A stretch of DNA of 57,258 nt, filler included, from Squatina squatina (Eukaryota): NCBI GenBank assembly GCA_031763465.1. It is 4 parts of 3 records of this genome, joined end to end, with 100 filler letters (N's around TTAATTAATTAA, not from the genome) between each part and the next. Parts side by side here need not be neighbours in the genome. Positions count along the whole stretch, not along the records: positions 1 to 15,583 come from JARFOE010528070.1; 3 more parts are not named here. The stretch is one strand, 5' to 3'. Numbering within the stretch: position 1 is the first letter of the stretch; every line of letters begins with the position of its first letter. The notes beneath the pieces are model-generated. The model worked only from the letters and a program-made list of their open reading frames with translations. It made no database searches and had not been told where the DNA came from. Shown in pieces: positions 1-57,258 of the stretch. The position numbers were made by a program, and so were the translations under genes.

Positions 1-75
1 CCCGAAACGTTGACTCTGTTTTTCTCTCCACAGATGCTGCCTGACCTGCTGAGTTTTTCCAGCAATTTTTGTTTG
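1..75 (+). mobile_element. Penelope-like element terminal-repeat fragment (cut by window edge)
   Basis: CCCGAAACGTTGACTCTGTTTTTCTCTCCACAGATGCTGCCTGACCTGCTGAG is nearly identical to 8839-8900, which is linked to a PLE endonuclease C-terminus. Confidence 0.7.
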
Positions 76-757
76 TTCTCTTTTTCCTTTATCCTGTGCA
101 GCTGAGCCACGGACTTGGGTCTTGCTGCATTCTTTCTGTCGTCGAAATGCAGCCGAGCTTCACAAAGTTAAAGCTGGGTTAGGCTCGTGCCTGACCTTGA
201 GTTCCGGTGTGTTAATATAAGTTATGTCTTACTGTTTATACTTCATGAATCCTGTTCTTTCCTACGTCAGTTCTGCCATGAAGCAGCTGTGCTGTGACAC
301 GCTCCTTCTGAGATCTTCTCCAATCTGTCGACTGTGCCCCACTCCCTGATACTGGGAGGAAACACATTATTCAGGGGTTGCATTTCAAGATTTTGCAATG
401 CCCACTGAATGCTTGCTCCTCTATTTTCCCAGGTTGGGCAGCCCCTCCCCCGGAAAGACTCGTGGATGCCCTTCTCTGTGTGTTTTTCCTAGTACAAGTG
501 AATTCAGTGAAAATTCTCGACATGGCTAAAAGTTCTCGATCGAAGCGAAGGATCTGGGAGATTTGATCAATGTGTTCAAGATTATAAACGGTTTGGTTAA
601 TTAGAGTGAAATTGTTCCCACTACCAGTAGGGAGGCACAGATTTAATGTAGTTGGCAGAACACCGGGGGAAATTATGAGATTATTTTACACTGTGATTTG
701 CTGTGATCAGGAATGCAATGCCTGAAATGCTGATGGAAGCAGATTCAATAGAAAGTC

Positions 758-1210
758 CTGTGTGTCTATAGCACCTTTTACTACATCTGGACATTCAAAT
801 GCGCAGTACGGCCAACAAAACACTTTTCAATATCAGTCACCTTTGTCATGTCGAGAAGACAGCAGTCAATTTGTGCTCACAAATGTCCCACAAACTGCAA
901 TGCAATGATGACCAGGCAATCTGATTTAATGATGTTAATTGAGTGACAAATTTTGATCTGGCCTCTGGGGAATCCTCTCTTGTTCTGCTTTGAAACAATG
1001 TCAAGAGATGCTTTCCGTACACCTGGGAGGGCTGACGTGGACTCGGTTTAACATCTTATTGGAAAAGCGGCACTTCCGGCAGTGCAGCACTCCCTCAGTA
1101 CTGCATTGAGGTGTAAGCACGAGTTTTGGGTTCACGTTTCTTGAGCAGGACTTTATCCACGACTATTTGACTCCAGGTCGAGAGTACTGCCACCGGGCCA
1201 TCGCTGACTC
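758..1210 (-). mobile_element. Degenerate tRNA-derived DeuSINE (SacSINE1-like)
   Basis: Minus strand reads CAGTACTGAGGGAGTGCTGCACTGCCGGAAGTGCCGCTTTTC... followed by an L2-like tail (...GCATTGCAGTTTGTGGGACATTTGTG...GGTGCTATAG), matching the recalled shark Deu-domain SINE layout. Other pieces occur at about 21820, 25150 and 50200. Confidence 0.6.
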
Positions 1211-1849
1211 CTTTATAAGGATAGTAATGTTCAAAAAGGGAATTGGAGATGTATTGAAAAGGAAATGTTTGCTGGTCTATGGGGGGAGTGAAGCTGAGGT
1301 GGACTAATCAAATTCCTATTTAAATAATCTGGAAAGGGACGATAGGGCTAATGGCCTCCATCAGTGCTGTACCATTCTACTCTGCTGCCATTGAGCGTGA
1401 TTGTCAATCATTAATATCAATGGAATGAAAGCTGAGGAAGAACATCAGCAATATCTGGATAAACCACCTGTGTGTGTGTGTGACTCTGGCAGTGATGGAG
1501 CTCGTGGAGATCCGAGCTCGATTACAAACGTAGAAGGTAGTTGAGAAAGTGTTATTGAGTGTGGAATCATAATTTATTGAGCCATTTAAAAGAGAATGAG
1601 ATGCACCGAAAGTCCAATCATTCTATAGGATGCATTATTAAGGATTAAGGGTTAGTTTTTCCAAGAATGTAAGCAATTTAGCAGCAAGATTATAAGGATT
1701 AACACAATTCATTTATTAAATATCTAGAAATACTAGTATACTAGAAATGATTCATTGAAGGAGTGATATTGGAATGGCAGTGATCAAGGGAATTTCAACT
1801 ATCTACAATAATCTGGAATTCAGGCACACTGACACCGTGAGATCAATCA

Positions 1850-2200
1850 ATGGGAACTGACAGGAGTCCCGGTTTACCGACACTCTTGCAAGTTTACTCA
1901 ATTTGAGAGGATTCCTGAGGGTCCGATAGTGGCTGAAATACTCCCAGTGTTTAAAATAAGGCCAGGAGAGATCGAATGGATGAGCACCTGGAGAGGATCA
2001 ATGTAAAAGCGAGTTATCACGGTCTGAGGGACGATGCTTCATTTTTAACTAACCTGCTGGCTTTTCTGAAACACATCGCTGTCCTGTTGGATGTGGGAAA
2101 TGCAGTTGGAATGAATCAGTCGGATTTTACCGATGCAGCAGACAAGGTTTCACATTTACAAGCAGTGAGGAATTATAGGATAGGTTGGGGATGTCTGGTA
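1850..2200 (+). mobile_element. Degenerate CR1 LINE RT fragment
   Basis: ORF 1976-2290 contains SFLTNLLAF...LDVGNAVGMNQSDFTDAADKVSH, a decayed form of CR1 SCLTNLIEFF...VDEGNAVDVVYMDFQKAFDKVPH (compare the better copy at 56530-57258). Confidence 0.55.
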
Positions 2201-4073
2201 CAAACAGCTAATTATAAAATGGAAGTAAATTATCGAAAATGGATAACAATGGAACATCTGGGATCTTCCTTCGTAGCTGCTTATTTTTAAAGACGTTTTA
2301 ATAGAATCTCGATGGGGGTTAGGTTATCTTAGAAACCAATAAAATGAAAATGATAGCAACGTAACTAACACAATAAAATCGTAGAAATTTCCTGGATGGG
2401 AGAAAATCAATTGATCCAATCTCTTTGTACTAGCTACTTTGATACTGCAATCAAAAACTACCCGCACTCTCCTCCTTTCTCTCCACAGACATTTATTTCC
2501 TCTGTTGCAGATATTCATGTAGTTTTCTCTTAACTATCCTCGTTGCTATTCTTTGAGGCAAAACATTCCATACAGCTGCAAAGCTTTTACATAAAGAAGT
2601 TTCTACTAACCTCTCTGCTCATTCCCTTTGGGAATATTTAATCGATCACCCTTTTATGCTGACTCACCGAATAGACGGCATAATCTCACCCTCTTCACTC
2701 TGCCAAAACTGTTCATAATGTTTAAAACCACTATTAAATCTCCTCTTAACTTTCACTGCTCCAGTAGACATAGTTCCAATATTTTGCCTGAACCCATCGT
2801 CAGTGTAGTTCTGATCCAGGGCACTATCCTGGTGTATCTGTATTGCGTGCTCTCAGTGGATTTAATGATCTTTCCACAATGAGGGGCCGAAACTGTACCT
2901 GGTCTCCTAACAGTGGCCTTACCAGCATTTTGTAAATGCTTACCATCACGTGTTCTTTTATTGTGATCTCTGGCCATGGTTATAGAATACAAATTACTGT
3001 TGTTTTTCTCTTGGATTTATCCACCTGCAAAAGTGCTTTCGTGGAAGTAGGTTTTTGTCTCTCTATGGCTCGCTGTCCATCCACACCCTTCAGTTCCTTC
3101 CCATTGTGAGCCTGCTCCCATTCCTTGGCGTTCCTCGCACAATCAGGCGGGATCACCAATTGAGAATATGCAGCTGATTCATTGTTGCTGTGTCTGTTCA
3201 CTAATATTTCCAGCAATGCACAAGGGCAAAATAAGACAATAGTTAACAAAGATTCTTCCCGACCGTCTGGAAGCGTTCTGCCAAACACAGAAGGCTGAAT
3301 ACCATTTGGATTTCATCTGAATATCTGTCAGCGTTTCTTTTATTGATAACTTGCATGAAATGTAATATTTAATCATTTTATGAAAAAGCATTCAGTTTTA
3401 TATTCTGTTTTGATTAAGAGACAGATTAGGACACAATGTCGATACTGTTACTCATGCCACTGTTATCCACAGCACAAATCAAGAGCAGACTCCATCTTCA
3501 TGCTGAGTGAGAGGCACCAGTCGGTGCACAGTCGAGGTTTTTAGTCAGTATCTGGGACAAACGAGGTGAAATGTCACATTGATCAGTCGAGTTCCGACTG
3601 TTTCCTCAATTCGAACACTGATCATGTGATCAATTGTTAATGACAAATGGTGTCGGATAGAGGTGCAATAGTCACACCAAAACCTCCAGAAAATGTACCC
3701 ATATCGGCAGTAGCAAGACCTTTGATTGCTGTGGCACTGAATAAACTGTATTGATGAATTTAAAGTGCTGTGTCCGATCCCAGTGTCTGCAGTGCAAGGT
3801 GAATTCCTCATTGCCCGCATGTTCGACTCCACTGCTGAACCTCATCGTTGTTATCTTTGATCCTTGAACGTGAAAAATGCTAAATTTCCAGGAATAGGTT
3901 ATGTTGACTTTGTGAAATAATGGTGACAAGCTAACGAAATACAGGCATCAAACACATGCTACAATACAGAAGAACTGGTCACACAGGAACTCACCCATTT
4001 TTCACATGACCAGAAAGAAGGTGGAAAAGATGGAAAAGAAGCTGACATTGAACTTCAGCTACGCAGAAGCTTG

Positions 4074-5002
4074 TCATTGACTTGATTCTTTTAATTCCCA
4101 CTTTCTAATTAATCTCAGAATCAATGTCCAGGGAAATATCACCACATTCTTCAGCTCTTCTCTGAACTTCCTCTGTGTCGCTGCATAAATGCACGGGTTT
4201 TGAATTGAACTTAAAAGCTTCAGCATGGCTCCGGTTTCAGTGGCGATATAAGCTGGGTTTGTGTGGCCACCTCGGTAATAAGTGGGGTTTGATAGTCTGG
4301 TAGATACAAAAGTCACTGCGCCTGTCAGCCACAAAAGTATAAAACAGCCCGATACAGCAAAGAGTAAAATGATGCATTTCCTTCGGCTTTCCATCTCTGT
4401 ATCGCTGTGATTCTCACTCCTGTGGCCCCGGAGTCCCCTGCGGGCTCTGCTGCCCACTAAAATCCGTCGGATGGTTAAAGAATTGAACAAGACAATTAAA
4501 GTAAAAGGAAGCCAAACGATCCAGACGGTGTGAAACCAGACACACCCTGCACCGAGAGGGGAGGAAACAAAAGCTACACTTGGCCCGTAGCCCCACTGCA
4601 CCTTGTTAATAATGTGCTGAGGTCCATAGATAAACAAAAAGGGAATATTCCTGAAAAAACTGAACACAGAGAATGTTGTTATAACTGCGGCTGCAGTTCT
4701 CGCGGTGCAATACTTTGTTTTAAACTTCTGGCAGCAGATAACGACAAATCGGTCAAATGTGAAGGAGACGGTGAACCACACAGACAAATCGAGGGCCACA
4801 GCAGTCATGTACAGAATGAACTCACACACGGGAGTGTGGGATAGGAAGGACAGTGGAAAGTGATAACTGAAAATATAATACAGCATCACATTGACGATCA
4901 TGACCAGTAGATCTGCTGTTGCCATGGACACCATGTAGACAGAGATACACTTGGAAAGGCCGCAGTTTCCTCGGGAGAGAATCACGATTGTCACCAAGTT
5001 CG
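4074..5002 (-). CDS. Class A orphan GPCR, GPR139/GPR142-like (expanded elasmobranch family), exon 2
   Basis: Strong acceptor ttctctcctctctctttcttacag|CG AAC TTG. Open frame with TM1-end to TM7 hydrophobic segments, TM2 MATADLLV, TM3 Cys and FDRF (DRY variant), TM5 Pro and TM7 NPCIY. Stop TGA ends at 4074. With exon 1 the total is 70+929=999 nt, giving 332 aa. Confidence 0.88.
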
Positions 5003-5385
5003 CTGTAAGAAAGAGAGAGGAGAGAAATAATGTTCCAGTTTCTGATTGAACTGCTCATTCTGCTCCATTCAGTGTGATTATCAATACGTAACCCACCCAC
5101 ACATTTTACTGAGCTGCTGTAGCGCTCAGTCTGCACGGGGTGGCGAGACAATCCGAAAATCCGCTAAACTCCTTCTGTCGGAGTTTCAGAACACGTTGCA
5201 ACTTCAGAAAGTTTATTGGATTAAGGGGAATATGGCAATTTCCGACTCGCAGTTCAAGAGTTGGTTCCAGTCACTACCGACTGTGTAATGCTGACATGTA
5301 GAAAACACGTTAGCTTCTCCAAGAAGCGATGTTAACAGGGAGACAGTTAACACCAATTAGTCACAAACAGGTTACAATGGCTCAC

Positions 5386-5455
5386 CGGGAAAACCGACAG
5401 CTGCCAGAATCGGATAGTAAATATCTTTGGTCAGAAAAATAGGAGGTCGCTCCAT
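5386..5455 (-). CDS. GPR139-like GPCR exon 1 (MERPPIFLTKDIYYPILAAVGFP)
   Basis: ATG at 5455, 23 codons plus 1 nt, donor CCCG|gtgag. Phase 1 joins exon 2 to give ...VGFPANLVTIVIL, completing TM1. The supplied ORF track misses this exon. Confidence 0.85.
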
Positions 5456-5516
5456 TTTCTGTGAGATTGGGTGAATTCTGTCGGAGATGAAAGTCTCTGA
5501 CTTGCGTATGTAAGGG

Positions 5517-5585
5517 AACCTATATTTATCCACACATCAATCCTCCAGCGAGTCAATCAGGTTAAATCATAATTAGCATTAGTTA
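5517..5585 (-). promoter_or_regulatory. Candidate proximal promoter of the GPCR (TATA-like and homeodomain-like motifs)
   Basis: Minus strand has GATAAATATAG about 65-75 nt upstream of the ATG, preceded by CTAATGCTAATTATGATTTAACC. Motif inspection only. Confidence 0.3.
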
Positions 5586-5719
5586 CAGTCATTTAACAAA
5601 TAGAATCAGATAAATGGTTATTCTTGCCTGATACGTCAGATTGAGAAATATGTGAAATTGTTATTGTACAGTTTTTAAAAATAAACAATTAAAACATTGT
5701 GTACAAGTGGAAAGTGAAA

Positions 5720-7452
5720 TCTCCCAGTACTAGAGCTCAGCCCATTCTTACTGTACTGCTGCAGGCATCATGACCCTGCCCTTGATTCACTCCTAGTGCA
5801 CAAAGTTCTCCAGAACAGGCGGAGAAACACATCCTGCAATACTGGTGCTGAAGCCAGTGAAGCATCACTAGAGGTGTCCGTCTCCTCCTGTACTTGTCCT
5901 ACCATACAGTTACACTAGGTTTGTCCATGCTCCTCAGGTACTAGTAGCCTGCCTACACTTGAACAGGCTCCTATGCTAATAGTGGCAGCATTACACTAAC
6001 ACCACTATTGACTGAGCTGCTCCAGTGCAAGTGTTACGCCGCCACTGCCATTAGATGTGTGCGTGTGTTCTCCAGTACTAGTGGTACTGCGCCACTGCCA
6101 TTAGATGTGTGTGTCTGTTCACCAGTTCTAGTGGTACCCCAGCACTGCCATTAGATGTGTGCGTGTGTACTCCAGTGCTAGTGGTACTGCGCCACTGCCA
6201 TTAGATGTTTGCGTGTGTACTCCAGTGCTAGTGGTGCTGCACCACTGCCATTAGATGTGTACATGTGTTCTCCAGTGCTAGTGGTAGCCCGCCACTGCCA
6301 TTAGATGTGTGCGTGTGTTCTCCAGTACTGGTGTTACCCTGCCACTGCCATTTGATGTGTGCGTGTGTTCTCCAGTGCTAGTGGTACTGCGCCACTGCCA
6401 TTAGATGTGTGCGTGTGTTCTCCAGTGCTAGTGGTACTGCGCCACTGCCATTAGATGTGTCCGTGTGTTCTCCAGTGCTAGTCGTGCCGCTACTCTTACA
6501 CTAGAGTTGTTCGTGCTTATTCCGCACTCTGTGCCCCTACATTTACAGTAGAGATGACTGTGCATCCATGGTATATTGGGACACAACATTTACAGTAGAG
6601 GTGGCCGTGCTCCTGCTGTACCATTGGTCCCCCTACATTTATATTGGAGGTGACCATGCTCCTCCTGCACTAGAAGTGCCCCTATAAAGTACACTAGGTT
6701 TGTGCATGCTCTTTTGGTAACAGTGGAATTACTAGAATTCCTCCTCATGTACTAGTGTCATGCCTACACTTTCACTTACACTGAACCTGGTCCTCCTGTA
6801 ATAGTGGCATGCCTGCACTTCAACTGACAATTACTGTGCTCCTCTTGTACTAGTGACATGCCAACACCTACACTTATAATGAGCCTGCTCCCCATAAACT
6901 AATGTTAACTCTACACTTACACTTACACTCCTCATGTACTAAAGTGATTGCTTCACTTGCACCGGTGGTCACCGTGCTCCTCCGATACTTGTGGTAACGC
7001 TGCATTTACGCTAGATTGGTGCATGCTGCTCTGTTAATAGTCATATCAATAAAAATGTGGTACCAATGACCCTGCTCATCTGCTCTTGGTACACCAATGA
7101 TACACCACATTTACAATGGAGATAACAGTGCTCCAACGGTATGAGTGATAGCCTACCTTTACACTAGGGGTGAGTGCGTTGCTCTCCTATTAGTGGTACC
7201 CCTACACTTAAACCGGAGGTGGCGTGTTACTCTTGTATTAGTGATACGCCTAATATTAAACTAGGGTCAAACATGTTATTATTTTATTAACAGTGTCCCT
7301 ACAATGACACTGCGGATAACATTGCTCCTCCAGCACTAGTTGTGCCACTACACTTGCACTAGTTGTGACCATGCTCCTTCAGCACCGTTGGCACCCTACA
7401 CATACACAAGAGATAACCGTGTTCTTCCGCTACTTGTGGCACTGCTACATTT
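5720..7452. repeat. Satellite/minisatellite array, about 47-50-bp unit (left arm)
   Basis: About nine well-conserved 50-bp units GCCACTGCCATTAGATGTGTGCGTGTGTTCTCCAGTGCTAGTGGTACTGC at 6041-6490, flanked by decayed units (CCTACACTTACACTAG...GTGCTCCTCC...TACTAGTGG). Confidence 0.85.
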
Positions 7453-8292
7453 CTTAGGCAGTTCCTTGGGGAAGACAGTGACATACTTCCACTCCAGTGT
7501 TATGGGCTCAGAGGTGACGAAATAGCCCAACACGGGATCCACAATCTCTGCCACAGATGGTGTTTGATGGGGCGAGGAGATGGGATGCTCGAGTCTTCAC
7601 ACTTCCCTCCGTGGCTTGTGCTAGGCTTCCGCGTGCTCCTGTCTAATAAGCTCAAAGTGATCGATGCCTTCAGGATGGTTCTCCTCCACTTCCGGCGGTC
7701 TTGGACCAGGAATGTTTCATTTTGTTTCAGCGGGCTTTTGAGGGCGTCCTTGAAGCGATTTGTCATCCTACCTAGTAATTGATTGCTGTGACAGAGCGTG
7801 CAGTCGAGTGCTTGTTTCGGGAATCTTGTGTAAGGCCTGCGGAGGATGTGGCCCGCCCACCACAGCTGATTGAGCGTGGTCAGTCCCTGATGCTTGGGTT
7901 GCTGGCCTGAAAAAGGACAGTGATATTATTACGCCTATCCTACCAATAGATTTGCAGGATGCTGCGGAGGCAACGTTGGGGATATTCTCCAATGTTTTGA
8001 GGTGTCTGCTTTACATTGTCCATGTCTCTGACGCAGAAAATAAGACAGGTAGCACTGCTGCCCTGTAGACCATGATCTCCGTGATGGGTTTGAAGTTTTG
8101 GTCTTCAAACACTCTTTTCCTCAGGTGACCCATGGCTGTACTGGCACACTGGCGGTGGTGTTGGCTTTCATCGTCGATGACTAGCGTCGCTGAGAGGAGG
8201 TTACCAACTTCTGGAAATTGGTTCATGGTGTCCAAGGTGTAACCGAGGATCTTTGTAGAATAGGGTTGATCAAGGACATTTATCTTTCAGAT

Positions 8293-8949
8293 TCCAAACA
8301 AAAAAAGCTGGAAAAACTCAGCAGGTCAGGCAGCATCTGTGGAGAGATAAACAGAGTCAACGTTTCGGGTCAATAACCCTTAGTCAGAACTGAAAATAGG
8401 CGGAAATACACCAATTTTAAAGCACTGACAGGCAAAGGGGTGGGGTTGGGAGGGAAAGGGAAGGACAAAGGGGAACATAATACTGTGATTGCCTGGAAGG
8501 CAGATGAGATTAGGAGATGATGCAAGGCAGTCAGAGGTGGTAATGGCAACATTATGAAGCACATTGCATTCAGATGGGGTGTAAACGGGGGAAAAACAGA
8601 AGCAGCCATTAGAGGGAAACGAAAAATAGACCTGATTTAAAATGATGAAATGATAAAAATGAAAAAGAATGATAGAGCAGAAGTTATGCTCTGAAATTGT
8701 TGAACTCAGTGTTAAGTCCAGAAGGCTGTAAAGTGTCTAATCGAAAGATGAGGTGCTTTTCCTCGACTCCTTTGCCTGACAGTGCTTTAAAACTTGCTGT
8801 ATTTCCGGCTTTTTTCAGTTCTGATGAAGGGTCATTGACCCGAAACGTTGACTCTGTTTTTCTCTCCACAGATGCTACCTGACCTACTGAGTTTTTCGAA
8901 CTTTTTTTTGTATTCTAGATTCCAGCATCCGCAGTATCTCGCTTCTGTG
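8293..8949 (-). mobile_element. 5'-truncated Penelope-like element with inverted terminal repeat, nested in the RTE
   Basis: Minus 8684-8766 encodes EEKHLIFRLDTLQPSGLNTEFNNFRA*, typical of the PLE GIY-YIG endonuclease C-terminus. The 3' repeat at about 8293-8445 (minus) is mirrored by an inverted copy at about 8767-8949 (plus). Direct repeat TATCTTTCAGAT at 8281-8292 and 8950-8961. The RTE reading frame resumes across the insertion. Confidence 0.82.
8817..8853 (+). ncRNA. Minimal type I hammerhead ribozyme motif (PLE-associated)
   Basis: AGTT-CTGATGA-A-GGGTC-ATT-GACCC-GAAA-CG-TT-GACT. Core CUGAUGA and GAAA, 5-bp stem II, stem I AGUU/GACU, palindromic AACGTT in place of stem III. Confidence 0.7.
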
Positions 8950-10161
8950 TATCTTTCAGATGTTGAGCGTAAGGCCCATCCTCGCGTATACCTCAGTGAA
9001 TTAATCCATGATGGTCTGGGGCTCGGCCTCTAGGTAAGGCCCATCCTCGCGTATACCTCAGTGAATTAATCCATGATGGGTTGGAGCTCGGCCTCCGAGT
9101 GTGCGCGCATGCAAGTGTCGTCTGCATACTGCAACGCGATGACAGAGTTTGGAGTGATCTTGGTTCTGGGATGGAGGCGATGAAGGTTGAACAGTTTTTC
9201 ACTCATCCTGTAGATTAGCTCCACTCCAGCGGGGTGCTTCATGGAGAAGCGTTGGAGTGTTTTGGCGAAGAAGAGGGAGAAGAGCATTGGTGCAATGATG
9301 GCACATTGCTTGAACACAATTGTCAATTTCCTTGGTTCTGTGATGGATCCATTGGTAAGAATCATGACTTGCACAACATCATGGAGCAGGCAGAAGATGG
9401 TGATGAATATTTGCGGCCAGCCAATTTTGAGACGGACACCCAATACTCTCTCCTGTTGACAGAGTAGGAGGACATTGTGAGGTCAATGAAGGCCATGTAC
9501 AGGGTTTGAAGCTGCTCTCTCCCTTTGTTTTGGAATGTCATATGATGAAGATCATTTCCATTGTACATCTTCTTGGGCGGAATCAGCATTGTGACTCTGG
9601 GAGCAGCTCTTCAACATCTGGGAGCAGGCAGTTGAAATGGATTTTCGCGATGACCTTCCCTGTGGCAGACAGTAGGTAGATCCCTATGTAGTTTCTGTAA
9701 TTGGACCTGTCTCGTCATGATTACACCTTCACTGAGCTCCCCTGACATGGTCTCCACCCTCCAGATAAGGGAGATGAAATCATGGTTGGTGCCAAGTGTA
9801 CTTTTCTGCCCTGTTTCAGTATTTCGATGGGGATTTCTATTGCAACAGAGGCCTTATTGTTTCTCAGCTGTTGGATAGTATTTTCAACATCATGTCAGGC
9901 TGGGCTTGTGCCGAGATAATGGCGGGTAGCATGTTGTGGAATAGAATCAAGGACAATTAGGTTGAAGACCAAGTCTTGGTTGAGGAGGTCCCCGAGTTGC
10001 TCCTTCCAGTGGGCGTTGACTGCCTCTCTGGCCTTGATGGGCACCTCTCCTTTCTTAGCTCTCAGCAGAGTAGGTTGCTTGGGCCACAATGGTCTTGCTT
10101 GCGCTGAAGAAAGCACAAACGTCGTGTTTGTTGACTAGTTACTGGATTTCCTGCGTTTGCA

Positions 10162-10990
10162 CTACATTTAGACTCTTAGTAACCATGCTATTTCAGTACA
10201 TGTGGTACTCTCACATTCAGTAGAGATAACAATGCTTCTCTGGTACTTGCTGTACTCCTACATTTACACCAGACGTGACCATTCTCTTTCAGTACCTGTG
10301 GCACCCTACACATACACTAGAGATAACCGTGCTCCTCCAGTGCTAGTGGTACCTACACATACACTAGAGATAACCGTGCTCNNNNNNNNNNNNNNNNNNN
10401 NNNNNNNNNNNNNNNNNNNNNNNNNNNNNNNNNNNNNNNNNNNNNNNNNNNNNNNNNNNNNNNNNNNNNNNNNNNNNNNNNACCTACACATACACTAGAG
10501 ATAACCGTGCTCCTCCAGTGCTAGTGGTACCTACACATACACTAGAGATAACCGTGCTCCTCCAGTACTAGTGGTAGCAACACATACACTAGAGATAACC
10601 GTGCTCCTCCAGTGGTACCTACACATACACTAGAGATAACCGTGCTCCTCCAGTGGTACCTACACATACACTAGAGATAACCGTGCTCCTCCAGTGCTAG
10701 TGGTACCTACACATACACTAGAGATAACCGTGCTACTCCAGTAAGGTACACTGAAAATTGCAATGTTACTGACCGTACTCATTCAGCACCGAGACACACC
10801 CGAGAACTGTACTTGCCTCTCCGATACCAATATTATCTCTACACTTACTCTAGATATAAGCATTCTCCTCCTTTACTAGTGGCACCGACACATATATTAG
10901 AACTCATCGTGCTCCTCCGGTACTACTGCAACACTTGCACTTTTAGTATGTTGAATGTGCTTCTCCGATCCCGGTGGAACATTACACTTA
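10162..10990. repeat. Satellite/minisatellite array, 47-bp unit (right arm)
   Basis: Tandem TAGAGATAACCGTGCTCCTCCAGTGCTAGTGGTACCTACACATACAC at about 10300-10740, with 41-bp deletion variants and an assembly gap at 10382-10481. Same family as the units just before 7452. Confidence 0.85.
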
Positions 10991-11574
10991 CATGAGAGGT
11001 GACCCGTGCGGCACGTGCGGTGCAAATGTCCGGCGCTGATTTTCCAACTGTCAAAAATGTTCAGCACTGGCCCTGGCTCCTGGACTAAACTGTGCACTTG
11101 TTCCTTTCGGAAGTTCTCGTTCACCTACCCGTAATACCACTAACAAACACCCAGAGAGACGCTGCTTGTTGCTTGGTGGTGTTTGTCAGGAGTGATTCCT
11201 ATTGGACTCAATGTATTCGTGTCGTGTACTTGAGGAAACATTTTAAGTTTACAATGACTGTCTTTGGCCTTTCTGCAGTGCCTCTCCACCTGCGCACTGG
11301 TGGACCTTCCTCTGTTCCTGAGCATATGAAGAACAGGGAGATGTAAATGGTGAGGAGCCGCAGGGCAAGCAGGCAGCTGGAGCCTCGCTTCAGGAAGAAC
11401 TCGCCCAGGAGAGCCCAGTGCCCGCTGTCAGATACCTGTGACTACAGGTCAGACACGGTACCAGAACAGGAATAAGACCCGAGACGTCTGATATATAAAC
11501 CAGTCATGCTGTCACCGAGCTCTCCTCCACAACTACCGAGGATCCTGTCTGAAAACATCCTGATTCTCTTTAAA

Positions 11575-12030
11575 CAAACAATTACATGGAATCTACGGCA
11601 CAGAAACAGGCCATTCGGCCCAACTGATCCAGGCTGGTGCTTATGCTCCATACGAGCCTCGTGTAACCCTCTCAGCAGATCCATATTTCACTTTCTCGCT
11701 CAAGTAGCTACTCTTAAATGCATCTAACCAAGAGCCTGGATTATTCCACAGCAGTGAATTCCACAGGGTCACAACCCTCTGAGTCAGGAAGTTCCTCCTG
11801 AATTCCCTATTGGATTTCTTAGTGAATATTCAACGTGGCCCCCAGTTTAGGACTTTACAGCGAGTGGAAACATCTCCTCCACATCCACCCTATCAAACAC
11901 CGTCATATGTTTAAAGATCTTTGTCAGGTTACCCATCAGCCTCTCATTTGTAGAGAAAAATTCCCACCTGTTCTATGCTTCCTGATTGTTAGCATCCTTA
12001 GAAATCTTAGTTGAAACTTCTCCAGTGACT
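11575..12030 (-). mobile_element. CR1 LINE 3' fragment
   Basis: Plus strand ACATGGAATCTACGGCACAGAAACAGGCCATTCGGCCCAAC...GTGAATTCCACAGGGTCACAACCCTCTG is the reverse complement of a CR1 3' end. Confidence 0.6.
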
Positions 12031-12858
12031 CTACATCCTTCTTGTAATCTGTCTTTCTTACCGAGTCACCTCACCTTGGCCAAGCCATCCCCCTTATCCC
12101 AAACTGCTGAAATGAAAGGAATTCATTCTGTGTGCTTTCCCGTTTTGTGAACCGCCGGTGACCCTGCCGGTTCCAACAGTTATTGGTCTGGTCAATCCCA
12201 GCGTCTCCACAGTCCTCAGCGCTCCTTCAGCACCAGGCAGTTCTCACCTGCTGACAGCTGCCATCCAGCTCGGTTTTTGTAGGACTGAGGCGTCACTTCC
12301 TGATATTTGGTGTTGGATTGTTTCCCCTTTCAGAAGAAAGTTCCGAGTGTGAAGACACTCCCCGTGGCTTTATATGGATTGGAATCCAGGGGCCAGAATG
12401 CCGTCCTTAGTGGGGTTGGTAACAGGGGCAGAAACCACATAATAAATTCCACGTGAATATTCTAGTGATTGCCGACATGTCGGCCGGACTGAAGGAAGAC
12501 CTGTTGAGAAAGGATGGGGTGAACTGAAGTATACTGTGGCAGCAACTGCGTATTGCTGTTCAACTGTCTGGTGACCAATGCAATGAGCCACGAGGACTGG
12601 TTATGGTGAACCTGGTTACTGCAGCGCACTGTTACACGGGCACTGACGGCTGTTTCCTTGGCTGCTACAGGAATGTTACTAACCCCATCCCGCCTTTCAG
12701 TAACCATGCAGGAATTGCTGGAATTGGCACTCAATTCCTCATTCAACCTCCTCCCCCTGGGCTTGGACCGTGCCCTGCGGGCGCTCCCTGACCTCAGGAC
12801 CATAAACCCCTGACGTCCTTTGTTGTATTTCACACTGTAATAACAGGCTGAAAATAAT

Positions 12859-13597
12859 GGGCCTGAAATTGCAATTGGAGGCTTCCTGCGTCCGGATGCC
12901 TCCAAACGCAAAAAAACCGACGAACTTCCCTTAGGGTCCTGGATCCACGGGAGTTTGCGACTTTCAGCCCCCCCTCGTTGGAGATTCGGAGCGGGGCTGT
13001 CTCGGTTCCCGGGCAAGTCAAAGGTAAGAGGCTGGAGAGGTCACATGGGAGGCACCAGCCAATCAGGTAGGTCTATCTTTCGATGAAGTTTTGACAGTTC
13101 ACAGCGATCTGTCAAGAACTGTCAAACTTCAGTGGAAGATGAAAAATAACACAAACACATCACAAAACATTTTAAAACGATTTTAACATTAACATTTAAT
13201 TAAAAGGGAGATAAATAACACAATTTTGGGGAAATTTCTTGAAAAACGTTTAAAATGTTCAACAGCACACTTACCTTTCTGTGAATGGTTTTAAAGTAAT
13301 GTCCCAGTAGTTTTTTTGTTTTAATTCTTTTTAACTTTTCCTACGATGTTAAAGCCAATTTCTTACACTTGATTTTAACAAGCGTAAGAAATTTCGAGAG
13401 ATCCCCAGCAGAAAACTTTACAAAAGTATTACAAAGTTATGTGGTGGGGATGGGCTTCACAGCCTCGGCCTTGGTGATAGATCGCAAATGCAGGTTGTGC
13501 CAGCTTACGATTGACAGCCCCATACCCGGCTTTTGCGATGTCTGCCCGGGTGTGTGGGTACATCGTTCCCACCCGGGCAGATCGCAGTTTCAGGCCC
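12859..13597. mobile_element. Non-autonomous TIR element (MITE, PIF/Harbinger-like)
   Basis: Termini GGGCCTGAAATTGCA and TCGCAGTTTCAGGCCC are inverted repeats. AAT flanks both ends (12856-12858, 13598-13600). GC-rich arms surround an AT-rich core. Confidence 0.7.
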
Positions 13598-14078
13598 AAT
13601 GTGTGAACGTCTGAATGTGAGGGTACAGTACGTCAGAAAGCAGCATGCTCAGAAACTGCTCTGATCCAAATTGTTTCACAAACTAATGTTTGTCTTATCT
13701 ACCTCATTGTTTCAATGAGTTCAGCGCCAGATTTCCTGCCGCGCCCCAACCCGGGATCAGATTCCAATTACCGGGCGTAAATGGGCCGTGTGCCTCTGCT
13801 CGATATTTAATTCAAAAAAACTGGGGAAAGTCCTACCGTGGTCACGGCGATGTCACAAAGCTGGGCTGAAATGCCAGTCGCGGTGTGCTCAGTATGGTTA
13901 TGGGTCAGGAAATGAAATCCAATCCCTGAGATTGATGTCAGTTATCCGCAATCGGGGGTAAAGTAGTGACTGCAGCAAGCACACAGAGCAAAACAGGATG
14001 AGGATGATGCAAATGGAGCGATGGAACTCCACCAATGATCCCTCCATTAATTTTCCTCTCTGAGCACCGCGCAGGCAA

Positions 14079-14250
14079 CCATAAGACCATAAGACCATAA
14101 GAAATAGGAGCAGGAGTAGGCCATTCGGCCCGTCAAGCCCACTCCGCCATTCAATTGGATCATGGCTGATCCGACATTTCTCAATTCCACCTCCCCGCCT
14201 TCTCCCCATAACCCTTGATTCCCTTACTGATTAGAAATCTATCTATCTCG
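14079..14250 (-). mobile_element. CR1-type 3' tail (short 5'-truncated copy)
   Basis: (CCATAAGA)3-AATAGGAGCAGGAGTAGGCCATTCGGCCC...ATCATGGCTGATC. Further copies at about 15518-15583, 21885-22030, 32820-32925, 47390-47520 and, in the opposite orientation, 50623-50715. Confidence 0.75.
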
Positions 14251-15583
14251 ATAATGCTCACGTGAAGCGCCTTGGGACATTTTACTACATTAATGGCACT
14301 GTATAAATACAAGTTATTGTTGTCGTCAAAGGCACTATATAAATGCAAACTGTTGTAATACTACTGTAATTCCTATTGAAGCCTTATAAGCTCACTCCAT
14401 ATATACAACTTGACTCAAAAATTGGAGAGAAGCAAGATAGCTTTGAACGTATGTGCCTATCCCAAATGCAACTATTTAAATTATTTTATTACCATTGTAG
14501 GTTTTGTTCAGTTCATGGCCTGTATGCTTTAGTAGAACTCTTACAATTGGGGGGAAAAAAATTCCGACACTGATCAAGTTACAGCTAAATATTGACATCT
14601 GGGCTACATTAATGAACCGATTTGTAGCATTACTCATATGTGACCAATTTGCATTGAACTCTGATGATTGTTAGTTCTTTCAAACACAAGCTGCAATTAA
14701 AAGGCACACTTTCAATCCTAAAGAGACAAGTCTTCTATTGTGTATATGCTGCTTTATTAAAAAATACCTAAATTTGTTACAGTTTATAGTTGAGCATGGA
14801 GCAATATTTCAGTGGAAGGGCCTGATTATGCTTCTTAAGGTACATTAGTCAGTGATCATCCAGCATGCTTAACACAAATCTTTTTAGAATTTTACATTAC
14901 TGTATAGTGCAAGCATTAATTTTATTTGTTTGATGAGGAAAAACTATTGAGTGGCTGCTTTTCGAGTTTATAGAGTTCTGCAGTGCCCAACCGGTCAGCT
15001 GGTATTGATGGCAGTCTTTTTATAGACAGCCTGGTTTTCGTTCTATGGATGTGCTCTTGGACAATGATTCAGTCTCTGTTTTTCTTGAAATGTGCAAAAT
15101 TGTTCTTCTTAATGTGAGTTCAGTAAAATCATAGTACACAGTGTTGAAAATCCAGAAATGTTGTATTGTTTTAACACAGCGTATTGTAATTTTGAGATAC
15201 TGAACAAACATGGTCTTGCATGATTTGGTGACAGTTTTTGCCGATTACGCTACTGTGAAGCGCCTTGGGTCATTTCCAAAACATTAAAAGTGTGCTATAA
15301 ACGCAGTTCTCGTTCTTGTAGTTAACAGCATTAGATTGGCCCTAAATCTCTGGACATTTCCAAACCCTTTGGTTCAACACATATTTAAACAAAGGTGACT
15401 GCAGTCTCAATAACATGATTACAGTCCTCTCTGATATTACATTCTTACTGGGTATGAAGTTTGGAGATGCTGGCTACAGATGTCAGAAGGTGAGGGGGAG
15501 GGTGGAGTGTATACAAAACATAGAAACGCAGAAAATAGGAGCAGGAGTAGGCCATTCGGCCCTTCGAGCCTGCTCCGCCATTC

Positions 15584-15683
15584 NNNNNNNNNNNNNNNNN
15601 NNNNNNNNNNNNNNNNNNNNNNNNNNNTTAATTAATTAANNNNNNNNNNNNNNNNNNNNNNNNNNNNNNNNNNNNNNNNNNNN
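15584..15683. other. Artificial scaffold-joining spacer (N44-TTAATTAATTAA-N44)
   Basis: Palindromic six-frame-stop 12-mer at 15628-15639 flanked by exactly 44 N on each side. The identical construct occurs three times. Confidence 0.95.
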
Positions 15684-16242
15684 GGCCAGTTTCAGGGGAA
15701 CAATAAGACCAAGTTTATTTCGGAGTAGTCCCATTTCCTGGTCAATCACTTAACTGGGTGCGAATGACTTTCGATGGCTGTTGATGGGATAGTCGTATCA
15801 AACGATATGGCATTGTATTGCTGGACACTTTGGTGCCTTGCTAGGTTTGTGATGTCAGCTGGAGCTTATGCTAGTCTCCAGACCGGTTTATCCAAGTCCA
15901 ATTACTATGTGAATGGTCTTAGCTCTTTGCAAGAGCTAGCAGAGTCTGAGTTTCGGCTCCGTCCATCTGCAGCATTGCTTCTTCGGGGTTTTCCCCTGTT
16001 GGACTTTTAATAAGTCCAATTTATTAAACACATGGCTTCCATGCCAAATATCGGTGAGCTTACAAGAGTCAGAAAAGATGATGTATGGTAGCAAAGCTGC
16101 AAGTTTTGATTGTAACATAATGCTGTGCTCGTTGATACTTTCACCATAACTACAAGAAGTCTTTTTTATGACTGGTCGCGGATAAATTCTTAATGTTCCT
16201 GCTGATTATAAAATATAATTATTTCCCTTTTTCATTTCTTAG

Positions 16243-16361
16243 ATTCAACACTTACTGATCGTCATGGCAATCAGATTCAAACCCTGACATCATCTTGTGT
16301 AAATTTATTGGGAATAGCTGGAGAAGGACTTGACAAGAGTAAACTGAAAGTAACTTGGCAG
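16243..16361 (+). CDS. SMCHD1: SMCHD1 internal exon (linker region)
   Basis: Acceptor tttttcatttcttag|, donor CAG|gtacag. Peptide STLTDRHGNQIQTLTSSCVNLLGIAGEGLDKSKLKVTWQ resembles recalled human [37 protein letters not shown]. Confidence 0.8.
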
Positions 16362-17004
16362 GTACAGCAAATATCAAGNNNNNNNNNNNNNNNNNNNNNN
16401 NNNNNNNNNNNNNNNNNNNNNNNNNNNNNNNNNNNNNNNNNNNNNNNNNNNNNNNNNNNNNNNNNNNNNNNNNNNNNNCTGGGAGCAGGTAACTTGTCCC
16501 ACCAGTGCAGATATAGTGCATGGCTTTGAAGGCGGAGGGAACAAATGTATTGAATGTCTGGTTAAAGGGAACCAATGGTGATGCTGAACTAGTGTTACAC
16601 TGGTGCATGCAAGGCTGCATCAATATTCAAATAAGGTTATCCTGGCTATAATGAGAATCGCAGTCAGATTAACAAGTTATGGCTAGAATTTATATAAGTG
16701 CAATAGATCTTTCATGCTTGTTGTTAAAATTGAGTTATGGGCATGTGTAATGTATTGCTGGTACCTTCAGTATTTTAAAAAAAATCTGTTTTAGCTGTCA
16801 TCAATTAGAAAGGATTACATACTGGTCTCATAAAGAACTTTGTTAAATTGTCTAATTGTGATTTAAGATCAATTGTCTTTATATGGTTTTTGATTTTTGG
16901 AATAAAATTGCTTTCAAATATATTTAGTTGGTCTGAAGAATAGGTAATATTTATCAGAAATGTTAAACGGGCTGCACTGTATAGGTATACTTTTTGTATT
17001 TCAG

Positions 17005-17162
17005 GGGAGAATACACATTGCAAGCTAAAGCCATCATTAATAAAAGTGCACTGGATGGTCCGGCGATCAGATTGAATGTAGTGCCAGACCCCAACAAACC
17101 TATCAACTTGTATGTAGACTACGACAAAAATACATCTTTTGTTGCTGGTGGATTTTTAACAG
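17005..17162 (+). CDS. SMCHD1: SMCHD1 internal exon (linker region)
   Basis: Acceptor tttttgtatttcag|, donor ACAG|gtatgc. Peptide [52 protein letters not shown] resembles recalled human [52 protein letters not shown]. Confidence 0.87.
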
Positions 17163-20100
17163 GTATGCATAATTTATTCATCTGTAAAGGTATTAATAGT
17201 AATTAGGATGATAGACTTGTTCATTGGACCTATGTGCCAATATTTGTTAGAATCTTTTTGAACAGACTGTAAATGTTAAATCTAGAATTCTACTTACTGT
17301 TTATCAATTCTCATTCTTCTAGTACACTGATTTATACATGTAATATCCAAATGACTTGTCAGAATAACGTTCCTGTAGTTGCAGTTTCATGTGCAAAATG
17401 TTTAAGTTTTTACATAGACCATATATTAGAAGTAGGACAGAGCTATTTGGCCTATTTAAATCATTCATTTTGAATCATTTCCATCGTCGATATCTTTTCA
17501 TAAGTACGGTGACCAAAAATGGATAATAAGCTTCCTGGTGTGTTCTCAGCAATGTACTAGTGTATCGCTATGACCTCCCAGGACTCATCCTCTATTAGTC
17601 TCCTATAGTCTATTGGTCTACTCTATTTGCTTCGGTAATTGTTGGCATATGATGGGATGTTATTTTTTCATTTAATGATGCACCTCGCACTATGAAATTG
17701 CATGTTACTTTTGCAGATCCAGTGTGAATTGCCTTGTAGTTCTCTATATTAAGGCTCACCTACCACTCTGACCAATATTTTCCTGCGGTGAACATTCTGC
17801 TTTCCCACATACACAATTTCTCATTATCTGCAAGCGTGGGCATTCTAGTTACAGCGTGCGCTCATTAGAGTCGAACGGAAGTGCAAGCGACCAGTCTCCG
17901 AGGAACTTTTTAATATTTGATCAGCTGGATATTTGACAGGCTCAGAAACCCATCGCTGTGTCTAAAAGTCTCTGGCTCAACCTGCTGAGAAATCTACAAG
18001 TGTAGAACGTACAGAGCTTACTTGGTACAGAGTGCACACATGCTCCTAATTGAGTCACGCCCCACTTAACCTGTGCCCAAAAAGCTTGGGCACAGGTTGA
18101 CCCAACTAAGGTTTAAGAGCTCCACACCCACCCTCCCCANNNNNNNNNNNNNNNNNNNNNNNNNNNNNNNNNNNNNNNNNNNNNNNNNNNNNNNNNNNNN
18201 NNNNNNNNNNNNNNNNNNNNNNNNNNNNNNNNNNNNNNNCATTTGATAAAGTAATGCATACAAGGCTTCTTTGTGTTTGTTCTTTGCAATTAGGATGAAT
18301 ATAACAATGCAGCTGGCAAGCATATGTGTGGCAAATTGGTGGTTACAATTAAAAGTACGACTGAAGGTGATGGTGAGATTCCTCAGTTTCAGGGAAAACA
18401 CAGCCATCTGGAGTTTGAACTCAACCAAGGATCTTGTGTTATTTCAGTAAGTTGAATTTAGTTTAACTCATCTGGGGAAAGCCTACTGACAGATGCAGTT
18501 AATCTGCTATTGGGTAGAGTCATTGTGATTGGCTAAAAGAGTCTCTGCTTCAGCAATCTGATTGATCAAATTGACTCTAGAACTTAAAAGGCCATTCAGT
18601 TTATAGATTTGTTCTGTGATTGCTTTAAAGTTGTCCTATAATGTACTGTTTTCTTTAGTTTTTAAAAAAATCCTGATTTATTGTGAGCAAAGTAGGAGGA
18701 TTATTCCTTTAGCTTGCAGCATCAGATTGTAGGCCTGCTTTTTTCTCTCACTCTCCAATGCTAAAATGGTGGTGGCAGAATGTAAATTTGCCATAAATGC
18801 ATGTAAACTGACAATTACACATTGATTCAGTGCTACTTAATAGTGTATACGGGGCAGACTGATACTGATATTAGCACTAATGGCAGCACTAATAGTGATT
18901 ATCAGATTGTGCTGCTGTAGCTGAACTGAAATCCATTCTAATCATTTGAGCTAAACAAAGGCTCCATTTAATTAAATGGAAGTAGGTTGCTTGCATGGAA
19001 CTGCTCAATAAAATATACTTCTCCCTTTGTTCCTCCTTTCACACACACGCAATTTGCTAAAATTCAAACCAAGTTTTTCTTCTTCTGCTAAAAGGGTTTG
19101 CCAAAAGTTTTGGAATTTCCATATTTATAAATGAGTCCTTTAAGGTTTTACAGTGTTTTTCTTATTCAGTTTCCATTTCTACAGTTGGCTTTCTTTCCTC
19201 TTAACAATTCCTATGTCTTTTACATCAACTCAGAAAAGGTTGTGTCCTCTTGCTAAGATCTTTTATTTCAATTTGCATAATAACTTACAGTACATTTTGA
19301 AGCATGAATGAAAGCCTTTACTTAAAATCTATATTGCATCCTGGAGAGTGGGACTCAGAAAGTCAGAGATCATGAGCAAACATGTTGATTGAAAAATGCA
19401 GCTTCTTCGGAAATCGAAGCCCCCATTTTAACCCTGCCCACCCTGCAGGATCAGTGTGGGCAAGAGGGCAAAATGGTAGGCCCGTGCTATGCGCTGCGTT
19501 TTTACCAGACTAGCACTGGCTCTAGATGCAGATTAAAGTAGTAGCCACTGAGTTAAACTGAGTTATACTAGTAGGTTTGTTTTAGTGGTTAGGATTTGAG
19601 CTGCTTCAGCACTGTATTAAACTGAAATAAAAACAGAAAATGCTGGAAATACTCAGCAGGTCANNNNNNNNNNNNNNNNNNNNNNNNNNNNNNNNNNNNN
19701 NNNNNNNNNNNNNNNNNNNNNNNNNNNNNNNNNNNNNNNNNNNNNNNNNNNNNNNNNNNNNNNAGATCATTAGTCTAGGCCTCTGAACTACTAGTCTAGT
19801 AACATAACCACTATGCTACCATATCCCCTGTACATGTGCACAGTTGTGTTCCATGTTTCAAAGGAAATCACAGCAGCCACCTTCAGGATCTGGATTAGAC
19901 ACAAATGGAAGTACTTTGTCACGGAAAAGAAAGGCTTAGAACAAGTGTAGATGTTTTGGGGGTATATTTTCCTCTGAAAAATTCTGTTATTAAACTCATA
20001 AGCAATTATGTTTTACTAAAAGAATTTTCTCAAGCTACACACAGGTAAATATATCTCATTTAAATAGATGAAAGTTGGAAGAAATAAAATAGCAGATATG

Positions 20101-20734
20101 TATATAGTCTGAAAGAAAAATTGAACAATGTATGAATGTTCTACAGAGAAATTTCTATCCAACAGTCGCAAATATATAACAAAAAAGTCTGTTGGTAGAT
20201 AATGTTCATTTGTAGTTATTTAAATTGAAAAGCTTAATTTTGTACATTCAACTTTGTATTTTTTATTTTTAAAAGCTTTTTTCAAAAGTTTACTGAACTT
20301 TGTTTGTCACAGAACAAGAAATAAAACCTATATAATTAGATGTTATTTTCCTTAAGCATATTCCAAAATGAAATCTTACATTTTTTAACCAAATCTCTCT
20401 CTCATTTTATGAAACACCAATTTCCTGAAACATCAATTGCTTAAAACAAGTATCATTGCTTTCCTTATCTTTTTAGGCTGCATTTATGTGCAACATCAGT
20501 GGATTGGACTATATTGGTCCCCCTTGGAGGACAAGACATACTTGTCTAGAATGTGTAATTTGATCCTGCATGCTGGAGAATAATTGAAAGCCTCTGCAAT
20601 GTGTAATTTGATCCAGTCATTGTCACAGGCAGGCTTCAAGCTGCTCCAGTGCAGCCATGACAGTGGCATTGACTTGTTAATGCAGAGGATCACCGAAACA
20701 AGCAACATCCTCCCAATCAAAATTTGAGTGATGC

Positions 20735-20826
20735 AACATAAAATGCTGGAAATGCTCAGCAAGTCAGGCAGCATCTGTGGAGAGAGAAGCTGGGTTAACG
20801 TTTCAAGTCGATAACCTTTCATCAGA
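20735..20826 (-). mobile_element. Penelope-like terminal-repeat fragment with hammerhead core
   Basis: Minus strand CTGATGA-A-AGGTT-ATC-GACTT-GAAACGTTAAC...CTCTCTCCACAGATGCTGCCTGAC. Partial copies also at about 19625-19663 and 47530-47620. Confidence 0.7.
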
Positions 20827-21817
20827 CAGCAGCAACATTTAAAGTTTGAGTGTGTGTTCTCACTCCGTGCTGGTGCAAGATGTCGAGCTGGTTAGTAAGA
20901 TGATAACAGCTTGCATTTGTATAGCACCTTTAACATGCAAGATGTCCCAAAGCACTTTGCAAGGAATAATGAGAACAATTTATGAAGCGGCTAATCTTGG
21001 GCTGATCTTTTTAGTTCACAATTGCCTTGCTTGATTTTGTTAATTTTTTTTAATAGACGTTTACTGCTATTTGCATATTTTTTTGCATGACTTCAACCTT
21101 AAAGCCTGCAAGTGCCTCTGGCTGCACCCAGATGAGGCAAAGTTGCTACATGACTAATGAGTGATTTTGTTTTGTTCGGGGAGAAAGGAAGAGAAAAATG
21201 ACTTGAAAAATTGGGGTAAATGAAGTTGAAAGCAAACTTAAGCTTATTGAGCTGCAAGAAATGTGGGTACTATGTTCTATTAAGTGGATTGTAGTCACTG
21301 GTGTAGCCTATTAAATTGCTCTTGAAATCTAGCCCTTCCAGTTCTTTTAAGGTTTGAACAGACACAATCCAGTGGGACAGGGAACATCTGCCTGCTTGAA
21401 ACCAATCAGCACATCATTAACCATTGGATTATTACTCATAGTTTTGTTATTTTCAGATGTTTATTGTGAACAGTACTCTAATGCATTTGTGCCCATTTGG
21501 CATTAACAGAGTTAATGCTCTTTATTGGCTGTTCTGTAGGACAGATGGTTATTTATTTAGATACATTACATATAACTGGAAATTTATTATAATATACAAG
21601 TGTCCTGAGGACGGTAATGTCTCAATGTCAGAATGGTCATGTGGTCAACAGTGTGGTTTTGGGCAGGGAGGAGAAGCGGAGAATGGTGATCTTTAGAGTA
21701 ATGGATTGGATTCTTGATCTTGCATGTGCTAAATGTTAACACATTCCAGGAGATTGATGGTATGCAAAGTATGTAATCAAGGCTGATACACAAGTTTAGT
21801 ACTGAGCAAATGTTGTG

Positions 21818-22275
21818 TTGTTGGAGGTGCCGTCCTTTCTTTAAAAAAAAAACAAGGCTCTTTGTGGAAGATTAAAAAAAAATAAGCATTAGGAGCAGGA
21901 GTAGGCCATTCAGACCCCCGAGCCTGCTCTGCCATTCAATACGATCATGGCTGATCTTCTAACTCCACTCCACTTTCCTGCACTATCCCCATATCCCTTG
22001 ATTCCCTTAATATTCAAAAATCTATCCAAGATATTGAAGATTCCCATGGCACCATTTAGAGGAGCAGCTCATTTTCTTCTTGTCGTGGTCACAATCCATC
22101 CCTCAGCTAACACCACCAAAAAACAGACCAACATCTTATTCCTATTGGTGGGATCTGGCTGTGTACAAAAATGGTTGCTGCATCTGTTCACATAACAGCC
22201 ACTGTACTTGACAGTAATTCATTGTGTGAACTGCTTTTCAGATGTTTGAAACGGTCACAGAAATGCAAGTCCCTT
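21818..22275 (+). mobile_element. Decayed SacSINE1-like SINE interrupted by an antisense CR1 tail
   Basis: GGAGGTGCCGTCCTT...[CR1 tail about 21874-22035]...ATTCCCATGGCACCATTTAG...GGGATCTGGCTGTGTACAAAATGGTTGCTGC...AAATGCAAGTC. Confidence 0.55.
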
Positions 22276-22439
22276 TCGTTTCCTTCATGGTTCTCAAGAA
22301 CTTAAATGTTAAAAAGCACAAATTAGCTATCTGCCTTTTTAAAAAAAAAATCCTTCCACAAACTTTGTTATAATGCTGAGGTTCCTACTGGCACATTGCT
22401 TGACCTCCATATGTCAGGTGCAAACTCTGGGGAGAATGA

Positions 22440-22962
22440 TGCCTGTGAATGTAGGCCCGTGAGAGGCTGGGAATGTAGATGTTCGAGAGCCTGGGAATAT
22501 AGGCCCCATGAGAGTGTGGGAATGTGGGCCCTGTGAAAGCCTGGGAATGTAGGTCCCATGAGAGCCTGAGAATATAGGCCCCATGAGATTCTGGGGATGT
22601 GGGCCCCGTGAGAGCTTGGGAATGTAGGCCCCTGTGAAAGCGTGGGAATGTAGGTCCCTGTGAGAGCCTGGGAATGTAGGCCCCTGTGAGAGCGTGGGAA
22701 TGTAGGCCCTGAGAGGGCCTGGGCATGTAGATTCCTGTGAGAGCCTGTGAATGTAGGCCCCTGTGAGAGCCTGGGAACGTATGTCCCTGTGAGAATAAGG
22801 AATTGTAGGCCCCGTGACAGCCTGGGAATGTAGGCCTCTGTGGGAACCTGGGCATGTAGACCCCTGTGAGAGCCTGGGCATGTAGGCCCCTGTGAGAGCC
22901 TGGGCATGTAGGCCCCTGTGAGAGCCTGGGTGTGTAGGCCCCTGTGAGAGCCTGCAAATGTA
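22440..22962. repeat. 26-bp minisatellite
   Basis: About 20 tandem copies of CCCCTGTGAGAGCCTGGG(A/C)ATGTAGG. This explains the three overlapping minus-strand ORFs here. Confidence 0.92.
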
Positions 22963-23677
22963 GAAGAGTCTTGGCAAACGTATGCACATCCATCCGTCCG
23001 AGTCTGACAAAACAGGCCTTGAGTCTATTCCTTGAAAGGCCGTTCACTACCTTGCTTGCCAGCAGTACGGGACTGGGAGTCCGGGGTAGGCCCTGACCGT
23101 TTAGGTGCGGTAGGCCTCCTTACCCGAACCTGGTGGGACACAGATTGAAGATAATCGGCAAAAGGACCAGAGGGGGGNNNNNNNNNNNNNNNNNNNNNNN
23201 NNNNNNNNNNNNNNNNNNNNNNNNNNNNNNNNNNNNNNNNNNNNNNNNNNNNNNNNNNNNNNNNNNNNNNNNNNNNNAGTTGTGAGGGGTGGGGAAGTGA
23301 GGGTCGGAATAGTGATGTGTGTGAGTGTGAGGAGAAGGAGATGTAGTGAAGCATGGTGCAGTAATTGTAGGAGAGTGAAGGGAGGCAGGTGTGAGGATAT
23401 TGTGAGTACTGAGGTTGGAGGTTGTGGTGGTGTGGGCAGAGAGTAAGAAAGCACTCTTCTTACCTTGACAACACTAATGAGGTCATAACATTTCAGGATA
23501 TAGTGGATACTTGACAAGAATGAGGAAGTGAGACTCTTCATCGCAAGAGTCATCATGATAACTCCCGAGCAAAGATGTGACTCCCACATTTAACATGACT
23601 GGTTTTCTCATTCTAATGTTTAATTTTTTTAATAATAAAATCTTTCTAAATCTCTCCTTTCAATTCCTTTTACACAG

Positions 23678-23698
23678 ATGCACCAAATGGTTTGGATT
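23678..23698 (+). CDS. Candidate 21-nt micro-exon (xAPNGLD), possibly EMILIN2
   Basis: Long polypyrimidine tract tctctcctttcaattccttttacacag|ATGCACCAAATGGTTTGGATT|gtgagt. Frame-preserving length. A phase-1 reading would fit the phase-1 start of the EMILIN2 large exon. Confidence 0.35.
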
Positions 23699-25145
23699 GT
23701 GAGTAATAGTTGAGTTCAAGAGGGGCATTTTTCCAGTGGAGATCTTTTTCTCATACAAGCCTCATTGCAAGATATGTTATATTTTAGAAGACTCAATTTT
23801 ATGATTACATTTAAATAAAACCTGCAAGCGTTCCTGCAACCCCTGCTGGAAGTGTGCGCAGGTGGATGTCCGGTGAAGACAGGATTAGGATTAGCTGCAA
23901 TGTCCTCCTGGGTTAAATGCCTGCTGACACTCACAGTTAAAACTCTCAAACTAAAGGCCATTTGGGTGAGGTGTCGAAAGGCAACTATTGCCATGGAACA
24001 TATCTTCGTTCATTAGAGGAAAGGAGACGGGAGAAAAATTGGCAGAAAAGATTAGCAAAAGAAAAATACACAAAAACAAACATTATTTAGAAAAAGACAG
24101 CTCCAAACAAGAAGTTGGTCAGTGGCAAGGTAGGGGAGATGCAATAATTGCTTTACAAGGATGAACTTAAAAATGTAAATTTGAGCAGAAATTTTGATGT
24201 GGTGTTACATAAATAATGTAAAAGAAAAGATGAAGTGTAGATTCATAGGTGTGTTTACAGTTTTGAAGAGAGACTTGAGAAGTTTGAACTTTCTTTCTAC
24301 CAGAGCTGAAAAGATTAAGGGATGATCTGATAGAGGTCTTTAAAGTTATGCAGGACTGTGATTAAATAAATAATGATAGGTTGTGNNNNNNNNNNAAATT
24401 TAAGTTAATCACAAAAATAATTGAAAGGGAAAGGGAGGTTAGAAAACAATTCTTTAGAGGGTAATCAGAATGTGGTATATTGAACTGTTTGGGGAGCAAG
24501 GCGGAGAATGTGGACAGGCTGGATGCTCATGTGGAAGAAAAACACTGGCTAAACTCATTGGGTCAAATGGCCTGTTTCTGTGTTCCATTAGTGTGGTATT
24601 TTTCAACTTTCAGGAGAGTTAAGAGAAACTGGTGGGCTTCACATGCAATCTCCCAGGCAGTACTCCGAGTAGTTTGATATTTATAATAATTCGGGGCATG
24701 CTATTCTGGCACAACACTTCTAAGGGTGCATGTTTCAGATCATAGGAGACTCTGTCTGCTTATTGGAACTACCTTTTTATGGTAAATAAAGACAAAAGTC
24801 TGAATTGTAACACCATCACCAATTTACGTTACAAGCAATTTGAATGTTTGCCAGAAAAAAATCCAGCCTCCAGCATGGCTTTTCATCAACGCTCAGCAGT
24901 GAGAATCAATGTCTCTAAAATTAAAAACAGTTGACGTGGCACAACACATTAAACACTGGCCTTTCACCTCCAAATCCTGCGGATGAGATGAACATTTCCA
25001 GTCTTTTTGAGGGTTCCATGTGAGTTTACAAGTCTCAATTGACAATCTTACTACGAGAAATCACATGGTACCCGATGTAAGAAATGGAAATGTCATCAGT
25101 GCACAATACTCTGAGATTGAGTAGATTAGCAGTAGTTTTACTTGA

Positions 25146-25318
25146 AAGAAAGACTTGCATTTATGTAGCATCTTTCACAACTTCAGGATGCCCCAAACGC
25201 TTTCCAGCCAATGAAATATAGTCACTGTTGTAATGTGGCAGCCAATTTGTGTACAGCAAGGTCCCACAAACAGCAATGTGATAAGGACCAGACAATCTAC
25301 TTTTAGTGATGTTGGTTC
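25146..25318 (-). mobile_element. SacSINE1-like SINE 3' tail
   Basis: AAAGAAAGACTTGCATTTATGTAGCATCTTTCACAAC...GCAAGGTCCCACAAACAGCAATGTGATAA. Same tail as at 758-900 and 50200-50408. Confidence 0.65.
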
Positions 25319-25572
25319 TCTTTCAAACCCATGCTGCACTTGACTGGGAATGATTAGTGCAACATATGTGATTCAAAAGGGAGTGCTTCATATCCCAGTG
25401 TTAACATCCCTAACATGAGCACAAAAAAAAGCTGCAGTGTAGTTTGGTACAAATTGCTTCCCACAACCTGCTGCCCAATACTGCCTGAGGGGTTCCCAAC
25501 CCTCACATGTTTGCCTAGTCGGTGATACAACATTTCAAATGGTTGAACTGATTAAGTTGTTTAGATAAGTAA

Positions 25573-26302
25573 GGGGCCAGAATGTGTGGTCCCTCCAGGT
25601 GCGTATGATGTTCGCGTGCACCTGTAGGGACCTCGCAAGTTCCGGGTCTAGGGTTGCACTGCGCATGCCCCTAAATCCGGAACTTGCAATCTGTCAAGGT
25701 TCCTCTTGACAGATCATATGCTTGGATAGGGAAAGAGCTTTCCTGGGCGGAGATTTGGGCTATTTGCCCAACTCTTGCCCACAGAAAGCTCTTTAATTTC
25801 TTACACCTGGTAAAAGCAAACGTACAGGCCTGCTTATACCATGGTGAGAGTTTTTAAAAATGCAAAAATAAATTTAATTGCTGGAATACTATTTAAAAAT
25901 ACACTTTAAAAGATTTTTTTTAAGTTCAAATTTGTTTTGTATTAGTTATTTAATTATACATAATTTTATTAAATTTTAATGTTTGAGAAGTTAGTAAAAT
26001 GTATTTTTATGTAATTGTGCTGTTTATAGTATCTCCCATTCATACTTCTACAAATCTTCGTAATGTCAGAGATCTGCAGAAGTATGAATGGGAGATACTC
26101 CAACCTGATTGGTTGGGGCCTCCCACGTGATCCCACCAGTGTATGCGACGTTGGAGAGATCCCTGGGCCGCTCCACCTACCTTCCTGTGGAGGCCCAGGA
26201 TCGCAAGGCTGCGAACCTACAGGACCACAAGGTACATTCGTAAAGATCTTTCCGGTCGGAGGCCTGCGTTTGCAGGAACACTCCGACCGGAATTTCTGCC
26301 CC
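25573..26302. mobile_element. Non-autonomous TIR element (same broad family as 12859-13597 and 47937-48097)
   Basis: Ends GGGGCCAGAATG and AATTTCTGCCCC. Internal hairpins GCAAGTTCCGG...CCGGAACTTGC and ATCTGTCAAG...CTTGACAGAT are shared with 47937-48097. AT-rich core. No clear TSD. Confidence 0.6.
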
Positions 26303-29300
26303 ACTGTAACTGCAGCTGCTACTGTCTTCATTCACCATCAGGCAGGCTAGGAAATGCAGGACACTGGCACATCAAATCACACTGCTGGTTAAAACTAAAA
26401 TGCTTCTGAGATGAGAAAGGAACGGGCAAAAATATTATTCCCCAATTGCTAAATTTTGGCCGCAATAAATCACTTGCCTTTATTGTATATGCTTCAGACA
26501 TAGACCCAGAATTATCACGAGCAAAAAGAGGAAAGCCAAAAGAAATCATTTCACACACAGGGTTAGTAGAACACTTTACCACAAGTGGCTTTGAAGCTGA
26601 GTCATAACAATATTTAAGGTGATAAAGACTAGAAGGAGAAGAATTACAGGGATTATAAGGAAAGAGAGGGAAATATGATGAGCCAGATCTGATCTGAACC
26701 CAGCTCTGGCACAGGCACGGTGTGCTAAATGCTTTCCTTCTATGTTCAAAATGTATAATGTTATTGGTTCTGATTGTCATAATTATATTTCATTTCATTG
26801 ATTTTGATTATATTTAATGCAATTCATGTGATTCAACAACTTTGCTATTGGTTTCCTTTCTTGTTTTCTAGACGATGTAAAACCCCACATTATTAAAAGG
26901 GGACTACCAATACAAGGCCTGTCAAGGCCCAGTCCCCCACAGATTTGCTTTTAACAGGTTGCATATCTTTGGATAAATCCAACACCAATTTGAGACATCA
27001 AATAGAAAGAGAAGAGAATCACTTCGTCATTTCAGAGAGCAACTATTTACCACAGTCTGTATATAAAATTGCTTGAAATTACAAGCATTGAATAATGCAC
27101 AGTCACTCTATGAGTAGAGCATTTTTTCCCCTGTACGCTCAACAAGTATTACAGGGAAGCAGTGATGGTTGTGGTTTGGAAGCACGATACAGCCTCCATG
27201 GCTGAAAGAATGGTAGATAGAAGAGGTATCCTGGAAGATGGATATAATGGCCCAGAAGACAATTTTAAACTGTTAATGCATACCTTGTGGTAAATGGTCT
27301 GAAATAACCTTTCCCAGGCTCTTTCCTGAGTGTCCTCATCCAGTGACTCAGAGATTCTGTCTGCCATACAATGAATAGGTCATAATAGGAGGACTATCAG
27401 TCATCAAAGGATGTGTAGGACTGAGTCCAAACCAAATTTGCAATCAAAAATGACTCACTTTGAGCCATCTTAGTACATAGCCAGGGATAGAGTGGGCCTA
27501 TAGATGGGAATAATAAGGTACAAAACACAAATAAGAACATCACTATCAACTGCACAACATCAAAGCTATATTTATAATCCATTAAATGTCACACGCTTCT
27601 TATTTGGGCATCACTGTTCTGACAGACAATTACAACCGCAGCTGCGCACTTCCACCACTAGATGGAATTTCAAACGCTCCAGAAGTTGCAGATCCCCATA
27701 CCTATACCTGCAGCACCAGTAATGCATGGGAGATTTACTAATATTAATGAATCTTTGAACATATTCTACACAGTCCAAAAGATTAGTGAAATTGAGGGAC
27801 ATGAAAAGCCAGGTCAAACTGGATTAATGTGATGCATAGTGCCACTTCTTAGGGTGTAAACCTGTTTGTTGGAACAGCCTGTGAACAGGAGACTGAGAAA
27901 CTTACATTTCTTGTAGACATCTTGTCATACATTAGCCCAATTTAGTTTGCACAGTGTTAAAAAGTTGAATGAAANNNNNNNNNNNNNNNNNNNNNNNNNN
28001 NNNNNNNNNNNNNNNNNNNNNNNNNNNNNNNNNNNNNNNNNNNNNNNNNNNNNNNNNNNNNNNNNNNNNNNNNNNNNNNNNNNNNNNNNNNNNNNNNNNN
28101 NNNNNNNNNNNNNNNNNNNNNNNNNNNNNNNNNNNNNNNNNNNNNNNNNNNNNNNNNNNNNNNNNNNNNNNNNNNNNNNNNNNNNNNNNNNNNNNNNNNN
28201 NNNNNNNNNNNNNNNNNNNNNNNNNNNNNNNNNNNNNNNNNNNNNNNNNNNNNNNNNNNNNNNNNNNNNNNNNNNNNNNNNNNNNNNNNNNNNNNNNNNN
28301 NNNNNNNNNNNNNNNNNNNNNNNNNNNNNNNNNNNNNNNNNNNNNNNNNNNNNNNNNNNNNNNNNNNNNNNNNNNNNNNNNNNNNNNNNNNNNNNNNNNN
28401 NNNNNNNNNNNNNNNNNNNNNNNNNNNNNNNNNNNNNNNNNNNNNNNNNNNNNNNNNNNNNNNNNNNNNNNNNNNNNNNNNNNNNNNNNNNNNNNNNNNN
28501 NNNNNNNNNNNNNNNNNNNNNNNNNNNNNNNNNNNNNNNNNNNNNNNNNNNNNNNNNNNNNNNNNNNNNNNNNNNNNNNNNNNNNNNNNNNNNNNNNNNN
28601 NNNNNNNNNNNNNNNNNNNNNNNNNNNNNNNNNNNNNNNNNNNNNNNNNNNNNNNNNNNNNNNNNNNNNNNNNNNNNNNNNNNNNNNNNNNNNNNNNNNN
28701 NNNNNNNNNNNNNNNNNNNNNNNNNNNNNNNNNNNNNNNNNNNNNNNNNNNNNNNNNNNNNNNNNNNNNNNNNNNNNNNNNNNNNNNNNNNNNNNNNNNN
28801 NNNNNNNNNNNNNNNNNNNNNNNNNNNNNNNNNNNNNNNNNNNNNNNNNNNNNNNNNNNNNNNNNNNNNNNNNNNNNNNNNNNNNNNNNNNNNNNNNNNN
28901 NNNNNNNNNNNNNNNNNNNNNNNNNNNNNNNNNNAGAATTTAATTTTTAACAATACTTCAACTTTATTAATATTTTTAGGCCTAAAAAGATTAAATTGCA
29001 GAAAAAAAGGACAGTAGTAACCACTTGAACATTAACAGTATTGATCAAGAATATACCGGGGAATTGTAGGTAGTCAAATGGTTAAGAATCAAATTTAAAC
29101 ACATCTGTTTTCTTCACGTTTCTCAATAAATGGGATAGAATAACAGAGTACTACAGAAATATAAGTAAAGGATCTCAGTTGACAAATGTAAGCAATAACA
29201 TTGTAGCATTGAAATGTAACTGTGTTTAAAATGTGTGTGGTGATTTTATTTGGAGATTAAGATATTTTAATAATGTTATTATAGTAGATTTCTTTGGTCG

Positions 29301-29536
29301 GCTGTTCGATACCACTGTCTGAACAGGCCGCATTGTAACTATTATCCCTCTATAATTGTAACTGGCAGACTAAAGGTGGTATTATTAGGTTCTGTGCTAA
29401 ATACAACAGTCTGATTAGGTTTTAACTATTTAAATATTCATAGCTATTTTGCTTTGACAATTTATGTTTTGAGCACACATAAAAATACATGTTTTCTATA
29501 GATTATATAATATTGACTATTGCATGTTTTAATCAG

Positions 29537-31253
29537 TACCCAAATCTACAGACAGCCAAGTTCCTAAACTGCCATCTACTGATGCCCAAGGACAGAAAAT
29601 TCAACAGTTGGAATATGAGGTACAACGCCTTAACCAAGTCTTGGAAAAAATGCAGGCCTCAGTAACAGGATTGAGTGACAATCTGAGGCACAGTGTCCAG
29701 GAAGATACGAGCAAAATGCTTGTAACATTATTAGGCAATCTGAGACTGCCTGGCAGCGCTGTTGGCTTTGAGACTGTCCATGTTCCAGTCACCCATGAGA
29801 ATGAGGACACATTTCATCAATTGGAAATGGGTGAAATGATGTCTAAACTCACAGAAGTTAAGGACACATTAAAGAGCAAGAGCGATATGCTGGATGAACT
29901 GCATGGAATGGTGACTGGACATGATGGACAGTTGAAGCAGCTAATGGAAGCAGTTCAAGGACCTATTTCTACATATTCTCCATTTTCCAGTGGAGACTTT
30001 CATCAGTCTTACATTGATAGTAAATTCGAAACTCTCAGGAAAGAGATGATGGTGGGGATTGACATGAAATTTGCAGATCTGAAAAATTCCTGTGAGTATA
30101 AGTTAATGTCTCTCAAACAGCAGTGTGAAAAAAATGAATCACACTATGAGAAAGTAGAAGAATTGCTCAATGAAAAAGAGGCTGAACTGAGAGAGGAGAT
30201 CAATGATATCAGAAGTGTTCTACAAGAATCACCAGGCCAGTTCAACTGCTGTGCTCCCATAGGCACTTTAAGACAGCAACTGAACAACATGGATCGAAGG
30301 GTTTATAGAATTGCAGAAGCCAACAGGCTATTGAATGCCAGATTGGATAATGAAATGAAGCGTNNNNNNNCCCTTAAGCTGGAAGATATTTTTGGTGAGA
30401 GGTTAGAAGAAATTGAATCTAGAATAAATGTAACAGAGAAAAATGCTGAAGAACATTGCTTTTATATTGAATATACTCTGAGAGGACTCATTGAAACTGA
30501 AGTTGATGGTGTGAAGGAACTGCTAAAGAGGAGGCTACAACTGTTAGAGACTAAACATAACAATGATTTGGCGCTGATTAGCAACATAACTTCTACTGGT
30601 GCAATAGACAGCGAGCTGGAATCATTACTTCAGAGTGATCTGAATTCCAGTAATGATCAAATCAATAATGGGATGGAACATTTTGAGAGCCGGTTTCAGA
30701 AGTTAGAAAATCTATGCCTGACTGGGTGTACTTCTGTTACAAAGGAGATGAAGGACATCAAAATGAATTTAGAAACCTGCAAAAATGACTACAAGGGCTT
30801 ATTATTAAAAACTGAACAAAACTTAATTCTCTTTAAATCTCTGAATGGTACAGTTCATGAGGGTCTCAAGGAGATGGAAGAAAATGAAGACTTAGAAGTG
30901 ATACAAGGAGAAATCGTCTCACTGAAACTCACCATAAACACTGTAGAGCACTCTGTACAAGCACAGTGGGAAGATCTGAACAAGAATACTGAAGCACTCT
31001 CAATGGTCGAATCCACTTTAACAAAGAAGCAGCAGGAACTCCTGGATAAGATTTACAAACTCCAAGAAGCAGACAAAAACCTAGAATCCCAGCTCCAGAA
31101 GAATAATAGTCAGTTAACTGAAATGAAGAAACGATTGGAGCAGCTAACAAGTCAGATTATTAAAGACATTAGTAAGTGTAATCACAGCACTCAAGGGATC
31201 CAGAAGGAAGTCTCCCACGTTGACAGGAGAGTGGCCCACATTGAGAATGTATG
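29537..31253 (+). CDS. EMILIN2: EMILIN-2 large coiled-coil exon (3'-truncated at scaffold end)
   Basis: Acceptor gttttaatcag| (phase 1), with about 570 open codons across a 7-N gap. Motifs EVKDTLKSKSD, ADLKNSCEYKL, LNARLDNE and RINVTEKNAEEHCFYIE match recalled human EMILIN2. Lies downstream of SMCHD1 as in human. Confidence 0.92.
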
Positions 31254-31353
31254 NNNNNNNNNNNNNNNNNNNNNNNNNNNNNNNNNNNNNNNNNNNNTTA
31301 ATTAATTAANNNNNNNNNNNNNNNNNNNNNNNNNNNNNNNNNNNNNNNNNNNN
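31254..31353. other. Artificial scaffold-joining spacer (N44-TTAATTAATTAA-N44)
   Basis: 12-mer at 31298-31309 with 44 N on each side. It supplies the false stop of the supplied 565-aa ORF. Confidence 0.95.
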
Positions 31354-33352
31354 AACTTACTACACCATTTCCGCTTCAGGTGCAAATGGACAGAGGATTT
31401 GTGTTGCACCCATCACCCTTTGGTATTAGATGTAGGGCAGCTTAATGAGTGTTCCTGAAAAGGACTGCTGCCGACCACTCACAAAGAATGCAAGTTTCTA
31501 ATTTTTAAAATTATTTTTGTGGGATCAGGAGGAGCGATTTCCCCTCTCAAGCTCTAACTTCTGGTTCGGCTTTACGGAGGAACCAACAAGTCTCCAGCCA
31601 TCCCCTCCCTACTCCCCCCGCCGCCCACGGTTGTCAGGCTGNNNNNNNNNNACGAGGCGTGATTGTGAAATGCCTCTGGCCTCTTGCCAGGGATATTGGG
31701 CCAGCCAGACTGATGTCCTTCTAGAATGAAAATCTGCCCCTAGGACACAAATCTCCTGGATTTCATTTTAAATTTAAAGCTTCTTTCTCATGTCTAAAGC
31801 ATTTTAGTTTCTTTCTCTCTTTAGGATCCCTGTGCCAGGCACCATTATTTAGGGAATAAACGACATCCTCTGAGTCTTCTGATATTACTGTTCTTGAATC
31901 AATCACTGGCAAGAATGTGAGAGCATCATAGAGTGACTCACCCTATAATTTTCTCCCCTTCCCTGTCAGGAACCCTTAGTCTCCACTCAGCACGTCCCTG
32001 GATAACACAGCTGACATCTGGACTAATATTGCAATTCTACCATTAACATTCTGACAAATTATAACATATACACATTACACACTATTGACCTTTTCAAAAA
32101 GCTAACCGGTGCAATGTTCCTACCCTGCTAGATCACCATTTGGATTGGGTAAAAGAAGTACAACTGCTCGTTTTCAGCCACTGGTAGTCTGATCCAGTTT
32201 CACAGGCAACCTGTGGCATAGGGCCAGATGTGATAGTTCAATGTTATGTATGTCACTCAATCTAATTTGGAGATGTGACAGATTTAGATGTTGGGTTGAC
32301 TAATCTAACAAGTTAAAAAATAATTTATATCCTGAGGAGAGATTAGGATGTAAATAAAGACGCAGTTGCTTCAAACTCTCTCTATGCTAGTGGCTCCAAT
32401 TTTTTTTGATTAGTGAGTGGAATCTTATATAGCTTGGAAAGAAACTGGGGCTGAAAATCCATGATTCTGCCCATTGCTGTAACCATGGTGAAGCAGGACC
32501 TCCATTTCTCCATGCCCGACTCCAGGAATTCCTGACATCAGGAATGGAGGGTGACTACTGGTATGACATCATAAACCAGAACTCCCCTCATCATTGGCCC
32601 AGTTAAGGGTACAATATATAAGGGAATTCCAGGGGTTAGACATATAGTGGGCAGGCACCCATACCAATATTGCTGCAGTCGGGATAGCAGGGCAAGAATT
32701 TGAGGTGGAGGGAAACTATTGGGGTCCAATGTTGGCAGGTCTGGTAGAAGATGGAGGAGATACACAAAATTTGACCTGAGTTGCTTTCACACTAGTTTGC
32801 TCCAAACTTAATAAGCCCATAATAAATAGGAACAGGAGTAGGCCACTTGGCCCCTCGAGCCTGCTCCACCATTCAATAAGATCATGGCTGATCCGACATT
32901 CCTCAAGTCCACTTTCCTGCCCTTTNNNNNNNNNNNNNNNNNNNNNNNNNNNNNNNNNNNNNNNNNNNNNNNNNNNNNNNNNNNNNNNNNNNNNNNNNNN
33001 NNNNNNNNNNNNNNNNNNNNNNNNNGACTCCAATGTGAATGTAAGGGTTTCCAAATGATGGATTTTGATGCCATCAGCTAAACTATTCCAAGTATCTTGG
33101 ATGATGCAACAGGGCTTCGGGACTGCATACCCCACAAGTGCCTCCTCAAACCCATCGTTACTTTCTCACCTGAAAGTAACCTAGTTTATTTTTCACCTCT
33201 TGTGTTGAATTTGCATGTAAACTGTGTTCATGGTTTCACAAAAGGCCCCTTGTGTAGCACACTAGTTAAATCACTTTGCCACAGTTGCTGTGTCAGCAGT
33301 TCCCTGTAGTTTACTTCAACCTCAGTAACCTTACAATAAGATACAGCTTTGG

Positions 33353-33471
33353 TTAAGTTCTTGGCTCAAGTCTGTGAGAAAGCTGAAATAATGTCTGTTG
33401 GTTGTCAATAACGTGTAAGTGGTGGACATAGGTTTTCACATCCTGGTGGTCTTTCTGAGTACCTTCCGCAC
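33353..33471 (-). CDS. RAPGEF5: RAPGEF5 last coding exon
   Basis: Acceptor ttttctcctctgattccag|GT. Peptide [38 protein letters not shown] resembles recalled human KEHQELKSYVNHLYVIDSQQALFELSHRIEPRV*. Not in the supplied ORF track. Confidence 0.9.
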
Positions 33472-34418
33472 CTGGAATCAGAGGAGAAAATACTGTAATC
33501 ACGGTCACACTGAAGCTTTCTTATTGGTCAGCTGGGTATCTCACATGTGTGGAAATCCATAATTATGGATGTGAATTATAACTTTGCTGAAAATGCTGCA
33601 GTAACCCTGTTTATACGTGTAAATGGCATTTCCACTGCTCTTCTGGCGACATAGTTGGGGAGTGGGAGCAGCTCTGAAGAAATTCATGGTGTATGTTTAG
33701 GACTCTCCAAAACAAGGTAGTGAGAAATCCAAATAAATCCAACTATAGGGTGTTTATTGACNNNNNNNNNNNNNNNNNNNNNNNNNNNNNNNNNNNNNNN
33801 NNNNNNNNNNNNNNNNNNNNNNNNNNNNNNNNNNNNNNNNNNNNNNNNNNNNNNNNNNNNNAGGAGTGACTATCCCAGCAGGGGGAAGGAGCTGAATTAT
33901 CAATGTAGATAATGACCTCCAGCAACTATCAGTTCAGCTGCGTGTATGTTAGTTACACTTCCTCATGCCACGAGGCACAATATTCCTCTTTAGACAGATG
34001 CCCTAATTCGGTCATCAAGCAGCACTCGCTCTTTTTATTCAAATAGAAAGATAATTATGTTCAAATGCATCTTATTTTTCACCTGTATTTTTAAAAATGG
34101 TTCTGTATGGCTCCCTCTTCATTGTACAAAGTGTCATAAATCTTCAAAGTCGCCATTTTCTTTTTAAAGTTTGGTTGCAAACACAACAATGCAATGATTT
34201 AATTTATACTGAAATGCATGGTTAGGTCGATTGTGAGTGATGTGATGGTGATTGTGATGAAAATGGTGATCAGTTCTTGCTCTGCAGCCAAAGAAAAGCT
34301 TTGCCAAACACAGACCTCAAGGTCTGCAGCTGTGTCCTGAAAACACTATGCCCTTGAAATGGCTTTTGTTTTCAAATCCCTCCATGGACTATTTGTACAG
34401 GCTGACATTGTCACTTAC

Positions 34419-34588
34419 TGAGCAGCAACCTTTATGAACTTTTTGACAAGCTGCACACGTTTGGACAGCTGGCTGCAGAGGAGTACTTCAGTGGCGACCC
34501 ATAGTTGAACCTCATTGCATCGCTGCAGCAGAAAGTCAAGGTTGGCTGTAGTGTTTCCTCTGCGGAAAGTGTAATAAATCAGTTCCTG
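34419..34588 (-). CDS. RAPGEF5: RAPGEF5 RasGEF (CDC25-homology) exon
   Basis: Acceptor tctcctttgcag|, donor CA|gtaagt. Peptide [56 protein letters not shown]. Confidence 0.92.
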
Positions 34589-35193
34589 CTGCAAAGGAGA
34601 CACAAATAAACAAAAGTCNNNNNNNNNNNNNNNNNNNNNNNNNNNNNNNNNNNNNNNNNNNNNNNNNNNNNNNNNNNNNNNNNNNNNNNNNNNNNNNNNN
34701 NNNNNNNNNNNNNNNNNNGGGCAGAATCAATTGAAATAGCGCAAAAGATCGCGGAATTCAAAACGTGAGTTATGTTCAGAACCATTTAAACTTATTTTGC
34801 TATGGATTTACAATTTGTATGATGGGAAGGGAGAAATGCTTGCGGACAATGGGTCAGTTAACACCGAGAAAATCATTACTTTGAATTTAGCTTTCTGCAA
34901 CAATAGTATAAAAATTTGCTTGCAACATTACAGAATGGTAACAAGGATTAAAACCTCAGAAACATCAGTAAAATCCTAGAGAGCTGTTTAACATTCCTTG
35001 TGGTACAGCAGTTGTAAAAAAGTATATTCAGTTAAACAATTAACAAAAATATATATTTAAAGAAAAATCAAAATAATAAATTATTACTTCAAGCACTGTG
35101 CATGGGGCACAGATTAATGGAATATATGTTGAGTAATATAATCATATAAATGTATCCATTTGATTCAATGGCAGGATAATATATAGCCCTTAC

Positions 35194-35488
35194 CTGTCTC
35201 TTTGCATTCACCTTCCTCCAGGTGTATATCATTGAGCAGATGCTCCAGAATCTTCTCAGGGGTTCCGGCCACCACCACGTACCTGTTAGACAGTGAAGAT
35301 TCGACTGAGTCATCTTCTGCCGAGGATTGTGAAGGATTACTCCATTCATCCTCCGAATCCTCATCAATATATTTGAAATAAGGCACATCAAAAGCAGGCA
35401 AGGTCACACCAGTACTATCTTCAAAGATTTTGGAAACCCTTTTGTCTTCTATATAGGGATCAAAAACTCTTAGTATTGAACTTCCCAT
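35194..35488 (-). CDS. RAPGEF5: RAPGEF5 short-isoform first coding exon, including start of the REM domain
   Basis: MGSSILRVFDP...LPAFDVPYFKYIDE...RYVVVAGTPEKILEHLLNDIHLEE matches the recalled human short isoform MGSSRLRVFDP...LPTFDVPYFKYIDE. Donor ACAG|gtaagg. Confidence 0.92.
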
Positions 35489-36075
35489 ATTATATCGCTT
35501 ATTATTTTATTTCTAACTGCCAGCACATTACATAATATCAGTGTTGTATTTTGCTCTTTCTCACTGTTAGACTCCAGCTGATATGATCCATCTGGCTGCT
35601 GAGTGCTCTGCAGAGTATGTGAACCACTTACCTCCAATCATTCTGGGCACTCCCTGCTGTGGGGGCTGGGCTGGATGACGACACTTTTTTCAGGATGAGT
35701 ACATCTTGGCCTCGTTCTTTCACTCGAGCTGTGTTCACTTCATCATTCTGTTACATGGGAAAAGAAGCAAAACCTGGACTTTAAAGGGATTTGCACAAGC
35801 AGCTGAACAGTGCAGCTTCACCAGCCGAAATAGAAATTGCTGTGTTGTACAATATTCACGTAGAAACCTGACTTTGTATTTTTTCCTTCAGTTAATGCTG
35901 TCAACTCACAGCTAAATGGCAATTAATAATTCATGCATGCAAGAAAATGTTCTTTAATTTTTGTATTAATGTTTTAGTATACATGTTTTTTAACTCAAAA
36001 TAAAGATGTTTCATTTTTTTCCCTAATTACTTTACAAATATATTCAGATTTAAAGGTGGGAGAGTAAGAGACAAT

Positions 36076-36777
36076 GGGCACGAAATTCCCTACTGCCCCA
36101 TTTGGGGGCAGTAGGTCTCTGGGGCTGGGACTTTTATCGCCGACCCCGGAGATCCCACCCCCTGGGAGATATTGGGCTCAATGTCCCGGAAATGAAGCAG
36201 AGTGCTGTCCACTTCAGATCTGGGGCGTTGTCGGGGTGCTGCTTCCAGCGCGGCACTGAAGAGGTCAACACCGCGCTTTGGACGCCAGCTCTCCGTGGAG
36301 CGCTGATGCGCTACAATGTCCCTCCCCATCAAAAATGGTGAAGGCCGCTGCGCACTTTGCAGAGAGGCCCAATGGCCGTCTCCAGACCACCGGAGCGCTT
36401 TTGACTGGGCCAACAGCCCGGCACGCTAGTCGGCGTGCTGGGCTAACGGATGGTGGCCTGGTTAAGTTGAGGGCCGCCATCGGTCGGCCGACCCAAGAGT
36501 CAGCCAACCAAAAAAGATGGCGGCCCGGGGTGCAAACGCCCTCCACAATTTCGCCCGTGGGACGCAAAAGGGTTGGCGCACACGTCGATGACATCGCGCG
36601 CCGGCCCGGGGCGCAAATCGCAGCACACGGCACTAAGGGCCTAGCGCCTCTGCGACCTCCCAGGCAATTTCCCAGGAGGTGATAGCGCGCCTTCGCTCCG
36701 GGCGAAAATTGCTTACCACCCTGTTAGCGCCACATGGAGGTGCTGACGGAGCTACAAAAAAGGCCAATTTTGGCTCC
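36076..36777. mobile_element. GC/CpG-rich non-autonomous TIR element
   Basis: Abrupt GC-rich block in an AT-rich intron, with ends GGGCACGAAATTCCC and GGCCAATTTTGGCTCC resembling the GGG..GAAATT termini of the other MITEs. The ORFs here are GC-content artefacts. Confidence 0.55.
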
Positions 36778-38047
36778 AAAATCTTTAGGATCTTACAGCT
36801 TACTGTGGATTGATGTAACATCAGAAGGCTAAATTGGAAAGGAATCCCTGTTTATATTAATTACAATCCTGAGAGGTTTGAGTTAATTCCTGATTACGTT
36901 CTGTTCACAAGCCTTGTGTGATTTCAAGGCTTCTTCTCATGTTTGATACATTCCGTACACGTAATAGTTTTACACTGCAGTGTAATAAAGTCTGACCNNN
37001 NNNNNNNNNNNNNNNNNNNNNNNNNNNNNNNNNNNNNNNNNNNNNNNNNNNNNNNNNNNNNNNNNNNNNNNNNNNNNNNNNNNNNNNNNNNNNNNNNTAT
37101 TTTCAATATTCAACCTCACAACACTTGCACATATATATCCCTCAGTTTATGTTCCAGTGAAAGTTTATTATGCATTTTATTGGTTTTCCTGAAAAAAGGG
37201 ACTAAACCTAGATTTATTCTGCGAAATATTTTTTATTGAAAAACTAATGCCTTGAGTACAGAATGGTCAAAAATAGTAGCATCCACTGATTGACTCAGAT
37301 ATTCCACTGTAGATGGTCTTTCCATTGAGCCTATATTATGTATAAGAGGGCCAGAACAAGCTATAACTTGAGTCAGAGCAAGACATGATCTAGCGTCTAG
37401 ACACTGTTCTCAATAGGTAAGCATGTGATTACATTGTGTGAGAGCATGCCCTTCTGACAGCTGATTCTCTAGCTTAGGACTAATGGAGATAAACNNNNNN
37501 NNNNAGTGATACCTGGTTAGAAATTGGAATAAAGGGAATTAAAGATTGGAACATTGTCCTTTTAACATTGTCTGCAGAACACCTACAGAAAGATATCAGA
37601 TTTGAAATTTGAGAATCTATGTGTGATTTGTACCAACCTTGTGCATATTTTATGGGCAAGACGTAGAAGGTCAACTCCAATGCCACTAGAGTTGGGCGTT
37701 GAGATCTATAAATGCCAGAGCTTTAAAATGATGATTCTTACTTAAGATTTACTATGTTGATAAAATCAAGATATCTTCAAGGGCTTTTTTTTGCACAAAT
37801 GTTAGGAGATCAGATTAAAAACCTGAGGATATGCCAGGCACAGAGACATCTGATGAATGTGTCCCATTCCTAGCTGAGGCAGACTGTGCAAAATTGCTGA
37901 GGTTCAGATAACATAAATCTAGTGCTGAGTGCGCAGGAAAATATCTATAATTATGTGTCACCCACCCTGTAATGTTGTATACCTGATAACAGTCAGTCTA
38001 ACTACACTAAGCAATGAGTCATTGCTGATGGTTTGATCAGTATATGT

Positions 38048-38844
38048 CAGGGGTGGCCAAACTTACTGAACCTAAGAGTCGCATACGATAATCTTTAGAT
38101 GTTCGAGAGCCGCAAGACATAAACAAACTTTACACACGAAGCTTACACAGGGTTAACACTTAAATCTAAAGCTTTTTAAATGCAACTTATGTTAACTTAT
38201 GTTAATGAACAACTTCTATCCTGAGCCTACCCACTAGGTCTGCATGGTAGAACATCTTGAGTAACACTGCGTTGTCGTTGTCTTCTCGACCGCAGGTGGG
38301 GCAGGTAGTTTGATGGGGCTCCCGCCCTCTCTCTGGTCTCTGCTGCTCCCACTCTCTCTCTCCGGTCTCTGCTGCTCTTGCCCTTTCTCCGGTCTCTGCT
38401 GCTCCCGTTCTCTCTCTCAGTCTCTGTTGCTCCCGCTCTCTCTCTCCAGTCTCTGCTGCTCCCGCTCTTTGTCCGGTCTCTGCTGCACCCATTCTCTCTC
38501 TCAGTCTCTGCTGCTCCCGCTCTCTCTCTCTCCAGTCTCTGCTGCTCCCGTTCGCCCATTCTCGGGTCTCTGCCGCTCTCTCTCTCTCTCTCTCTTGGGT
38601 CTCTGCTGTTCCCACCCTTTCTCCGGCCTCTGCTGCTCCTGCTCTCCCTCGGGTCTCTGCTGTTCCTGCTCTCTCTCTCCGGTCTCTGCTGCTCCCGATC
38701 TTTCTCTCGGGTCTCTGCTGTTCCCGCCCATTTCTCCAGCCTCTGCTGCTCCCGCTCTTGAAGCCAAAATTTTTTTTCCGCGAGCCGCACTTTAAGTGTC
38801 AAAGAGCCGCATGCGGCTCGCAAGCCACAGTTTGGCCATGCCTG
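38048..38844. mobile_element. Non-autonomous hAT (Charlie-like) transposon
   Basis: TIRs CAGGGGTGGCCAAACT and AGTTTGGCCATGCCTG (14/16 match). Perfect 8-bp TSD GTATATGT at 38040-38047 and 38845-38852. Subterminal GAGCCGCA motifs. Confidence 0.9.
38320..38757. repeat. About 27-bp minisatellite inside the hAT element
   Basis: Tandem GGTCTCTGCTGCTCCCGCTCTCTCTCTCC-type units with a variable (CT)n tract. Confidence 0.85.
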
Positions 38845-39226
38845 GTATATGTGTACTCACTTATATATTGAAAACTCCAAAACATTTTATAAATAACATT
38901 TATTTGCAAATGCGGAGGTATAGCACTGGCCGTTAAGGCCGGTTTTGTTGAAAAAATGGTGGCCGCCTCACAGAACACGGCAACCAGCATTTTGGGGAAG
39001 TTGTTAGTGCTGCCGTTGCCTGTACTTGCCGCCCACATGTAAATATGTAGATTGTGACATCAATCGCCTGGATGGTGGCGCTCTGGATACTGCCCTTGCT
39101 AAACCATGCATGGAAGAACGTGCGGCNNNNNNNNNNNNNNNNNNNNNNNNNNNNNNNNNNNNNNNNNNNNNNNNNNNNNNNNNNNNNNNNNNNNNNNNNN
39201 NNNNNNNNNNNNNNNNNNNNNNNNNN

Positions 39227-40625
39227 TGTGTGGCACTCACAAACCAGTTTTCAGTGCTTAATAACAGTGAGGGTAATGGCACCTCAGGGGAGTACAGTCA
39301 AGAGCAAATCCACGTCATTGTGGGCTAAAGGACTGCACAGGGAGGCATAATGAAGTGCAGAAATGCAGTTATAATAGGGATTCAATAGTTAGGGGAGCAG
39401 ATAATATTTCTGCAACCACCGACATGAGTCTTGCTTGGTGTGTTGTCTCCCTGGTGCCAGAGTAAAGGATGTTATGGAACAGGTGTAGAACATTCTACAA
39501 GGGAAAGGGGAAGAGCTAGAAGTTGTGGTCAACGTTGGAACTAATGGCATAGGAATGAAAAGGGTTGAGGTCCTGCAGCCAGAGTTTCAGGAGCAAGGTG
39601 GGTGTTAAAGAACAGGACTTCAAAGATGGTGATTTCTGGATTATTCCCAGTGCAACCTGCCAGTGAGTACAGAAACAGTAAAATAAAGCAGATTAATGTG
39701 TGGCTGGAGAAATGAAGGAGGGAGGGGTTCAGATTCCTGGGGCATTGGGACCAGTTAAGGGACAGGAGGAACCTGTAGAAGATGGATGGGTTGCACCTCA
39801 CCAGGGCTGGACCAATGTCCTTGCGAGGAGGTTAAGTAGTCCTGTGGGGGAGGTTTTGAACTAATTTGGCAGGGAGAGAGGCACTAGGATGAAGCATTAG
39901 AGAGGAAAAACATAGAGGTGCATAGAGGACTGGGAAAGACAAACAGCATTAGAATATAAAGATTAGTTCAGAAATAAGAGGGATCAAACAGGGGAAATTG
40001 GAAGCAGACTAGGATGGGATTGGAGTGCATGTGCGTAAATGCACGGAGTATGGTAAATAAAGTTGGTGAGCTGCAGGCACAAATTGCTATATGGTGGCAA
40101 TAATGGAGACCTGGTTCAAACAAGGGGAGGATTGGGAACTTAATAATTCTGGCTAAAAAGTATTCAGGAAAGATAGGGATGGGAGAAAAAGAGGGTGGGC
40201 AGTATTGATCAAAGATACTGTAACAGCACTGGTAGGGGATTATGTACTTGAGATTTCAAAGACACAATCTCTTTGGTTAGAAATAAGGAACATTAGAGGA
40301 GCTATTATGCTGCTGGGTGTATACTATATGCCACCAAATAGCAGGAAGGAGATAGAGGAGAAACATTTGAAGTCAAATTTCAGAAAGATGCAAGAATTAT
40401 AGGGCAGTGATAATGGGAGACTTCAATTATCCTAATATAGACTGGAAAAATAACAACAGTGTAAAGGGCAAAGAGGGGACGGAATTCCTGAACTGTGTAC
40501 AAGGGATCAGTATCATCGGCACGGAAACGATGGGCCGAATGGCCCCCTTCTGTGCTGTATCTTTTCTATGGAACTATGGTATGTTTCCAGCCCAACGAGG
40601 AAGGAAGCAGTGTTGGATCTGGTTC
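39227..40625 (+). mobile_element. Decayed CR1 LINE: ORF1 SGNH-esterase and ORF2 AP-endonuclease fragments
   Basis: VALTNQFSVL, CCLPGARVKDV, VVVNVGTN, VISGLFPV, EGFRFLGHW and DGLHL (esterase), then CMCVNARS, IMETW and MGDFNYPNIDW (APE). Broken by stops and frameshifts. Confidence 0.8.
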
Positions 40626-41801
40626 TTCACCTTAACCACTACTCGTCATCAAGGAACCATCTGGGGTTTACCACCTAGTCTATGACTAGGAGGTAATGAT
40701 GCCTAAATGTGGCTCATCAAGCTGTTTTACACCAATCAGTTCAGATTATATCAGCAGTTACATCACCGACCACCTATCAGGATCTGCACAAGCAACTGAA
40801 TGTATGAATTAACACTTTCTTGTCAATGATGCTGGCTTAAAGCTTACTTCCCTTAAAGTCAGGAAACCTTGTACATTTACGTAACACTTATATCTGCCTG
40901 TATTTGTCTAATATATCCATCCAATCTTAATTTCTGTAACCTTTCTCCCTATCTTTCCAGTTTTACAGATACGTTCTTCTACATGTACGAGACAAAGAAA
41001 TCCTACACCTTCTTCCGCAAAGACTACAACAAGAACTATTAAAAGAACTAGAATTAAACTGAGGACTTCAGTGTCTAAAACACCATCTTGTATATCCTTA
41101 ATTTCCAAAAGAAACTTATCAATTCTAAGTGACATGTTAGAAGAGTTCTGCCCATGTTATTATCCCTGATGACCTCCAATGGTGACAGAATAAGTAAATT
41201 CAATTAAAGAGAAGGAAACTACTCAAGGTTTCACCATGCTGTGGATAAATGGAGTTTAGGAATCAATTAAAGTTAAAGAGGGCCTATGGGAACTAGAAAA
41301 ATCATAATTAAAAAACTCCAGGAGGGGGATGCCATAAAACAACAAAAGGAAAGTAGATGAGTAAAAAAGAGAATTGTTAAAAGTGAGTTGGGACCCTTGA
41401 GATTTGAAGATGTTGATCAAAAAATGGCAGAGGTTTTTTTTGTTTACTCGCTCATAGGGTGTGAGCATCGCTGGCAAGGCCAGCATTTATTGCCCATCCT
41501 TAATTGCCCTTGTGAAGGTGGTGATGNNNNNNNNNNNNNNNNNNNNNNNNNNNNNNNNNNNNNNNNNNNNNNNNNNNNNNNNNNNNNNNNNNNNNNNNNN
41601 NNNNNNNNNNNNNNNNNNNNNNNNNNGTTCATCTATTATACAAACCCACTTTGGTAGGAAGTCCCAACTGGGTGTTACAGCAATGAGGTCAATCCTTTGT
41701 CCTTCACAGGATGTAGTATCAGTAATGCACGATAACCTTCTACATTATATCAACACTCATGACGGAAAGCGCGTGGGTGGGAATGGGATTGAGTTACTCA
41801 C

Positions 41802-41850
41802 GTGATGTTTCTGCTTTTGAAGCAATAGCAGCAACCAGCTCCTTCTTCAC
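41802..41850 (-). CDS. RAPGEF5: RAPGEF5 long-isoform exon (VKKELVAAIASKAETS)
   Basis: Acceptor ttccttgtttggacaatag|, donor C|gtgagt. Resembles recalled RAPGEF5 VQ(K/R)ELAAVIALKA and EPAC2 VKRELAGVL. The phase 0 start fits the exon at 43839-43923. Confidence 0.75.
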
Positions 41851-43838
41851 CTATTGTCCAAACAAGGAACAGAACATGAGAGTGGTCCCTGGCTCAGATC
41901 AACAAGCTGCTGTGCTTTTGTAAACATATTCTGAGCAGAAGAAACTGAAGATTAATTGAATTCTTAAAAATGGAATCAAAAAATTCTCAGTAACACCAAA
42001 AGATATTTTCAGTCAAAACGAAAATTTTAATTTTTTTATAGCAGAATATTGGCACTGTTGTATACAGCTATAATCGATTAGGGAGCTGGGAAGCTGCACT
42101 CCAAACACCTGAAGCCAAGTGTTAGCTTTTAAATTGTTGCTGTGAAAATAAGACTTTAAATAGTGCAATTAGGATGTTACACTGCAAACTCTTATCTGGC
42201 AGAAATGGGTTAAATCTAGTGATTGCATTTACAGTTTTTCACCCTGAATAAATTGAATGTTTGCCTACACGACAACAGTAGTTCATAGTGCAAAACATTT
42301 TGAGGTGTTTCAACGTAAATCACTATCTAAATACAATTATTATTTTCGCTATAATGGAGAGAAGCTTTCTTGTTGCTAATCAGGCCTGCCATTTTGAATG
42401 TGGATTTCAAGCGGCAATTCACACTGTTTTACCACAAGCATCACAGACATAGCCCTGAGTTTCCTCCGACTTTCTGCTACTGCACCACCATATCTTCACT
42501 GGACGTGTGGAGGAAACCCCGTTTACTGAGTTTCACTGCACTTCTCGGGAAGTTATGACAGTGCAGCGTAATAAAGTCTGTGGGATTCAGGGCTAAATCA
42601 ACTAAAGAACAATGCAGCAGTTTTTAACCTGTAGGTTGCAACACCCGCACCGTCCTCCCATCGATCACCCCACCCCATATCTCCGAGTGATTGTGAGAAC
42701 CAGCTAGTGAAGAGGGAGAAATGTCTCTGGGAGGAAGGGGTAGAGCCTTGCTATGAAAATGTTGGACGGTTTCTCTGTGAAGAGGATAGAGAGAAGGCCA
42801 TTGTGCAGGGGTGAAAGAGTGGCTCAATAAAGGGAGAGACAATGTGGCTCTGTGTAAAGTGAGGAAGCAAACCTCTGTGAGTTGCCTCTGTGAAGGAGGA
42901 GGATACTTTTGTATTTAGTTCATCANNNNNNNNNNNNNNNNNNNNNNNNNNNNNNNNNNNNNNNNNNNNNNNNNNNNNNNNNNNNNNNNNNNNNNNNNNN
43001 NNNNNNNNNNNNNNNNNNNNNNNNNNNNNNNNNNNNNNNNNNNNNNNNNNNNNNNNNNNNNNNNNNNNNNNNNNNNNNNNNNNNNNNNNNNNNNNNNNNN
43101 NNNNNNNNNNNNNNNNNNNNNNNNNNNNNNNNNNNNNNNNNNNNNNNNNNNNNNNNNNNNNNNNNNNNNNNNNNNNNNNNNNNNNNNNNNNNNNNNNNNN
43201 NNNNNNNNNNNNNNNNNNNNNNNNNNNNNNNNNNNNNNNNNNNNNNNNNNNNNNNNNNNNNNNNNNNNNNNNNNNNNNNNNNNNNNNNNNNNNNNNNNNN
43301 NNNNNNNNNNNNNNNNNNNNNNNNNNNNNNNNNNNNNNNNNNNNNNNNNNNNNNNNNNNNNNNNNNNNNNNNNNNNNNNNNNNNNNNNNNNNNNNNNNNN
43401 NNNNNNNNNNNNNNNNNNNNNNNNNNNNNNNNNNNNNNNNNNNNNNNNNNNNNNNNNNNNNNNNNNNNNNNNNNNNNNNNNNNNNNNNNNNNNNNNNNNN
43501 CTCCAATCTCCAACTCCTCCTCTGATGGCCAACGCAGCACGGCCCCTCCCGCCGCCCGCCCCCACCTCCCGCCGCCCGCCCCCACCTCCCGCGATGTCCG
43601 ACTTACTCTGCTCTGCTCCACAGCTGCATTCCCAGTCGACGGTCAGCAAGCCTCTCAATCTGACTGCCTGCGCCCAGGAAATCCATGCAAAAAATTTTAA
43701 ATAAGTTTTGCCCTACAATTTTGCAGGGCCTCCGGGAAACCCATATATCTGGTTTTCCCAGCCGCTAAATCATATAATGAAGGGGGGGAGGGGTGTTTCA
43801 CAGTTAGCTTCTGAATTAATAAGAAATGTTTTTTTTAC

Positions 43839-43923
43839 CGTTGCTGATAAGAGAGCAAGAGCCTGAATTTGGAGGACTTCATCACATGGAACTATTTTCT
43901 CCTCTGCTGATCTTTGCTCTGAA
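43839..43923 (-). CDS. RAPGEF5: RAPGEF5 long-isoform exon (SEQRSAEEKIVPCDEVLQIQALALLSAT)
   Basis: Acceptor ttttttttttcag|, donor ACG|gtaaaa. Resembles recalled EPAC2 [28 protein letters not shown] and splices in frame to VKKEL. Confidence 0.72.
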
Positions 43924-44522
43924 CTGAAAAAAAAAATCCATTAATTCTTAATTTCATTCTGTGTTTATTTAGTTTGGAGCAGTATAAAATGCTTTGCTCT
44001 CTGCTTGGAGCAGAGAGAAGGATATCAGCCTATGACTTTTTGTTCCTCATCCGAAAGGCCAAAGTTCAGAAACATTCTTGTGTTCATTTTAAGCTGGTTA
44101 GCACTGATTTGGGAAACCTAGGCCTCGGTCTTTTTCATTTTCCCGATAACTATACATTTTTTGTTTGAGTGTTTGTCCACATTTGATTTCCTTGCTTTTT
44201 GTTCTTTATTGCTGTGGCTAGACAAATCCCGAGAATTGTTATGTCTGTGTGTGGCACTATTTTGCTGCTTTAGAATTGCAAATTAGTTTTAAAAGTGTCT
44301 TTGGTGCTGGTAGTTTATAGTTTACCTGCATTATGAGCACCTGGTACTTACCATTTCCCATCTCTATTCTATGAGCAAGAATCACCTCGGGTGTTTTAGC
44401 TATTTTAACTTCAGTGCTGTGAAAGATTGTACGTCAAATCACTTTTTTTGAAAAATTCTGTGGACATTCAGGTAGTGCAGCTAATTCTAGCTCTTAAACT
44501 GAGCAGAATATCTCATTGGCAA

Positions 44523-44703
44523 TAAAAACAGAAAATGCTGGAAATACTCAGCAGGTCAGGCAGCATCTGTGAAGAGAGAAACAGTTAACATTTCAGATCG
44601 ATGATGACCCTTCTCTCTCTGCCTGACCTGAGTATTTCCAGCATTTTCAGTTTTTTTTTAATTTCACATTTCCAGTATCCACAGTATTTTGTTTTTATAT
44701 TAG
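44523..44703. mobile_element. Minimal Penelope-like insertion (inverted pair of terminal repeats)
   Basis: AAAATGCTGGAAATACTCAGCAGGTCAGGCAG followed by the inverted CTGCCTGACCTGAGTATTTCCAGCATTTT. 14-bp direct repeat TATCTCATTGGCAA at 44509-44522 and 44704-44717. Confidence 0.78.
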
Positions 44704-44724
44704 TATCTCATTGGCAAGAGGTTT

Positions 44725-44824
44725 NNNNNNNNNNNNNNNNNNNNNNNNNNNNNNNNNNNNNNNNNNNNTTAATTAATTAANNNNNNNNNNNNNNNNNNNN
44801 NNNNNNNNNNNNNNNNNNNNNNNN
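44725..44824. other. Artificial scaffold-joining spacer (N44-TTAATTAATTAA-N44)
   Basis: 12-mer at 44769-44780 with 44 N on each side. Confidence 0.95.
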
Positions 44825-45394
44825 TCTGACAGTCCCACACAGACTTCAATATGTTGGTGGTCGTACTATCTTTATGCTTCAAATGCAACAAAAGCAATTT
44901 TTGAAATGACTCCCAGTATTTTTCTATAAGGATCATGCATTTTCTTTTCCACTACATTAAACTGAGCTAATGGGCTGTCAGTTCTGCTAAGTCAAGCACT
45001 TAGTTATGTTTTGGGTGCAGACCAGAAATGTGGTCGTGATTCCACCTTTAGGAGAAAAAAAAACATTAAGAATAGCGAAAAAAAAAGTCTTATGGTAATA
45101 ATAACACTGATAAACCACATATTTAAATTGTTCTGCTCCCTCAAACTCATCCAAGATGATTTCTTTACACTAGCACAAAAATCATTTCAAAATTCATTTT
45201 CTTTTGTGCTCCACTAAACTGCACTTGTGCCACTATTTGTACTTTTATTTCAGTTCAATGTTGGTGGAAAGAACATAAAGGATGGTTCATTTTTTTCATA
45301 TTTCCTGTAACTTTTATTTTTTCCATGTTTATAGATTCACCGTATGTCACACAGTATTTCCCAGCTGAGCGTTCAAACTGTTTTTGGACCAGCT

Positions 45395-45950
45395 GCCTGG
45401 ACCAGCCACATAAATACTGTGGCTGCAAGAGCAGGTCAGAGGTTGCGTACTCTGCGGCGAGTGACTCACCTCCTAATTCCCCAAAGCTTTTCCACCATCC
45501 ACAAGACACAAGTCAGGAGCGTGATGGAATACTCTCCACTTGCCTGGATGAGTGCAGCTCCAACAACACTCAGGGAGCTCGATACCATCCAGGACTAAGC
45601 AGCCCACTTGATCGGCACCCCCATCCATAACCTTAAACATGCACTCCCCCCACCACCGGCACACCTTGGCTACAATGTGTACNNNNNNNNNNTCTCGCCA
45701 AGGCTTCTTCAACAGCACCTCCCAAAACAGCAACGTATACCTCCTAGAAGGACAAGGGCAGCATCTGTGGAGAGAGAAGTATATTGCCGTTCTCTCATCG
45801 TCGCTGGGTAAAAATCCTGGAACCCCCTCCCTTTATCACACGGACCGCAGCAGTCCAAGAAGGCGGCTCACCACCACCTTATAAAGAGCAATTCGGGATG
45901 GGCAATTAATGCTAGCTTTGCCAGTGAATCCCATGAATGAATTTTTAAAA
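45395..45950 (+). mobile_element. CR1/L2-group LINE 3' fragment
   Basis: WTSHINTVAARAGQRL...KTQVRSVMEYSPLAWMSAAPTTLRELDTIQD (post-RT region), with 3' end ...CCCATGAATGAAT. The same family occurs antisense at about 41445-41526 and 56150-56522. Confidence 0.75.
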
Positions 45951-46383
45951 AAGTGTGCAAAAAAAGATTGTGATTATGCAACCTATGATGTTCCTTCCCT
46001 GCCATTCGGGGCAGTATCTCCTATTGATAGACTAGTTGAGGTAGGGAATTTCATGTTTTGTGAATCTCAAGTTTGAGCTCACGCCCTGGCACTCTGCGAC
46101 ACACTATACTGACACTCCAATATATTGCATTTCCTGGATACTAAAGGCAGTGAGTATCTTAAAGCTCACATTTTCTTTCTTTGTTGAAGTGCCCCATTAT
46201 CTATCTGAATAATGCATAGCCAAATGTTTGATTATCCATTTGAACCAGAGCTTGTTGACCAACAAACCAAAATAATTTTTCTTNNNNNNNNNNNNNNNNN
46301 NNNNNNNNNNNNNNNNNNNNNNNNNNNNNNNNNNNNNNNNNNNNNNNNNNNNNNNNNNNNNNNNNNNNNNNNNNNNNNNNNNN

Positions 46384-47140
46384 TTCTCTGGTCTATCCAC
46401 ACAACTGTAATCCCTCATCCCAGGAGCCATTTTAGTAAATCCCTTCTGGAACCTCACATCCTTCCTAAAGTGGGGCCAAACTAGTGTTTTATCTAGGTTT
46501 AGCATAACTTCCTGCCTTTTGTATTCTATGCCGCTATTCATAAAGCCCAGGATCCCATATGCTTTATTAACTGCTTTGTTACCCTGTCCTGCCATCTTCA
46601 AAGATTTGTGAACAAATACCCCCAGGTTGCTCTGCTCTTGCGTCCCCTTTAAAATTGTACCATTTAGTATGTATGGTCTCTCCTCATTCTTCCTACCAAA
46701 ATGTATCACCTCACATTTCTCTGCATTAAATTTCAGTTGCTATGTATCCTTCCATTCCACCAGCCTGTCTATGTCCTCTTGAAGTCTATTACTATCTTCC
46801 TCAGTGTTTACTACACTTCTAAGTTTCATGTCATCTGCAAATTTCAAAATTGTGTCCTGTACCCCCAAATCATTAATGTATATTAAAAACAGCAGCAGTA
46901 CTGAGCACCACTGGCAACCTCTCCAGTCAGAGAAACAGCCATTCACCACAGCTCACTGTTTTCTATCCCTTAGCCAAATTTGTATCCATGCTGCTACTGC
47001 CCTGTTTATCCCAGGGGCTTCAATTTCGCTAACAAGCTGAATATGTGGTACTTTTATCAGAAGCTTTTTGAAAGTTCATATACAAAACCTCAACTGCACT
47101 GCCCTCATCCACCCTCTCTGCTACCTCATCAAAAAACTCA
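46384..47140 (-). mobile_element. CR1 LINE RT C-terminal fragment
   Basis: LLFLIYINDL, ILKFADDMKL, LQEDIDRLVEW, IHFGRKN, LGVFVHKSLK and KAYGILGF. Frameshifted. Confidence 0.88.
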
Positions 47141-47936
47141 TGTCACATACTTTCCTTTTCAGACAACAGCTATAAATGATTATGGTACCTTTAGAGGATA
47201 CCTGCATAAATAACAGCAAACAAAAAGACTCTTGCATTTCCCAAAGGTACACAAGAGTCCAGACACAAGCAGATAAACACTTTTGACTCTTGTGGCAGAT
47301 AAACTGTATGCTCAACCAAGAAGGAGGAGGACCACACAATTAAACTAGGATATCTAGTCCTATGCAGCCACAAGAGTTCTAATGAAAGGCCATAGAAACA
47401 TAGAAAATAGGAGCAGGAGTAGGCCATTCAGCTCTTCGAGCCTGCACCACCATTCAATGAGATCATGGCTGATCCTCTATTTCAACGCCATATTGCCTCT
47501 TTTCCCCATATCCCTTGAAGTCTTCAGTGTCATCAACCTAAAACATTTAACTCTGTTTCTCTCTCCACAGATGCTGCCTGAAACATTGAGTGTTTCCAGC
47601 AATTTCTGTTATTATTTCACATAACTTTACAGATCAACCATGAAACAGTCAGCAGATTTTATATTCCTTACTTAAGTTTGCAGCCAAAAATAAGATTAGA
47701 TGTATTAGAGAAGTGGCAGGCCACATACATTTCATACTGAGGAGCCTCAAGAGGGATTGACATGATTGGGTTCAAGCACACCAGATGCACAATACCCTCC
47801 CCCTCCCCAATAGGATANNNNNNNNNNNNNNNNNNNNNNNNNNNNNNNNNNNNNNNNNNNNNNNNNNNNNNNNNNNNNNNNNNNNNNNNNNNNNNNNNNN
47901 NNNNNNNNNNNNNNNNNCCACCCACAGAGGCCCTTT

Positions 47937-48097
47937 ACTTTCGCATGCGGTGGATCTGTCAATAGAAATCTTGACAGATCGCAAGTTCCGGGTTTATGGG
48001 GCATGAGCAGTGCATCCCTAAACCCAGAACTTTTGGGGCCTCTACAAGCACGTGTGTACTTCACACGCACACGTAGGGGCCCCAATTTCAGGGCCCC
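47937..48097 (-). mobile_element. Terminal fragment of the hairpin-rich TIR element family
   Basis: Ends ...CCAATTTCAGGCCCC (reverse complement GGGGCCTGAAATTGG) and is homologous to 25573-25715. Confidence 0.65.
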
Positions 48098-50199
48098 TTG
48101 AAGCCTTATACTGAACATGATGGTACCAGAGTAAACGGCCCACGTTAATAAGAGAAATATAACTTGTACTTGAATTTGGCACTGCCACTAATACAATTAA
48201 CATGGAAACTTTGAAATACAAGAATAAATGGAACATTTCTAGCAATACACTGGTTTGTATGTATGGATACTTTACAGTGCCCTGCTATGGCTCACATTTA
48301 TTTATGCATTATCCCAAATCTATTTAATATATATTTTAAAGAAATAATCAAACTTAAGCAGTGAAAGTTATATTCGCTGGTATGGAGCTGAAGTAGACAT
48401 TTTTATACTTGGTATGCTGCAGTATGCCATTGTCAATCAGCATTGTATATTCTTCTGTACAAAACCCTATTATAATAATCTAGCTGAATTTCTTCTTGAA
48501 GAAGCAGTTCTCCTCATTTGCTAAACCCAAGATGGTGAATGTATCCAGTGTAAAAATGAGGATGAAGTCTTAAAGACCAACAGTATATATTCATAGTCTA
48601 ACATAAACCAGATCACCCCGTTCGATCACATGTTTCAAATAACAAAATTAGGTGCCCCTTCAATAAAACTCCACTTAAATTAGAGCTATTATTTCCTTCC
48701 ATCTATTGCAGGTATTGTAAAGCTGTCAGGTGCCATACCGACGTAATTACTAAATCACATCCAAAATTTAATTTTAACCACAAAATCTAAAATTTTAAAA
48801 ATGGACACACGCATACAATCACGCACATGCTTCCTAATTACATCTGGTAATGTAAGCATTTCGCAGCAAAGTTATGACAATATAGTTCCCACAGGATGAA
48901 TGCATTTTACTGTTTAACCACACCAACATGTGTAGTCACTTTCCATTATTGTGCTCATCCTAAAGGAACTGATTCTAAGTGGGAGCACACATTAAGGGAC
49001 CTTTCACTGACTTGATATTGTCCATGAGAGGTTAACTGAACTGTTGAAATTTGACTACTTAGAAGTATGGTGAAAGATGATAAAAGCTTCCTCCCTCTGG
49101 TGGCTATTATTAGCAAATCAATATTGACTACAATTGAGAACAATTATAGTTAATCATTGTCCTGAGAGTTATAATACTCTGAGGGTATCATTATATGAGG
49201 CCACTTCTGTAACCCTTCAGGTAAAGTTTATCAATTATATCCAGAAAGCTCCAGCTAATATTATTTCATTTATGCCCTTAACTTTGTTTTTTAAAGTTAA
49301 CATTTTCCCTATTTTGGCCAGACTATTACTTGACGCATTATTGTCTTCTGCAATCACTTATTGAAGACTATTGCTCACTGATGTCAATTGGTAGGCAAGT
49401 GAACCATGTTTCACACTTAGACTTTCAGTCTAAGGCTATAAGAATTACAGTTAGAATGGGTTCTGGTAATCTCATCTGTGCCCATCTGTGTGGATATAAA
49501 TTCACAGCACTAAAATTGCCTTGAGACTAGTATCTTGTCTGGTTAGTATCTCAGCTCAACAGAAACTTGGCGGTTGGAATTGAACCTGAATTGTGTTAAC
49601 AATGTAGGGACAAAGCATTATTTAGTTAAACTGTTTTATCAAGATAAGTAACTGAGCGAGATCGGTTTGTTTACAGCAAACCAGTGGATATAAAGAGAAA
49701 CACTTGTCTAACTTTCCTCAAAAAGCACCACAAATATACATATCCAGTCCAACATAAACTATTAGTACCTGGAAATCATAAGCTGGAAAGTATAACAAAT
49801 CCACTTAACATTAATGGTGAAAACCATATCTCTCCTGCTTAAGGTGGGAACCTTTCCACACATGATTTCTTTCTGTTCAGAAGGTTATGGGGTGATATGA
49901 TTGAGATTTTTAGGCTTTTGAATGGAGTTGATAGAGTAAGTAGAGTGCTAAAGATCACAGGACCAGGCACAGACAAACTAGAGAGATACTTTTGGAGGAA
50001 CTGCTCAAAAGTGAAGATTCATTAAATGTATGCCTCTCAACAGTGTGAACAAATTCTACATTCTCGCAACTTGGTTTATCTATACACAGGAGAATTAACC
50101 AACAGTCTACAGGGCAGATGATGTGTGCAGGCTCAAACGAATAAGGAAATAGGATAGACTCAATGTGATACTTTAGAAGCTCAACTTCCCATATCTAAA

Positions 50200-50408
50200 G
50201 AACTAGCATTTATATATTGATTTCACATCCTCAGAATGTCCCAGTGTTTCACAGGCCATGAATTTCTTTAAGTGCACTGTTATGTGGACAAACACTTACA
50301 CATTTGTACACAGCAAGGTCCCACAAACATCAAAAATGTTAAATGACAAAATAATTTTTTTTGGTGGCACTGATGGAAGGATAAATGTTGTCCAGGACAC
50401 CAGGAGAG
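50200..50408 (-). mobile_element. SacSINE1-like SINE 3' portion
   Basis: GCATTTATAT...CACATCCTCAGAATGTCCC...GTACACAGCAAGGTCCCACAAACA...GGATAAATGTTGTCCAGGACACCAGGAGA. Confidence 0.55.
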
Positions 50409-51639
50409 GTCTCTGATTATATAGCTTCAGGCAAAAGAATCAGACAAGAATCAGGGAATTTACAGAGCAGTTAGTCTAGCATTGGCAGTGAGCCTGTGAG
50501 CAAAACCTATTTCTAAATTATTNNNNNNNNNNNNNNNNNNNNNNNNNNNNNNNNNNNNNNNNNNNNNNNNNNNNNNNNNNNNNNNNNNNNNNNNNNNNNN
50601 NNNNNNNNNNNNNNNNNNNNNNAAGGCAGGTGTATGGAGTTAGAATGCAGATCAGCCATTATCTAATTGAATGACGGAACATGCTCGATGGGTTGAATGG
50701 CCTATATTCCTATGTCCTGCATGGAAAATATGCTGTTTCTTACACCTAGCATAGCTAGCATGCCAAGGGAATTTGTTTTTTTAGTACTAAGGATAATACA
50801 TATGTTCCACATTAAGTTACACCCATAAATTCACTAATCACAGTGAAAGCAGACACCATTGTGCTAGGGTGTGCTGGGTCAAACCTATCTCCCCAGTGTG
50901 TACCACTGCAATCCAGTACTGAGTAATGAAACGTGCTTCACTATTATGATGACATGCCCAGTGATTACTGAAAATTTATTACATTCATAAAATGTAAAAT
51001 TTCTAATGCTCAGTTTGTTGAATATATAAGAGTCAACTGCAGTATCCAACCCAAGGCACTAATTCAACAGCTGAGTGGAGTCTGAGCTCAATTGGATACA
51101 TAGTCTTCCGGAAACCAAATATTTCACTGCAATATTCGCAAAAGGAGGGCTTGATAATGAATATCTTTCCTTGAAATCATTTATTTATTAAACAAGTAAG
51201 TATCATGAGCAGTTATGCAACAGCAGCATGGAGTTTACAATTGTGCTGGGAACTGATGTCTGATTGTTTTGTTTTTTTGCAAGTTGTTATTTTCTCCAGT
51301 TTGTACTCCCTCACACCCAGTAAAGTCTCCAGGTACCTCAGAATTCTGTCTGCTGCTTTCAGGTTTGCTTTTGGGAAGTGCACTGGAGTAGCCTGGGATG
51401 GGTCTCATTCTCTTTGTTAAGCCTTCTATTTCTTGCTCCATTTGATGCCCTGGTTAGTATCTCCCAGCAACAGCAGTATTGAAATTGCAAAAGCTTACTG
51501 AGTTATTGCAGTGAAGCATGTTCAAACTCTTGTGTTCCATCTGCATGTGTCATCCTTAATTCTGTTGTGTTGCTGCGGTATTTAGTTATGGGTTCCTCTG
51601 ATGTAAAATTGATAAGAAATCGTGTTTACCACTTGTCTG

Positions 51640-54600
51640 TTTCTGCTCTTTCTGCAGTTGCTGCTGCTCCCACTCTTTCACTAGTCCCTGCTGCTCCCAC
51701 TTTTTCTATAGTGCCCACTGCTGCCGCTCTTTCTCTTGTCCCTGCTGCTCCTGCTCTTTCTCCATTTCCTGCTGCTCCTGCTCCTTCTGTAGTCCCTGCT
51801 GCTCCCGCTATTTCTGTAGTCCCAGCTGCTCCCGCTCTTTCTCTAGTCCCTGCTGCTCACGCTTTTTCTGCAGTCCCTGCTGCTCACGCTCTGTCTCTAG
51901 TCCCTGCTGCTTCCGCTCGTTCTGTACTCCCTGCTGCTCCCCCTCTATTTCTAGTCCCTTCTGCTCCCGCTTTTTTTCTATTCCCTGCTGCTCCCGCTCT
52001 TTCTGTAGTCCCTGCTGCTCCCCTCTTTCTGTACTTCCTGCTGCTGCCCTCTTTCACTATTCCTTGCTGATCCTGCTCTTTCTCTAGCTCCTCCTGCTCC
52101 CACTCTTTCTGTCCTCCCTGCTGCTCCTGCTCTTTCTCTGGTTCCTGCTGCTCCCGCTCTTTCTCCAGTCCCTGCCTATCCACACTTTCTCTGGTCCCTG
52201 CTGCTCTCCTCTTTCTCTAGTCCCTGCTGCTCCTGCACTTTCTGGAGTCTGTGCTGCTCCCGCTCTTACTCTAGTCCCTGCTGCTCCCCTCTTTCTCTAG
52301 TCCCTTCTGCTCCTGCTCTTTCAGGAGTCCCTGCTGCTCCCGCACTTTCTCTAGTCCCTGCTGCTCCCCTCTTTCTCTCGTCCCTGCTGCTCTTGCTCTT
52401 TCGCTAGTTCCTGCTGCTCCTGCCCGTTCTGTAGTCCCTGCTGCTCCCACCCTTTTTTTAGTTCCTGCTGCTCCCGCTCTTTCTCCAGTCCCTGCTGCTC
52501 CCACTCTTTCTCTAGTGTCTGCTGCTCCTGCACTTACTGTAGTCCCTGCTGCTCCTGCTCTTTCTCTAGTACATGCTGCTCCTGCTCGTTCTGTAGTCCC
52601 TGCTGCTCCCACTCTTTCTGTAGTCCCCACTGCTGCCGCTCCTTCTCTCGTCCCTGCTGCTCCTGCTCTTTCTCTAGTTCCTGCTGCTCCTGCTACTTCT
52701 GTAGTCCCTGCTGCTCCCACTCTTTCCCTAGTCCCTGCTGCTCCTGCTCTTTCTCAAGTCCCTGCTGCTCCTACTCTTTCTCCAGTCCCTGTTGCTCCCG
52801 CTCTTTCTCTAGTCCCTGACAATCCTGCTCTTTCTCTAGTCCCTGCTGCTCCTGCTCCTTCTCTAGTCCCTGCTGCTCCTGCCATTTCTCTAGTTCCTGC
52901 TGCTCCTGCCCTTTTTCTAGTTCCTGCTGCTCCTGCCTATTCTCTAGTCCCTGCTGCTCCTGCTCTTTCTCTACTTCCTGCTGCTCCCGCTCGGTCTCTA
53001 GTCCCTGCTGCTCTCCTCTTTCTCTTGTCCCTGCTGCTCTCCTCTTTCTCCACTTCTTGCTGCTGCCGCCCTTTCACTAGTCCCTGCTGCTCCTGCTCAT
53101 TCTATAATCCCTGCTGCTCCCTTCTTTCTCTAGTCCCTGCTTCTCCCACTCTTTCTCCTGTTTCAGCTGCCCCTGCTCCTTCTGTAGTCCCTGCTGCTCC
53201 CACATTTTCTCTAGTCCCTGCTGCTCCCACTCTTTCTGTAGTCCCCACTGCTGCCACACTTTCTCTAGTCCCTGCTGATTCTGCTTTCTCTAGTTCCTGC
53301 TGCTCCTGCTCCTTCTGCTGTCCCTGCTGCTCCCGCTCTTTCTCTAGTCCCTGCTACTCCTGCTCTTTCTCTGGTCCCTGTTGCTCCTGCTCTTTCTCTA
53401 GTCCCTGCTGCTTCTGCCCTTTTTCTAGTTCCTGCTGCTCCCGCTCTTTCTCTAGTTCCTGCTGCTCCCACTCTTTCTGGAGTCCCCACTGCTGCCGCTC
53501 TTTCTCTAGTCCCTACTGCTCCTGCTCTTTCTCTAGTTCCTGCTGCTCCTGCTGCTTCTGTAGTCCGTGCTGCTCCCACTCTTTCTCTCGTCCCTGCTGC
53601 TCCTGCTCTTTCTCGAGTCGCTGCTGCTCCCACTCTTTCTCTAGTCCCTGTTGCTCCCGCTCTTTCTCTAGTCCCTGATGATCCTGCTCTTTCTCTAGTC
53701 CCTGATGATCCTGCTCTTTCTCTAGTCCCTGCTGCTCCTGCTCTTTCTCAAGTCCCTGCTGCTCCTGCCCTTTCTCTAATTCCTGCTGCTCCTGCTCTTT
53801 CTCTAATCCCTGCTGCTCCTGCTCTTTCTCAAGTCTCTGCTGCTCTCCTCTTTCTCTTGTCCCTGCTGCTCTCCTCTTTCTCTAGTTCTTGCTGCTGCCG
53901 CACATTCTCTAGTCCCTGCTGCTCCTGCTCATTCTATAATCCCTGCTGCTCCCTTCTTTCTCCAGTCCCTGCTGCTACCACTCTTTCTCCTGTTCCTGCT
54001 GCCCCTGCTCCTTCTGAAGTCCCTGCTGCCCCCGCTCTTTCTGTAGTCCCTGCTGCTCCCGCTCTTTCTGTAGTCCCTGCTGCTCATGCACTTTCTGTAG
54101 TCCCTGCTGCTCATGCTCTGTCTCTAGACCCTGTTGCTTCCGCTCGTTCTGTACTCCCTGCTACTCCCCCTCTATTTCTAGTCACTGGTGCTCCCGCTTT
54201 TTTTCTATTCCCTGCTGCTTCCGCTCTTTCTGCAGTCCCTGCTGCTCCCCTCTTTCTGTACTTCCTGCTGCTGCCCTCTTTCACGAGCCCTTGCTCATCC
54301 TGCTCTTTCTCTAGCTCCTGCTGCTCCCACTCTTTCTGTCCTCCCTGCTGCTCCTGCTCTTTCTCTAGTTCCTGCTGCTCCCGCTCTTTCTCCAATCCCT
54401 GCCTATCCAATCTTTCTCTAGTACCTGCTGCTCTCACTCTTTCTGTAGTCCCCACTGCTGCCACTCTTTCTCTAGTCCCTGTTGATCCTGCTCTTTCTCT
54501 AGTTCCTGCTGCTCCTGCTCCTTCTGCTGTCCCTGCTGCTCCCGTTCTTTCTCTAGTCACTGCTACTCCTGCTCTTTCCCTAGTCCCTGTTGCTCCTGCT

Positions 54601-54849
54601 CTTTCTCTAGTCCCTGCTGCTCCTGCCCTTTTTATAGTTCCTGCTGCTCCCGCTCTTTCTCTCGTCCCTGCTGCTCCTGCCCTTTTTATAGTTCCTGCTG
54701 CTCCCGCTCTTTCTCAAATCCCTGCTGCTCCTGCCCTTTTTATAGTTCCTGCTGCTCCCGCTCTTTCTCAAATCCCTGCTGCTCCTGCCCTTTTTATAGT
54801 TCCTGCTGCTCCCGCTCTTTCTCAAATCCCTGCTGCTCCTGCCCTTTTT
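51640..54849. repeat. Minisatellite of at least 3.2 kb, 27-bp unit, with higher-order duplications
   Basis: Tandem CTTTCTCTAGTCCCTGCTGCTCC(T/C)GCT, with strong pyrimidine skew, running into an N gap. The long PAAPALSLV, GAAGTRERA and EQQGLEKE ORFs are translations of the unit. Confidence 0.95.
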
Positions 54850-56149
54850 NNNNNNNNNNNNNNNNNNNNNNNNNNNNNNNNNNNNNNNNNNNNNNNNNNN
54901 NNNNNNNNNNNNNNNNNNNNNNNNNNNNNNNNNNNNNNNNNNNNNNNNNTAGCCTTTGGATTAAAAGCCACTCTGTACAAAATATAAATATGGGCTGGAA
55001 ACTGTATTAGCAGGGGTTAAAGAGTTAAGTAGAAAACTAACTCCTATGAGTGAAGGTTATGCAGTGAAACAGGACAAAGTTATTCAGGAAGCAGCTTGTT
55101 CACATTTTACTGCACACAGAATATGAGTTAGAGCTTAATCACTCTGTGACAAGAGTAAACAGTAATTTTTCTCTGGATAACATTATGTGATTTTGCCACC
55201 AATTTTTCCATACAAAACAGCAGGGTGTGAAACAGATTCCAGTGGAATACTATGCTTATTTTGGCTCATTGCAACACATTTCAATGGTTCTCTAGTGAAG
55301 GTTTCTGGTATGCAATCTGGAGCATGCTTTATTTCTATAATTTAAACTAAATGTTTAAAAAAAATATAATTAATGGTATTTTTCATTCTTAAAAATTATT
55401 TTGAAAAGTTAACAATAGTAAAACCTCATTAAAATGCAATTTCATATGCTGCAATTCGATATGAATATAAATAATTTAAAATACACTTCAATTATCTCTT
55501 GTTCTTAGCATCAGGAGTTTCAATTAAATTGCCATAGTCATTAATCTAATAAGGTTTTCTGTTTCAACCTGGAATTTACATGAGGAATGACTCAAATGTT
55601 CAAGGTAGCTCAACAAACATAAAGTTACTTCTAGCCTGACTAGAAGACCATGATTTGAATCCCAAAGTGATCATTTAAATCCGAATGCAGAGATTTGGTG
55701 AGTATTGTTCATTCTCAGTTGGCCCACTCGGTAGAGTACTCAAAGCATTCCATTTTACCCCAGTGGATGTTGGAAAATTTACCACTGCCTGGCTCGATCT
55801 GATTAAATCAAGTTCACTGATGCTGAAATAGATGACCATGTAGCTGCCACCCATTGCTTGAACAAATACCCGGGTAACGCTAATCACCGTAATATCTACA
55901 AGCAAAACAACATAAAGCCAATTGTTCTTCTTATAAAAATATTACTGATTCAGAATTAAATGTGGAAAAAGTAACAACAGAGCCACAGCTGAAAATTCAA
56001 TCAACTACCTCAAAGAAGTACAAGTAGTACCGGCAATGTGCTTGAATGGGAATGATCAGGAAAACAAGTGTGGTATTTGAATTAGAGTTTGAGGTCTGAT
56101 GGGAAGTGTTTAATGTGTCTGAAGGTGAGTGTATCAAAACTTTTTTTTT

Positions 56150-56522
56150 AAAGTAATTCATGTGGTACTGCTGGCAAGGCCTGTATTTATTGTTCATCGT
56201 CAATTGCCCTTGAGAAGGTGGTGGTGAGACTGCGGCGGTCTGTGTGGTGAATGTGCACCTACAGTGCTGTTAGGGAGGGAGTTCCAGGACTTTGAGCCAG
56301 CGATGATGAAGGAACAGCGATATATTTCCAAGTCAAGATGGTGTGTGACTTGGAAGGGAACTTGGAGGTGGTGGTGTTCCCACGCACTTGCTGCCCTTGT
56401 CCTTCCTAGAGTTCTCAGGTTTGGGAGGTGCTGTCGAAGAAGCCTTGGTGAGTTACTGCAGTGCATCTTCCAGATGGTACACACTGAAGCCACAGTGCAC
56501 CGGTGATGGAGGGAGTGAATGT
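56150..56522 (-). mobile_element. CR1/L2-group LINE 3' fragment
   Basis: Reverse complement of the family at 45395-45950 (CSNSPRLLRQHLPN...RTRAASAWEHHHLQVP...SKSWNSLPNSTVG). Confidence 0.75.
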
Positions 56523-57258
56523 AAAAGGGTGTAAAGATAAACCCAGCAACTACAGGCCAGTCAGCTTAACCTTGGTAGTGGGGAAGCTTTTGGAAATTGT
56601 AATCAGGGACAAAATTAACAGTCACTTGGATAGGGGTGGATTAATCAAGAAAAGCCAGCACGGATTTCTTAAAGGCAAATCGTGTTTAAGCAACTTGATT
56701 GAGTTTTTTGATGAGGTAACAGAGAGGGTTGATGAGGGCAATGCCTTTGACATGGTGTACATGGATTTCCAAAAGGCATTCGACAAAGTGCCACAAAATA
56801 GGCTTGCCAGCAAAATTGAAGCCCATGGAATAAGAGGTACTGTGGCAGCCTGGATACGAAATTGGCTAAGTGACAATAGAGTAATGGTGAACAGTTGTTT
56901 TTCGGAGTGGAGGAAGGTACACAGTGGTGTTCCCCAGGGGTCAGTACTAGGACCACTGCTTTTCTTGATGTATATTAATGACTTGGATGTGGGTGTACAG
57001 GGCACAATTTCAAAATTTGAAGATAACACAAAGCGTGGAAGTATAGTGAAAGGTGAGAAGGATAGTGACAGACATCAAGGGGATGTGATAGGCCGGTGGA
57101 ATGGGCAAACACGTGCAGATGAAGTTTAATGCAGAAAAGTGTGAATTGATACATTTTGGTAGGAAGAATGAGGAAAGGCAATATAAAGGGTACAATTCTA
57201 AAGGGAGTGCATGAACACAGAGACCGGGGTGGGGTATATGTGCACAATTCGTTGAAGG
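56523..57258 (+). mobile_element. CR1 LINE reverse-transcriptase fragment (runs off window)
   Basis: NYRPVSLTLVVGKLLE, SQHGFLKGKSCLSNLIEFF, YMDFQKAFDKVP and SGVPQGSVLGPLLFLMYINDL. The catalytic KFADD is degenerate (KFEDN) and a frameshift follows. Confidence 0.92.

Follow-up and report, generated by a model that had tools for sequence, protein, structure and literature searches.

The sequence between positions 8281 and 8961 is very probably a decayed insertion of a Penelope-like element (PLE), likely of the Neptune clade, which likely arose by two-ended target-primed reverse transcription of an uncut RNA and in which the hammerhead ribozyme is predicted to lack activity. It lies in a window of 57,258 nucleotides from Squatina squatina, i.e. 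the whole stretch of DNA that was analysed, to which all positions refer. The locus is real and ordinary, a neutral fossil of known layout. Its features, with their basis in brackets, are as follows.

4846-14078, unstranded: duplicated block containing the insertion (piecewise alignment to the paralog on contig C730606, 79-91%; third copy on contig C1028853)
7503-8280, minus strand: decayed C-terminal part of the RT of the host LINE, which we take from its motifs to be of the RTE type (alignment to LINE copies)
8281-8292, unstranded: left target site duplication (TSD), TATCTTTCAGAT, consisting of host RTE LINE sequence (repeat search; single in empty RTE sites)
8293-8766, minus strand: long arm, a 5'-truncated PLE in sense on this strand, with the ORF end, the 3' UTR and a pLTR with a broken hammerhead (93% to the family majority)
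8355-8391, minus strand: minimal hammerhead with a broken core, CUGACUA, G8 being lost (motif reading)
8684-8764, minus strand: last 26 codons of the PLE GIY-YIG endonuclease, EEKHLIFRLDTLQPSGLNTEFNNFRA, and its stop (family copies extend into GIY-YIG, linker and RT)
8766-8949, plus strand: short inverted arm, a 5'-truncated pLTR copy that meets the long arm head to head and overlaps it by 1 nt at 8766
8815-8820, plus strand: TCAGTT, the likely RNA start, in which A8817 is base 1 of stem I and the position where the pile-up of family 5' ends has its left edge
8817-8853, plus strand: intact motif of a minimal type I hammerhead, with its cut predicted after U8849 (motif reading, strict descriptor; predicted to be sequestered in a long hairpin)
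8913-8949, plus strand: PLE tail of 36-37 nt, on the plus arm only, covering both 3'-end clusters of the family (3' ends at q475-478 and q507-512)
8950-8961, unstranded: right TSD (repeat search)
8962-9482, minus strand: decayed RT core part of the host LINE, containing a 65-bp tandem duplication at 8969-9095 (RVT_1 E=0.002, below the Pfam cut-off)

The two TSDs are identical in 12/12 positions, as had been claimed. They are genuine, since uninterrupted RTE copies hold the site only once, as seen in 20 spanning alignments (loci L034-L060 and L359, some of which contribute two). This target site is similar to the beginning of the tail of the element itself (TTTCAGAT-like), which may reflect target preference or chance, and the TSDs of five other family copies lack the likeness. 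Between the TSDs, the long arm runs for 474 nt from 8766 to 8293 and terminates at the tail-less 3' site, while the short plus arm measures 184 nt. Aligned to each other (8300-8441 versus 8766-8908), the arms are 90% identical over 143 columns. The inverted copies of the original prediction stand; their reading as symmetric terminal repeats does not, because the tail is present on the plus arm and missing on the minus arm. The ORF remnant amounts to only 81 bp, and the C-terminal peptide on the minus strand (8764-8684) had correctly been assigned to the GIY-YIG type. The inverted pLTR, the 5' truncation, the tail and the short TSD of this insertion agree with the layout of EN+ PLEs, in which the pLTR is direct or inverted and a 30-40-nt tail is optional. 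On the plus strand, an ATG behind a polypyrimidine-CAG stretch opens a short frame (MLPDLLSF..., 8871-8949) that continues through the tail, and further acceptor-like AGs are found at 8818 and 8918. In tandem copies this frame may begin the ORF, which is the case for rotifer PLEs (PMC3846280), or the features may be splice signals.

Its identity as a PLE, also part of the original prediction, was borne out by family copies that extend upstream of the same ORF end. These carry the PLE RT motifs SLYTSIPH, GVAMGTRMGP, YIDD, LPFLD, YYKPTD, SSHP and RICS, as well as the linker GTFPCxxxxCxxC and a GIY-YIG region. Pfam matches of the family copies to RVT_1 (E=4e-4) and GIY-YIG (E=6e-4) are both under the curated cut-offs. 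The EN+ arrangement, a PLE-type RT followed by a C-terminal GIY-YIG in one ORF, was pieced together from overlapping copies and is carried in one piece by the homologues P0002 and P0006. Nine homologous database proteins share 50-70% identity with the family; the five that have names belong to rays and skates, which would fit an elasmobranch host. An upstream walk through genomic copies reached RT motif A, yielding no full-length copy and no 5' junction between pLTR and ORF. Linker GTFPCKLRRCYTC in L232, with similar ones in L249, L235 and L246, has the CX2-5CxxC form described for Neptune and Nematis (PMC8557442), and Neptune and Poseidon are widespread in vertebrates (bioRxiv 10.64898/2026.07.22.740005). 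The clade is likely Neptune, based on the linker motif shared with Nematis; Neptune is the likelier of the two given the vertebrate host.

For the hammerheads, all parts claimed for the plus copy were found at 8817-8853. Its 5' half consists of stem I AGUU (8817-8820), CUGAUGA (8821-8827), an extra A and stem II GGGUC/GACCC with loop AUU, and its 3' half of GAAA (8842-8845), CG-UU up to the predicted cut after 8849, and stem I GACU (8850-8853). The mutated core of the minus copy, CUGACUA with the loss of G8, was confirmed as well. The features of minimal type I hammerheads (CUGANGA...GAAA, U16.1, H17, an extra base between 9 and 10.1, palindromic 15.2-16.2) are present in the plus copy and in the family majority, and not in the minus copy, which supports the assignment to the published minimal type (PMC4209133). 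The family core is CUGACGA, from which the CUGAUGA of the window differs by C to T at position 7, a free position. The strict descriptor has its sole match in the whole window at 8821, with 0 in 200 dinucleotide shuffles, and an Rfam scan of 7600-9700 returned no hammerhead match at E<=5. A motif devoid of helix III may escape the Rfam hammerhead models.

Genome-wide, the hammerhead pattern has 1,428 exact matches and the 28-mer downstream of it 7,867, with a control of 0 in both cases, in support of the proposed abundance of the motif. Among 61 distinct copies that were not selected on the hammerhead, 36 kept the core and 16 kept everything. The core columns match the majority in 94.8% versus 93.4% downstream, and the hammerhead is intact in one of the four copies in the two full paralogs. 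These figures describe neutral decay. For the stem covariation suggested as a check, 41 distinct ungapped copies were used: 91.6% of the cells are paired and the common stem variants retain pairing (U-A/U-G in 37/41, G-C/G-U/A-U in 39/41), but no measure rises above column shuffles (best 47/500). Covariation of minimal hammerhead stems across species is already published (PMC4209133).

At least six pieces of the repeat had been counted in the 57 kb; besides the insertion, the window has 7 BLAST pieces at 6 places, and with the strict descriptor these 7 pieces gave no intact motif. A second head-to-head insertion, smaller and from a related subfamily, lies at 44490-44724; it has an apparent TSD (ATTGCCAATGAGATA-like), and only one of its arms bears a tail. 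An open frame on the minus strand (35168-35506, without a Pfam match) contains the exon VVVAGTPEKILEHLL, which is presumably RAPGEF-like, and the PLE piece at 44521-44689 might lie within an intron of this gene. The contig starts inside another family copy (1-76) that is 98.7% like the majority, so that a subfamily copy of much younger age lies some 8 kb away from the insertion. Among 100 of 195 matches listed, several (e.g. C10378, C374308 and C399213) diverge from the family upstream of the cut site, where they have AACA[A/G]CCT (antisense strand) in common, which suggests another repeat family with the same 3' end.

As to activity, a transcript crossing the insertion has a predicted fold of -283 kcal/mol (z -13), in which the two arms form a hairpin of about 140 bp and the plus motif pairs over a long range with the antisense arm at a mean predicted probability of 0.91. 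With the intact copy predicted to be paired to its own antisense arm, cleavage at the locus is unlikely, and a dimer in cis is impossible here because the two hammerhead copies are antisense to each other. Cleavage would thus be improbable unless a short RNA starts inside the arm. According to PMC4209133, minimal hammerhead monomers failed to cleave and multimers cleaved weakly, and an anole PLE hammerhead cleaves with the help of the PLE protein (PMC11167929). The suggestion that this shark repeat is a genome-wide source of working self-cleaving RNA is therefore not supported, in view of the neutral decay, the inactive published monomers and the antisense copies in a hairpin.

In the proposed origin of the insertion, the endonuclease target lay in an RTE-type LINE, of which 12 bp were duplicated. 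Each nicked strand would then have primed cDNA on the element RNA, one cDNA starting from the tail-less site and giving the 474-nt minus arm, the other from the tail end and giving the 184-nt plus arm, after which both were joined head to head. The region, flanks included, was duplicated later; all copies would have drifted neutrally since, the plus hammerhead surviving by chance, and a transcript across the insertion is predicted to fold the arms into the duplex of about 140 bp and thereby to conceal the motif. The motif of the active element likely stood at the very start of the RNA, and cutting would have required a partner or the PLE protein.

The structure of the copies makes two-ended priming likely. 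On the 512-nt family model (C3 = q381; the cut follows q409), the 3' ends are bimodal, with 45 ends at q475-478 and 66 at q507-512, about 35 nt apart. Of 36 head-to-head pairs, 14 could be classed; the tail is on exactly one arm in 12/14 (p=0.006) and 2/14 are concordant. In the discordant pairs it sits on the shorter arm in 5 against 4 on the longer, with 3 unresolved, and some short arms are the tail alone. An unlikely alternative is that the inverted arm came from fold-back self-priming of a single cDNA, or from an antisense template, instead of from two primers. This mechanism is favoured in PMC3846280, and the joints do cluster at stem I and at an AACGTT palindrome. However, the shorter arm bears a tail missing from the longer both here and in roughly half of the discordant pairs, so the shorter cannot be a copy of the longer, and arms consisting of the tail alone also speak against self-priming. 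Since the tail is on the shorter arm about as often as on the longer, two primers fit better than a fold-back.

The 5' ends point to the start of the template. From 90 loci fetched with 28-mer matches, 83 hits had the pattern; 46 ending at assembly gaps were dropped and 9 reach q368 or further upstream, leaving 28. Of these resolved 5' ends, 17/28 start at q376-388, the first 13 hammerhead bases (p=3e-7); dropping the 46/83 gap-ended copies favours short copies, a bias that would not yield a 13-nt peak. Contigs of four sequencing runs gave no usable start or end signal. A TSD score of >=8 was reached by 5/58 single-copy hits (a few being the same copy twice), compared to 4/345 mismatched controls, and all five TSD-bearing single copies start at q376-380 and end at the tail-less site. 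The pile-up starts at TCAGTT (8815-8820 in the window), which we take to be initiator-like, so the RNA likely starts on stem I, the pile-up at the first hammerhead bases marking this start. RT that began in the upstream pLTR would reach the end of the RNA after 100 or 135 nt. Taken together, the short copies may record the PLE cycle, a proposal to which we give an even chance: the RNA would start at base 1 of stem I, RT from one of two sites in the upstream pLTR would run off the 5' end and leave stubs of about 100 and 135 nt with 10-15-bp TSDs, each of the two target strands in inverted insertions would have a start site of its own, as expected of a PLE protein dimer bound to the RNA, and the ribozyme would be mostly uncut in the template.

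It is rather improbable that the pile-up marks a splice acceptor or an RT stall and not a transcription start. A polypyrimidine tract with CAG, TTTTTTCAG just before the core, stops two bases short of it, and in D. virilis an intron end maps to helix I (PMC4209133). Yet the 16 upstream flanks tested are mutually unrelated, so no common upstream exon is seen, and some copies retain the CAG.

A footprint of cleavage itself was sought by comparing copies that start at cut+1 (q410) genome-wide with matched patterns two bases up (q408) or down (q412), which gave 27, 9 and 20 junction matches, respectively, the latter mostly indels by eye and from a pattern that passes fewer random flanks. The 27 matches at q410 comprise 7 plain junctions to unique flanks, 12 inverted ones (7 via stem I microhomology) and 8 indels, i.e. 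19 real junctions. At the control offsets, where the matches were classed by eye, there were up to 6, and about 7 before correction, plain-junction candidates. Of 60 inverted joints to the hammerhead start, also classed by eye, 14 stop at q410 (6 more being ambiguous), 23 at q402-405 and 2 at q398, and both main clusters are on 2-4-nt microhomologies. If the family hammerhead had cut its RNA in vivo, some insertions would have been copied from the 3' cleavage product and stem I would have given complementary cDNA ends for inverted joints. The 27 matches at cut+1, their real junctions, the inverted joints stopping exactly there and the protein-assisted cleavage of the anole hammerhead (PMC11167929) would agree with this. 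Nevertheless, we consider it doubtful: the plain junctions are no more frequent than at the control offsets and carry a TSD in 0/7, seven more junctions join via stem I microhomology, and the larger class of inverted joints stops 4-8 nt upstream of the cut at a GTT/TTC microhomology, so that microhomology accounts for both classes. In the junction patterns and the 60 inverted joints of this genome, no cut-site footprint beyond microhomology was found, and the copy junctions as such do not demonstrate in vivo cleavage. Many templates were uncut, since 23/60 inverted arms extend beyond the cut site; this agrees with PMC11167929.

The surroundings of the insertion were duplicated with it. Contig C730606 has both insertion junctions in common with the window (about 89%), the match beginning at the start of a GPCR exon and continuing past position 14,000; in C1028853, the left junction is matched as far as the contig reaches. 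The insertion is thus older than the duplications. These two further copies with junction flanks raised the idea of a larger mobile unit that included the insertion, which was rejected; segmental duplication is preferred, as the match continues past the LINE into the GPCR start. The 65-bp tandem duplication, 8 bp from the right TSD, has 2 copies in the window and 4 in the paralog (L002 1802-2058). The GPCR is a single-exon rhodopsin-family receptor on the minus strand (4077-5054; open frame of 326 aa; Pfam 7tm_1 E=1e-20), presumably related to the GPR139-like receptors expanded in cartilaginous fish, and its start is duplicated along with the insertion on C730606. An intronic location, which the original prediction had proposed for some copies, is not shown for the 8281-8961 insertion, which sits inside the LINE about 3.2 kb upstream of the GPCR coding exon. 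Although the plus motif is intact and shares the duplicated block with the start of the 7tm_1 gene, its retention as a working host ribozyme acting on this neighbour is hardly credible, as both hammerheads of the paralog are broken, one intact copy in four equals the 26% background, and the motif runs antisense to the GPCR, with its sequestration predicted.

To the questions of what PLE hammerheads do and how inverted copies and tails form, the family statistics make a modest contribution. They point to an RNA that is uncut and starts at stem I, with two RT start sites used as a pair, and they argue against taking cut-site junctions as proof of cleavage in vivo without a control for microhomology.

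Both the insertion layout and minimal hammerheads are already published (PMC4209133, PMC3846280, PMC8557442). In the papers searched, the motif of this family is not described for sharks; the family may be listed in supplements outside that search, or in Repbase or Dfam. According to PMC4209133, the minimal hammerheads of metazoan PLE pLTRs share with the present ones the CUGANGA core, one extra base before stem II, G10.1-C11.1, the palindromic 15.2-16.2 CG without loop III, a short stem I, dispersed truncated copies and opposite-strand pairs 100-700 bp apart. Stem II differs, with 5 bp and a 3-nt loop here and 7-8 bp in Schistosoma (PMC4209133). In two supplementary files of that paper, shark, skate and chimaera terms are absent, and its Results contain no cartilaginous fish. 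In bioRxiv 10.64898/2026.07.22.740005, hammerhead-bearing derivatives of PLE pLTRs are reported in the one chondrichthyan sampled. The non-LTR retrozymes of that preprint form head-to-tail tandem arrays, unlike the head-to-head arms with an ORF remnant seen here; a tandem non-LTR retrozyme was rejected for this locus, the arms being inverted and 7600-9700 containing no direct hammerhead repeat.

The EN+ PLE layout (PMC8557442, PMC3846280) is shared in its 5' truncation, the adjacent inverted 5'-truncated copy, the 30-40-bp tail at one end only, a TSD of about 8-12 bp, a hammerhead near the 3' end and the CX2-5CxxC linker of Neptune and Nematis. The present insertion differs in having 81 bp of ORF only and no direct pLTR pair, and the sharp cluster of 5' ends at the first hammerhead bases is not stated in the passages of the two papers that were compared. 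PAc, a Poseidon element of Anolis (PMC11167929), is of another clade, and its evidence is biochemical, whereas ours is genomic copy structure only. In PAc, both strands are cut and extended, the main template is uncut RNA, no RNA-seq reads end at the cut site, and two internal RT start sites bound the tail, like the two 3'-end clusters of this shark family.
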